A stretch of DNA of 64,000 bases, from positions 19,468,001 through 19,532,000 of the forward strand of contig OX597825.1 in the NCBI GenBank assembly GCA_951406725.2, written 5' to 3'. The stretch is from Octopus vulgaris (taxonomy: Eukaryota). The notes below the pieces were generated by a model. That model searched no databases and was not told the DNA's origin. It worked only from the letters and a program-made list of their open reading frames with translations. The position numbers were made by a program, and so were the translations under genes. The first letter of the stretch is position 1. Each line of letters opens with the position of its first letter. Of the stretch, positions 1 to 64,000 are shown piece by piece.

Positions 1-407
1 TATATAGATTATTATAAACTGTAAACAAATTTTCAGACATTACTTTGTTTCTAACATAAACTCTAATTAACACTCTATCGACAAAAAAGTATATGCATTT
101 ATTTTTTTTCTATATCTGCGTTTACCTATAAATCTATTTTCAGTTTTTGTATATACGTTTTTCCTCAATCTCCACCTCCATCTCTACGTCATTTCATAAA
201 CTTTTATCTGTGTGTCTGTGTGTACATGTGTGTGCACGCGTATCTGAGTGCGTGTGCGTGAGTGGATTGTATGTGTGTTGGTGTAGATACGTATATTTAA
301 AAAGCTCACTTAGCAATTATGGCATTCTCTATTGGTTCGATCTTGTGCAATGGGATCTTGTGCAATAGTTATTTTCATCTTTTACATTTTTTGGTTACCA
401 TTGTCAA

Positions 408-700
408 GCGGCGAGCTGGCAGAATCGTTAGCACGCTGGGCGAAATGCATAGCCGTATTTCGTTCGCCGTTACGTTCTGAGTTCAAATTCCGCCAAGGTC
501 GACTTTGCCTTTCATCCTTTCGGGTTCGATAAATTAAGTACCAGATACGTACTTGGGTCGATGTAATCGAGTTAATCACTTTGTCTGTCCTTGTTTGTCC
601 TCTCTGTGTTTAGCCCCTTGTAGGTAGTAAAGAAATAGGTATTTGTTTGTCCTTGTTTGTCTCCTCTATGTTTAACCTTATGTGGCCAATAAGAAATAAA
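408..700 (+). mobile_element. SINE family A (tRNA-like head, GCCTTTCATCCTTTCGGGGTCGATAAA-type core), with duplicated 3' tail
   Basis: Head GGCGAGCTGGCAGAATCGTTAGC with B-box-like GAGTTCAAATTCC. The core recurs more than 15 times in the window. The tail TTGTTTGTCC..TGTTTAGCCCCTTG..AAAGAAATA is present twice. From memory the core resembles the MetaSINE central domain (unverified). Confidence 0.9.
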
Positions 701-942
701 AATAAAATTTTGGAGTGAAACTGAAAAAAGGGACACTGCATTGTAGTCTATGGAATACATATCTTGTAATTCGAAGTATCAGTCATACCATATCCTTTGT
801 CACGTTGATTCTGCGTAAGATTTAGCTTAATGAAATGTATGTCTATCAAATGGTCAGTCATTTGCACATAAATTAAATGAGGTAGTTTGTGTGTTTTAAA
901 ATGATCTAATGTTCAACGTCGGAACCGACGTTGAAGTAAACA

Positions 943-1356
943 TACTCTCTTTTACTCTTTTACGTGTTTCAGTCATTTGACTGTGGTCATGCTGGAGCAC
1001 CACCTTGAGTCTTGCAAATCGACCCTAGGATTTATTCTTTGAAAGCCTAGTACTTATTTTATCGGTCTCATTGCCGAACCGCTAAGTTACGGGGGACGTA
1101 AACACACCAGCATCGGTTGTCAAGCGATGTTAGAGGACAAACACAGACACACAAACATATACACACACATACATATCTATATCTATATATATATACATAT
1201 ACACGCCGGGCTTCTTTCAGTTTCCGTCTACCAAATTCACTCACAAGGCTTTAGTCGGCGCGAGGCTATAGTAGAAGACACTTGTCTAAGATGCCACGCT
1301 GTGGGACTGAAACCGGAACCGTGTGGCTCGTAAGCAAGTTACCACACAGCCACTCC
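943..1356 (-). mobile_element. SINE family D (CORE-like, bipartite, with microsatellite linker)
   Basis: Reverse strand: GGAGTGGCTGTGTGGTAA head, CORE-like CTTAGACAAGTGTCTTCTACTATAGCC, (TA)/(TG) linker, tail GGTGCTCCAGCATGACCACAGTCAAATGACTGAAAC. Homologous to 62506-62848. Confidence 0.88.
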
Positions 1357-1861
1357 GAAACAAATCACTCAACAAAACCCTCTTCAGTGATGATTCCCAT
1401 CTGGTCACGGAAGAGACTGCAAGGATTTATAAGGACACCATGCATGCCGCTCATCTCTCCGATGAGAGCAGCATCCTGTAAATCATTGGTACTGTTGACC
1501 AATAGCCTACAACAAAGCCAAAAATCTACTTTCTATGATTAAAATCTGGAGTCTGTGAAGGCCACATAAAGCTTGTGGAAGTCACCTTTTATGTTCCTCA
1601 TAGAATATTTGTATGACTTATGTCTGATGTGTTTGTACCTCAGATTGCGTTACTTGGAAATATACCCCGTCGTTTTCATTAGTTGTTTTTGTTGATTTCC
1701 TGGAGCTGATGGACTAATTTAACCTTTCGGAGGAAGTATTTGTTTGCCTTTTGTCCGGAGCAACATATCCTCAGCAGGTTCCATAAGCGAATTCCCGATT
1801 CTAAACATTAAAATCATGGTCATGTTCTTTGTAGTGACAAAGCCATTTAAATCCCTGCTAT

Positions 1862-1897
<36 letters not shown>

Positions 1898-1898
<1 letters not shown>

Positions 1899-2150
1899 GC
1901 AAGGAAAAATTGTAAAAATGCAGAATGCTAAATTGAAAGAAAATTTTAATGAAATGAGAAATTGATAAAATATATAAATATATATTTATTCAAACCGGTT
2001 TTCGTCATAGTTTGAATAAATATATAATTATATATTTTATCAATTTCTCATTTGATTAAAATTTTCTTTCAATTTAGCATTCTGCATTTTTACAATTTTT
2101 CCTTGCTTATCATTTCTCCACGTGCGGTCAACACAACTCCACCATTTATT
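1898..2150. mobile_element. Near-perfect inverted repeat (arms 1898-1995 and 2010-2107) plus ~40-nt tail; probable Penelope-like inverted terminal fragment
   Basis: The 98-bp arms are reverse complements with a 14-nt spacer. The minus strand at the centre reads GAAAACCGGTTTGA, like the 3' half of a minimal hammerhead. Flanked by (TA)n and (CT)n/(TA)n. Confidence 0.65.
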
Positions 2151-2152
2151 GA

Positions 2153-2193
<41 letters not shown>

Positions 2194-2939
2194 GCATATG
2201 TTATTTTCCCTTTCCATCATTTTGTTCAATGGGTAGGTTACATTTATTGATACATCTGGACTTCAGTGCTGCCTTTCATTGGCTCATTTAATTTCATGGC
2301 CCTAATAATTTGTCTGCTCATTTTCAATAACTTTGTTGATTTGTGTATTTTTTTCAACTTATTCACTTTACGGTTTATAGAGTTGCCCCTGCTTAAATGA
2401 CGCACTGCCTGCTCAGAGTCCCAACAAGTCTCTATCTGTTTTATCTTGTTCTGCTTCATTTTCTGTTCTGACATTTAGTGTTTCTTCTTATTTCACAGAC
2501 TTCGGCATTTTCCCTTTACTTTTCTGATACATTCTTTTACACAAAACCTTCCCTCTTTACAACGCAATTTGTGAAACATGAAAATTTTTCCAACATAATT
2601 GCCTTCCATATACAATCTACTAATATCATGATTTTGCATAACATATCACCAGCAGCTTTACGTCTTACCATTTAATTTCTTTAGCGTCCTCTATTATGAT
2701 GCATGCACTGTATCCCATGACAGCCATAGCATGTGAGGTAGTAGAAGTGAAAACACTTTTACTCTTTAGGTGAAATTTTTATATCGTCTTGGTAATTATT
2801 TATTATTCAGCGTGACATTCACTTTTAATATTTTATGCTAACAGCTTCTAGGACTCCTATGTTCTAGTACACATTTTCAGCATACATTTTTTAATGCATC
2901 ATTTTATATCCTCCCGGTAAAATGATAGCATCGTAAGAG

Positions 2940-3055
2940 AGTCGGCCGAAATGCTCCGCGATATTTGTTGTTCTTTACTCTTTATTTTAAATCCCGCCGA
3001 GACCATCTTTGCTTTTTCATGCATCCGGAATTGATAAAATAAAGTGTCGGTCGAT
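2940..3055 (+). mobile_element. Highly diverged SINE family A fragment
   Basis: CCGAAATGCTCCGCGATATTT...AAATCCCGCCGAG...TTTGCTTTTTCAT...GATAAAATAAAG aligns loosely to the family A core. Confidence 0.55.
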
Positions 3056-3869
3056 GATATCGTATTATAAAGTCATCTCAAAAGTCATGAACTAAATATA
3101 TTTGTATCTGCTTATTTCTGTATCATTTGGTACTATAAATTTGAAATTTGAATCTTTACTTCGAACACTTTTCAAGAATTTGGTGGATACCTATGCATCG
3201 AATGTTATATCGAAGAATGCATCACCCTCTTTATTTAATATCTTATTAATATCTCAGTTTCTCATACAGAATATTTAAACAACTGACTTACAACCTTTTG
3301 TTTCTTTTGACCCTTCATATTGCTTTTGACTTCCTCTCCTGTGCAAGCTCTACGATTTTAAATTACGTTGAAAAGTCAATGAGGCTTTTTCGTTCTCCTA
3401 GACTTCCTCCTTTGTTTTCTTTCACTTGAGTCAGTTTTGTTTGAAGAATCGATATCTTCTGGTGTTCAGGGATCTGATCCACCACATGGTACTTGTTGAG
3501 TTGAAGCAGCAACAGTTGAAATTAAAGGAGAGGCTACTCTGAGACTGGTAATTTCTCCTTCTCATGCAGAAACATATTCATCAATGTTTAAAAGACAACG
3601 GATCATATGAAGAGGAAGGATATCATCATCAATGAATATTTCTTCTCGAGAGAATGAATACTTTTTACCCTAAAATCTGATAGCGTGTACGGAGAAGTCA
3701 GTTTTCGGGGAAATCGAAAGTAATCGAAGAATTTCAGAGATCTCATCGCTTTCCAAATGTTTTCTGTCTTCTACATATCAGTCGCGGACTTGTAGTGGTT
3801 TTAAAACGCTGCAAAACTGTTCTATCATGGGATTGCTTTTTATGTGAATATTATGGGAAATACACGACA

Positions 3870-4922
3870 ATAACACTCCATTTTCCCGGGCATATTTTAT
3901 GGCATGTATGTTGGTGTGACATACAGCACACTTTTTCCTGGTGTGAAGTGAGCGTTGGCTACAATATGCTTCATGTAACTGGAAATGTTTTTGCTTTCAA
4001 GGCTCCTGAGGGACATGTTAGAGCAATTGATAAAATCTGATAGTTTAACAAAAAGCATGTTCAATAATGTTAACCACGGGGAAGAAAAGCATTTCATAAA
4101 CAGCGATCTCTGAGGTACTATGTACAAAGAAAATTATCACTAACTGTCCTTGTTTCTGCTGATAAGATGACACAAGCTTATTTAGTCCTTTTTCCATTTG
4201 ATGATAGTCTGTGGGCACGGCTTTGAATATATCAGTTTTGGTTGCAATCCCAGGTTTTGGAAGAAGTGAGCACAATCTCTCCATAAGAGTTTCATAATTA
4301 TTGAAGCTCGTTCTTATACGACTATAATTTTGGTACCTAGGAAAATAAATTAACTCTGCAACTAACAGATATTGAGCGACTTCAATTTTTTTAATGTTAC
4401 GTCCACGATGTAACCTCTCCGTTTCAACACAAGGCGTTAGTTTAAGTTATTTACCAGACAACCACAACTCGGTAAGTTTTACATTAATGAGAAAAATACA
4501 CGAACCTTTCCCTATTGGATTCCTAACATTGTATGCAAAGGGTAATAGAGGCGGCACTAAAAAATCTACAGCAGGGTCATTGCCATGCCTTTTGATTTTT
4601 GAAAATGGGATGCTTTACCTTACTACACCTTTCGATTAATCTCCCTCGTCCCTTTGTATTTTGGGTATAGTATCTTCAGTTTAATCCCACTCAATTGTAA
4701 TACATATATGCGGTAACTGCTGTTTGTAGCCGTTAATATCGACGTTTGTTTTTCTTTTTTCTTTACATCTATTTTAATTTCATAAGATAACCCATTATCC
4801 TTTACAAGCGTTTCAAGGTTCGGGAGAGTGTACAGATGACAAATATATTTGCGCCAATATGCGTCGAGGAAAATTAATTTCACTTTGATCGCTAGTACCT
4901 TTGGGAAAGTGATGTCAGTCAC
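3870..4922 (-). pseudogene. Decayed gag-like / LINE ORF1 remnant with CCHC zinc knuckle(s)
   Basis: Minus strand 3930-3875 gives CAVCHTNIHAIK-(frameshift)-CPGKWS, a CX2CX4HX4C motif. Partial knuckle-like pieces lie upstream (..IALTCP.., ..MKCFS..). Many stops and frameshifts; outer boundaries uncertain. Confidence 0.5.
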
Positions 4923-5489
4923 AGCATGTTTCTTCGTCTAAAATTTCGTGGACTCTTGAACAAGTTAAGAGAAATCAATAAATTTTCTCAAAATTTAGAC
5001 TCACTGCCGCGAGATATTTAGGTTGAACGCGTTTTGTATGTTCAACATAAAATACAGTGAGATTTTTCTCTTTGTTACCAATTTTTACTTGTAGTTACCC
5101 ATTTCCTAATTATATATATTACATTGTGATTCTTTTAATTGGTAATTATTATTTTTTTACTACTTCCCTTTTTTTTTTTTTTGCATTTATGTGATTATTG
5201 TTCATTTTCATGTCTTTTTTTATGTTCATTTACTATTCATTATTTCTTATTTTTTTAATTGTTGTTAACTTTATAAATATGCTAATTAAGGAAAATGTCA
5301 TCAGAATTTTTAACATTTTAGAAATAATCGATAATTAAGTTTAATAAGAAGAGGATGATATTAAGAAAGATAGAAAAATAGAGAAAGAGTTAGGGAGGGA
5401 GAGAGGGGGAGAGAGAGAGAAAGACATAAAGGAAGAAAAATCATTGTAATTTGATGGAATGTTGTCTGTAGTCAATCAAACAAATCAAG

Positions 5490-5549
5490 CACAATAACAA
5501 CAACGACAACAACAATAATAAAGTTAATAATAATAATAATAATAATAGT

Positions 5550-5582
<33 letters not shown>

Positions 5583-5588
5583 TGTAGC

Positions 5589-5630
<42 letters not shown>

Positions 5631-5670
5631 GGTGGTGGTGGTGGTGGTGGTGCCAACAACAACAACAAAA
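5490..5670. repeat. Compound trinucleotide microsatellite (AAC/AAT/AGC/AGT/GGT)
   Basis: Read directly; explains the poly-L/T/A ORFs. Confidence 0.95.
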
Positions 5671-6018
5671 ATCACGGAAAACATCATTAGAAAAAAACCA
5701 AATTCATTAGAATTCATTCTTTATTTTATTATGGTGGAACAGCAAAATGTATAACACAATAAATGGAATCAGTGAATTGCTCCAATGAAAGATTGGTAAT
5801 TAACAACCCGAATTTTCACAACAAAAAGTATTGATAATTCATGATTTTATTTTGTTAATTATGCTTTTTTATTGTTTTATTTTGTTTTGTTTTGTTTTTG
5901 TTTTTTTTTTTTGTTTTTTTTTTTTCGTTTTCATTCTTCTTGAACTTTTTGCTCGCACAATATTCTTTATATTGGCTGGCAAAATTTTCTGATAATATCT
6001 AGAATGAGAAAATTGGAA

Positions 6019-6075
<57 letters not shown>

Positions 6076-6657
6076 CAAATAATAATAGAAAAAAAAACAA
6101 CCAAAGAATCACAAGTATTAGACGTCGTATTCGGAATGAAGATATGTTATATTACTTGGCGAAATATTGAACGTTAAATGTATGAAAAATTTTTATTAAT
6201 ATAGTCAGTGGATTGTTACAAGATCATATTTTAACTATTTATATTCTAGCATTGGCTATTGCTAAGACTTTCTGTTGGAGACTTTTTTTCTGTAGCTGTG
6301 AATTTAGGTTTTGATATAAAAGTACTAAATTACTGAGTAATTTTATTCTAGTGATTCGTGTATACGCACATAGAGACGTATTTAAGTTTCTTCTCATAGA
6401 CGTAAGATGAGGGTTCTGAAATTTATTGATGGATGTCCTGTACATTTGTCTTGTTTGTAGTGATCAAACTTCCCCATCGACATTGCCTTTACAGGTGCAG
6501 TATGTACAACGTGAAATGTCGTCTTGGTCGCAGAATAACGTGAGATGACGAACACTGCCCAGTTCGGGGAATCTAAACCAAGACATCGCAATCGTCAGTA
6601 CAACACTCGAAACGCAAGGCTATGCACCCTTTCATACATACATACATACATACTTAT

Positions 6658-6709
<52 letters not shown>

Positions 6710-7420
6710 AATTGTATATGTGTATACATGCACACACATTTGTGTAGGTGTGTGTTTGTCCATGTCTTCATTTTTGTTAGAAACTGAATGTAATTTCTTA
6801 AGACAGAATCGTGAAGTCTATTAAGCCAGAGACCCGAAAGATACGTTAATATGAAGTTTCTTATCCGTGTTTCTACTACTTGTAACATACTTGCCAATCT
6901 CGTAGTAGAAAATAAATAATATGTTAAATATAACGTTAACTAAACTTCTTGAAATACTTTCTTCCATCACTCTTCCAGCCTCATACTATTGAGTACGGAC
7001 ATATATGATCTCTTCACTTTGTTCGTCTGTTCCATAGATGTAATGAATTTCTTTAACGCAGTAACTTTCCACACGTACAATCTTTAATTATTTTAACATG
7101 TCTGTCAGACTTAGCAATTCTCAAACTAAAATCCTCACATCATATATTGATTATTTTCTCTTTGGTTTTTTTTTTCTCGATACCGAATACTGTTTTAATA
7201 TGTTATATCAATCATATCATGTCTAGCACAGAATAGAAGACACCGCTTTTTATAAGGCAGCGTATCGTATCTCAGTTTTCTCACATTTAATAACACTCCT
7301 GACCAGCCGAAATATTGTAATCTTAGAGGAAGTCATAAAAGTCATCCATGGTCATAAATTATATCAGTTGTCTGTACTTCTATATATAATTTTTATGTAT
7401 GTTCATCGGGTAGAGCAACT

Positions 7421-7494
<74 letters not shown>

Positions 7495-7558
7495 TGTGCA
7501 CGTATATATGTATTTATGTATGCACGCACACACACATGTATGTATGTATGTGTGTGTA

Positions 7559-7604
<46 letters not shown>

Positions 7605-8288
7605 AACACGCAACTGTATGTGTTCCCGTAAGGCTATCTGGCTAGATAGTCACGAATAATTTCCAAACATACGACATATGTCAAAAGCTTGGTGTTTCTC
7701 TCTCTCTCCCTTCACACTCCTTGGGATTTATGGCAATGAAACACACCAACAATCGAAGTCACATCTATCCAAATGTCATCTTCGTGACTGTCAACACTTA
7801 TTGTTTGATGCATACCAACTAGCATTCTATACACTAGTATAACATATCTTTAAATCATTTCTTGTGGTCATGTAACGTAACCTTATTACAGTCAGTCATA
7901 ATTCTCTACACAAGTTCCCACTCAGACCATGTGGACACTCGATCGCTCACTCTTGTTATTTCTATAAAAAAAAACCTCGTTAAAGTTATTTCTATATATT
8001 TCCTACTTTGAAAATCTACATACTACTAACTCAGTTCATATCCTAGTTTTCTTTTAAAGTGTAATCCAACCGAAGTATACATTTTCACCCCTGGTATCTT
8101 ACCAATGTGAGAGTTACTGCACCAAACGCTTAAACTAAGTGACTATATCAAATCAAAACGCGTTGTCTCTCGATCCACAGATAACATTATTGAGTGAGGC
8201 CTCTGTGATTTTAAACAAATTTGTCTCTATGAGAAGGTCCACTGAAACATAACGTTAAAGCTAGCACAATTCTTACTCCCTATATGGT

Positions 8289-8542
8289 AAAAGGTGAAGT
8301 TCCTTCCAGAGTCATACAGACTTATAGGGACCGTTTTCCCGGTTTCCATGGCGTATATATTCTCCACCTGGACGGGACGCCGGTCCATTTCCAGATTACT
8401 CATTTTTGCCAGCTGAGTTAACTTGAGAAACGTGAAAGAATTGCTTTGCTAAAGCCACAACGCGTCGCCCGTTCCATGAATCGAAACCAAAATTATCGAT
8501 GATGAGACCAACATCCTAACCACTAAGCCACGCGTCTCCGCA
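8289..8542 (-). mobile_element. SINE family B (tRNA-like head, CORE-like body)
   Basis: Reverse complement of 9383-9632: GGAGACGCGTGGCTTAGTGGTTAG head, GGTTTCGATTC B-box, CAGCTGGCAAAAATGAGTAA, and CGGCGTCCCGTCCAGGTGG..GGAAACCGG tail. Confidence 0.85.
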
Positions 8543-8903
8543 GTCTGTATACACGTCCTTATTTTATATTTGATCGAATGCTTTCCTAAATGCGTATATT
8601 GATTTGATATTTTTATTTGTAAGATATTTTTTTTTACATGTATTTGAGGATATTCTTGATATCTGAATATTTAAATGCGTGTGCGTCTGTGTTTGTGTAA
8701 GTATAAGATCACTCAAATTTCCTTTACATCGTGTATCACTAGTTAGCTTTATTCGATCCCATCTTTCAATCCATAGATATGTGTCACGGGTCAAGGTAAT
8801 TTGTAACTTTATGAATAGCTATTGGGTACTTATGAGACAATCACCACGCTGAGACTAATTAGCGTAGTGTATCCAGTGCAGTTTTATATGTCCTGGGCTA
8901 AGA

Positions 8904-9317
8904 GTGGCGAGCTGGCAGAAACGTTAGCGCGACGGGCGAAATGCTTAGCGATATTTCGTCTGCCTCTACGTTCTGAGTTCAAATTCCGCCGAGGTCGACT
9001 TTGCCTTTCATCCTTTCGGGGTCGATTAAATAAGCACCAGTTTCACACTGGGGTCGATATAATCGACTTATTCCGTTTGTCTGTCCTTGTTTGTCCTCTC
9101 AATGTTTAGCCCCTTGTGGGTAGTAATGAAGTATATATTTCGTCTGCCGTTACGTTCTGAGTTCAAATTCCGCCGAGGTCGATTTTGCCTTTCATCCTTT
9201 CGGGGTCGATTAAACAAGTACCAGTTACGGACTGGGGTAGATATAATCGGCTTAATCCGTTTGTCCCTCCTTGTTTGTCCCCTCTGTGTGTAGCCCCTTG
9301 TGGTCAGTAAAGAAATA
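8904..9317 (+). mobile_element. SINE family A tandem dimer
   Basis: A full unit followed by a second unit that restarts at the internal TATTTCGTCTGCCGTTACG (~9136). Confidence 0.9.
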
Positions 9318-9382
9318 AGAGTATGTGCCTGTTTGTATGCGAGCGAACATTGTGCGTTTGTATATATGTATGTATTTTAGCC

Positions 9383-9632
9383 TGTGGAGGCACGTGGCTT
9401 AGTGGTTAGTGTGTTGGACTCATGATCGCAAGATTGTGGTTTCGATTCCTGGACCGGGCGATGCGTTTTTTTCTGGAGCAAAACACTCTATTTCACATTG
9501 CTCTAGTCTACTCAGCTAGCAAAAATGAGTAATCCTGCGACGGATCGGCGTACTGTCCAGGTAGAGAATTTATACACCACTTAAACAGGGAAACCGGCCA
9601 TTATGAGAATGGTACGGCTCGAAAAGAAAACA
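9383..9632 (+). mobile_element. SINE family B
   Basis: TGTGGAGGCACGTGGCTTAGTGGTTAG (A box), GGTTTCGATTCC (B box), CORE-like GAGCAAAACACT..CACATTGCTC..CTCAGCT..AAAATGAGT. Confidence 0.88.
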
Positions 9633-10726
9633 TTTCTTCTTTTGTTTCAACCTAGTATTCCTTTGTTCCTTTTACGTAGAAGAGTCCTCAGAGAATTAAT
9701 TTTATACTGAGGAATTTGCTAGCACACATGCATAGCTATGAACATTTTCGACATTAGTGTGTAACATTGTGCTCACAGAAGTCACGGTATGAATGTCTAT
9801 CTAGTTATTTAAATATTTCAGATTGATAATGGTGATTATGTTATTATTTTAGGATTTCAGTTCGCTTGCAACCCAGGACATTACATTTGAAACCGTCACG
9901 TTTAATTCTACATCTTTTGTTTTTCAGAAGTTACGATGAAACTTCGACGATATTTGGCTGAGAGTTTCAATGGGACGAACGACGGTTTAGAATATTAGAT
10001 ATTATTTTCCTTCCTGCGTAATACACGTCAAGCGAGCCTATGGTAAGATACTTTACACTTGTGATCATCCTCACATATATTTAATGCTAGATAGCAGAGA
10101 AGTAGGCAGGAGGCATGTCCATTAACTCTAGTTTGACATTAATATATCTGGTCTGTACAAATTACATCCGAACTCTGTAATGATATATCTCCGGACAGTG
10201 TATACTTTACAATTTCAGTTTTCTTTATATATATATACCAGTGTAATTCATAGATAAATAATAAATTCCATGTGTTATCTCTTCCTATCTGATTATACCT
10301 GCTTTCGAAGTATCCAGTATATTGCTCAACATAGCGCTAATAACTAAAGATCGAGAACTATCAGGTTTCTACTTGATAATTTTGATGTACTACTTCAGTT
10401 TACTCCTATATTTCCTATATAAATGAGTTATATTCATATTATTGCCGACGTTCAGTAGAATCCAATATGTAAATAACAACGCTTGTGTTAATCAATGCAT
10501 GGTCCATATCATCATTTTTAGACACGTGGTAAACCTGAACAAGCAGATCAAATCATCTAGCGTGCTTCAATCGTCGACGTCTCTCTTATTCTGCTTTTTT
10601 TTCAGACTTACATTTTAGTATTGTTTGCTCCTTTAAATGCAGTACGATAGGATTTGATGGATATTTGGTTGTGTTTTCTAGCATATCAAACAGCTATTTC
10701 TGATACTTTACTATTGGTAATCTACT

Positions 10727-11124
10727 ATTCTTTTCTAATCTAGGTACAAAGCGCGAAATTTCGGGGGAGGGCGCCAGTCGATTATATCGACCCCAGTACA
10801 CAACTGGTACTTAATTTATCGACTCCGAAACGATAAAAGGCAAAATCGACATCGGCGTAATTTGAACTCAGAACGTAACAGCAGGCGAAATACCTATTTC
10901 TTTACTACCCACAAGGGGTTAAACACAGAGAGGACAAACAAGGACAGGCAAACGGATTAAGTCGATTATATCGACTCCAGTGCGTACCTGGTACTTAATT
11001 TATCGACCCAGAAAGAATGGAAGGCAAAGTCGACCTCGGCTTAATTTGAACTCAGAACGTAACGGCAGACGAAATACGGCTACGCATTTTGCCCAGCGTG
11101 CTAACGTTTCTGCCAGCTCACCGC
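10727..11124 (-). mobile_element. SINE family A dimer (tail-type 1 unit followed by tail-type 2 unit)
   Basis: Reverse strand: head, core, tail 1 ending AAAGAAATAGGTATTTCGCCTG, second core, tail 2 CCCTCCCCGAAATTTC..CCTAGATTAGAAAAGAAT. Confidence 0.9.
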
Positions 11125-11224
11125 GTAATAATTTAAAATTGATAAACTACAAAGCTCACACCAAACTAGAAACGAACATTTTTCACTCATTTGAAAAGAT
11201 GTTGCAACTGTAAACACAGGTATT

Positions 11225-11560
11225 CAAGATCGCATCCACAAAAAAGCCACCCTAATAACTGGCGTAAAATTACTCCGAGACCCGCTCCAACCCCTGACTC
11301 AAGGGCCGTTTTCTCGCCTCTCAACCTTTTCTATCATAGCTATTATGGTCGCTCGTCCTCGGTGCTGACTGGGACCACACCATTTCCACTCAGTTATTCC
11401 TGACCAAGCCGTCTCCCCTTTATTTACTCTTATCCTGCCCAATCTGAATCTTTTCTACAAGTTCATCCTTCCCTGAAGTGAACCATCTAAAATTTCCTCC
11501 CGGTTTATGTATGTCTTGCATTGTCTACGTGAAACCTCTCAACAGAAGCATTAGTCATCA
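11225..11560 (+). pseudogene. Decayed CR1-group LINE ORF2 C-terminal remnant
   Basis: QDRIHKKATLITGVKLLRDPLQPLTQ, then after a frameshift RAVFSPLNLFYHSYYGRSSSVL. This matches the LDRIQ..LQPL.HRR....L.LFY..Y.G..S..L pattern found downstream of CR1-like RT domains. Confidence 0.6.
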
Positions 11561-11585
11561 ATGGCACCACGAATCCCCATGGTCT

Positions 11586-12072
11586 TAAGGCGGCGAGCTG
11601 GCAGAATCGTTGGCGCGCCGGGCGAAATGCTTAGTGGTATTTCGTCCGCCGCTACGTTCTGAGTTCAAATTCCGCCGAGGTCGACTTTGGCTTTCATCCT
11701 TTCGGGGTCGATAAATTAAGTACCTGTTACGCACTGGGGTCGATATAACCGACTTAATCCGTTTGTCCTTGTTTGTCACCTCTGTGTGTTGTTATTTGTT
11801 TGTTCCTTCTCAAGCCATGCCTGGCTCATAAAGTCCGGTTTTCCGGTTTCTTTGGCGTATAGGTTCCCCACCTGGACGAGACGCCGGTCTGTCGCAGGTG
11901 AGGAGGAAAGAGTGAAAGAAAGTTGTGGTGAGAGATTTAGCAGAATTTCGCCATTATCTTCTGCCGGAGCCGCGTGGGGCTTAGGTGTTTCGCTCATAAA
12001 CACACACATCCGCTGCTCTAACCACTAGGCCATGTGCCTCTGTGTGTAACCTCTTGTGGGAAGTAAAGAAAC
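11586..12072 (+). mobile_element. SINE family A, interrupted by a family B insertion
   Basis: Full head and core at 11586-11789; the tail resumes at 12037-12072. Flanking near-identical TSD: GAATCCCCATGGTCT (11571-11585) and GAATCCCAATGGCCT (12075-12089). Confidence 0.9.
11790..12036 (-). mobile_element. SINE family B variant nested in family A
   Basis: TSD CCTCTGTGTGT at 11779-11789 and 12037-12047. Homologous to 14359-14666. Confidence 0.9.
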
Positions 12073-12482
12073 TAGAATCCCAATGGCCTGCAGCACTACT
12101 TCTGATAGCCATGGCGACTTCACTTCCCCCAATACCCACGAAAACATAATCCCATTTATTGGTTTATGTTATTGACTATTGACGAAATTGAATTCCTCAT
12201 TCACTATAACCTGGTATACAAACATACAACACATATCATCGCCAGAGCTTACAAATGTAATGAACCATCTAATCATTCTAATTTCATAGTTGGTTGTATT
12301 GGGTGAGTAAACGATCGATACACTACACAAAATATTAGTTTTGATTTGAAAATGTTATATTTCACTAACAATCGTTTTTGCCAGTTTTTATTCAGTGCGT
12401 GATTTCGTCAATAATATTTCACTAACATTAATTAATATCTCACTATATATTTACGAATCTCATGATAACAAAAAAGAAAAAA

Positions 12483-12514
<32 letters not shown>

Positions 12515-13089
12515 CTTCATGCATATCATTAATTTATATTTCCATAAACCCTGCTTCTGAATCAGCAATATGTAGAAATTTTCATTTCGACACTACACGG
12601 TTTTAATAAGTAATAAATCGTACGAATATAGTCAATAATAAAATGAAAGTATTTATTGCAGTAACGAATGCAAGATGAATAAAAAAAAGAAAAATAACGA
12701 GAAAGAGAAACCGATATAATATCTGAAATATGGCGTAGTAATTAAATGTTGATTTACTGTAAGGCAAGGAAAATGTATCATGCAATTTTCTAGATTAACA
12801 TTGACACACACAATGAATCGGTGCAAATTTATGTAGGCGTTCAATATACGGTATATTCAGTAAACAAATATTGTTTATGCTTTTAGCCTGCGGAACGCTA
12901 GAGACCTATGATTTTTACCTACGTACACACACGCACACACGCACACACACATACACACATACACACATACATAGACAAACACGCATGCTTTTACCTACAT
13001 GTTTTTATATTTCTATCAAAAAAAAAAATTGTCTATGTAGCAATGTATGAGTGTTCATGTGTATGAATACATAGATGCCTGCATAATTA

Positions 13090-13199
13090 CGTATGCATAT
13101 ATGTATATATATATATATATGTATATATATGTACGCACGTGTGTATATGTATATATGCACGGGTATATATGTATATGTACATAGATATAAAAATGCATG

Positions 13200-13231
<32 letters not shown>

Positions 13232-13261
13232 CGTGAATATGTAATATATACATACATGAAC

Positions 13262-13338
<77 letters not shown>

Positions 13339-13495
13339 TATAAGTATATCAGTTTGCCGAACGGTATATGATAAGTGTGAAAATCTAATGGATGCATCGG
13401 TATTTACTTATTCATATGACCATATGATGCATCTAATGCATACACATACCTATAAGCATATATGCACATATATATATAAATATTTATATATATAC

Positions 13496-13558
<63 letters not shown>

Positions 13559-13625
13559 CATGTATATATATATATATATGTATGTATATATATATACGTA
13601 CAAATCCATATATATATATATAAAT
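13090..13625. repeat. (TA)n-rich microsatellite cluster
   Basis: Read directly. Confidence 0.95.
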
Positions 13626-14290
13626 TAATGCGTATGGGTGTGTGAATTGAATTTGTGTATGTGTGTGTTTGAACATGTGTAATTATAAGTATGTGTGTAC
13701 ATAAATTGCCAGAATTAGTCTGAGGACAGCGATTTATCTACGTGAAAACTTATTGGTTACAGTGGCACTTACCTATTCCAGGGAGAATGTCACACATCTA
13801 CGAAACTTCCGATTAAGCTATATACGCTTATGCATGAAGGCATACCACGACGCACCAATTACATGAAGAGAACAAACGAACACATCTATAAGCCTTTTCA
13901 TGAAAATAAACTAATGCAGTAAGCATTCAGAGTGAGAAAAAATTCCTACACATGTCGTTACAAAGAAAATCTATAGTGCTTAATTGGAAGATTCCGTTAT
14001 CTGTGTCAACATTGAAACCATTAAAAGCGATCCTAAGCTTTAAAAATCAATCACTATAAAAACTGGTTAGCTCAAACCGCATATACGTGGCTGCGTTTAA
14101 ATTATAGTATTACCTGATTGTGCACTGCTATACTTTCAACTATAATTTGCTTTCATCCTTCCAGATATATACAATCATACCAGCCCGGTATTGGGGTCAA
14201 TATAACCCGACAGTTCGATAATAGGCGCACACTTTATTTGCGTCTATATATGAGCGTGAATATATGCATGTGTGAAAGCATGTCTATATA

Positions 14291-15397
14291 TACGTGGTCT
14301 GATCAATAAGTATCCAGACTTTTGCTATAGTAACGAAGTTAAAGCATGCAGAGTGAAGGTTGTTTGTTCCTTCTCGAGCCATGCCTGGCTCATTAGGGCC
14401 GGTTTTCCGGTTTCCTAGGCGTATAGGTTCCCCACCTGGACGGGATGCCGGTCCGTCGCAGGTGAGCTGCAAGATGCACGAGGAAAGAGTGAGAGAATGT
14501 TGTGGTGAAAGAGTCAACAGAAGTTCGCCATTTCCTTCTGTCGGAGCCGCGTGGAGCTTAGGTGTTTCGCTCATAAACATACACATATCGCCCGACCTGA
14601 GATTCGAACCAGCGATCCCTCGACCGCGAGTCCACTGCTCTAACCACTAGGCAATTTTCCTCCACAAGAGTGAAGATGGTTTGCACAGATTGACTCTGAA
14701 CTCTGCAGTGCATGCGCACTAAGTCTCAATGCACTATCTCACTTCTGTGTTTACAGCAGTGTTTGGATGAAATGGGTGTAGCGTGTGATGACAGGAAAGT
14801 TGAGAAGAGAATCTGTATCAAATTTTGCCAAAAGCTTGGCAATACCTGCTCAGTGGATTAAGCAAAATTTGTAAAATGTTTTCATCGTTCTCGACACAAT
14901 CAAAGCGATCTTGTGCAACTGAAACCCGACTGTTCTTTCAATTAGCTGAAAGTAGTTTTTGCACAAATTTGGCAGACACGCGTCTCATACCCAAACCTTC
15001 TGTAATAATGGACTGGATCGTAACTAATCCGCACGCACATCCTCTGATAACTCACGGATTCAACGGTTTCTCCTCACAGCTGCACGCACACCTGTGATGT
15101 TGTCCTCAGTTCTGCTAGTTGCGGCTCTCCCAGAAGGTTCGTCAATATCGAACTCCTCTCCATGCACGTTATGCAAATTTGCGTAGGCCTCTCAGCAGGT
15201 ATCACCATGACAACTTTCTCTGTCATGGTGAATGCGACGACCACACGCTACACACCTTCCTTCCAAGCACTGCTGTACACAGCGGAAGGGATCTAGAAAG
15301 CTAAAACTTGGTGTACATGCACAACAAAGTTCAAGGTCAATCTGTGCCGAGCGGTTTCACTCTGCATTCTTTACCCTCGTTGCAATGGCAACAGTCC
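14291..15397. mobile_element. Mariner-derived fold-back element: two inverted copies of the 5' part of one mariner
   Basis: Starts TA-CGTGGTCTGATCAATAAGTATCCAGACT (mariner-type TIR). The + arm encodes DRKVEKRICIKFCQKLGNTCS. The - arm encodes SGRAATSRTEDNITGVRAAV..IRELSED..GLGMRRVSAKFVQKLLSAN*KNSRVSVAQD. The non-coding leaders of the two arms align in inverted orientation. Confidence 0.85.
14359..14666 (-). mobile_element. SINE family B variant inserted in the mariner left arm
   Basis: tRNA-like head on the minus strand (CCTAGTGGTTAGAGCAGTGGACTCGCGGTCGAGGGATCGCTGGTTCGAATCTC). TSD AGAGTGAAG at 14350-14358 and 14667-14675. Confidence 0.92.
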
Positions 15398-16250
15398 AAC
15401 AGAAGCTAATAAATAGATTTAACAGGAATAATAACGAGGAAGCAAGTCCAACAGATCAATGAAGCGTTTGTTGTCTTTCGTGATTGTTCTTCAAATTCAA
15501 GTAACGATCTCATCTTTATTAGGGTGTCTTCCAAGTACAAACTGAGGCATTATTCCGAATCTATAATATAATTCGAAGCAGTGATTATCCCAGAAATCTA
15601 CATGCTAATGTAATAGAATGCACTTTTCATATTTTCTTAGATCTCCTTTTTGTTTTGTGTTTTGCATTTTATAAATTTGCAAAACTTCGTCATACGGATT
15701 TTTTTTTATATATAAGTAAATGCTCCCGGGAATTTGACACTTAAGCCGTTGTTTATATATTATCATGATACTCCACGGAAGATTTTTTTCATATGTTGTA
15801 GTATTATTGGAAATATAAGTGAAAATCTTCATTGACCCAGGATTTATTAAACTGAACATTTGAACAATTCTGGCCTCTTAAGAAACATTACTAGGAGAAA
15901 AGTATTTCCAAGTGCGATAAACTTTAGCATTAAGAAAACTTTGCTGTTCATACTTCAAATATTATTCATACTAAAAGTACATACGTCTTCAAACTGTTTT
16001 CATTTCAGCAAAGCAACTCTAATATAAGATTTACATTTTCAAGGCAAGTTATATTAGGAAAACTTTAAGTCAGCTGGTTTCCGCAAAAAAATGATAAATA
16101 TTAATTTTATGAAAAATATTTGTTAAAGTCAACAAACATTACTATGCTAGGAAAGATATTAACTTTCTCTCTGGAATTAGGGCGTAATTGAGTTAAAATA
16201 CAATTCAGAAAGATCATCGGATAGTATCGTTTTTCATCAGCACTACTCTT

Positions 16251-16584
16251 GAAGGCGCATGGCTCAGTGGTTAGAGCGTCGAGCTTACGATCGTGAGGTT
16301 GTGAGTTCGAATCCCAGACCGGGCTGCGTGTTGTGTTCTTGAGCAAGACAGTTTATTTCACGTTGCTCCAGTTCACTTATTTATAGAAATGAGTTGCGAC
16401 GTCACAGGTGCCAAGCTATATCTGCTTTTGCCTTTCCCTTGGATAACACTGGTGGCGTGGAGAGGGGAGGCCGGTATACATGGGCGACTGCTGGTCTTCC
16501 ATAAATAATCTTGCCCGCACTTGTGCCTTGGAGGGTAACTTTCTAAGTGCAATCCCACGGTCAGTCATGACCGAAGGGGGTCTC
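16251..16584 (+). mobile_element. SINE family C (tRNA-like head, CORE-like body, distinct tail)
   Basis: GGCGCATGGCTCAGTGGTTAGAGCG (A box), GAGTTCGAATCCC (B box), GTGTTCTTGAGCAAGACA..TTTCACGTTGCTCCAG; tail ends CATGACCGAAGGGGGTCTC. Confidence 0.85.
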
Positions 16585-17637
16585 AACTCTTGCAAAATAT
16601 TCGACAAACACTAGATGTGAATATGTTATAGCAGTGTAATTCGGTAATAATTGAGTGTAGACAGCGTAACTTTCACCTATAATAATCTTAAGGAGTTAAC
16701 AGAACTGAAAACAGCCACAAGCAGTTTTAACAGTTTTAACGGGGAATAAGTTTTGAATGAAGTTAAATGATTTCAAACAAAGGACTTGTACTTTTATAGG
16801 GAAGAATTAAAGCTTCCAGAGAAACATAAAACTATCAACACTTGATGCATTTTTATTAATATAAAAACACAACAGAAATATTAGTGCCATATTTCTGTTG
16901 TGTGGACAAAAGGCGTATATTTTTTAAAAAAATCAATTATATATAATATTGCTCAAAGGAATTTTTTCTTATAATATTCATATAATAAGGAACAATGTAA
17001 ACCTCCAAGTGTATTTTTAATTAAGTGTATATATCTTTCAATAATAGACAGAAAATCTCTACAAAGAAAATAAACTTAACCTTCTTACGATAAAAATATG
17101 TTTTCGTTAGCGTAACAAAAAATCTCCAACAATAAATTTCAATAATCGACTTATTAATATATATGTTTGTATACGTGTTTGTACGAATGTGCGTACATGT
17201 GCTGTGTGTCGTGTATGTATACGTGCGTATACTCACCATCGCTAAAACATAAACGTATGTAAAATTATATGTTAATGTTGATGTATTTGATAGAGTATAT
17301 GAACTTAATGTAATCTCACTGATGAAAGTTTTTTATCGGAGAGACGTGCTCGGAATTCACATCAATCAATGATTTACGCAATGGAAAAGCATTCCAATAA
17401 TTAAGCTTACATGATTTTATCTCTAAAATATGTATCCTTTTTCTCAAGCAAAATGTCAAACTAGCAGTCTCAATTGCACAGCGTTCCCACATTAATATTA
17501 TATTCATTTCCAACGATACTGGCAACGGATGGAAGTGCAGTGGAATGTACAATACGCATAACAACAGGCTTTGCATTTCCCTTATTTAAGCTCAAGTCTC
17601 ACTGTCATAAAGTTACCAGCAATATATAACTCCTCAG

Positions 17638-18222
17638 AGGCACTGAGCTGGTAGAAACGCTAGCACGACGGGCGGAATGATCAGCGGTACTTCGTATGCC
17701 GTTACTTTCTGAGTTCAAATTCCGCCGAGTTCGACTTTGCCTTTCCCCCTTTCGGCGTCGATAAATTAAGTACCAGTTACGCACTGGGTTCGATGTAATC
17801 GACTTAATCCGTTTGTCTGTTCTTGTTTGTCCTCTCTGTGTTTAGCCCCTTGTGGGTAGTAAAGAAATAGGTATTTCGTCTGTCGTTACATTCTGTGTTC
17901 AAATTCTGTTCAGGTCGACTTTGCCTTTTATCCTTTCGGAGTCGATTAAATAAGTACCAGTTACGCACTGGGATCGATATAATCGACTTAATCCGTTTGT
18001 TTGTCCTTGTTTGTCCTCTCTGTGTTTAGCCCCTTGTGAGTAGCAAAGAAATAGGTATTTCGTGTGTCTTTACGTTCTGAGTTCAAATTCCGCCGAGGTC
18101 AACGTTGCTTTTCATCCTTTCAGGGTCGATAAATCAGGTACCAGTTGCGTACTGGCGTCGATCTAATTGACTGGCCCTCTTCCCCAAAATTTCAGGCTTT
18201 GTGCCTAGAGTAGAAACGAATA
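17638..18222 (+). mobile_element. SINE family A tandem trimer
   Basis: Three cores. Junctions AAAGAAATAGGTATTTCGT at ~17861-17879 and ~18046-18063. The last unit has the type-2 tail. Confidence 0.92.
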
Positions 18223-19609
18223 CATTACAACTTATGTTTGATTGGAAGTCAACCATTATCGAGCAGGTTTATGTTCAGAAATATACCATCCTTTATAACC
18301 CGATCCCTTTTCTAGCATTTTGTTAGACATAAATCCAATTTACATGATATTAAAGTATAATTTTATGAAGGATATGCATTGTTGTTTCGTTGTCTTAACT
18401 TGTGTTGCCATTACTGTTGTCGTTTAGTCAATGATCAGTCTGATATCAAGTTTTTCAGCTGTGTGCCATGAAACGCGAGAAGCTTTTTTTTTTTCGCTGT
18501 GCTTCCTCGGGATCATGACATACAGGAAGATAGCAATCAAAAATTGATTCTGCCGAGAACAAAGATTTACTGTGACCTGTAGAGGGCATATCCGCTTACT
18601 CCAAAGACACCAGGTTACATATTTCGGTACAGATGCAGACAATTGCAATTTCCAGCATGTCGGCAATGGAGAATTACAACTAGTTAAAATTTACATAATT
18701 AAGCTCGTAACATTTTTATTATTAGTTTCCAGAAAATTAGGAATGTAATATTCATTATCTATATACAAAAGTATATCAGTGTAGAATTTTTGAACAAAAA
18801 CAATCTCGTGAAAATTTGAAATAATTTAAGTGGTTGGAATATTTTTTTGAAAAAATCCAGTTCAGGCAATTGCTTTGCAAATGGTTGCTAAATTAAATGG
18901 TAACATTTTAGCAATAGTTCAAGAGAAAAATATAATTTAGCAAAGTAAACAGCAAGAATATTGGAAAATAAATAATGAAAATAGTTATAAATATTCTCTC
19001 AATTATACGTTTCGCTAGGGCATCCCCTCAGAAGCTTTTGTAATACACCGCCACACACATTCTAAACTCACACACATACACACACACACGCGCACACACA
19101 CATGACAACACGGTAACTACGTAGCTTAAGTCCGGCGAGTATTGCACCCTTCCAAGCATCATCCGAGAAGTCAGCGAGGTGGAGCTGATGAAGTCAAAAC
19201 AGCCCTGTTGATGCCAACAACTTCTCAAAAGCCATAAGTTTGACAATGTAATTTACCGGGAGACGACAGCGAAACATAGCGCAATTATCTACAATACACT
19301 AACCAAAATACCTAAGCAAAATATCAGTGAGCCGCTGTGAAGTGTGGCTGACACGAGGAATAGATGCTGAGAGAGAGAGAGGTAATGGGAAAGATAGACA
19401 GAAAAATAGATACACAGATCGAGACCGAGACAGAGAGATAGACAAATGAACAGAGAGATACAGACAGAGAAAGACAGAGTTGATATGAAGGAAGATTGTT
19501 GTGCCTGGATGGAAGTATTTTAATATAGAGGTAGAATAGTAGATATAGTGAAACGAGAGACCTTACGATGATGGAGGAACGATGTGCTTAATAGCCCTCC
19601 AATACTTCA

Positions 19610-21385
19610 GCCACAGACACCTCTCATCAGAAATTGTTTACTTTTGATGATAGATCTTTGTTTCGGTCATGTTGGATATGCTACGGATAGTAACGTAGAG
19701 GCGCCCGTGAAAGTGAATTTGACAAAAATGAGTGATCAGCGATCATATGACCGTTCCCAAACGGTTCCGAAAGTGATTAGTGAGGACGTATTAGGGACAT
19801 TGGTGTATAAGCTAGCGATTGGTCGGTAAACGTTGTGGTGGAAATAACAACCTATACTGAAGCTAGCGACGGTTGTAGAAGACGTAGTTATAGACGGTGA
19901 CAACAGCCATGGAACACGCAATAACAGCCATGATAGCGTTGTTAGCAGTCATAGCAGCAATGAATTCGAATACGACAAGTTAGGCCATCAGCCGAACTCT
20001 GATCGATTATTGATCTTCGAGATCGAGTCGGTGGACGATTAAAGACACTTTGATCCGAAGATTTCAAACATTTTCTCTCAGTATGGAATCGTCTATGTCG
20101 TTGAAGGTCTGGCGCATTTTAGGGGATTCTTTTAGGAAGAAAGATGTGTGTGAATGTGCGTGCGTGCTTGTGTTTGTGCGTGCATGAGTGTGTGTATATG
20201 TGTGTGTGCGTGTGTCTGTGTGTGTGTGTGTGCGTGTATTGTGAGGTGTTCCTTCAGTGAGATATGTAACGGCTTGCATCCGACGTTGTAAACGCTGCAT
20301 TTAAAACATTGTAGCTGGTAGTAGTGACACTGATAGACGGTTCACTCGAATCACGCATTTACTAAATATCCCCGGCATCCGAAACTATAAACGGTGACAA
20401 GATACATAAATGAAGTAGGAATAGTTCATCTAACATCTGTTTCTTGACGATATCTCATTTCAAGGAGAATACTACTGCTGCAATCCGTATGGCATTCCAA
20501 AAGGTATGCCTCATGACGTTAACTAGCTCTGGTGTTCCAATTTCAGCGATTACTACACCTGAAGAACACTCCATTTACTACACATCCATTTGAAGGAACA
20601 CTTGTCGACATAAGTGTTTTCTTTCTGCAAACACATTCTGAAGTGCGGAAACACCACACCAACGACATAGAAGCTGCCCTACTGGCCACAGAAAGATATG
20701 TTGATTATTCACCGACTTACTCCAAAAATCAAGAATTGATACGAGCATAAACCTATGGCTAATATAAGCTCTTCACCCTCGTGGAATTTATGGCGACTAC
20801 GATTAATTGCCCCCCACTAGAACTACTGCTATCGCCGGTCCCATTAACTTTGTCACCGTCTGCTACTACGTCTGCCACCACTGCCACTAGCGTGAACACA
20901 AGCAGTTACCTATTTCTTTACTGCCCACAAGGGGCTAAACACAGAGAGGACAAACAAGGACAGACAAACGGATTAAGTCGATTATATCGACCCCAGTACG
21001 TAACTGGTACTTAATTTATCTACCCCGAAAGGATGAAAGGCGAAGTCGACCTCAGAGGAATTTGAACTCAGAACGTAACGGCAGACGAAATACGGCTACG
21101 CATTTCGCCCGGCGTGCTAACGGTTCTGCCAGCTCAAGCAGTTACCGCCAGCAAGACTACAAGCAACAAACAGTTACCTACATACCGCCGCCAGCAGTAT
21201 AACTCTGCGAACATGTCAGAACCGTCTTGGAACATTTGGTGTTACTATGATTGGTGATAACACTTTGAAGACACTACTTCATTCACTGGCACCGAGGTAT
21301 CGCTGCCCGCAACATATCCAACATGGCCGATACCCGAATAAACTGACGTTAATTCGCAGATTATTTCTGATGGTGGGGTTTTGCA
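19610..21385. repeat. Ancient diverged inverted duplication (arms ~19610-20145 and ~20615-21385)
   Basis: Collinear inverted matches: CATCAGAAAT, TCGG(T/C)CATGTTGGATATG, TTGTCACCGTCT..ACTACGTCT, CACCGACT..ATCAA.AAT.GAT and CAACGACATAGA. Confidence 0.75.
20911..21134 (-). mobile_element. SINE family A with TSD
   Basis: Core and tail 1 on the minus strand; TSD CAAGCAGTTACC at 20899-20910 and 21135-21146. Confidence 0.92.
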
Positions 21386-21459
21386 CCTGAAATGTATATA
21401 AAATTCATTAAATGTATCCATTTTCAAAATTCTAAGATCTTCGTGTCAATATTTTTGAT

Positions 21460-21512
<53 letters not shown>

Positions 21513-21636
21513 TTACTCAGCCCTTAATTATATAAAGTAATATTTTGAATACGCCTTGAATGGTCCTTTTACATACTGAACACTACTTGGTGAAATTAAT
21601 TAATAACTAATTGATTTTACCCTTAATTATTGCAAA

Positions 21637-21840
<204 letters not shown>

Positions 21841-22122
21841 ATATAGATAGATAGATAGATATTTAGACTCACATACACACACAACACATAAGCGCACACT
21901 CATTTCTTGAGAGAGAGAGATTGTGTTTAGAGGGAAAGAAGAAAAGAAGCGACCAACGAGAGAAAGACCAGCGACGTAGCAGTTTGAGAACGGAATGTAT
22001 TATTCCTTCGTATCAATGTCATGTTTAATGAACATTTATAGTTCGAGATTTCATTTATTATTTATTTCCTTTTGCCTCTTACTCACTTATTCCTCCTCTA
22101 TTCATCCTACACATATCCTCTG

Positions 22123-22211
22123 TAATAATGATGATAATAATAATAATAATAATAATAATGATAATAATAATAATAATGATAATAATAATAATAGTAACAA
22201 TAATAATAATG

Positions 22212-22259
<48 letters not shown>

Positions 22260-22433
22260 GTACTAATAATATTAATAATAATAATGATAATAATAATAAT
22301 AATAATGATAATAATGATAATAATAATGATAATAATAATAATAATAATAATATTAATAATAATGATGATAATAATAATAATGATAATGATAATAATAATA
22401 ATAATGATATTAATAATAATAATGATAATAATA

Positions 22434-22464
<31 letters not shown>

Positions 22465-22466
22465 TG

Positions 22467-22499
<33 letters not shown>

Positions 22500-22547
22500 T
22501 TAATAATAATAATGATAATAATAATAATGATAATGATAATAATAATA

Positions 22548-22578
<31 letters not shown>

Positions 22579-22740
22579 TGATAATAATAATAATAATGAT
22601 GTTGATGATGATGATAATAATAATAATAATAATAATTAATAATAATAATAAGAAGAAGAATGATAATAATGATAGTAATAATAGTAATAATAATAATAAT
22701 AATAATGATAATAATAATAATAATAATAGTAATAAAAATA

Positions 22741-22834
<94 letters not shown>

Positions 22835-22965
22835 TAATAATAATAATGATAATAATGATAATAATAATAATAATAATAATAATGATAATAATAATAATAT
22901 TAATAATAATAATAATGATAATAATAATAATGATAATAATGAGAGTAATGATAATAATAATAATG
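22123..22965. repeat. (AAT)n/(GAT) microsatellite, ~840 bp
   Basis: Read directly; source of the poly-N and poly-I ORFs. Confidence 0.97.
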
Positions 22966-23131
22966 AACAACTTGATCATTCACATCATTATCATTACCAT
23001 CATACTATCAGCATCACTACAACTACTATCAGCACTCTATCATCATCATTGTCGACGTCGTCGTCGTTACCGTCGTCATCATACATGATCATTACAATTA
23101 TCGCCATCTTCTTCATCATCACATTTATCAC

Positions 23132-23785
23132 TTTGTACGGCCACACCTTGAATACTGCTGCCCACTGTGGTCTCCTCACACAAGACAAAACATCTCCAGA
23201 ATTGAGTCACCCCAGAGGGCTCTCACTAAACAAATTGAAGGCATGGCTGCTCTCGATTATTGGGATCGCCTTAAAGCCTTGAAACTTTACTCCCTCCAGC
23301 GTCGCCGTGAGCGGTACATCATTTGTACGATGTGGAAAATATACCGCCAACTTTGCCCAAACGACCTAAACATTAGCTTCAAGGTTCATCCAAGACTTGG
23401 ACCACGGGCTATACGTCCCCTGCCAAATTCAAGATCACAACATACATGTACACTGCAACATAATTTCTTTTCCTCAACAGGCCCTGCCCTATTTAACATT
23501 GTCCCGAGGGAGATCAAAGAGGAAAAGGATCCCATCAACTTCAAACAGAGTCTGGATAGATTCCTTCAAAGAATACCAGATAAGCCACCCATAATTGGAT
23601 ACAACTCACCCAACAAGAACTCACTACTTGAACAAAACTGGATACAACTCACCCAACAAGAACTCACTACTTGAACAAAACTTGACTTAAACATGATTCG
23701 AATAATTCTATCAGGTGGTGCTATTAAGTTAGACATGGCCTGGACCAATCTCTGGTCGAAACATATCTAAGTTTTCTAAGTTTTC
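23132..23785 (+). mobile_element. 5'-truncated CR1-group LINE 3' end (RT C-terminal region + 3' UTR)
   Basis: One open frame: FVRPHLEYCCPLWSPHTRQNISRIESPQRALTKQIEGMAALDYWDRLKALKLYSLQRRRER...FNIVPREIK...FKQSLDRFLQRIPDKP. Ends in short tandem CTAAGTTTT repeats. Confidence 0.9.
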
Positions 23786-23789
23786 ATCC

Positions 23790-24237
23790 CTTTCGTCGTT
23801 CAACGTCATCATCATCTTCAGTATCATCATTCTCTCCAGCATCCTCACCATCACTATTAGCACCTCCTCCATTACCATCATCCAGAACATCTTCCTCATC
23901 ACCATCATCATCATCATTAATATCTACATACTCTCCCTCACATCATCATTATTCTCAACATCATCGTCAACATCACGATCATTATTATAATCGTCATCGT
24001 AATTTCCATCCGTACATCTAACACCACAACCACAACCACCATCAACTCCTCCACCATAATCATCATCATCGTCATCACCATCATTTTCATCATCACTTAC
24101 ATATGTTTCATCAAAATCCCTTACTTCTCCCTCTCATCAACATAATCATCATCATCATCATCTTCATCATCATCTTCATCATCATCATCATCATCATCAA
24201 CATAATCATCATCATCTTCATCATCATCATCATCACC

Positions 24238-24283
<46 letters not shown>

Positions 24284-24357
24284 CCATCATTTTCATCACA
24301 ATCCCTTACTTTTCCCTCTCATCACCACAATCATCATCATCTTCTTCGTCGTTGTCG

Positions 24358-24390
<33 letters not shown>

Positions 24391-24520
24391 CCATCATTTT
24401 CATCATCACACAAATATTTTTCATCACAATCCCTTACTTCTCCCTCTCATCATCATCACCCTCATCATCATCTTCGTCGTCGTTGTCGTCATCATCATCA
24501 TCGTCATGTCTTCTCATAAT
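23790..24520. repeat. Degenerate (ATC)n microsatellite (also 22980-23130)
   Basis: Read directly. Confidence 0.93.
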
Positions 24521-25024
24521 AACGCTGAAAGTACTTAACCCCAGCAGCAGTTTACTGTAACACACTTTCGTTTCAGTGTCGTTTTCCTTAATCATTAGTT
24601 CAGAACTTTGTATCACCTAAAGCCAAATTCATATCATGTGACACAGACCTTTTTCAGACGATTTCAGCTTAACACTGCACTGAAATGAATCCCCTTTACT
24701 TCTAACTACATCTCGATTCTGCTTACTCTATTGTCGTTTCTACCACATACTCATCAGTCCTTACAGATTAAGTATACGATGTAACTCTGCCGAACATTAA
24801 TTGTGGAAATTCAAGACATAGACACTTAATACGTGCTATGCATACAGTAATAAATCAAGCTAATAATATTCTGATAAAACAACAATGCTATTGCAAGCAA
24901 CTGCTGTGCATATTCTTAAGTAGACAATTACGTCTTTAGAACAGCTTGACTCTGACAGCCATTCAGAATCTTCAAATATTCGTCGGAGCAATATCTCCGT
25001 GTGTAAGCATGTTCGTATATGTAG

Positions 25025-25029
25025 ATACA

Positions 25030-25069
<40 letters not shown>

Positions 25070-25079
25070 CACACATATG

Positions 25080-25125
<46 letters not shown>

Positions 25126-25130
25126 TAAAT

Positions 25131-25190
<60 letters not shown>

Positions 25191-25236
25191 CATATATATA
25201 TTTATATTTATATATATATTTATATATATATACATT

Positions 25237-25292
<56 letters not shown>

Positions 25293-25338
25293 CAAGTATG
25301 TATGCATATATGCATGATATATGTATATACATACCTTT

Positions 25339-25374
<36 letters not shown>

Positions 25375-25411
25375 CTATATATATATATATATATGTGTGT
25401 GAGTAGTGTGT

Positions 25412-25443
<32 letters not shown>

Positions 25444-25445
25444 TT
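25025..25445. repeat. Compound (CA)n/(TA)n/(TG)n microsatellite
   Basis: Read directly. Confidence 0.95.
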
Positions 25446-25499
25446 GTGTATACTCACCTTTAACTTGTCAGCCTGCTGCAGTTGTCTGGTTATTCAGTA

Positions 25500-26360
25500 A
25501 CGCGGTCCAAACACGAAGAAATCTAAGGTTATTAAACTTGGCTCTTAGAGTATGCACACTCTCCAAGACAGTCTCTCGGCACCAGAACGAAACCAGCTCT
25601 GGTTGCCCTTGAACTAAAGAAATACAACATTCACATTGTTTCACTCAGTGAAACTCGTCTTGCAGGATCATCACAGTTAAAAGAAAGTGAAGGTGGATAC
25701 ATATTTTTTCTGGTGTGAAAGAAATGAAAACGAGCCACACCACTCTGGTGTTGGTTTTGCCATCAATACAGAAATAGCTAGATCCCTTCTCTCTCTACCC
25801 AAATGTATTTCTGATCGCATCATGCCACTAAAGTTGGACATTGATTACAACACTCACGCTTCGCTTGTCAGTTGCTATGCCCCAACCAATGTCAGCACTA
25901 AGGAGAATAAGGATGAACTCTAAAACCGGCTCCGTGATGTCATCTGTAGTTGTAACCTTAGGGATAAACTTATCCTTATGGGTGACTTTCACGCTCGTGT
26001 TGATACTGAATATCAGGCTGGGGAGGGTGTGCTTGGTCACCATGGTGGAGGTTGAATGAATTCCAGCGGTCTGTGTGTGGTATCCATCAGCAGGGAATTC
26101 AGTCTGAACATCACAAATACCTTTTTACAACAGCGAAATTGTTGTAAGACGACCTGGATGTATCCTAGATTTAAGGAATGGCATCTCATAGACAATGTTA
26201 TCAATAAGAAACGAGATATTAGAGATTTAACATCACACAACCTTTCATAACACCTGCTACCTCTCTGACCATTCACTTATCCGTTGTAGGGCTACGTTCC
26301 ATCTGAAACACAAGACTACAACTGTCATCAGTGCCTAAGTGAATTAATGTTCTGAGTTAG
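25500..26360 (+). pseudogene. Decayed RTE-clade LINE apurinic-like endonuclease domain
   Basis: Joined across frameshifts: ..ELKKYNIHIVSLSETRLAG..FFWC..HHSGVGFAI..ISDRIMPLKL..LVSCYAPT..DKLILMGDFHARV..VLGHHG..NSSGL..LNITNTF..KTTWMYPRFKEWHLIDNVI. These are the characteristic RTE endonuclease motifs. Confidence 0.92.
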
Positions 26361-26487
26361 AAAAATGTTTGTAAAGCAAAATGAGCTCCCTATAGCTGTT
26401 TTCAAAAAACCTTTCAAAAATCTTTTCAAAAAACCTTTCAAAAATTTTTCGAGAATTTTTATGACAATTTATTTCATTAAAATTTTA

Positions 26488-26590
26488 TTATTATTATTAT
26501 TATTATTATTATGGTCACTGATCTGGAATCGAACTCAGAATCTTGGATTTAGTAGCCTGCGCTCTTAACCACTAAGCCATGTGCCCATAT
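26488..26590 (-). mobile_element. tRNA-like head + (AAT)n linker of the hammerhead-bearing element family
   Basis: Minus strand GGGCACATGGCTTAGTGGTTAAGAGCGCAGGCTACTAAATCCAAGATTCTGAGTTCGATTCCAGATCAGTGACC(ATA)n, homologous to 55886-55985. Confidence 0.88.
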
Positions 26591-26594
26591 GAAA

Positions 26595-26890
26595 TTACTG
26601 TGTGATGTTCCTCTACCCTTATTTTGAGGGGGCGGCATGTTTCACCTTTTTATAACCTACCACAGCTGCAAGGGATGGAGTGCGCGCAGTTTTTGATCAT
26701 ATTCTATTCTACTGCTGCTTTTACCCGAAGGAGATATTAGCGAAGTGTTGTGTTACTCTTGAATACTGTCCTGATGTCATATGGGCCGCAGAACTTTTGT
26801 ATCTTTTCGGAGAGGCCTTTCATATAGGGTAGACAGACTGCATACAGTTTATTAGTTTCATCCCCTCTGTTCTTCATAATTGGAGTAGAT
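26595..26890 (-). pseudogene. Penelope-like retroelement linker + GIY-YIG endonuclease remnant
   Basis: Single frame with three stops: VCLPYMKGLSEKIQKFCGPYDIRTVFKSNTTLR*YLLRVK..KNCAHSIPCSCGRL*KGETCRPLKIRVEEH. It fits the LPY..G.SE.I...VY.IPC.C...Y.GET.R.L..R..EH pattern of Penelope-like elements. Confidence 0.9.
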
Positions 26891-27199
26891 AATAGTTGCT
26901 AAATAGATTGTTAATGAGCTTGATCATATTCTTTGATAATTTATTTGTGTATTAATGGAAACCAATTATAATTTAACTAAATTTCGTTGAGTACTCTTCA
27001 GCAAATATTCAGCGCGAATATAGATGATATACATGTATAACCAATAGATAATGCCTTTTTTAAACACTTCTTTTATTTTTCAAACTTAAGATAAACAAAG
27101 TTAATTTTTAATCTAAAATATGCTCTCCTTCATTTTCCACAATGCTCTTCCATCTGTCTGGTAGGCTTGTTAGACACCTCTTCCAAATTCAGTTGCTCG

Positions 27200-27277
27200 A
27201 GTAAAAGGCGGTGCTCCAGCATGGCTGCAGTCAAATGACTGAAACAGATGAAAGAATAAATGAATAAAAATAAAAGA

Positions 27278-27278
<1 letters not shown>
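27200..27278 (+). mobile_element. Isolated SINE family D / LINE 3' tail
   Basis: AAAGGCGGTGCTCCAGCATGGCTGCAGTCAAATGACTGAAAC followed by an A-rich tail. Confidence 0.8.
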
Positions 27279-27279
<1 letters not shown>

Positions 27280-27313
<34 letters not shown>

Positions 27314-27416
27314 GGGGAGAGAGAGAGACAGACAGACAGGCAGACAAAATGATAGATAGATAGATAGAAATGGCAGACAGACAGACAGACAGTCGAAAAG
27401 AGAGACAGACAGAGAT

Positions 27417-27502
<86 letters not shown>

Positions 27503-27520
27503 GGACAGATAGATAGATAT
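27280..27520. repeat. Compound (TA)n/(GA)n/(GACA)n/(GATA)n microsatellite
   Basis: Read directly. Confidence 0.95.
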
Positions 27521-28102
27521 ACAAATTTTCAATATTCCTAACTAAAAATATTCATTCTAGTACATGTTAGCGGTATATTTGTATCAACAACGTAGTATAC
27601 GAGTATTCAAACGATTTTCGAGGTCATCGAAATGTTTTCTTTTATTTCTACATATTGATATAATATTATTTAAATTGATATTTGTATATTGTGTATAACA
27701 GCCATGACATTATGTGCAGCAGTTGTCATCTGTATAACACTAGAATATATTGTTGTATATGAAATCTGCAGCCATGAATAGATAATATCCTCTGTTTGTA
27801 TATTGAGACAGAGATATTTACAGCTACGTATACTTGTTGAGATGTCGTGTACTTTCAGCCATTAAATATTATCTTGCCTAGATAGAAAAGCAACGACTGA
27901 ACTAACAATATTTGTTTATTTCTTATACGTGTGTGCTTGTGCGTGTGTGAGTGTATGTGTGTTTGTGCGTGAGTATACGTGTATTTTCGTTTGGTATTTT
28001 GTTTGTAAGAATTTTCCTGTGAACTCATGTTTTGGAACAAATTTTCCTGTATGATCGGTGTACTGACTCTCCTAATATATACATATATACATATATATAT
28101 AT

Positions 28103-28222
28103 ATCACGTGATCACGTGAACGACCAGACCATCAGATGTTGTCAAACATCGCTGGTCACAATGCGTCCGCATTGTTTTAGCCTTTGAATGACGCCACCGA
28201 GCTGGCTAAGCGAGCAGGTCAA
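28103..28222 (-). mobile_element. 3' fragment of the SINE seen at 30621-30935
   Basis: Reverse complement of CCTGCTCGC.TAGCCAGC..GGCG.CATT.AAGG.TAAAACAATGCG..GCATTGTGACCAGCGATG..GTGATCAC. Sits within (TA)n. Confidence 0.8.
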
Positions 28223-28925
28223 TATATATATATTTTTCGGGTTCGGTAGCGCATACTTATCTTAAAATTAGTCGCACCTACTTCTCGTCATTCCAATTTT
28301 AACATTGTTTTTTCAAGATTTCTTCGTATCTTCTAAAATAAGAAAAAAGTACTATCTTCTTCTGAGTTATAAATAAATTCTCCATCTGAATTTGCTACGC
28401 CGTCTGAAGAGAATGAACCTGAAGTAGTTTCAGACTTCTACATTACTTACAGTAACTATTGGTATTGTTGTTGTAACTGCTGTTGTTGTTGTTGCTGCTG
28501 CAACTACACCACGCGAGACAAATCTTCCATGTTAAATAACTTTTTTTTTGTTTCGTATAAAAAAAATAAACACAATTGAAACGTTCTACACAAACCTCGA
28601 ATAACTCGTTGCCACTTTTATATCGTTCCATATGTTGGTATACATAAATTATGCGACGTACTTCGCGAGACTACCAAAACGCATACTACTAATACTCCCG
28701 ACTTCTATTCTTTATAAGTCGTCGTCTTGTCCATTCTCCAATCAGATAGAGGTGACAATGACCCTTACCACAAGTTAACATATATATATATATACCAATA
28801 CAGTTACGACTATGCTGTTGTAGGTACAACATGCTCTTTGTCTATCTCCTTAACTTCTTGGAGGTTTTAGATATAATTATACTAATGTGTGCATCTGTTC
28901 TAATTTAATTAAATTCTATGGCTTT

Positions 28926-29013
28926 GAGCAGCTGAAGATTGCTCTACATGTTAAATTGATGTAATGATTGCATTGTTCAATTAATGGAGTTGCATGAAAC
29001 GATCGTACTGCTT
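28926..29013 (+). ncRNA. Type I hammerhead ribozyme motif of the Penelope-associated kind
   Basis: Stem I GAGCAG/CTGCTT; core CTGAAGA (28932-28938); long stem II (TGCTC..TTAAATTGA / TCAATTAATGGAG.TTGCA); GAAA (28996-28999); palindromic stem III ACGATCGT; cleavage triplet GTA. Confidence 0.75.
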
Positions 29014-29045
29014 TACCTTTGGATATCCTTGTTGCTTATTTTGAT

Positions 29046-29116
<71 letters not shown>

Positions 29117-29882
29117 TAGGATCGAAAATATCAATGTAAACTTTATGAATGATGCATGACTTGTAATTAAGGAGCAACTGTAAATTTTCTTATTAAGGAC
29201 AATCAACTTGGAAGGAAAAGAAGAAAGAAAAAATGTCATTTAAATGCAAATGTTCTTAACGACACTCAAGTGTTGACTAATCTTTATGAAGTGACAATTC
29301 AGCAACGTAAAAGAAAAAAGCAGGTCGTAACTTTACTTTTCTCGGTAAGTTATATCATATATATTTAAGGAGTGTGTGTGTGTGCATTATTCTCCTACCT
29401 TTTCTTACTATACTCTTATTCCCGAACCACTAAGTTACGAGGATGATGTGGAGGAAAAACACAGACGCACAAACATACACGCATACACACACACAAACAC
29501 ACACACACATACACAGACACACACATAGACAGTAAATCAAAGCCAGTTCTTTCCAGGATTTGTTTAGCTTTAACACTGAATGAATTTAATAAAAACATCT
29601 AAATATGAAACATCATGAAAATAGTTCAAGCTGAAGTTCTTCTTGAGTGATGTGTTTTTCCATTCAGTAAAGAAATACAGATAGTATTTATGTAATGGTG
29701 ATTTACTACCCTGTGACATTTACCCAACCCTGTATATAATATATATATATATATATATTACAGGGTGCATAAACAATGCACATGCACCGAGTTCAAAATA
29801 TAAAATTGTGAGAAATTAGCAATTGGTACCTGCATACCTTTTACTTGATGCAGTCATTTTGACTGCAACCACGTTGCCCGTT

Positions 29883-29992
<110 letters not shown>

Positions 29993-30045
29993 TTGTGTGT
30001 GTGTATGTGTGCGTGTGTGTTGTGTTGTGTGTGTGTATAGATATC

Positions 30046-30079
<34 letters not shown>

Positions 30080-30099
30080 TATAGATAGATAGACATTTG

Positions 30100-30298
30100 T
30101 TTGTGTGTCTTTGTTCCCCCACCATTGCTTGACAACCTATGTTGGCATTTTTACATACCCGCAACTTAGCGGTTCAGCACAAAGGACGGATAGAATAAGA
30201 ACTAGGACGTATAAAGAATAAGTCCTGGCGTCGATTCGTTCGACTAAAGGCGGTGCTCCAGCATGAACGAGGTCAAATAACCGAAACCAGTAAATGAA
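30100..30298 (+). mobile_element. SINE family D, 3' half
   Basis: CCCCCACCATTGCTTGACAACC..AACTTAGCGGTTC..AAGAATAAGTCCTGG..CGACTAAAGGCGGTGCTCCAGCATG. Confidence 0.85.
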
Positions 30299-30421
30299 TA
30301 TATAACTATATATCTATATTAATTCTTACCTATTTTGTTTTTATTTCAATCTGGCCACTGATACGATCGTCATTTTTATTACGATTTTCCCATTAATTAC
30401 GTATGCACATGTGTATTATAT

Positions 30422-30466
<45 letters not shown>

Positions 30467-30582
30467 TATATATGTTTGTATATATATATATATGAATATA
30501 TATATATATACATGCATACATATATATATATATATATACCGGCGATTATAATTAATTTTATTGTATCGCATTTATCTTTGTT

Positions 30583-30620
<38 letters not shown>

Positions 30621-30624
<4 letters not shown>

Positions 30625-30932
30625 GAGGCGCAATGGTCCAGTGGTTAGGGCAGCGGACTCGCAGTCGTAAGATCGCAGTTTCGATTCCCAGACCAGGCGT
30701 TGTGAGTGTTTATTGAGCGAAAACACCTAAAGTTCCACGAGGCTCCGGCAGGGGATGGTGGCGATCCCTGCTGTACTCTTTCGCTACAACTTTCTCTCAC
30801 TCTTTCTTCTGTTGGCCTGCTCGCCTAGCCAGCGGGGCGGCGCCATTTGAAGGGTAAAACAATGCGAAGCGCATTGTGACCAGCGATATGTAGGCAACAA
30901 TTGACAGCCTGACCGATCAAGGTGATCACGGT

Positions 30933-30935
<3 letters not shown>
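30621..30935 (+). mobile_element. tRNA-headed SINE (family B-related head, different tail)
   Basis: TGTGGAGGCGCAATGGTCCAGTGGTTAGGGCAGCGGACTCGCAGTCGTAAGATCGCAGTTTCGATTCCC; shares GAGCGAAAACACCTAAAG.TCCACG.GGCTCCGGCAG with 14359-14666; tail ends in GTGATCAC repeats. Confidence 0.85.
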
Positions 30936-31006
<71 letters not shown>

Positions 31007-31358
31007 AGCTTGTAATGTATCAGTTATCTAATTGATAACAGATATATTAACTAAATCTGATAGTGTCTATCCTCCCATTTCTTACGCGAGGTCATTATGA
31101 TCGGTGGTTACATTGCAATTTTCTAAGAGAAAAGTTGTTTGTAATTGGCAATGTGGTCGTCAAAGCAATTTTCAGGATTGGACAATTGTGAATTTATTCG
31201 CATAAAACCATTGGTATCACATGGACAGCGTTAAATTCTTATAGAATCTATTCAAAAAACCAATATGTGTTTTTGATCAATTCTTGTCTAGTCCGTTACT
31301 CTCATATATATATATATATATATGTGTGTGTGTTAGCATGTACAAACACACACACACT

Positions 31359-31406
<48 letters not shown>

Positions 31407-32290
31407 CGTAACTTTATGCTTGTATACCTATCCATATATGTGTCTGTGTATGTGAGTGTGTGTGTGTGCCTTCTGCTTCTCTGTCTGTGCGTGTGTATGC
31501 GTTTCTGTGTGTGCGTCTATTACCTATTTTAGGACTGTGAAATGACAACAATTATATGCCTGACAATTGGATGTGTTTTCTAAATATGATGGCCAATATT
31601 AGATTAGACTAAACTTGATTATGTTCGCAGACAGTATTCAAATCACTGTAAAATACTAGACATACTATTTGTCGTGTTTCTTTTCTTATTCTGATTCGAA
31701 GAGGATGAAAATCGCCCACAGAATATTCTTTAAGAAAGGGGGATATATCTACTTCTCTAAGTTCGGAGTTATCCACTCATAGAATTTGTGTCATATAACT
31801 TATATATTTTCGAACATTTACTTATGTGATGTTAACTTATTTTAGAAGAAACGAGTTCGTAAGACAGTGATGTACGACTATGGTGCATATTTTTTGTAGT
31901 ACACCCAAATACAGAAATCACAAAATGAATACGATGTAAAAATGTGTACGAAGGACAAGACGGGAGAAAGTATGTAATGTATTACATTGTCTTACAAATG
32001 TTTCTGGTATAGAATGCAGTGCACTGAGAACTAAGCTAATGAAGTAGATCTCGCAATTCATGTTCTGTCGCATTTGTTTAATTTCGTATTACGCTCACTA
32101 AAGCATTATTCTGAAGCATATATATACATACATATATATATACATATATATATATATTACTATATTACTACCTCAATTCATCTAATTGTATATATCTGTC
32201 GTTATCTTTCATAAAAAGCCTTTTTCTTTTTTTATTTACAATCTACATTTTCGTTGATTTTTCTTACTTTCCCCTTACATTTCCACGTGT

Positions 32291-32575
32291 AGTACCAGTT
32301 ATGCACTGGAGTCGATATAACCGACTTAATCCGTTTGTCTGTCCTTGATTGTCCTCTCTGTGTTTAGCCCCTTGCGGGTAGTAAAGAAATAGGTATTTCG
32401 TCTGCCGTTATGTTATCAGCTCAAATTCCACCGAGCTTGACTTTGCCTTTCCTCCTTTCTGGGTCGATTAAATAGGTACCAGTTACGCACTGGGGTCGAT
32501 GTAATTGACTTAATCCGTTTGTCTACCCTTGTTTGTCCCCTTGAAGTTTAGCCCCGTGTAGAGATAAATAAAGAA
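32291..32575 (+). mobile_element. 5'-truncated SINE family A dimer
   Basis: Junction GTAAAGAAATAGGTATTTCGTCTGCCG at ~32381-32407. Confidence 0.85.
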
Positions 32576-32911
32576 GAATATAATCCTTGAGAATATAATT
32601 CTTTACAGCTTTATAAAACTGACAACCCTTAAAATTGTTACTAAGCCCCATATATATCAAATGTACTTTCTTTTCAGTTGTGGCAAAATTGTGTATGAAC
32701 TCTATATTTGAAAGGACCCCTTTTAAACTCTGTTGGACTATTGGACTTTCCTCATAGGGTACTGGAATATTACATATATACCATTCTGCCTAAAAATGGA
32801 TTTACAATTTCAATATCCATATATATCTTGCATCTATTTTCTTTCATCCACCTCACTCTCTATTTTATATCACATCTAAACTAACTATGACTTAATCATC
32901 CTCTCACACTA

Positions 32912-32961
32912 TCTCCGATGAAGGGATATAATTAATAAATATCCTGGAAACAGCTGTAAGA
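32912..32961 (+). ncRNA. Hammerhead ribozyme motif with variant core CCGATGA
   Basis: Stem I TCT/AGA; CCGATGA (32915-32921); stem II GGGATA/TATCCT; GAAA (32947-32950); palindromic stem III ACAGCTGT; GTA triplet. Confidence 0.6.
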
Positions 32962-33047
32962 CCTTCTATCTATAAATGTTCTAATATCTACACAGCCTTG
33001 GTTTTTTTTATCTCAATTTTACGCAAAAAATTCTTATATATATATAT

Positions 33048-33310
33048 ATCACCTTGATCACCTTGACCGACCAGTCCGTCGGGCGTCTATTTGACACCAC
33101 TGGTCACAGCAAGCTGTCCACTCCTCTCTGGATCACGCTTTTCTCATCCACGTGATCCAACGTGATCCCTGCTTGACAACCGATGCTGGTGTGTCTACGT
33201 CCCCGTAACTCAGCAGCTCGGCAAAAGATAACGGCAGAACAAGTACTAGGCTTACGAAGAATAAGTCCTGGGGTCAATGTGCAGTCAAATAACTGAAACA
33301 AATAAAAGAA
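33048..33310. mobile_element. Adjacent SINE fragments (GTGATC-tail fragment on -, family D 3' half on +)
   Basis: TCACCTTGATCACCTTGACCGACCAG..CTGGTCACAG, then GCTTGACAACCGATGCTGGTGTG..GCAGTCAAATAACTGAAAC. Confidence 0.75.
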
Positions 33311-33860
33311 TATATTAGTATATAATGTACAAGTGCATAAGTATATGAATATATAAAAGGTAAATTAATAAATGTGTTGGTTTATTGGATCGATGAACAG
33401 CTTAAAGAAATTAAGAGTGTATATATTTTCCATGATGCGGAAAACCATAGACAAGCAAGTCTCTCTGCTTCTCAGGAATATTTCTCCCTTCAACACTCAT
33501 TTATAAGAAGCTATGACATCCAGAGTTGTCTCCGGTAGAGATGAATGGTTTCAATCTGAATTTGTACACGTCATAGTATAACCGTATGTAACATTCATGC
33601 ATATGTGTGCGTATGTATGTGTGTGCTCGTGTGTCTGTATGTGTGTGTTCGTGTGTCTATATGTGTGTGTATGTGTGATTGTGTGTGTGTGTGTGTAAAT
33701 TAGTGTGGGTTCGTGTATGCTTGTGCGTGTACGCGCATCCATAGTTACACATACGTACACTCCCAAACAGACACAAACACACACATATAATACATAAAGA
33801 GTCATATAGCTGCATGTATACGTACGCATATAAATAATGATAAACTTATATATGTGTGTA

Positions 33861-33919
<59 letters not shown>

Positions 33920-34067
33920 ATATGATAACAAATATGTATACATATGTATGTAGATATTGATAGATAAGCATATAGATAGACAGACATATGTAAATACACA
34001 CACACTCATATATGTATAACACATACACACACACTTATACACAGACATACAAACATACATATACTTT

Positions 34068-34098
<31 letters not shown>

Positions 34099-34257
34099 CA
34101 TATATACATATACATATATACACATATATACATATATATATAAATTAGAACAATCAAATTTTACATCACTCCGTATTTGTGGAGATTAATTTAGTTTTAG
34201 TGTTCTTTTTGTAGCTTTAGATTTCATTTATTCTCTGCCACCATCTCTCTTTCTCAC

Positions 34258-34300
<43 letters not shown>

Positions 34301-35960
34301 TTCTCAAAATTTCCTCGATTTTATATTAATGTCCCAGTTAGTTAAGGGTCCATTAATGTGTTTCTAGTGATGTCCTGCTAGAATTTTCTTATTTTTCTTT
34401 TCATTGTTAATGACACAGCCGTTCTTCTCATTCAGTATTTCCGCACCACTGGTTTTCAAGACAATTTTAAACAAGGGACAAATTGTAGTGTTGCAGATAT
34501 AAAAAGGCAATTATATTCTACTGGTTTCCGCATTAGTTTACAGCGATGACAGAGTAAGTATAGAGAAGTTTATATCAATTATTTCTTGGAATCAAACGCG
34601 TAACCAATACTGGCAGTCAATACAGATCTTAATTATATTGCGCACTAATCTATAATGTAATTTATTGTGAAAAGTCTTTGGTCTTGCGCCATTATTAAGA
34701 AGCCATCTGTCTTGGTGTGTATAGATCTAAAATATATGGAACTTTAGATGCAATATACTTTTGTCGCCATCTTCTTTGTTTGCTTCACCGAGAATATTGT
34801 CTGTGGAGATATTTCTCTAAACTATTTGGTTTGGAAGATGATATATTCGATATAATTTAACCTTTTAGCATTTATCCTACAGTCTTTTATTTATATAATA
34901 AGGAAGAAAATATAAACCTATCAACTTTTTGCAGTATTTACATATAAACACGCAGACACACACACCCATCATATGTGTGTGCGTATATGTCATAGTGCAT
35001 ATGTGTTATTATACTTTTATGTGTATGTACTTATATATCTGATCTTTCCTTTGTATATTTACTCAATGTCATTACCTTGGAGGTGCCGTGGTACATTAAG
35101 TTCATTCCTGTATTTATGTCTTTAAATTTTGAAATATGTATATCATTTTGGTTTGGGATCACATTTAGGACTTTACTGAGAAGGAATTTCCATTCAATAA
35201 TTATTAAGTAACCGCAAATGCTTCGAGCGTTCCATTTATTCCCCAATGAAAGTGATTTATAGCCGAGGTTCAAGGAGAGACCGACAACAAGCCTGGTAGC
35301 GGAAGTAGATTTCCAGCTAAATACATTAGGCGTTTCAGTAGTTGAATAATGTTTATCATAAAACTTAAAGAACATGTACACCGGAATATAAATACAGGTG
35401 GTTGACATCAGGTAATTTGGGGGACAAAATCTTAGTAATTGCAGCTCATGGTATTTAAATGTATCGATAATATGTGAAGAATATTGTTATATTAAAAATC
35501 TAAGAATATCCAGTAAAATATGTTACATTAGTCCATACTTTTACAGTTAGGAACAATTTCAGGGGTGATGCATGCTGCTGTAATTCAGAACTACTCTCAT
35601 ATTGAAGCATTAAGGTAGATTTTTATATCTCATTTCTCTTTGGTGAGAACATTTGGTATAGAAATGCTTTTCGAAAACGAATAATATAGGCAACATACGC
35701 AGTTATTATAACATCTAATATATCTAATTAAAATTGAAGAACAGGTGTGTGTTTTATTATGCGATAGATTACCAATAAAAGAAAAGCACACACACACAGC
35801 AACTGTGAAGTTAGATTGTTTGATTTTAATAGAAAGCATTCTAAAAATGTGATAAAATGTATAAAACGTTGCAATCCAAGCGTTGTAATATCGTTATACA
35901 AATATATCTGGCGACACAAAGAGAAAGATGACACTAATGTACGTAGCCCAAAATTGTATC

Positions 35961-36530
35961 TATTAGTTTGTCCGGAAAGTTCGTGCCGATTTATAGTAGC
36001 TTATCTTTCGACTTATTTTAGAACATGGTTGAGTCCATAAAATAGAAATTGACTAAACCTCCATTTAGAGCACAGTTTAAGCTATCTTTTCGTAGAAGAA
36101 GGTTTATGTTCCTATAACCTGTGTTAATTCTGTAACCCTTTAAAATGGAGGATAAGAAAGTCCATTTTCGGCACTTGATGCTTTGGGAACCAGAAAAAGA
36201 TTTCTGTAGCTCGGCTGGGATGTGTTACCCTACCTTCCATATTAACCAGATATTGCTCCTTCCGATTTCCACTTATTCAGGTCTCTGCAGAATAGTCTTT
36301 ACGGTAAAAATTTCAATTCCTTGGATGACGTAAAAAGATACTTTGATGAATTCTTTGCCACGAAACCACCTCAATTCTGGGAAGAGGGTATTTTCAAGTT
36401 AAAGGAAAGATGGAAACGCATTGTGCAACAAAATGGTTCATATTTGGTTGATTAAAAATGTAATGGCAAGTATTTATTGACCTTTTTCTTGCCTTTAAAA
36501 ATCGGCACGAACTTTCCGGTCAGCCTAATA
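35961..36530 (+). mobile_element. Internally deleted mariner element with both TIRs and TA target sites
   Basis: TA-TTAGTTTGTCCGGAAAGTTCGTGCCGATTT ... AAATCGGCACGAACTTTCCGGTCAGCCTAA-TA. N-terminus MEDKKVHFRHLMLWE is joined to C-terminus GWDVLPYLPY*PDIAPSDFHLFRSLQNSL..GIFKLKERWKRIVQQNGSYLVD*. Confidence 0.95.
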
Positions 36531-37234
36531 GAAGCTATCAATCCTGATGCACAATTAAGCAAATCAATTTACATGGATCTGGTATGAAATCATTCATGTA
36601 ACCATTTTTATGAGAACGTCAAACATCAGAAGAATCGGTTCCAAATATACAAATAAACAAAATATTTAAGGAGTAACAATAAAGTAAATAAATTTGAGTT
36701 GTCGCTGCAAATATTGTTTGTATATACACCACAACGTAAATTGTTGATGAGTAGCTACACTAAATCATCTTATTAAATAAGAAACCTAAAATATTTTATC
36801 TTAACATTAGGAAAGAGGAAAAGAAATCTAGAAATATAAATCATTGAAATTTAAATGTTTAACATATTTCTATCTAGAATTCATAATTAATATCTCTAAC
36901 ACTGCTTTTTTGCTTTTTTTAGCTTAATTTTAAATATATTAACAAACTTGTAAATTAAGCCATCACTTATAATCTCTCTGTAAGGATAAGTGAAAACCCT
37001 CAATGGAGTGCATCGCTAATATTTACAGCGAAGCTACTGCACATTCACAGGTATACACAGTACAGATACTAAACTGATTACGTTAAATTTGCTCGTTAAC
37101 ATAATTCCATTATTTTGCCACTTCCCTCTGCATTTTTAACCCTACCTCAGATGTATCTACTTTCGGTGTTTGTTAGCCAAGGGTATTGTATTTTCCCCTT
37201 AATTAAAATAATTAAGAAATGAAATATATTTGAG

Positions 37235-37360
37235 TGTGTGTATGTACGTATGCATGCATGCATGTATGTATGTATGTATGTACGTGTGTATGTATGTATG
37301 TATGTATGTATGTATGTATGTATGTATGTATGTACGTATTCTGTATGTGTGTATGTATGT
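37235..37360. repeat. (TATG)n microsatellite
   Basis: Read directly. Confidence 0.93.
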
Positions 37361-40314
37361 CGTTATTCAGTTTTAATTTAAGGTTTCTTGTCAATAGAGA
37401 AAGAGTCTGTTTCTAACCTAGATCCAAAGCCCTTTCATTGGAATTTCAATATCAACAACAAAGTATTCTTGTTTGTATGTATATGTGTATGTATATATGT
37501 ATACATGTATGTATTTATGAATGTATATGTGCAGATTTGTATGTTTTATTTTACGTATGTATTCTCATGCATATAGTTGCATATCTAGACATGCTTATAT
37601 ATATTTGAAATATAACTTTCTGTAAAGTTTTATAGATTTTTATAGTTCCAGTGTTGGATTGAATTAGTAGTTTTCGAAATAGCTTTCTCCTTTCTGATTT
37701 TGAGAAGCCTAACTTCTCAAGATTGGTATGTAGGCAGTGTACTACATATCCTAGGTCCCCTATAATTACAGGTATATACCTGATGCATATACATGCACAC
37801 ATCAGACGATGAATAACACCAATAAAAAAAAATAAATAGACAGCAGTCACAATTTATTACAACTAATGCTCGATACACAAAATGAATTTGATAAAGTAAT
37901 GTGAAGTTTAACGAAACAAAATGTGCATACCACCAATCTGAATGGAAAATTAGTCAGCTTTATACTACAAAATGCAAATATAGGAGTGCATCAGAAGGAA
38001 AGACAAATTTCTAATGAAGGTTTGATATCATCAGCGGTAGCAAAACATTTCTACGGTGACTTCTATTCTCAATATTGGTTGCTATTACGTGGAGTCTAGC
38101 TTGAGTGTAACCGCCATAGTATACGAATTTCACCCCGTAAACTAGATGTAAACATGGACGAAAACAAATGATTTTAATAGGATTTTTGATTTTCAAGATG
38201 GAACAACATGCATATTTTGGGGAACAGAAGTGTTAATATATTAGACAGCATTTGCAAGAAATCAGTTTTAAAAAAATATTTTTTATATGGAATATAATGG
38301 ACAAGACGTCGCAAATCGCTACAGGTACCAATTGCACTAATGAAAGATTTTAATAAAAGCTGGCTGAATGTCTAAGGGCAAGAAGACAGGTCTGGCTACG
38401 GGATTTTGTCTTCATAATTTTTATAATCACAACAATTGTCTCCTACCTTATCTGCAGTAGATGTTATGTCGCACGTTCGGATGCCTCTACTACTCAACTC
38501 TTCTCTGCTCCACTACTCTGTTCTAGTCTACTACCTCTATTTCCACGTATTGGGTTTGCCTACTTCATCGTCTGGGGGCGTCCACACAACACCTCTCCCT
38601 CTTGAGATTTTTGAACCCGAATTTATCAATTTTATTTCCTCGGTGAGAAACTGGCATATCTTTTTCTTTTAGCGTTAATTTCCATCATTTCTGTAGGTTT
38701 TCTCTTCCTGTTCAACCTACGTGTCCGTTCTGCTTTTGCTTGTGGTTCTGGGGCCTCGAACACCTTTGCTTGTGGTTCTTGGACCTGGAACAAATCATAC
38801 CATGAATCCATTGGTTCTTCTCACCTCTCTTGGTTTTTTATATATATTTTTTTTTATTGATTTAAATGCCTTCTATGTTCATATTTTGGTCCTTTTACCA
38901 TGTACATCACGTTACGCAGACGTCGAGAGAGTTGTTCGACATAACAGTAGACTTAAATCTTGCGTCGGAAAAATTTGCTGAAGTAGATAACATGTAACAT
39001 ACAAGAATAGCATATATGGATGGAGTCATGATTATGAAATGAAATTTCTCATTAAATATCTCTCTTACTGCACTTATATATTGAATCCTCGAAAGGTAAC
39101 TTTCTATAAACAATAATCAGAACTTTTCAATAGTGCAGCTGTAGTATATATGTTATGTAATCTCGAAATGAAATTTTCTAATAGAGAATTATAAAAAGTG
39201 ATCGGCAGGATTTCAAAATTTAATGTTTCAAATGGAACCTGATAATTACACGGGAAGACCCATTCACACGTACACAGAGAAACATAAACACACACACACA
39301 CAAACACACATATATATACTCACAAAAACGCACACTTGAGTATATGTATATGTGTGTACGTGTGTTTATTTAGATATGGGTTTTTTTCCTGTGCTGATGT
39401 TAGTGTATTCATAAGACTTAATAGGTGATAATATTTCTCTAGAGGAATTCGGTTTGGGCATTGTTATGCAATCTCTATTGTTGTAGGTTAAATGTAGTTA
39501 AATGGTTTCAACAAGTGAGAGCTTTATAACACGTGAGGGTGTAATAGAGAAAGAGTAACAGAAAGAAAACTTTTAGATTCCATATTAATATACAGTGCCT
39601 GTGCGTAAATTATTAAGTGTTCAGATGCCAACTAATGTGTAGCTATATATTCACATATTAACTACAACTCCATCACTCACATACACAATCAAACACACCC
39701 ACATATACAGTTTACAGTTTCCTCTTCCTGTAAGGTAAGATGAACAATAAAGGTCTCCATCTAATGAGAGATAAATATCGTTTAATGTAAACTGTATTAA
39801 AGTAAAAGCTACTAATAGTTTCTGGCCAATAAATCAAGTGGTTAGGCAGGTTTATAACGCGCATTGTGTCTGCAAGCAATCCCTAAGCTCTGAGTACATG
39901 GTGTGCTCTGTTTGAAAATCAGGACGATGTCACATGTGAAGCGATAAGTTAAAGCAAGAAGGATGGTGACAAAAGTGGAATGAAAAGTGGAAAGAAACGG
40001 AAAAAGAAAGGAAGGAAAAGAAAGAAAATTAGAGAGAGGCCCTCTTTGACCGTAGAAGTCATAATTAAATTTGTTGTAGAATAATGCAACAGCGAGAGGT
40101 TCAAAAATTCAACGGCGAGTGGTCCAAACATCTGTGCTATCAGGAGATGGTGATGTCCTCCAGTTCGCCAAATAAAAGTTTGTTTACATATTTGCATATG
40201 CTGAAAATTTTCGATCTGGAATCGTGCAATGTGATGGAATTCTTGGATCTAAAATGAATGTGCGATATTTTAGCTCAGTACGATTGCGTTTATATATGGC
40301 ATGGATTTCTCCAC

Positions 40315-40616
40315 GATTCTCCATTTGATTCTCCATTTGATTCTCCATTTGTACGTGGCGTGCAGTTGGTTTCGAACCTCATATGTGGCTAACCAACTTA
40401 GTAGCTTTACTTTCGTTGCAGTGCCGGCAAGAAGACTGGTGGTCTGGATAACGTCTTTTAATATTGATTCTCCATTTGATTCTCCATTTGATTCTCCATT
40501 TGTACGTGGCGTGCAGTTGGTTTCGAACCTCATATGTGGCTAACCAACTTAGTAGCTTTACTTTCGTTGCAGTGCCGGCAAGAAGACTGGTGGTCTGGAT
40601 AACGTCTTTTAATATT
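40315..40616 (+). repeat. Exact 151-bp tandem duplication, each unit beginning with (GATTCTCCATTT)x3
   Basis: Units 40315-40465 and 40466-40616 read as identical. Confidence 0.93.
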
Positions 40617-40938
40617 TTCTTCGCGTAGAGCGATGTAAATTTTCTTTTCAATTACGTTATCTTGAAGGAGAGAAAGAAAAAAAAATTTGACACACTTTCA
40701 GATACAAAAACATACACACACATACACACACGCAAATATGCTCTCTCTCACTTTCTCCCCATTCGTCACCCTCTTGTACTATCCTATATCTCTCCCCACC
40801 CCTACACACTCAATAGTTCAATTTGAAGACTCCACTAGAGTGGACGAAAGCGCTATTATATATGATATATGATTTATAAAAACATGTAACTTACTAATAA
40901 ATATCTATAAATATAAAACCATCCAGATACCTAATTTC

Positions 40939-40992
<54 letters not shown>

Positions 40993-40993
<1 letters not shown>

Positions 40994-41095
40994 GATAGGC
41001 TACTTTCAGTTTTCGCCTGCCAAATCCACTCACAAGGCTTTGGGCGGCCCGTGGCTATAGTAGAAGAGCCCGGTAAGTAAGCTACTTACCACATA
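40993..41095 (-). mobile_element. SINE family D 5' fragment with internal deletion
   Basis: CTTTCAGTTTTCGCCTGCCAAATCCACTCACAAGGCTTTG..GGCTATAGTAGAAGA..AAGCTACTTACCACA. Confidence 0.75.
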
Positions 41096-41203
41096 CCAAG
41101 TGGAAATCGTAAATTCATGTTTATGTGCAAATAGAGTGCTGTTATGTACAGTGTGATACAATTCAAACATTGAACGTATATAATATCGTAACAGTGAAAA
41201 TGT

Positions 41204-41258
<55 letters not shown>

Positions 41259-41828
41259 TTTATGTATGTATGTAGGTATAGCCATAGGAATATTCTTGGA
41301 TTACTGCTGTCTGAAGTGAACTGAGAAGGATAGCGTAGCAATTAATTATGCCGTATAAAAGTTGATTTTTGGACTGTCAAAAAAAGTTCTGAAATAATAT
41401 GCACTCTTATCGATTCTGTCATGTTACGCTCCAATTTAATCAGTAAAATATGCGTTAGATATGCCATGGCGATTTGTGAGTTGAAATAATTCAGTTATAG
41501 CGCATTGCAGTATAACCATTTCCTGTTGCAACGCAATAGATTATTTGATAACTTTTAATCCATATTAGTGCGCATGCACATATATTTTCATTGATCTTCT
41601 AGTGCTAGTGTAATCAGAATTTTAAAGTAAATAATTTTTGACGGATGTTTCAATATATTTGTTACGCGTACAAATATTGTTATTTCACAAGACCTCACTT
41701 CTCTTGGCTCTCACATTCTCGACAACTAAAAATTTGTTCATTATTTTGTTTACGAAGTACATGATTAAAATACGAATGACATTTTGGATGTATATTATTT
41801 TCTTTCTCTATATCTTTTATTATATGTG

Positions 41829-42058
<230 letters not shown>

Positions 42059-42099
42059 CATATATATATATACATATATATATATATACATATATATGG

Positions 42100-42226
42100 T
42101 AGCTGTATCAAACTCCATTCTTCACCAAGTGCCACATATTAGACGAGGTTCGTCGCAATAACAGTGTAGCACAAAACGGCGCTGCATCAGCATGGCCGCA
42201 GCTCTGAGCTGAAACTAGAAGAAAAA

Positions 42227-42235
<9 letters not shown>
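42100..42235 (+). mobile_element. Short retroelement 3' end with poly(A); near-identical to 57463-57596
   Basis: CTGTATCAAACTCCATTCTTCACCAAGTGCCACATATTAGACGAGGTTCGTCG..CAGCATGGCCGCAGCTCTGAGCTGAAACTAGAA + A-run. Confidence 0.8.
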
Positions 42236-42288
<53 letters not shown>

Positions 42289-42296
42289 TATATATA

Positions 42297-42355
<59 letters not shown>

Positions 42356-42500
42356 CACATACATATATATATATACATAACAATACATATATATATATAT
42401 ATACACATACATATATATATATATATATACACATACATATATATATATATACATACATATATATATACATACATATACATATATATATATATATACATAC

Positions 42501-42550
<50 letters not shown>

Positions 42551-42563
42551 ATATATATATATA

Positions 42564-43266
<703 letters not shown>

Positions 43267-43779
43267 TTGGTGTTGCTATCCCTCAAGTATTCTCATAAGA
43301 ATAGACAGTTTCGTGGGTCGAGACCATATAGCAATGGTAGACAAAGTAAAGAGAAAGAGAGTGTACAGTAGACCTGAGGTGGGATCATGTCAGGAGTGAT
43401 TTTATTTCAATTAACCCAGTGACTCTGAATCCAACCAATATTGTAACAGGAGTAGCCATCCATTCATGAGAAACATAACTCATTGTGGGATATTCTAACA
43501 ATCCTAACACATTCAGGCATTAGAAGCATTTGTGTATTTAGACATACATTTGAGGTAACATAAGAGTAGATTTCAATGCATGTGAGAATATGTGAGTGAA
43601 CATCGTGATAATCACATGAAAGAGAGTGATAAAGGCTACCCCAGTATCCCACCCCTTTAAAATATGCTGCATTTATTCCTTTATATTAAAACTTAGTATA
43701 AAAACAATCATTCAATCTTTTTTTAATTCATTTTCGATGAAAAAACTTGGTAAAAGTGCACATACTATGTACGTAGGCA

Positions 43780-43820
43780 TATGTATATATGTATATATAT
43801 ATACATATATATATATATAC

Positions 43821-43863
<43 letters not shown>

Positions 43864-44089
43864 TAAATATACATATAGATATATATACATATATATATAC
43901 ATATACATATATATACATGTATATATATATACATATATGTATATATATATACATACACACATATATATATATAGATACATACATACATACGTACATACAT
44001 ATATATATATATATAGATAGATAGATAGATAGATATATATATAGATAGATAGATAGATACATACATACATACATACATACATACATACA

Positions 44090-44122
<33 letters not shown>

Positions 44123-44137
44123 GTACAGAGAGAGAGA

Positions 44138-44178
<41 letters not shown>

Positions 44179-44180
44179 TA
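43780..44180. repeat. Compound (TA)n/(GATA)n/(CATA)n/(CA)n microsatellite
   Basis: Read directly. Confidence 0.95.
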
Positions 44181-44717
44181 CATCAGTGTGTGTATCTCTG
44201 TATCTATGCAAGTGATACGGATGCATGTGTTTTACTATGCATACCCAATTTTAATTTCAATTTTCTTTGCCTCTTCTCTATTTTCTTATTTACATATTGT
44301 GAAATATTAAATTTCTTTAAAAATTTTCTGCTTTTTATATCCTACCATCGTACAGAAGCAAAGAGCTTTTTTCTAGTTATTAGCATTTGTTCCTCGGCAA
44401 GATTTCATTGCTGTTCTAAAAAATATATTTCTCTTACCACGCTTTGGTTATTTTATTTCTATTTTAAATAACATAAAATTCCATTTCATTTTGTAATATT
44501 ACTTTCATTCCATCTCACGTCTTCAGCATCCTATCTACATATATATATACCGATAGCAATACGCATGCAATGTCTCATCGGGAGCCACTTTGCTGGTCGT
44601 TCAAACTGTTAGAAATAATAACCAAACGCACTGCTTTATGTAATTTTACCGATGACATGTGAAGGCTCTACATAGTTACCGCACTTTCTAGAAACAAATA
44701 CCAAATCTTTTTCAAAT

Positions 44718-44905
44718 ATTGTTTTCAAATTTTGGCACAAGACCGGTAATTTCAAGGGAGAGGACGAGTCGATTACAACGACCCAAGTTTTCAACTGGAA
44801 CTTATTTCATCGATCCCGAAAGGAGGAAAGGCAAAGTCGACCTCGGCGGAATTTTATCTCAGAACGTAAAGACGGACGAAATTCCGCCCGGCGTGCTAAC
44901 ATTTC
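44718..44905 (-). mobile_element. SINE family A (type-2 tail), diverged
   Basis: GAAAGGCAAAGTCGACCTCGGCGGAATTT..CTCAGAACGTAAAGACGGACGAAA..CGCCCGGCGTGCTAAC. Confidence 0.82.
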
Positions 44906-45300
44906 TTCGTCAAATATTAAAACTTATTTGAATAGGACTTGTTTGATAATATATTCTATGTATAATGTTCCGGGACTATAGGGAAATAGTTGGCAGATTC
45001 AGGGCGTATAGTAAAACATGTAAAATTTCCTGACATACACAAATATATGCTCCACTTCAGTTGACGTTGGGTTAAATATAACAATACTAACAAGATAATG
45101 TTCATCATACAGAACTGTTATTGCAGGACATGTTACAACTAGCAATCAAATATCTCTCAAATCGCAGGTAACCTCTTTAAAAGGGAAACGAGGGACAGTA
45201 TGGTCCGGGTATCTAGGAAGTCATCCTAACAGTTTGAAATGAGAGCCACAACTATCGCAGATCACAACATATTGGGTGTATTTATATGTACGAGGGAGAC

Positions 45301-45386
<86 letters not shown>

Positions 45387-45935
45387 CAGCCAAATCGCTC
45401 TCGAATCACAATATATTTTCTTAGAAGATAATATATTTCTCAACATAACACTGGATTCTCTACACACAGGAAAAACATAGAATGGCCACTAATGGAGCAT
45501 ATTTCATCATCGATTAGCTCTTTTGTTGTTGACTTTGTAACTAAAGTACAATAGCGAGGCATACATACGACGAACACCCCACTTGTTCGTTGATGTATAT
45601 TCTGCAATATATCACCACACACAAAATCCAATATCAAATATAAATACATTTTGTATCCATTCTCTTATTCTCTCTCTCTCTCTCTTTCTCGATGTATAGA
45701 GACACACACATACATATTTATACGAGTATTATTCAAATGTATTAAGCAATTGATGAGCATATACTGAATCCAGTGTCACAAGCGCTATCTTTAAGATAGC
45801 GTGTTCAGACTCATGTCACTATGTACAGTTGTGCATACATACGTATATATACGCGTGTGTGTATGTGTGTCTGTGTGCACGCTCGCATGTGTCTGTATGT
45901 GTAAATGTATTTCTGAATAATTATGTGCATATATA

Positions 45936-45966
<31 letters not shown>

Positions 45967-46634
45967 TTGTGTGCGCACATATATGCGTGTATATATAAAC
46001 ATACTCATATATGGAGAAAGATAGACAGGGAAACACACATACACACATACACACACACACACGCACATGCATATATATCTATGTGCGTGCATGTGGGTAG
46101 GTTTGCGCGTGCGTGGGGCACATATGGAGCGTGCGTGTGGTGGAGGCGTGTGCGCATGTGCTTAAGGTGTCTGCGATGCGTGCGATAGAAGTAGAGCTTC
46201 TAGCCGCGTATTTAGCTATGACTTAAAACACATCGTGAATGGCTCGCGAAAGTAATTGCTTCTATTCATCACTGATGTTTTATACTCTTCCTAATTACCC
46301 TATTATCTGATATTTAAATCAGTCGCATATATTTTGCTGTCTTTAGAATGGGATATAGAAAATGTCACCCACTACTATTCCGCTATAAAAAACAAGGAGA
46401 AATATTGAAATATAAGAAATCTCTTTGAGAGAAGTGAGATTGTGATTTCACTATAGTGTATCATATTAACTTGCCAATTAATTTTGTCAAAGTGATTACC
46501 GTGGAATTGCAATTCTGCAACGATAAAAAATAAATATTAATTTAAATATGTTTAAATAAGAAGTGTAGGAAATTAAATATATACGCACACATATACATAT
46601 ATGGATGTATTTTCCTCATATAATCTCATATAAA

Positions 46635-46793
46635 GGCGCAGGCGTAGGTGTGTGGTAAGAAGATAGCTTCATAACAACATCGATTCTGGGTTCAGTTCCA
46701 CTGCGTAGCACCTTCGGCAAGTGTCTTTTACTATATCCTCGAGCCGACGAAAGCCTTATGAGTGGATTTGGTAGACGAAAACTGAAAGAAGTC
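46635..46793 (+). mobile_element. SINE family D, 5' half
   Basis: GGCGCAGGCGTAGGTGTGTGGTAAGA..GGGTTCAGTTCCACTGCGTAGCACCTTCGGCAAGTGTC..GAGTGGATTTGGTAGACGAAAACTGAAAGAAG. Confidence 0.85.
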
Positions 46794-46909
46794 TCTCTCT
46801 CATATATATATATATATGTAATATTATATATATATTTATATTATTATTATGCACACACACACACACGCGCACGCAAACACACATATATATATATATATAT
46901 ATATACGCA

Positions 46910-47324
46910 TACTCCCAGAACCATGTTAATAGCTTAGAAGTGTAATTTAGGACTTCCCAGTTTTCTGTGAATCAGTTTTGATAAAACTTTTCCCAATTGC
47001 TTTGCACACTATGGCAACACTATTGTGGTTATGTTTTCATTATTCAGTGTAACGTCTTTTTTTTTATTTCAGATTCTTCAGTTTTGGGGCGAAACACACT
47101 AAATGCCTAGATGGGCTATTTTCATTCAAAAGCTATTAGCGTGGTTCACCCCAAAACTGAATAATCTGAAATAAACAAGAAAGGATGCTACACAGAATAA
47201 TGGAGACGTATTGCCATAGTGTGCCATAGTGTGCCATAGTGTGGGAAAGTTTAATCAAAATCGATTCGCAGAAAACCGAGAAATCCTAAATTTCACTGAT
47301 AGGCTATTAGCGTGGTTCTGAGTA
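46910..47324. mobile_element. Palindromic MITE with long TIRs, TA ends and an inner direct repeat (IR-DR, Tc1-like)
   Basis: TACTCCCAGAACCATGTTAATAGC ... GCTATTAGCGTGGTTCTGAGTA. Arms pair over ~190 bp. GCTATTAGCGTGGTTC occurs at both ~47132 and ~47303. Confidence 0.82.
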
Positions 47325-47343
47325 CATATGTGTTTGTGTGTTT

Positions 47344-47398
<55 letters not shown>

Positions 47399-47419
47399 TG
47401 TGTGTGTACTTGTGCTCGC

Positions 47420-47592
47420 GTCTGTCACCCCACCATCGCTTGACAACGTCTCCGTAACCCAGCGGTTCAGCAAAAGACACAGGCTTACTAAGTACTAGGC
47501 TCACTAAGTCCTGGGATACATTTCTTAGACTAAAAGCAGTGCTCTAGCTTTGTCGCAGTCAAATGACTGAAACAAGTAAAAGTATAAAAGAA
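47420..47592 (+). mobile_element. SINE family D 3' half, deleted
   Basis: CCCCACCATCGCTTGACAAC..AGCGGTTCAGCAAAAGA..AAGTACTAGGCT..GCAGTCAAATGACTGAAACAAGTAAAAG. Confidence 0.8.
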
Positions 47593-47882
47593 TATATATA
47601 TAAATGTGCATACGTACACACAAGCACACGCACATACACACACATATCTGTGCGGCAAGAAGTGTTGGTGTGGACACCATACTACTTGAACTCCTCAATT
47701 TTATCAAGTAGTTCTCTCGACAGGGTTGAGTAAATCCTGGGTTGTTGACAATTTGTCTTCAAGAAGGCAGATATCATCTACAAATGCAAGTTCTGCTGGG
47801 TAGCGTGGACTCCGACAATACATACGTATATATATATATACATACACACATACATGCATACATACATACATGCATGCATACA

Positions 47883-48120
47883 TACCTATTTCTTTACTAC
47901 TCGCAAGGGGTTAAACACAGAGAGGACAAACAAGGACAGACAAACGGATTAAATCGATTATATCGACCCCCAATGCGTAACGGGTACTTAATTTATCGAT
48001 CCCGAAACGAGGGAAGGCAAAGTCGACCTCGGCGGAATTTGAACTCAGAACATAGCGGCAGACGAAATACCGCAAAGGATTTCGCCCGGCGTGCTAACGC
48101 TTCTGCCAGCTCACCGCCTT
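47883..48120 (-). mobile_element. SINE family A, full length
   Basis: Complete head, core and tail 1 on the minus strand, inserted in (CATA)n-like sequence. Confidence 0.9.
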
Positions 48121-48544
48121 GTATACATGCATACATACATTACTGTACAGAAGTATCATATATGAAATGTAAAGTGTAAACTTGAAGAGTAAGCGCTTTA
48201 ATAAACAATTTGTGTTGCTGTGAAATTTTCTATTTCACGCCAGCACTTGTTTGATCGTCTTCTAACGCCTGCGTTTGGATCGGGATCTCATTTTCATCGT
48301 TAAATAAACTGTAGATTTTAACAAGTTACTGCTGAAACCCAATTTGTATATAATGGAGTTGGTTTCTTTAAACTAGGTAACAGCGCACTAGCTGGCAACG
48401 TAAACAAATGAATTGCTATAAGCACTACCTTGCGATTTTTAAGTGTAATAGAAAAGAAATGCGTTTATTCACACTTTGAAAAGTAGATTTTGAAGGTACG
48501 CAAAATGTGTTTCCTTTAGTAGTCAGCCAATGAAATCACTCATG

Positions 48545-49685
48545 TATTATGGTGAGTCAAATGTTTTGCAATGTTTTAGTTACTCCACCGAGGTCGACTT
48601 TGCCTCCCCATAAATTTCTGCCTTGTGCCTAGAGTAGAAAAGAATATTTTGGTTACTCCACCGAGGTTGACTGCCTTTCATCCTTTCGGGGTCGATAAAT
48701 TAAGTACCAGTTGCGAACTGGGGTCGATATAATCGACTAGCCCCTCCCCCAAAATTTCGGAACTTGTGCTTAGAGTAGAAAAGAATATTTTGGTTACTCC
48801 ACCGAGGTCGACTTTGCCTTTCATCTTTTCAGGGTCGATAAATTAAGTGCCAGTTGCGTACAGGGATATAATCGACTTGCCCCACCTCCCAAAAAAATTT
48901 CGGGCCTTGTGCCTAGAGTAGAAAAGAATATTTTTGGTAACTTATTTCATTTATTCGTCAATTCACAACAAAAGTAGCTTAGCATTTAAAGTAAAATCCA
49001 TCGTGTTGTACAGTCTGAAGCCATCGTTCTGTTAGTCCTTTGATCCCAAGCTGATAGCAGTTCTTGTTCTCTCAAACAAAGAACTCCTTCACTGAAGTTT
49101 CGACCTTCCGAACCTGTTGTCAAACATGGCTGTTTCGAACTCAAGGTGATGCTCTGCGCCTGGTGGAACTATTGAGGAAGCAAAATAGAGGAAAGAAATC
49201 ATTACGAGTTCGTTACGGATGGTTGAACCATCAATGCTAATCTGTACCCCGAACAGCTGAAGTGGATCTATACCCATGAACCGTGCCGCAACAATACCCG
49301 CAATGCTTAACAGAAAGCGAGCTATGCAGCTGCAAGAAAATGCAAGACCTCATATTTCTCGAATGATCAGGAATAAACTCACGGAGCCAAAAGGAATTGA
49401 GCTGATGCCACACCCAGCATATAGCCCGGCACTAGCTCTTTTGAATTATTACTTGTTTTGATCCATGGCTCACTTTCTTTGCTCGCGGCGCTTCGTCAGC
49501 CAAAAAGTAGTTGAAGAAGAACTGACATCTGCGTTGGATCAAAAAACTGGGAGGAGATAAAGGCAACTTCAGACCGTACAACACGATGGCTTTTACTCTG
49601 AAGGCTAAGCTACTTTTGTAGTAATTTGAAGAATAATGCAAATAAGTTACCAAAACACTGCAAGACGTTTTGCCTCAACACAGTA
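48545..49685. mobile_element. Mariner-derived fold-back element: 3' part of a mariner duplicated in inverted orientation
   Basis: The ends TATTATGGTGAGTCAAATGTTTTGCAATGTTTTAGTTAC and GTTACCAAAACACTGCAAGACGTTTTGCCTCAACACAGTA are inverted matches. 48935-49020 pairs with 49567-49655. The + strand encodes KVMLCAWWNY..HYEF..TINANLYPEQL..LQENARPH..IELMPHPAYSPALA..YYLF*SMAHFL. Confidence 0.88.
48584..48931 (+). mobile_element. Three tandem 5'-truncated SINE family A (type-2 tail) units inside the mariner TIR
   Basis: Each unit starts TCCACCGAGGT(C/T)GACT and ends CTAGAGTAGAAAAGAATA (TTAGAG in the second unit); units are separated by the host motif TTTTGGTTAC. Confidence 0.88.
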
Positions 49686-49817
49686 TATTATTCATTTAGC
49701 CCACATCCCAGATCAGTTTCTAGTTACTCTCCACAGAAGCAAAATAAATTGTTGCTAAAGGCGATTTATAAATCGAATGCCTTCCCGTTTTCTTTCTTTT
49801 TTTAATTTTTAGTCTTA

Positions 49818-50122
49818 TCTTTATATATAAAAGTGAATTTGTGTGAGAGTCTGTCTACTCCGATTTAGATTCCTAACTACTCCCACATTTTGCAGTGCGG
49901 TTTAACCAAAAGCGGGTATCTTATAGTCGTGATTCATATCGAGCCCTTCTATGTATTAGCGTGCGTCTACGATGAGTCTACGATTTAAAAAAAAAATTAC
50001 CATCATTTTTCCGCATTTTTAATGCATTATTTGTTCGGTTTATATAAGGGAAGTAACTCTCTAAAAATGCTTATATAGTTATTTCCCTTACAAACCCGAG
50101 CAACGCCGGGCGATACTGCTAG
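49818..50122 (+). mobile_element. Non-autonomous Helitron
   Basis: 5' A|TCTTTATATATAAAA; 3' hairpin CCCGAGCAACGCCGGG, then CGATACTG-CTAG. Confidence 0.85.
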
Positions 50123-51210
50123 CGTTTACTAAAAATGTACGTGGCTTTTGCGGAGTGGTTGCTTGCCTCTGGGTCAAAACATACAATTACAGATGAAATA
50201 CACACTCAAAGCGTTGCCTCACGGTAATCTCATAATAAATGCATATACACTCTAATACACACACACACACATATTCTTTGTTTTAGGCTTGCTAGGGATA
50301 AATGCATTTTCTCCTGCCAGTTCCCGCAAAATAAATGCCGTTATAGATAGTGACCCTTCGAAATTATTTGGCTATCCTGATACAGTATACTTTGCTATAC
50401 TGATATAGTGTTTAAAAAAATGGAGTTACTGTTCAAGAAATATAACAAAATATCCTTGAGTTTCCTTATGAATTTGCACTCAATACCAGGCAGATGAAAA
50501 TACCTGTGTTTTATGGAGAAAATCCAAATCAAAATGGTATAACTTAAATTGCTTGAGACAGTCGAATTGTCGCTGCAGTCTAAGCTCCCTTTCTGCTGAC
50601 ATTGCTGAATTTGATCCTTAATTAAGTCACTAAATATTTTCAATCTGACAATTTTGGCAATGGATATCCATAGATTATAGATAACTGTATATATTTAACT
50701 GCATATTTGAAAGCGTTCGAATACCTTTTAAAGAAGATTGACAGATAAATTGTAATGGTATAAAAGAAGTCTCAATTATTAACCTGTTCTATTGTATTGA
50801 CTAGAAAATTAAAATCAGATTCTCAATAAAATATGACATCTCCGCAGACATTTCAGAACATCGAGAAGAAAAGTAAACTATAGTGCTTTTAAGAATTCCA
50901 AGAAGAAAGCAAATGATGTAGCGCTTATTTTATTCGATATATCGTATGTAATTTCCGGAACAAATCTACGACAGGAAAATAACGTTCAGGTGTAAGTAAC
51001 TAAATATATATTAACTGCAACATGGAATTCAAAATCAATTCACTAAATATATGGTTATATTATCGATTAAATGAGAAACTGTTGGATTGTAGAATCAAAC
51101 GCCAGAAAAAGAAATACCTTCTTGTATTGAAGTCTATATTTTTCTATAGTAAAGTCTCAGCGCGACGTTCACATTTATTTTTTCGTTATCAACGAAGAGT
51201 GAAGGTGGCT

Positions 51211-51420
51211 GGCGAGTTGGCAGAATTGTTAGCACGCTGGACGAAATGCATAGCGATATACCGCCCGTCGCTACGTTCTGAGTTCAAATTCCGCCCAGGT
51301 CGACTTTGCCTTTCATTTTTTCGGGGTCGATAAAATAAGTACCAGTTGTACGCTGAGGTCGATGTAATCGACTCGTCACCACCTCCCCCAAGCTGTCCTT
51401 GTGGAAAAAAAATTGAAATA
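51211..51420 (+). mobile_element. SINE family A
   Basis: Head GGCGAGTTGGCAGAATTGTTAGCACG, core, and a variant tail. Confidence 0.87.
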
Positions 51421-51427
51421 ATTATTT

Positions 51428-51653
51428 AAGGTGGTAAGCTGGCAGAATCGATAGTACACCGGGCGAAAAGCTTAGGAGTATTTCGTCTGCCGCTAGGTTC
51501 TAAGTTCCAATTCCGCCGAGGTCGACTTTGTCTTTCATCCTTTCGGCATCGATAAATTAAGTACCAGTGAAACGTGAAACACTGGGGTCGATGTAATCGA
51601 TTATCCACCTCCACGAAATTTCAGGCCTTGTGCCTATAGTAGAAAGGGTTATT
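51428..51653 (+). mobile_element. SINE family A (type-2 tail), directly downstream of the previous copy
   Basis: AAGGTGGTAAGCTGGCAGAATCG..core..AAATTTCAGGCCTTGTGCCTATAGTAGAAAGG. Confidence 0.87.
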
Positions 51654-51733
51654 GAAGAAGGGTTAATATAATCGACTAGCAGTCCAACGAAACATATCAC
51701 ATTCTGCTTGTTATATATATATGTATATGTATG

Positions 51734-51780
<47 letters not shown>

Positions 51781-52946
51781 TTTATCGGGAGTGTCTTTGC
51801 ACACATTTTTACAGAAATCTTTTTAATGTAATGGGAATTTTTTCTTTTTAAATTTGTTGGGGGGATAATATTAAGTAGAACAGGGTCTGTTGAGGAAAAG
51901 ATATTGTCGTTATGCACTTAAGTGTTGTGAAGATAAACTGTGTAGGAGGCGCGTACCGAATATACTCTCAAGGGTTTGATCAACCCGGGGCTATATTAAA
52001 AGATACCCAACCAAGCTGCCACGCAGTGGGATTGATCCCGGAACAACTCATCCACAACAGCGCCTTCGCAAATATTCTCACTATGCCTTGATTTCCGTGT
52101 TTTTTTTTAGTGAAGCATGGTGATAAACTAAATGCTATATACGCTTCTAAAATAGATATTGCTTATAACCTGCAACTATGTGTTTTGTGGCAATTTATTG
52201 TCTTCTTTATCCCTAAGACAATTATTCTATCCTGACAATACAAAAAATACACACACATCCTCACAGATGCTGTTTATCTAAAGGACCTACAGTGATATCA
52301 TTCCATTTCAGTGAGTTTCGAGATGATCGTCTGAAGCACATCTTTAGGCGGAAAGTAGCTTCCGAATGAATGGTGTACGCATCCATAAATATTCACAGGG
52401 CATTTAATAAATAGTCTGGTGTGACTGGCGCCAAATACTACAGCTGCTGCTGTGCCTACGTTTGTATGCGTATTTCTTTTTTGATTCTTGGGTTTAGTTT
52501 TGTCTAATGTATTTCTTTTGGATTTATGAGTTTTGTTTTGTAGTAGAGTTTAGTGTGTGTGTATATGTATGCGAATGTCCGTCTGTTGTGAATGTGGTTC
52601 TATGAGGTTATGCTGCGTGGGTTATTTGGTACGAGTGTGAGGGAGTATGATTGTTGGGGTGTAACGGGTTTAGAAGTGCGTATGTATACGATTGGTTGTA
52701 TGCGTGTGTATGCATGTATTTACGTGGTTTTGCTTTCGCGTGCGTAGGAGTATGGACAAAGTAGATAACCGTAGGGTAGTGTACGAAGTGGCTAATGTGA
52801 GAGGAAATAGATTCTACGAGACAACTGAAGTTTTATGTGACTGCTTTTCATAGGGGCTTCATATTACACTTCCCGGATGTGCGTGTTTCCTGTATTCGCA
52901 CCTATGTGCACGCGTATTTTGGAGTAGGTTACAGTGTATGCATTCT

Positions 52947-53179
52947 GTTTCTTTATTACGTACAAGGGGCTAAACACAGAGGGGACAAACAAGGACAGGC
53001 AAACGGATTAAGTCGATTACATTGACCCCAGTGCGTAACTGGTACTTAATTTATCGACCCCGAAAGGATGAAAGTCAAAGCCGACCTCGGCGGAATTTGA
53101 ACTCAGAACATAACGGCATACGAAATACGGCTACGCATTTCGCCCGGTGTTCTAACGGTTCTGCCAGCGCGCCGCCTTA
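52947..53179 (-). mobile_element. SINE family A with 18-bp TSD
   Basis: TSD TTACAGTGTATGCATTCT at 52929-52946 and 53180-53197. Confidence 0.93.
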
Positions 53180-53380
53180 TTACAGTGTATGCATTCTAGT
53201 AACTAAATTATTCGTAATTTGTTATCTTATTTTATGTGCACGTATTTGTGCATGCACATCCAGTGCAAACACAAATAGCAACGCACCAAAAGCAGGCCTT
53301 TTTCTCTTATTATATAAATGATTTTGTTTTCTTTGCTTTTTTTCTGGTAGAGATACAACAGTTATAACTAAAAAGACTTA

Positions 53381-53610
53381 AGGCGGCGAGCTGGCAGAAA
53401 CGTTAGCACGCCGGGCGAAATGCGTTGCCGTATTTCGTCTGCTGTTACGTTCTGAGTTCAAATTCCGCCGAAGTCGGCTTAACCTTTCATCCTTTCGGAG
53501 TCGATAAATTAAGTACCAGTTACGCACTGGGGTCGAGGCAATCGACTTAATCCATTTGTCTGTCCTTGTTTATCTCCTCTATGTTTAGCCCCTTGAGAGT
53601 AGTAAAGAAA
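53381..53610 (+). mobile_element. SINE family A with TSD
   Basis: TSD TTATAACTAAAA(A)GACTTA at 53362-53380 and 53611-53628. Confidence 0.93.
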
Positions 53611-53651
53611 TTATAACTAAAAGACTTATCTATTCGCCTTATGAACTAGGC

Positions 53652-55217
53652 CAGGATTTCTCAACAGGGGTTCATATAAGTTGTTGTGGGGTCGACAGAT
53701 GGGATCTATTTTTTTTCTATCTCAAAATCTGCATTTTTTTTCAAAGACAGTAAAGTCTGAAAATTGGCTTTAATAATAAAGATTTCCAGTCTAATTACTA
53801 TGAAGGCATGATGGTGTAAAGAAAAAAATGGAGGAAAATGTTACAGAGCCTTAAAAATTAAAAAAATGTGTATTCTTAGCCAATAGCGAGACAGAAATTT
53901 TCGGCGTTTAGCAGAGCGGTGTCAACTTTAAGACTGTACCTTGTGAAATTTATGGCTTTGCGTCTGTGAAATGACCTCTTCATTGTAGGTTTCTAAATAA
54001 ACAGAAATACCTAATAAAATCAATATGTATCATCTTACTGTTTCTTTTGTCTCTTCATTAATTTTAGGTTTTTTATTATTTTTTTTAAATTTGTCATATC
54101 AATATATTTGTCTGCATGTGTTTATTTTATGCGTATTTCACTATTATGTATACCTGTCATATATTTGTGTACATCATTAATATATGTGTGTGTGTCTCCT
54201 AAACTTCAAAGTTTAGTAACATTTTCCTGTTTGGATTTGTAAACTACGATAAGAATAACACTGGTCAAAAATTTGTCCCAAGATACCTGTATCTTATATG
54301 TTTTTGCATGAAGAATTCAAAATTATCGGTACTAAGTTCACATATTCCATTTACCTTCATAATGCCAAGAAGCTGTATTCATATCGCAAATAACTTTTGC
54401 TATAAATGAAAAATATGTAAAATATTATGACAATTGACGCAGAATATCTATAATAAAATTCTAATTGATAAATATAATTTTTTATTAAAACAAAACACGC
54501 GGGTGAAGTAAATCTCGTAGTGTAAAGAATCAACACAAGCGTGTTGTAACAAAACACTTTTAAACTTCGGACACTGGTAGAATGTGTCATATAAAACATG
54601 TTGCACTCTTAGAATATTTGAGAAAAAAACTTATATTTGCTAAGATATTTCACCTTAAAGTTCTTGTATTTCGGTAATTTCAACCAATCAATGACGTGTA
54701 TTCAACAAGAAATTCCGGCGGTGTATATTTCGTTTGTCGCTGTTATGTCAACCCTAACTGTAACCCTAAAACCCTAACTCTAACCTATAACCCTAACACT
54801 AAAACCTTAAAACCAGTACAAACGCACGAACGATGTCATAAATAACAATGACAAAGGAAAAATTCACCACCGATAGTTGTTGTTGACAAACAACGGCAGT
54901 AATTTTATTCAGCTGAATACACGTCATTGATTGGTTGAAATTATCGAAATACGAGAACTTTAAGGTGAAATATTTTCGTAAATATAAGTTTTTTATCAAA
55001 AATGGTAAGAATAAAACATATTTTACATGATACATTCTACCAGTGTCCGAAGTTTGAAAGTGTTTAGTTACAAAAAATTAGTTTTTAAATCTGTAGGTCA
55101 AAGGTAAAGATCCAAGATCCGATTTTTTAAACATCGTATCACTGTGAGGGTCAACACGAGTAAAATAAGAATCAAAGAGCTCTATAGGTAAAAAAAAGAA
55201 AGTGGTTAAGAACTCTG
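53652..55217. mobile_element. hAT (Charlie-like) non-autonomous element with nested insertions
   Basis: Ends CAGGATTTCTCAAC ... GTTAAGAACTCTG; flanks AACTAGGC / GTCTAGAC (diverged 8-bp TSD). Terminal segments are homologous to 57350-58095. Confidence 0.6.
54544..55073. mobile_element. Palindromic MITE-like element with degenerate (TAACCC)n core
   Basis: Arms 54544-54704 and 54914-55073 are inverted matches (e.g. AAACTTCGGACACTGGTAGAATG / CATTCTACCAGTGTCCGAAGTTT). AACCCTAAC-type repeats at ~54750-54813. Confidence 0.8.
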
Positions 55218-55684
55218 GTCTAGACGGACAAACTGTATAAGGTGTTGCCTTGGAGGGGGAGAGATATGCGCGAGCATGATTAATGAATAATATCCAAAAG
55301 ATATGAGTTTTGAAACACGTTGCTATTCTTCTCTCTAGCCCGGTGACAAAACCTCAACATACAAAATTTTGACAAAGAGAGATTCGAAAAGTTACGATCG
55401 TGCTATTCTTTGTGTTTTGAGATATTCTACCTTGGATTGGTGTATTTAATGTACGCATCATATTTCAGGTTAAATAATTGTTATTTGTATTTTTGCTATA
55501 GTTTGTAAAATGTGTAAAGAGGAAAGTAACAGTTTCGATATTCTTCTACCTTCACCGCACAGGGAACTTTTCTTTTTAATTAAATTAATTAATTAATTTC
55601 TGCAGGAACATTGCATAAAATCATTTGGTCTTAATGTACATTATTTACATTTGACGGATATTTGTCTTCATCTTGTTTGTTGTT

Positions 55685-55730
55685 AACACAACGTTTCGGC
55701 TGATATACCCTCCAGCCTTCATCAGGTGTC
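55685..55730 (-). ncRNA. Minimal type I hammerhead ribozyme motif
   Basis: Minus strand GACAC-CTGATGA-A-GGCTG-GAGGGTATAT-CAGCC-GAAA-C-GT-T-GTGTT: stem I GACAC/GTGTT, perfect 5-bp stem II, loop-less palindromic stem III (ACGT), GTT triplet. Confidence 0.85.
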
Positions 55731-56052
55731 TTGGGGAAATTTCGAACCTGGGTTCTCATTCCTAAGGTATTTTTCGGTGTTATTCTTCGTATTATTATTG
55801 TTATTACTATTATATTCAGGTCACTGCTTGGAATCAAACTCGGAATCTTGGAGTTAGTAGCTCTCGCTCTGAACCACTATGTCACGGGCATATGACATAG
55901 TGGTTAAGAGCGCGAGTTACTAACCCCAAGATTCAAAGTTCGATTCCAGGCAGTGACCTAACTAATAATAATAATAATAATAATAATGATGATGATGATG
56001 ATGACATCGAAAAATACCTTAGGAATGAGAACACAGGTTCGAAATTGCCCAA

Positions 56053-56098
56053 GACACCTGATGAAAGCTAGAGGGTATATCAGCCGAAACGTTGTGTT
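56053..56098 (+). ncRNA. Minimal type I hammerhead ribozyme motif (second arm; stem II mutated)
   Basis: GACAC-CTGATGA(56058-56064)-AAGCTAGAGGGTATATCAGCC-GAAA(56086-56089)-CGTT-GTGTT. Confidence 0.8.
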
Positions 56099-57349
56099 AA
56101 CAACAAACAAGATGAGGACAAATATCCGTCAAATGTAAATAATGTACATAATTCCTCATCTCTTAAATATAGAACTGTATTGGTCTTAAGGTTTATAATA
56201 ATGACGCCAGCATGTTTCGAACCAGTACCACACGTTTGTGACGCCAGTGGTGATGATTTTGCACTTAAGGAAAATGAAAGGTGAACATCAACTTTTATCC
56301 GATACGACTTCAGCAAGTATCGAAACCTCATTGGTCTGCTTGTATTTACTAACTTTTACTTACTACAGTAAACGAAATGTGATGAGATACGTTTCAAAAT
56401 ATATCTGTTTTTGCTACTAAATTTTCAAAGACTTGCACCAACTTGTTAAGGTTGAATTAAGCAACTCCAGGCAGGTGTTATACGTAATTGAAATGGTTAT
56501 AGAATAAAGGGAGTTACGGCATCGATAACATGCTGATGTATTGATGAAAGAAAGATGAAAGTCCTGCTTGCGTGTAACTCAGCTGTTAACAGATGTGCGG
56601 CCATTGACAACTATAGAACAAAGTTCACAATAGTGAATCAAAGCTAGGAAATTAAATTTATCTTTAGTGTTTATTCCTCTCATCACATATGTTATTCAGA
56701 ATTATCTCTTTACGATCTTCACAAATACGTGTAGTATTTATAATGAACTCTGGGTAGATATTTACTAATACCTCATCTAAATCTGTTTTGAATATCTCGT
56801 ATCTATTTTTGCTTGTCTATATTTTTCAATGCACTTTGACGAAGTACGTCTAAGTTATTTGCGAGTGGACGGGAGAGGAGAGGAGTTTATCAAATCCACC
56901 CCAGTAATGTACTAGTAGTAGTAGTAATAGTTATTTTATAGATTGAGTATGCCTGCGAATAAATGGTATTTGTTGTGATTTGCACTTAGAATGTGGTGGG
57001 TGAGGGTTTCTTACTGCCAGTTTGAAAACTCAATCTTTCCTGCATAATTTACATAATATTGATTTCTAACTTCGATGAAAGAACACATACTTAACTTAGT
57101 GGGAAGAAGCATTTCACCATAAATAACAAAGTACTTGACTGGACTTTATTTCATCGACGTCGAAGGCTAAATGCAAAACTGAGCTCGGTGTAACTTGACT
57201 TAATATAACAAAGGTCCGTAACAAGACACCCCACAGCATTCTGTTCTATGCTATCAATTCTACACCTTAACTACACTTATTAATCCAAACCACCTTCGTA
57301 ATATTCTCATGAGCCGGGGGTTTTAAAAGCAGGCTTTGGCATTCTAAAA

Positions 57350-58095
57350 CAGTAGTTTTCAACCGGGGTCTATACGCCACATGAGCATGGGGGTCCATAT
57401 AAGATTTTTGGGAATCACACAACAGAATAGTAAATCGGGGATCCACAGGTGCAAATGAGAGTATCTGTATCAAACTCCATTCTTCACCAAGTGCCACATA
57501 TTAGACGAGGTTCGTCGTAATAACAGTGTAGCACAAAACGGCGGTGCATCAGCATGGCCGCAGCTCTGAGCTGAAACTAGAAATTTAAAAAAAAATTATT
57601 TTAAGGGCCCTGAAAAACTTTTGCTTTAGATGTATGTATTGGTATTTATTGCGAGAAGCGGTTAGGATTTTTTTCTCTAGCATTTTATATAGATCAACCT
57701 ACACAAGTTAATGTGTGGGAAAAAAAAAAAGGAATTTTGAAATAAATTTCTATAAAACAAGTTTTTAGACATAGAATGACTAGAGATGTCCACCGGAATA
57801 AAATATTAATCGAAAGGTGTCTACGCAATATTAAATTGGGGATCCACAGTAGAATTCTACGGGTCCCTGAAAAAATTTTGCTTTAGATGTATGTATTGGT
57901 GTGTATTGCAAGAAACTGCTAAGTTTCTTTCTCTAATATTTTTTACACGTGTTAATGTGTGAAAAACAAATATAGGAATTTTGAAAGATTCTATAAATCT
58001 AGTTTTCAAACATCGAATGGCTATGGATATCCACCAGAATAAAATGACAATCAAAGAGGTCCATAGGTTAAAACAAAAGTGGTTGTAAACCCCTG
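57350..58095. mobile_element. hAT (Charlie-like) MITE with 8-bp TSD and an internal duplication
   Basis: CAGTAGTTTTCAACC ... GGTTGTAAACCCCTG; TSD TTCTAAAA (57342-57349) / TTCTAAAT (58096-58103). The block TTTTGCTTTAGATGTATGTATTGGT occurs at ~57619 and ~57876. Confidence 0.85.
57463..57596 (+). mobile_element. Retroelement 3' end nested in the hAT MITE; near-identical to 42100-42235
   Basis: Same ~120-nt sequence with essentially the same 5' start, followed by an A-rich tail. Confidence 0.82.
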
Positions 58096-58609
58096 TTCTA
58101 AATGAAGAAATCAACTATTCCTTAATACCAAATTCAAAAGTGAAAGACAGCACATTGGATAATGTAATTCTAGGTTCCTAAAATGACTCGACGCGGATAC
58201 ACGTAGGGTAGTTATTAGGGTGATTCTTGGGCGGTGCGTTGTGTTCTTGATCAAATCTACCCAGCCGGCAATGATAAATAATCGTGCGATAGACTGACGT
58301 CTCATCCAAGAGATGGGAAATGTAAGTCACAGAATCTTGGATAATGGCTTTAAGGGTCCATCGCTCGAGAAGGATATTTCATGCCATTTTATAAAAACTC
58401 TATAATTAAGGGTGAATTCTTTGGATCATTGGTCAGCTCGAACAGGGTTTACCTGATATGAACTATTAAACAGCAGGATATTCCCACGATCGAATAAGTA
58501 CCAGGCTTTTAAAAAAGGACTGGGGCCGATTTGTTCGTCTAAAATACTCCAACACGGTGTCCCAACAAGACAACGGTCAAATGACTGATACAAGTAAAAG
58601 AAAGTTGTA

Positions 58610-58619
58610 TGTATGTATA

Positions 58620-58667
<48 letters not shown>

Positions 58668-58732
58668 ATGTATGTATATATGTATGTATGTATATACATA
58701 TATATATGTATGTATATACATATATATATATG

Positions 58733-58770
<38 letters not shown>

Positions 58771-58772
58771 CA

Positions 58773-58803
<31 letters not shown>

Positions 58804-59005
58804 TCATATACATACATATATACATATATATACATACATATATATATATATACATATATATATACATACATACACATATACACACACACATATATATATA
58901 TATGTATATATATATACATATATATACATATAGATACATATATATATATACATATACATACATATATATATACATACATATATATATATATACATACATA
59001 TACTT
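58610..59005. repeat. (TA)n/(TACA)n microsatellite flanked by decayed SINE family D fragments
   Basis: Read directly; SINE pieces at ~58490-58600 (+) and ~59020-59170 (-). Confidence 0.9.
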
Positions 59006-59344
59006 ATAAGCAGGGAGAGACAGGCTTTCACACAGTTTCCATTTACCAACTTCACACACAAGACATTATTTTTCCCAGGGCATGGAGGACACTTACCCAA
59101 ATTGTCACGCTGTGAGACTAACCCAAAACCGAGTGGCTGCCAAGTGAGCTGCTTTACCGTACAACCATAGAAGGTGCAAGTTTGCTGAAGGGTAAATCCT
59201 TTGAATCGAAATTCTTCGAAGTATTTATTCCTGTCATGTGTATTACTTTCAAAGATACAACAAAGTTGGAATTTTCAATTCATATAAAAACATTTCAAAT
59301 AGATTTAAAAGTTATATTTCTCAGATGCCATGAGAAAAGCAAAA

Positions 59345-59715
59345 ATATTTTATATAAACGGCAGTTTGTCTGCTGTGTGTGTCTGTTTGTTTGTACCCTC
59401 ACTCTGACCACTGCTTTCAACCGATTCTGATGAAACTTGACACACATAGCCCAATGTCATAATTCAAAACTAACGCAGCGAAAATTTTGAAAAGTTCCCC
59501 CAGTTCTGAAAAAGATCGATAAATTCGACATGGGGTCGACAATCAGAAATACAAACCACAGATGGTCATGGGGACGCAACTCGACCTTTTTAACTATCAA
59601 AAAAATTTACCATCTTTTTTTCCCATTTTTTTGCTATTTTTTGGTTATAACTCTCTAAAAATCCTTTATAGTTATTTCCCTTACAAACCCGAGCAACGCC
59701 GGGCGATACTGCTAG
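59345..59715 (+). mobile_element. Non-autonomous Helitron sharing its 3' end with 49818-50122
   Basis: Identical terminus TATAGTTATTTCCCTTACAAACCCGAGCAACGCCGGGCGATACTGCTAG|T. The 5' boundary is approximate. Confidence 0.8.
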
Positions 59716-59974
59716 TATTTTATATGGCTAAACAGAAGATACAAAGAGCTTTTTGACGCTAATGTTAAATTTCGATCTCATAGTTATAAGCATAACAAAG
59801 TGATAACGGTCCATGATGCACTGTTAAGTGTCTTGAGCGTGTAACGTTCTCGGAATACCCGAGGGAAGTTTTTCGAATGAATAAAATTTAAAATTCGCAT
59901 ATATATATGATGACTAGCATAAGGGGACTATCTGAAACTCTATCAATGGGGTATTTTGCTTTGTTGTAGTAACA

Positions 59975-60233
59975 TTAGTGGTAGTAGTAGCAGAGGCAGC
60001 AAAAGCAGTAATAGGTACAATCTTCGTCATCGCAGTAGTAGTAGTAGTAGCAACAGCTGTAGTAACATTATTAGCGGCAATAACAGCAACAGTAGTTGTA
60101 GTAGTAGTAGTAGTAGTAGTAGCAGCTGCAGTAGATGTAGTAGTGGCAGTAGTAGTAGCAGCAACAGAAGCAGCAGCAGTAGTAGTATTAGCAGCAGCAA
60201 CAGCAGCAGTGACAGTAGTTGTAATAGTAGTAT

Positions 60234-60272
<39 letters not shown>

Positions 60273-60383
60273 TAGTAGCAGCTGCAGTAGATGTAGTAGT
60301 GGCAGTAGTAGTAGCAGCAACAGAAGCAGCAGCAGTAGTAGTATTAGCAGCAGCAGCAGTGACAGTAGTTGTAATAGTAGCAT

Positions 60384-60419
<36 letters not shown>

Positions 60420-60539
60420 TAGTAGTAGCAGCTGCAGTAGATGTAGTAGTGGCAGTAGTAGTAGCAGCAACAGAAGCAGCAGCAGTAGTAGTATTAGCAG
60501 CAGCAACAGCAGCAGTGACAGTAGTTGTAATAGTAGCAT

Positions 60540-60578
<39 letters not shown>

Positions 60579-60698
60579 TAGTAGTAGCAGCTGCAGTAGA
60601 TGTAGTAGTGGCAGTAGTAGTAGCAGCAACAGAAGCAGCAGCAGTAGTAGTATTAGCAGCAGCAACAGCAGCAGTGACAGTAGTTGTAATAGTAGTAT

Positions 60699-60737
<39 letters not shown>

Positions 60738-60857
60738 TAGTAGTAGCAGCTGCAGTAGATGTAGTAGTGGCAGTAGTAGTAGCAGCAGCAGAAGCAGCAG
60801 CAGTAGTAGTATTAGCAGCAGCAACAGCAGCAGTGACAGTAGTTGTAATAGTAGTAT

Positions 60858-60896
<39 letters not shown>

Positions 60897-61013
60897 TAGT
60901 AGCAGCTGCAGTAGATGTAGTAGTGGCAGTAGTAGTAGCAGCAACAGAAGCAGCAGCAGTAGTAGTATTAGCAGCAGCAACAGCAGCAGTGACAGTAGTT
61001 GTAATAGTAGTAT

Positions 61014-61055
<42 letters not shown>

Positions 61056-61536
61056 TAGTAGCAGCTGCAGTAGATGTAGTAGTGGCAGTAGTAGTAGCAG
61101 CAACAGAAGCAGCAGCGTAGTAGTATTAGCAGCAGCAGCAGCAGCAGTGACAGTAGTTGTAATAGTAGTATCAGCAGCAGCAACAGCAGCAGCAGTAGTA
61201 GTAGTAGTAGTAGTAGCAACAGCAGCAGTGGCAATAGTAGTATTAGTAGTATAGTAGTAGTAGCAGTAGAAGTAACAGCAGCTGTAATAATAGTAGTAGT
61301 AGTAGTAGTAGTAGCAGCTGCAGTAGATGTAGTAGTGGCAGCAGCAACAGAAGCAGCAGCAGTAGTAGTATTAGCTGCAGCAACAGCAGCAGTGACAGTA
61401 GTTGTAATAGTAGTATCATCATCAGCAGCAGCAGCAGTAGTAGTAGTAGTAGTAGTAGTAGCAACAGCAGCAGTGGCAATAGTAGTATTAGTATTAGTAT
61501 TAGTAGTAGTAGCAGTAGAAGTAACAGCAGCTGTAA

Positions 61537-61593
<57 letters not shown>

Positions 61594-61615
61594 CAGCAGT
61601 AGCAGCAAGAGTAGA
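59975..61615. repeat. Higher-order minisatellite built from AGC/AGT triplets
   Basis: Marker GCTGCAGTAGATG at 60125, 60281, 60431, 60590, 60749, 60905, 61064 and 61317 (periods 156, 150, 159, 159, 156, 159, then 253). Confidence 0.95.
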
Positions 61616-62469
61616 GAATCGTAGTTAAGATGCATTGCACGATCTTCTGCAGCAGCAGTTTCTAATGAAAAATGATAATTCATACACATCTATAATTGTA
61701 TTTGAATTATAATTTTATAATTACAGTAGCTGCTGCGAGAGAGAAATCTTGAAATTGTGCTTTTGGGGTTGGGGGAAGATAAGATTGTTGTTTTCTTAAC
61801 GTTCATGTTCGTTTTTCACTCATGAAAACAAAGAAACACGAAAGCATGATTGAAAGATAACAAGAAAGTGATATCGTATGTGTGTTAGTGTCAGTGTTTG
61901 TGTATGAGAATATGCACATGGGTGTGTGATTGAGTGTGTGTGTGTGTGTGTGAAAGAGACAGACAAACAGAAAGACAGAGAGAGGAAGGGGAAAACATGG
62001 CCAAACACGAAAGCATGGCAGTTATTTATTCAATAAAATGCTAACCCAAATTTGACTTGAAACAATTTGAACTGACGTGGTGTTGCCAAATGTACACTGT
62101 ATGTGACAACTATTTCTGAAAAGTAAAACAAAAGGTCGTGGCATTGAGCGAGAGATGTTTCATAGTCAGATTAGAATGGTTTGGTCTGCGGTGGTCTGGT
62201 GTGGTCTGGTCTGGTCTGGCACGGTGTGGAGGTTTTTATAAAAGATAGAAATCAATATTTTTGGTTATGAATAACTTATATTATGCTAAGTAACACCGAG
62301 TTGTGTCCTATGATCAGAAATTTGAATTACGTGTATATAAATACAAAATATAGCAGGATTAAATATAAGAGCTAAAGAGAAACGGTTGTAGATATAAATA
62401 ATTATTAAGCTCCATATTTGGAATCATGCGTGCACATATATAAAGGTATAGGTACACACACACACGCAC

Positions 62470-62505
<36 letters not shown>

Positions 62506-62507
<2 letters not shown>

Positions 62508-62669
62508 GCGTAGGAGTGGCTGTGTGGTAAGTAGCTTGCTTACGAACCACATGGTTTCGGGTTCAGTCCCACTGCGTGGCAACTTGGGCAAGTGTCTACT
62601 ACTATAGCCTCGAGCCGACCAAAGCCTTGTGAGTGGATTTGGTAGATGGAAACTGAGAAGCCTGTCGTA

Positions 62670-62700
<31 letters not shown>

Positions 62701-62848
62701 GTCTGTGTGTGTGTGTGTGTGTTTGTCCTCCCAACATCACTTGCGTGTGTGTTTATTTCCCTGTAACTTAGCGGTTCGGCAAAAGAGACCGATAGAATAA
62801 GTACTGGGCTTACAAAGAATAAGTCCCACTGAAACAAGCAAAAGAGAG
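62506..62848 (+). mobile_element. SINE family D, near full length
   Basis: GGGCGTAGGAGTGGCTGTGTGGTAAGTAGC..GGGTTCAGTCCC..CTTGGGCAAGTGTC (CORE-like), (TA)/(TG) linker, 3' half ending CTGAAACAAGCAAAAGAG. Confidence 0.9.
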
Positions 62849-63275
62849 ATATATTGTTGTGTTGTTCCTTCTCAAGCTATGCGTGGCTCATAGGGCCGAT
62901 TTTCCGGTTTCTTTGGCGTATAGGTTCCACAATCAGCAACAAACATCAACACCGTTGAATTCGCCACTTTTCTCTCCACCACCAAAACCACTGCCTTTCA
63001 CATCCCTTACTTATCACGGTCATACTTGACCGCCTAAGCTACCGCCACTACCACCACTACCATCATCACCGTCGCCTCCGCCTCTATCACAACTACAGCT
63101 CATACTATTATTATCACCCCATTACCATCTCAACTGTCAATCTACTACCGCCGTCACCGTCTCAATGCCTACTATTACTCTCACCCCAGCAAGAGGAGTA
63201 GAAGAAGTGTTATTGAATATTGAGAGTGGGGGTCAAATCGTGACACACTGACACACAGAAATTCGTTTCCGCATT

Positions 63276-63277
<2 letters not shown>

Positions 63278-63338
<61 letters not shown>

Positions 63339-63374
63339 GAGTGAGAGAGAGGAATATATATGTGTGTGTGTATG

Positions 63375-63430
<56 letters not shown>
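63278..63430. repeat. (TA)n microsatellites
   Basis: Read directly. Confidence 0.95.
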
Positions 63431-64000
63431 GATAAGTATTCTATATTGTGTTTGCATAAATATTGGAGGAATTTCGAAATGATACGATCACGTAGTCTAT
63501 AATATCCTCATGGGAACGCGCATAAGTTTTGATAATTTGATAATATGGTCTTAAATTGAGTGGATCAATGTCTCACAGAATTTTAACCTGACCTATTCAT
63601 TCGAAACAAATAACAGTAAGGTGACATAAATACACAGATGGGAATGAAACTAAACTTGTTTCAAAGAAAATATATCCCACTGGCAAAACTCATTTCGAAA
63701 TTTCAGTCGCCATTAAATGTAAAATTAACATTCAGACGCCATTTTGACATTTCACCAGCTACGAGGGAAATTTCACTTAATTAAGTATTGTTTGTGAACA
63801 TCTTCCCGTTGTTTCCCTCTTTCGCCTTTACACTTATTTATCTTAATGAAATAAATTCTTAATTTCCTGTAATTATCCCCCCCCTTTTCTTGCAGAGTTC
63901 CTGACAATGGAGGCCAGATTGTTTTCTAATTTCTCAGCGAAAAGGCAAAGTTCAATTAATTAACATTTTTTTTTCCAACACATTTCTTGAGACTATCACT

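What the first reader, a model, noticed from the sequence alone, without database searches (positions are those of the whole stretch)
26488..26890. Penelope GIY-YIG coding remnant fused directly to the tRNA-like head of the hammerhead element
Seen: on the minus strand the frame ..IPCSCGRL*KGETCRPLKIRVEEH runs within ~20 nt into GGGCACATGGCTTAGTGGTTAAGAGCG..GTTCGATTCC..(ATA)n, the same head and linker as in 55635-56179. Established: GIY-YIG plus RT and terminal hammerheads define Penelope-like elements. Inference: this physically links the tRNA-headed ribozyme element to a Penelope partner. Either the Penelope terminal repeat captured a Pol III promoter, or the Penelope RT switched templates between the two RNAs.
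Basis: partly seen in the sequence, partly recalled or inferred. Interest (0 to 1): 0.75.

Follow-up and report, generated by a model that had tools for sequence, protein, structure and literature searches.

The report
Penelope retrotransposon with tRNA-type promoter
The direct join is only a 260-base deletion in one decayed copy, but it exposes a protein-coding jumping gene whose end repeats begin with a tRNA-type promoter and whose reading strand holds no run of four T, so it was likely read by RNA polymerase III, the enzyme that normally makes only short non-coding RNAs.

Summary
The sequence is as described, but the "fusion" is a 260-nt internal deletion in a decayed copy. In 22 of 29 other loci the GIY-YIG frame runs to its stop, then 29 nt, then the same head. 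The head is therefore a regular part of the terminal repeat (pLTR) of an autonomous Poseidon-type Penelope family: head-(AAT)n-ATG-hammerhead-835-codon ORF-head; one copy has it at both ends. The head has A and B boxes and aligns to host tRNAs. Exact 20-mer counts drop from 5,148 (head) to 896 just upstream, then stay flat (903); 24 of 30 unselected heads start at -7..+8. The 2,649-nt unit has no T4 run (2.9 expected, P=0.024), whereas a Penelope family with CCAAT/CRE repeats has 8-9 per ORF. Best reading: a captured Pol III promoter that made SINE-like solo repeats and perhaps the full coding RNA. Against: no transcript evidence; 5' palindromes cause similar pile-ups in other Penelope elements; a TATA-like word lies upstream. 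Nine literature searches found no such element. The scan reported this repeat before on other DNA of this genome (e1-8669850, e1-8663237).

The parts
26598..26933 (-). Decayed Penelope ORF remnant: end of RT thumb, linker, N-terminal half of GIY-YIG (family positions 1916-2266), with stops
   Evidence: 87% over 352 nt to the family majority sequence; translation
26597..26598 (-). Deletion junction: 260 nt of GIY-YIG C-terminal half, stop codon and most of the spacer are missing
   Evidence: alignment to family; L002 has a 263-nt deletion with breakpoints 2-5 nt away
26587..26597 (-). Last 11 nt of the 29-nt spacer between ORF stop and head
26513..26586 (-). tRNA-like head of the 3' pLTR; A box at 26579-26569, B box at 26536-26525
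   Evidence: sequence; 85% to 55886-55986; family head 45-47 of 75 identical to host tRNA-Arg/Ala/Thr/Cys, z 5.9-7.7; box consensus recalled
26485..26512 (-). (AAT)n linker; the copy ends here, hammerhead and tail absent
55634..55879 (-). Inverted arm of a solo pLTR pair (head from +13, linker, hammerhead at 55730-55685, ends at the short-tail site)
   Evidence: 89% over 246 nt to family majority
55883..56179 (+). Solo pLTR with tail: head 55886-55960, (AAT/GAT)n, ORF start codon 56025, ends at the long-tail site
   Evidence: 86% over 298 nt; 3' end clusters
56053..56098 (+). Minimal type I hammerhead inside the first codons of the ORF; predicted cut after 56093
   Evidence: read from sequence against the description in PMC4209133 section 5; no Rfam hit; cleavage untested

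Best explanation
[quoted passage not shown] Shown: unit anatomy head-(AAT)n-20 nt-ATG-hammerhead-835-codon RT+GIY-YIG ORF-29 nt-head-(AAT)n-hammerhead-tail; the deletion; A and B boxes; 5' ends piled at the head; no T4 run on the sense strand. Inferred mechanism: Pol III starts a few bases before the head. Because Penelope RT starts copying inside the RNA at the 'tail' site (shown for the anole element, PMC11167929), every solo repeat keeps both promoter and RT start site and can spread like a SINE (about five of six heads are solo); copying ends at the RNA 5' end, where the TGCCC-AC-GGGCA palindrome folds back and gives head-to-head pairs such as 55634-56179. With no T4 terminator in the unit, Pol III could also read through the ORF of full copies (odds about 0.35-0.4 for that last step), which would require cap-independent translation of uncut RNA, since the predicted hammerhead cut lies 70 nt after the start codon.
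For: Anatomy: 22 of 29 other loci hit by the junction query keep the rest of GIY-YIG and then the head, 18 of those 22 go on into the hammerhead (alignment). L064 has the head at both ends of the ORF and begins at the head; L063 begins at +4. Majority of 21 pieces gives one open frame, 835 codons from the ATG; the N-terminal peptide over the hammerhead is shared with an unnamed relative P0010 (45% over 260 aa). Promoter: head co-linear with host tRNAs. Start site: exact 20-mer counts tail 9,734, head 5,148, spacer 57 nt upstream 896, ORF 167 nt further upstream 903; 24 of the first 30 exact head matches on C1 start at -7..+8, 3 inside the head, 3 further upstream; a DNA run of another sample shows 72 contigs leaving the sequence exactly at head +1 (table 7). 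Terminators: 0 T4 runs against 31 A4 runs in 2,649 nt, unchanged on a pile-up of 494 segments; expected 2.9 under synonymous permutation (P=0.024) and 4.6 under positional base frequencies (P=0.0025). Controls: five intact 781-codon ORFs of one CCAAT/CRE-promoter family of the same genome, same T content, have 8-9 T4; three long ORFs of metagenome relatives have 8, 12 and 8; none of the non-family frames of 200+ codons printed had zero.
Against: No transcript start, polymerase occupancy or cleavage was observed; only contigs were available. G4 runs are also absent (expected 1.0, P=0.29; 2.7, P=0.048 under the second null), so part of the T4 signal may be general avoidance of runs, and it rests on one family. 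Palindromes at pLTR 5' ends and head-to-head inversions occur in other Penelope families with Pol II-type motifs (PMC3846280, passages), so the pile-up marks the pLTR edge and is not specific to Pol III; 19 of the 30 heads have an inverted flank and the -7..-3 calls cannot be told from fold-back. A TATA-like TATAAG lies at -34..-29, over the stop codon, and would be present in tandem copies. The tested Drosophila Penelope promoter is a LINE-like internal promoter (PMC2377424, abstract), and Kojima argues that Pol III processivity limits such elements to about 1.3 kb or less (PMC10886601, passages). Counts of different 20-mers also differ by mutability. The head does not fold as a cloverleaf and no parent tRNA or SINE could be named.
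Confidence: 0.6

Rival explanations
1. Pol III makes only the short solo-repeat RNAs (a SINE-like satellite born inside the pLTR), while the coding RNA is made by Pol II from tandem copies or read-through, using for instance the TATA-like word over the stop codon.
For: TATAAG at -34..-29; partial tandems exist (L039, L055/L066); tandem arrangement is the expressed form in other Penelope elements (PMC6765202, passages); capped mRNA solves translation; solo heads outnumber ORF-attached ones about five to one.
Against: Does not explain the absence of T4 across the ORF; the two copies with a 5' head (2 of 30) begin at the head and lack the TATA-like word; no convincing splice signals for the 5' UTR intron seen in Pol II-driven Penelope and Chlamys.
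Confidence: 0.3
2. The head is a passenger: an old tRNA/SINE piece landed in the pLTR, has no promoter role, and 5' ends pile up there only because of the palindrome.
For: Palindromic pLTR ends are general; 19 of 30 heads have inverted flanks; stems are decayed; (AAT)n resembles a SINE tail.
Against: Both boxes are intact in the family majority while stems are lost; the pLTR edge falls exactly where a type-2 promoter would start; non-inverted copies (L064, L063, L165, L168, L172, L179) also start at -2..+4; T4 absence.
Confidence: 0.15
3. This particular join arose by RT template switching: cDNA that reached the 5' end of a head-initiated RNA jumped into the GIY-YIG region of another RNA (or a deleted template founded a small sublineage), rather than by later DNA deletion.
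For: A second copy (L002, another contig) has breakpoints within 2-5 nt at both sides; the right breakpoints (-11, -13) lie close to the 5'-end cluster.
Against: Deletions of 12-103 nt occur in most of the 30 loci; microhomology-mediated deletions are described for Penelope copies; the two copies share only 2 of 32 derived substitutions, the background level; the query itself selected for this junction.
Confidence: 0.15
4. One reading: a stand-alone tRNA-headed SINE inserted into, or was fused once to, a Penelope fragment at this place.
For: Head follows the broken frame by 18 nt and the copy ends in (AAT)n; 8 of 30 heads lack a hammerhead tail within 430 nt.
Against: Head follows the ORF stop by 29 nt in most copies; the 11 nt before the head are the element's spacer; no duplication flanks the head; in 2 of those 8 the tail is found after a 400-490-nt insertion; no head hit above 17 bits belonged to another element.
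Confidence: 0.02

Closest known systems
Penelope/Poseidon elements, e.g. Poseidon_Ac of the green anole (PMC11167929, parts 1-2 of 4 read) and Adineta Pen2a (PMC3846280, passages)
   Same: Single RT + C-terminal GIY-YIG ORF of about 835-840 aa; pLTR overlapping the first codons; hammerhead cut site downstream of the start codon; optional 30-40-nt tail (two 3' end clusters about 30 nt apart); inverted 5' repeats with a palindrome; 39% identity to an 836-aa anole protein over the RT-thumb part.
   Different: The pLTR starts with a tRNA-like A/B-box head and (AAT)n; no T4 run in the unit; described Penelope promoters are Pol II-type (TATA/Inr, internal, intron-overlapping).
Sm-alpha / Sj-alpha SINE-like elements of schistosomes (review PMC6765202, passages; primary paper not held)
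   Same: Pol III promoter followed by a type I hammerhead in a short repeat.
   Different: Those are non-coding tandem units with no described autonomous parent carrying the same head; here the head belongs to the coding element itself and the hammerhead is minimal.
Animal non-LTR retrozymes (PMC7229834, passages; bioRxiv 10.64898/2026.07.22.740005, parts 1-3 of 5 read)
   Same: Short hammerhead-bearing derivatives of Penelope pLTRs, many as monomers.
   Different: Defined as tandem units of 170-400 nt giving circular RNA; no Pol III promoter described; here mostly solo or head-to-head copies.
TRIMp3: Cassandra, Helenus, Ajax (PMC10886601, passages)
   Same: A small-RNA-derived Pol III promoter inside a terminal repeat, proposed to arise by SINE insertion.
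   Different: Non-autonomous LTR elements under 1.3 kb; that paper states their autonomous partners must use Pol II. Here the carrier is autonomous, 2.65 kb and not an LTR element.
tRNA-derived SINEs (SINE2)
   Same: Head with A and B boxes, copies starting at about tRNA position +1, thousands of copies, 3' part recognised by an RT.
   Different: The 3' part is not borrowed from a partner: the short copies are the end repeat of the coding element; Penelope-type, not LINE-type, insertion.

Membership tests
Penelope/Poseidon PLE | Single ORF with telomerase-like RT and C-terminal GIY-YIG with CxC/H/H | tested here: met
   835-codon majority ORF; RVT_1 hit E 1.8e-8; GIY region aligns to the anole protein, E 3e-19, although Pfam GIY-YIG itself did not hit that copy
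Penelope/Poseidon PLE | Direct/inverted pseudo-LTRs with optional 30-40-nt tail | tested here: met
   (3' ends cluster at +230..244 and +260..274)
Penelope/Poseidon PLE | Minimal type I hammerhead in the pLTR | tested here: met
   motif read from sequence against PMC4209133 section 5; not found by Rfam; cleavage not tested
Penelope/Poseidon PLE | Placement in the Poseidon clade by RT phylogeny | not tested
   No tree built; assignment rests on 39% identity to an 836-aa anole protein, short linker without zinc finger, and domain order
Penelope/Poseidon PLE | Internal Pol II promoter, often with a 5' UTR intron | tested here: inconclusive
   No CCAAT/CRE array as in the control family; TATA-like word only upstream of the pLTR edge; no intron joint listed in putative RNA contigs, table cut
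tRNA-derived SINE | tRNA-related head with A and B boxes | tested here: met
   (z up to 7.7 against shuffled head; 10 anticodon classes sampled); box consensus recalled
tRNA-derived SINE | Non-coding element distinct from its autonomous partner | tested here: not met
   The head is part of the coding element at both ends
tRNA-derived SINE | Transcription by RNA polymerase III | not testable with these tools
   Only indirect: boxes, start pile-up, T4 absence
Non-LTR retrozyme | Head-to-tail tandem units, each with a hammerhead, giving circular RNA | tested here: not met
   Of 30 unselected heads 19 have inverted flanks and 2 show a direct tandem flank; circular RNA not testable
TRIMp3 (Helenus/Cassandra/Ajax) | Two LTRs with primer-binding site and polypurine tract, no coding capacity | tested here: not met
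   Coding Penelope anatomy instead
Functional tRNA gene | Cloverleaf and T-run terminator | tested here: not met
   no T4 after the head

The most novel reading that the evidence does not exclude
An autonomous, protein-coding retrotransposon that was transcribed end to end by RNA polymerase III: it captured a tRNA-type promoter in its end repeat, purged every T4 terminator from a 2.5-kb ORF, was translated without a cap, and spawned its own SINE-like solo repeats from the same promoter, giving a direct model for the origin of Pol III-plus-hammerhead elements such as Sm-alpha.
Probability: 0.35. Interest if true: 0.85.

Novelty: new variant of a known kind. Interest (0 to 1): 0.62.

Why it matters
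The usual division is that coding retrotransposons use Pol II (or Pol I co-transcription) and only short non-coding ones use Pol III; a 2024 paper states that autonomous partners of Pol III elements must use Pol II (PMC10886601). A Penelope element with a tRNA-type promoter in its own end repeat blurs LINE and SINE in one sequence, shows how Pol III-plus-hammerhead repeats can be born, and, if the whole ORF was read by Pol III, would be a natural 2.6-kb Pol III messenger, making cap-independent translation in Penelope biology directly testable. For annotation, thousands of these solo repeats will be mislabelled as SINEs or tRNA pseudogenes. The junction flagged in this window is itself ordinary decay.

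Tried and rejected
Rfam and ARAGORN found no tRNA or hammerhead in the window or in four head loci; single-strand folding of head and hammerhead gave z-scores between -1.2 and +0.8 and is uninformative for a dimer-type ribozyme. My first guess of a tRNA-Thr(AGT) parent: one pattern had a wrong spacer and found nothing, the corrected one found 30 places, but Thr scored below Arg and Ala; parent unresolved. Derivation from an abundant local SINE head: these score 8-13 bits, like tRNAs; not shown. Expression: no RNA holder listed; contigs of guessed RNA runs cover the element but cannot show start, strand or level; their higher head/tail depth was not used. A second Poseidon family as a closer control: all 30 fetched loci of 150 hits to a distant query were the same family; the Pfam GIY-YIG search returned other clades. 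T4-making alleles among copies and Phe content of homologues gave no clear signal. DNA around the closest relatives (53-65% identity) could not be fetched, so whether they carry the head is open. L001 and L002 as a shared subfamily: no excess of shared substitutions. Repbase and Dfam entries, and supplements of the papers, were not seen; an entry there may already note the head.

Full report
Observation. The minus strand at 26933-26598 is a decayed Penelope reading frame ending in IPCSCGRL*KGETCRPLKIRVEEH. Eighteen bases after the last His codon a tRNA-like head begins at 26586, followed by (AAT)n to 26485. Head and linker match 55886-55986 at 85% over 102 nt. Neither Rfam nor ARAGORN calls a tRNA or hammerhead in the window. 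The window lies on contig C12 of a 2.8-Gb animal genome, G000; its repeats look octopus-like to me (recalled, not tested).

The join is a deletion. A genome search with the junction gave 42 matches from 40 scored of 3,016 candidates; I took 30 as loci. Of the 29 other than the window, 22 keep the rest of GIY-YIG and then the head, 5 keep the rest without a head, 1 is partial and 1 (L002) has a similar deletion. In intact copies the ORF ends, 29 nt follow, then head, (AAT)n, hammerhead and tail. The window copy lacks 260 nt, L002 263 nt; they share only 2 of 32 derived substitutions, the background level, and most loci carry other deletions of 12-103 nt. No duplication flanks the head, and the 11 nt before it are the element's own spacer.

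The element. Searching with the ORF's N-terminal part (30 loci of 40 matches) showed the same repeat at the 5' end: 2 of 30 loci have a same-strand head, hammerhead and tail running into the ORF. L064 has the head at both ends and begins at it. A majority sequence of 21 pieces has one open frame, 835 codons from an ATG 20 nt behind the linker, with the hammerhead inside the first 25 codons. An unnamed relative keeps the same peptide over the hammerhead. RT hits Pfam RVT_1; the nearest named relatives are a barnacle cluster at 53% and an anole protein at 39%. 3' ends fall in two clusters about 30 nt apart, the Penelope 'tail' that marks internal RT start sites in the anole element (PMC11167929, parts 1-2 of 4). 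Long copies are 83-96% identical to the majority, median 92%, and the longest open frame among 150 hits was 569 codons: the family looks inactive now. 55634-56179 is a head-to-head pair of its solo repeat.

Is the head a promoter? It is co-linear with host tRNA genes, 45-47 of 75 bases for the best classes, z up to 7.7, with intact A and B boxes (consensus recalled) and decayed stems; the parent is unresolved. Exact 20-mer counts in the genome are 9,734 (tail), 5,148 (head), 896 (spacer, 57 nt upstream) and 903 (ORF, 167 nt further up): a step at the head's edge, flat beyond. Of the first 30 exact head matches on C1, unselected for their 5' ends, 24 start at -7..+8, 3 inside the head and 3 further upstream; two of the 30 share flanks and may be one event. 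Nineteen have an inverted flank, so fold-back at the palindrome around +1 contributes, and such palindromes occur in other Penelope pLTRs (PMC3846280, passages). Non-inverted copies also start there.

Terminators. Pol III stops at runs of four or more T (established). The 2,649-nt unit has none, against 31 A4 runs; expected 2.9 (P=0.024, synonymous permutation) or 4.6 (P=0.0025, positional base frequencies); G4 runs are also absent (P=0.29 and 0.048). The result holds on a pile-up of 494 segments. A young Penelope family of the same genome with CCAAT/CRE repeats in its end repeat and equal T content has 8-9 T4 per 781 codons in 5 of 5 copies; three long ORFs among 8 metagenome relatives have 8, 12 and 8, with no tRNA-like head visible in the short sequence after their stops. 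These controls are distant, and the test rests on one family.

Mechanism. Shown: anatomy, deletion, boxes, step, T4 absence. Inferred: Pol III initiates just before the head; RT starts in the tail and copies back to the RNA 5' end, so solo repeats keep promoter and RT site and spread as SINE-like units; fold-back makes inverted pairs; full copies may have been read through by Pol III. Translation would have to be cap-independent and from uncut RNA; ribozyme-linked cap-independent initiation is reported for RNA viruses (PMC13725137, abstract only), but here the cut would remove the start codon, as in the anole element. Rivals: Pol III for short copies with Pol II for the messenger (a TATA-like word lies over the stop codon), or a passenger head. 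No RNA evidence could be obtained.

Literature. Nine searches found no Penelope element with a tRNA-type promoter in its pLTR. Term look-ups found no 'Pol III' in Craig 2021 (PMC8557442, passages), Cervera 2014 (PMC4209133, passages and section 5) or Cervera 2020 (PMC7229834, passages). Li 2026 (bioRxiv 10.64898/2026.07.22.740005, parts 1-3 of 5) derives retrozymes from pLTRs without mention of Pol III in those parts. Closest precedents: schistosome Sm-alpha (PMC6765202, passages; primary paper not held) and TRIMp3 (PMC10886601, passages). Also seen: PMC2377424 (abstract), PMC13282606, PMC8869645, PMC11722881 (passages). Subscription journals, Repbase, Dfam and supplements were not searched. 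Earlier notes of this scan describe the same repeat elsewhere in this genome; I had reached the reading before opening them, and they are not independent evidence.

Verdict. Observation confirmed, interpretation partly supported. The flagged junction is ordinary decay; the element behind it is a new variant of a known kind, with a testable and surprising possibility attached. Interest 0.62.

Noticed in passing
L143-L147 (e.g. G000:C6:133344000-133349000): Young Penelope-like family with many intact 781-codon RT+GIY-YIG frames, an end repeat made of CCAAT/CRE repeats with a TATA-like word, and a second long open frame (over 330-400 codons) upstream that overlaps the first in another frame; two frames are unusual for this class.
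   Followed up: partly
P0012 cluster; P0001-P0015: Closest named relatives of the ORF are barnacle (Amphibalanus amphitrite) proteins at 53%, unnamed ones reach 59-65%, while other animals give about 40-46%; possible horizontal transfer, untested.
   Followed up: no
family ORF C-terminus (L008, L071; P0001, P0006, P0010, P0021): The position that reads Asn-Arg in the anole endonuclease reads Ser-Arg/Lys/Gln-Pro-Ser in this whole subclade, so it is not decay; effect on nicking unknown.
   Followed up: no
L169, L177: Other repeats have inserted into the (AAT)n linker and pushed hammerhead and tail 400-490 nt away; the linker may be an insertion hot spot and explain copies that seem to end there.
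   Followed up: partly
head positions +7..+15 (55892-55900 region in the window is mutated): The family A box overlaps a two-codon upstream frame (Met-Ala-stop); the (AAT)n(AAC)n leader before the start codon recalls unstructured viral translation leaders (recalled).
   Followed up: no
L001-L030: Most copies carry internal deletions of 12-103 nt, suggesting frequent deletion repair in this genome.
   Followed up: partly
G000:C1:140.99-141.29 Mb and C7:86.74-86.81 Mb: Clusters of tRNA-Thr(AGT) genes, with Thr(TGT) genes among them on C1.
   Followed up: no
L271 (G000:C12:25267077-25270148): ARAGORN calls tRNA-like genes with rare anticodons ACA (Cys) and ACT (Ser) beside a tRNA-Cys(GCA); probably decayed copies.
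   Followed up: no
window 8906-9314, 10726-11122, 17644-18222, 48606-48942: Tandem and inverted copies of a 143-184-bp SINE-like unit.
   Followed up: no
window 9389, 16255, 30633: Heads of other tRNA-derived SINE families, only distantly like the Penelope head (9-12 bits).
   Followed up: partly
window 40315-40616 and 23596-23682: Perfect two-copy tandem duplications of 151 bp and 43 bp; recent duplication or assembly artefact.
   Followed up: no

Follow-up and report, generated by a model that had tools for sequence, protein, structure and literature searches.

The pseudo-LTR of an octopus Penelope-like element opens with a tRNA-like head that likely serves as an internal Pol III promoter

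Penelope-like elements (PLEs) of the Penelope/Poseidon type, such as anole PAc, D. virilis Penelope and Schistosoma Cercyon, encode a reverse transcriptase (RT) followed by a C-terminal GIY-YIG domain, and are described with a pseudo-LTR that overlaps the ORF start, a minimal hammerhead, an inverted 5' copy, a one-sided tail of 30-40 nt and two priming sites (PMC11167929, PMC8557442, PMC4209133). The inverted copy with its one-sided tail was described by Craig et al. (PMC8557442), and minimal hammerheads on opposite strands, 100-700 bp apart and with low cleavage in vitro, by Cervera and de la Pena (PMC4209133). In the anole element studied by Frangieh et al., RT initiates at two internal sites at the ORF start, the hammerhead overlaps the start codon, and insertion does not need cleavage (PMC11167929). 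The D. virilis Penelope promoter is internal and LINE-like, of the Inr/DPE type (PMC2377424); Pol III is thought to be restricted to short RNAs (PMC10886601).

The schistosome repeats Sm-alpha and Sj-alpha carry a Pol III-type promoter and a hammerhead within a short repeat (PMC6765202, PMC2770079); by description they are tandem repeats that encode no protein and, once cleaved, keep the promoter at the 3' end of each unit, with no coding partner named, and the abundant schistosome hammerheads are canonical (PMC4209133). In TRIMp3 (Cassandra, Helenus, Ajax), non-autonomous LTR elements of 0.3-1.3 kb, the terminal repeat holds a small-RNA-derived Pol III promoter, probably acquired via SINE insertion, and the autonomous partners are expected to use Pol II (PMC10886601). 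Chlamys MRC1 and the metazoan non-LTR retrozymes are short elements thought to be mobilised by PLE enzymes, with no tRNA head reported in their descriptions (PMC8557442, PMC7761336); retrozymes are tandem and make circular RNA, and their mobilisation by PLEs has the standing of a proposal (PMC7761336). Among octopus SINEs, OK, OR1 and OR2 have tRNA-derived heads, and OR1 and OR2 are CORE-SINEs (PMC4824008, PMC4758252, PMC5804259). A 2026 octopus annotation counts 190 Penelope-like families, and no mention of a hammerhead or pLTR was found in its main text and supplement (PMC13282606).

The window analyzed here, a 64,000-nt stretch of DNA, is part of a 2.8-Gb host genome (G000 in the counts below). 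It contains a single insertion of two head-to-head units, which the preliminary description had read as a non-coding parasite copied by a Penelope enzyme. Our preferred explanation, to which we assign a probability of roughly 0.6, is that the units are pseudo-LTR copies of a coding PLE whose tRNA-derived head likely acts as an internal Pol III promoter. The features of the insertion, and of a related joint elsewhere in the window, are as follows.

55625-55634, no strand: left target-site duplication TTGGTCTTAA, an exact repeat of the other edge
55635-55885, minus: inverted, tail-less pseudo-LTR copy with head from about tRNA +7, linker, ORF start and hammerhead (arm alignment)
55685-55730, minus: minimal type I hammerhead motif of the left arm, stems I and II intact, stem III loop-less; activity predicted
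55886-55959, plus: tRNA-derived head with +1 at 55886, A box 55893-55903 and B box 55938-55947 (tRNA alignment, 5'-end peak of copies)
55960-56004, plus: (AAT)n/(GAT)n microsatellite linker, variable between copies
56025-56179, plus: PLE ORF codons 1 to about 52, ATG at 56025 (same stretch in frame with the ORF in L222)
56053-56098, plus: minimal type I hammerhead motif of the right arm, predicted cut 56093/56094, two changes in stem II
56150-56179, plus: one-sided Penelope tail of about 30 nt, between two preferred 3' ends (3'-end clusters, pair survey)
56180-56189, no strand: right target-site duplication TTGGTCTTAA
26601-26894, minus: degenerate ORF piece of the same PLE, linker and start of the endonuclease domain (translation)
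26488-26586, minus: tRNA-derived head and (AAT)n, hammerhead part missing; about 14 nt of filler connect the head's +1 with the ORF piece

The structure of the insertion was confirmed. Within the window TTGGTCTTAA occurs at 55625-55634 and 56180-56189 and nowhere else, which bears out the 10-bp target duplication. The two arms (55635-55885 on the minus strand and from 55886 on the plus strand) align with 88.8% identity across 258 nt, in keeping with the description of two head-to-head units that each have a tRNA-like head, an (AAT)n linker and a minimal hammerhead; the extra tail is one-sided as reported, with 56150-56179 present in the right arm and absent from the left. Other details needed correction. 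The supposed 8-nt spacer GGGCATAT (55886-55893) is no spacer, being +1 to +8 of the right-arm head; the quoted A and B boxes match the right arm exactly but the left arm inexactly, and the quoted stem II GGCTG is exact in the left arm but differs in the right. At 26488-26890, where a fusion had been noted, a Penelope ORF piece is joined to a tRNA-like head. The translation of 26601-26894 (minus) we take, by motif reading, to be a Penelope-type linker and endonuclease start, and this piece is 88-91% identical to 39 other scored places. In the left arm the frame from ATG 55759 translates as a PLE N terminus; in the right arm a one-base deletion breaks the frame. Neither Rfam, run at the gathering score, nor ARAGORN with default settings matched anything in the window, and Rfam hits ranked by E-value, all hairpin-driven miRNA matches far below the cut-off, were rejected.

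Both arms carry the parts of a minimal type I hammerhead: a core made of CUGANGA and GAAA, the first two stems, and a stem III without a loop. The CTGATGA core lies at 56058 (+) and 55725 (-), GAAACGTT at 56086 (+) and 55697 (-), and stem I (GACAC/GTGTT) is common to both arms; the cleavage site proposed earlier, 56093/56094, fits the motif. Rfam models do not match, and the core is intact in 130 of 233 units. A cut at 56093/56094 would separate head from tail, so that headed copies stem from uncleaved RNA; the 5' ends of copies show no pile-up at the cleavage site (7 seen against 5.9 expected, P = 0.37).

The unit from head to tail is almost certainly the pseudo-LTR of a coding PLE, probably of the Penelope/Poseidon type. 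The tRNA-like head lies 3' of the ORF end at 22 of 24 loci picked by the window's ORF piece and at 18 of 20 picked by an 806-aa relative (40/44 in total), and the hammerhead body does so at 21/24 and 19/20 of the same loci. When the sequence is walked to the ORF start, the hammerhead body and tail continue uninterrupted into the ORF N terminus. At locus L222 the head, microsatellite, ATG, hammerhead and tail form a single frame with that N terminus, and this stretch is 61% identical to protein P0127 from residue 43. In the near-full copies L225, L230 and L235 the ORF is followed, after about 45 nt, by head and body again, and exact 29-mers of the tail-ORF junction occur 48 times in G000. The layout is head (A and B boxes), (AAT)n, ATG, hammerhead, tail, the rest of an approximately 2.5-kb ORF for RT and a putative GIY-YIG domain, stop, about 45 nt, and head; a pseudo-LTR is present at both ORF ends and overlaps the ORF start, as in described PLEs. 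A Penelope element sharing the unit's 3' segment, as had been predicted, does exist, and the hammerhead and tail are its ORF start. The proposal that a Penelope RT/GIY-YIG enzyme does the copying was probably right. The idea of a separate non-coding parasite with a borrowed tail falls, since the coding element's pseudo-LTR comprises the entire unit together with its head, and the unit encodes the ORF start.

Upstream of the ORF piece are RT motifs (RVT_1, E = 1.4e-10), and 775 codon columns of the ORF are free of a majority stop. None of the 56 copies of this coding element that were scored has a fully intact ORF. The GIY-YIG motif is conserved among ORF relatives, one of which is named GIY-YIG by its source, and the C-terminal domain (the confident part of a predicted model) aligns to I-TevI with Z = 5.8 and rmsd 3.2 over 67 residues, where the tool's trust level is 8. 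The Pfam GIY-YIG model does not match this family's ORF; the putative endonuclease is assigned from motif conservation and this modest fold match. Foldseek with the weak model (pLDDT 55.6) gave no match at E<=0.001, and searches of solved structures returned generic RTs only. The closest named protein relative, from Octopus sinensis, is 77% identical, which makes an octopus host probable; the relatives P0127, P0137 and P0003 are 60-69% identical. We assume a Poseidon-type placement from familiar motifs and from dissimilarity to a Neptune-like family. That Neptune-like family, found by a Pfam GIY-YIG search of G000 (781-aa frames), was rejected as a partner: in 30 loci out of 150 scored it shares nothing with the unit, and no hammerhead of this type lies beside its endonuclease. 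It has many open 781-aa frames with equal scores (L037, L042 and others) and is apparently young.

The family is large. An exact 34-mer from the hammerhead body has 2562 matches in G000 against 0 for the reversed control, far above chance expectation, and a search with the body gave 1857 candidates, of which the 40 scored are 94-100% identical. Scaled by the share of unselected copies that keep the 34-mer (4/44 and 3/101), the family comprises very roughly 28,000-86,000 arms; copies diverge by about 5-8% from the column majorities. Short units (120) and ORF-linked units (52) have the same majority base at every column. The short copies resemble SINEs and may even function as such, but they do not read as a SINE2, a non-coding lineage with only a tail in common with its autonomous partner: the whole unit belongs to the coding element, and there are no fixed differences.

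It is nevertheless conceivable, if unlikely, that an independent SINE mobilised by the PLE exists, with solo copies serving as their own Pol III templates and lineage and the coding enzyme acting in trans. Short units outnumber ORF-linked ones about 4-5 times among headed copies; both boxes are present in them, and their majority head and body are free of T4 runs. A linked subfamily is commoner among them, with A at head +51 in 47/119 short against 5/42 long units (P = 0.001, uncorrected). As the samples were picked by similarity, such ratios are biased. Against this, short and long units have no fixed difference, and the subfamily has ORF-linked members too (30/124 short, 4/39 long, P = 0.07). 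Moreover, the anole enzyme needs ORF RNA far past the priming sites (PMC11167929), which most solo copies lack. Such a SINE can coexist with the preferred explanation, and solo copies may be re-transcribed as SINEs.

The new feature of the pseudo-LTR is that it opens with what alignment identifies as a tRNA-derived head bearing A and B boxes; the tRNA-type head named earlier was confirmed by colinear alignment to host tRNAs from +1. The best match is a tRNA-Arg(TCG) in L396, which scores 64 where 200 shuffles reach 45 at most, with several isotypes scoring near it among the 30 host tRNA loci fetched, and ARAGORN at relaxed score calls one of three heads. The position of the head fits a type 2 internal Pol III promoter.

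To describe where copies end, we number the head from the T of TAGTGG, so that tRNA +1 is at -12. The first 100 34-mer matches listed, all on contig C1, gave 96 loci after overlaps were merged and L017 was left out. In this sample 87 heads were found across 67 loci and 26 of them terminate within the head; of the 61 arms reaching -7, 48 end between -7 and -19 and 13 extend further. The density of ends is 0.060/nt between -7 and -19 against about 0.004/nt beyond, a roughly 15-fold excess, with peaks at -12 (tRNA +1) and -19. The latter includes about 5-7 ends at palindromic joints, where the alignment runs on too far, that were recoded to this position. A second sample has the same limit (16/17 arms). 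Among 30 loci picked by the head, 25 have no ORF or UTR upstream and 5 do, the hammerhead body follows the head in 25, and no other shared tail that would mark a separate SINE was found. Six of the 48 exact tail-ORF junction copies have a same-strand head, with ends at +42, +19, 0, -12, -14 and -20, and L222, a headed copy running into the ORF, starts at about -9. The ORF end lies upstream of the 5' repeat in none of the 7 headed copies that run into the ORF, and it is these 7 only that test the start of the coding RNA. Exact 26-mers occur 195 times in G000 for the UTR-head junction and 1062 times for the head, a rough guide only as their CpG content differs. Three joints of ORF piece to head, the window's included, fall at -18 to -12 with filler, as would be expected for a template jump from an RNA end. 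Because copies end at the head and none of the 7 ORF-running copies extends past it, the RNA 5' end quite probably sits there, in short and ORF-bearing RNA alike. A limit this sharp would map the RNA start of a PLE from DNA alone.

We lean towards Pol III as the polymerase that makes RNA starting at the head. A bolder version, which we regard as doubtful, is that Pol III transcribes the whole coding element (about 2.9 kb) from a captured tRNA promoter, the ORF being purged of oligo-T terminators and the repeat doubling as a SINE. By column majority the sense strand has no T4 run over 2.48 kb; the 775 majority codons also have none, where synonymous shuffling predicts 2.6 (P = 0.045) and a looser null 3.7 (P = 0.0125), and Neptune-type copies in the same genome have 6-7 per 1.8 kb. 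The T-run gap is modest: single natural copies, which are decayed, do not show it (2 runs against 3.4 expected, P = 0.29; 3 against 3.1, P = 0.63), and T4 is equally missing from 8 of 27 distant PLE spans. Also weighing against Pol III are the Inr/DPE-type promoter of D. virilis Penelope (PMC2377424), the restriction to short RNAs supposed for this polymerase (PMC10886601) and the small hairpin described below. If Pol III did make the coding RNA, its translation without a cap and the role of the hammerhead would call for an explanation. Of the words searched in public sequencing runs, about 0.6-0.7 are present in four coded organisms, and insect and termite runs hold small shares, which were set aside. 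Contigs from four public runs extend from the ORF end through the head into the body, and their depth changes stepwise at the head; their RNA label is a guess, and contigs cannot reveal starts or expression.

The 5' limit could also arise if the head were a passenger, an old tRNA-derived piece of the 3' UTR in an element transcribed by Pol II or by read-through, with the limit set by RT stalling at a hairpin or by a chance Pol II start; we consider this improbable. A small hairpin does span -19 to -8, can form in the RNA as well as in the cDNA, and could halt cDNA synthesis or make the cDNA fold back, but the 5'-end peaks at -12 and -19 fall inside and past it rather than ahead of it, -12 coincides with tRNA +1, and as cDNA the hairpin is weak (-2.8 kcal/mol in L077; -5.2 kcal/mol with flanks in L063). 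The known PLE promoters are LINE-like (PMC2377424), and inverted short hammerhead PLE copies are common without a tRNA head (PMC4209133, PMC8557442), both of which suit a passenger; the 0/7 count of ORF ends before a headed 5' repeat and the absence of T4 runs from the majority ORF do not.

Inverted pairs are frequent, with 85 head-to-head pairs among 282 units examined and a tail on one arm only in 72 of the 85. Flanks of 8-15 nt are shared in 39/67 inverted pairs against 1/67 controls, and the 3' ends of copies cluster at body positions 140-149 and 171-176, about 30 nt apart. Within a pair, both arms tend to carry the same state of three linked subfamily markers (P = 1e-3, 6e-10 and 2e-8) and of a fourth site (P = 0.002), with no agreement at five further sites; the shared markers indicate that both arms come from one source lineage. 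An inverted pair with one tail is the known signature of Penelope insertion and a by-product of it. For all the frequency of pairs, it is very improbable that the pair itself is a working unit of paired ribozymes or hairpin RNA, since the two hammerheads lie on opposite strands and a single transcript cannot carry both in sense, joints and arm lengths differ at each locus, one-sided tails and target duplications are a described PLE insertion product (PMC8557442), and no re-copied shared pair junction was seen among the loci examined.

Under the preferred explanation, a coding PLE with a promoter-bearing repeat, the RNA would begin 0-7 nt ahead of the head's tRNA +1, as the copy ends suggest. 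The element's enzyme would nick AT-rich DNA, and RT would start within the uncleaved RNA at two ORF-start sites about 30 nt apart, for which the anole element offers an in vitro precedent. Priming on the last repeat would yield 5'-truncated copies bearing the ORF, and priming on the first repeat short head-to-tail copies. Where both target strands prime on RNA of one source, the product would be two inverted copies, only one of them tailed, between duplicated target sites, the form seen in the window; the hammerhead would act separately from the copying step. Many tail-crossing copies (L412-L459) stop only 20-500 nt into the ORF, which suggests that priming also occurs beyond the tail or that short RNAs exist there.

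The octopus element, with its putative GIY-YIG domain, shares the organization of the described PLEs but differs in that its pseudo-LTR opens with an A/B-box tRNA head that marks the 5' limit of copies, where Penelope has an Inr/DPE-type promoter (PMC2377424). Compared by description with Sm-alpha and Sj-alpha, its hammerhead is of the minimal type and its unit is the repeat of a coding element; unlike in TRIMp3, the head belongs to a coding PLE. The SINEs OK, OR1 and OR2 come from what is probably the same animal group, but only the microsatellite and about 20 nt separate the octopus head from the ORF start, which leaves no room for a CORE of about 60 bp, a comparison of lengths rather than of aligned sequence. 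A metagenome scan for PLE relatives found sequences that are only 28-53% identical, and no A/B pair was found directly 3' of the ORF among 80 distant PLE loci, a set with many short or truncated sequences. Two of the 80, both metagenome contigs (L243:886, L287:1665), have tRNA-like A/B-box sequences upstream of the PLE ORF match, which could be ordinary SINEs or a parallel case. No PLE repeat with a tRNA head turned up in a search of the open literature; Repbase, Dfam and SINEBase lay outside its scope, and the family may be listed there already, under SINE or under Penelope.

To our knowledge, the known partners of SINEs are LINEs. In a PLE that carries its own tRNA promoter, internal priming would suffice to make SINE-like copies of the repeat that holds the promoter, without the help of a second element, a testable route for the origin of PLE-dependent SINEs and a caution that such units may be listed under SINEs in repeat libraries. 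Should the full Pol III reading hold, the element would show directly how a SINE arises from the very retrotransposon that mobilises it.

Several other repeats were seen in passing. The 3' end of another repeat lies recurrently inside the (AAT)n linker of the pseudo-LTR (L121:5473-6012, L122, L123, L025, L215), which suggests an element targeting AAT microsatellites; in L087 (oriented 2203-3255) the linker is directly followed by the start of a 351-aa open frame that belongs to another kind of retroelement. In the window, a 232-aa frame at 22976-23674 adjoins a long AAT tract and, by motif, presumably resembles the C-terminal part of a LINE RT. A dispersed repeat of about 350 nt, probably a common host SINE, has three copies that are 85-87% alike and lie in both orientations (window 8906-9252, 10726-11122 and 17644-18222). 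L387 holds tRNA-Cys genes and variants in a tandem cluster, and window 59914-61628 is a long compound trinucleotide array with higher-order repeats, and more than one of its reading frames is open.
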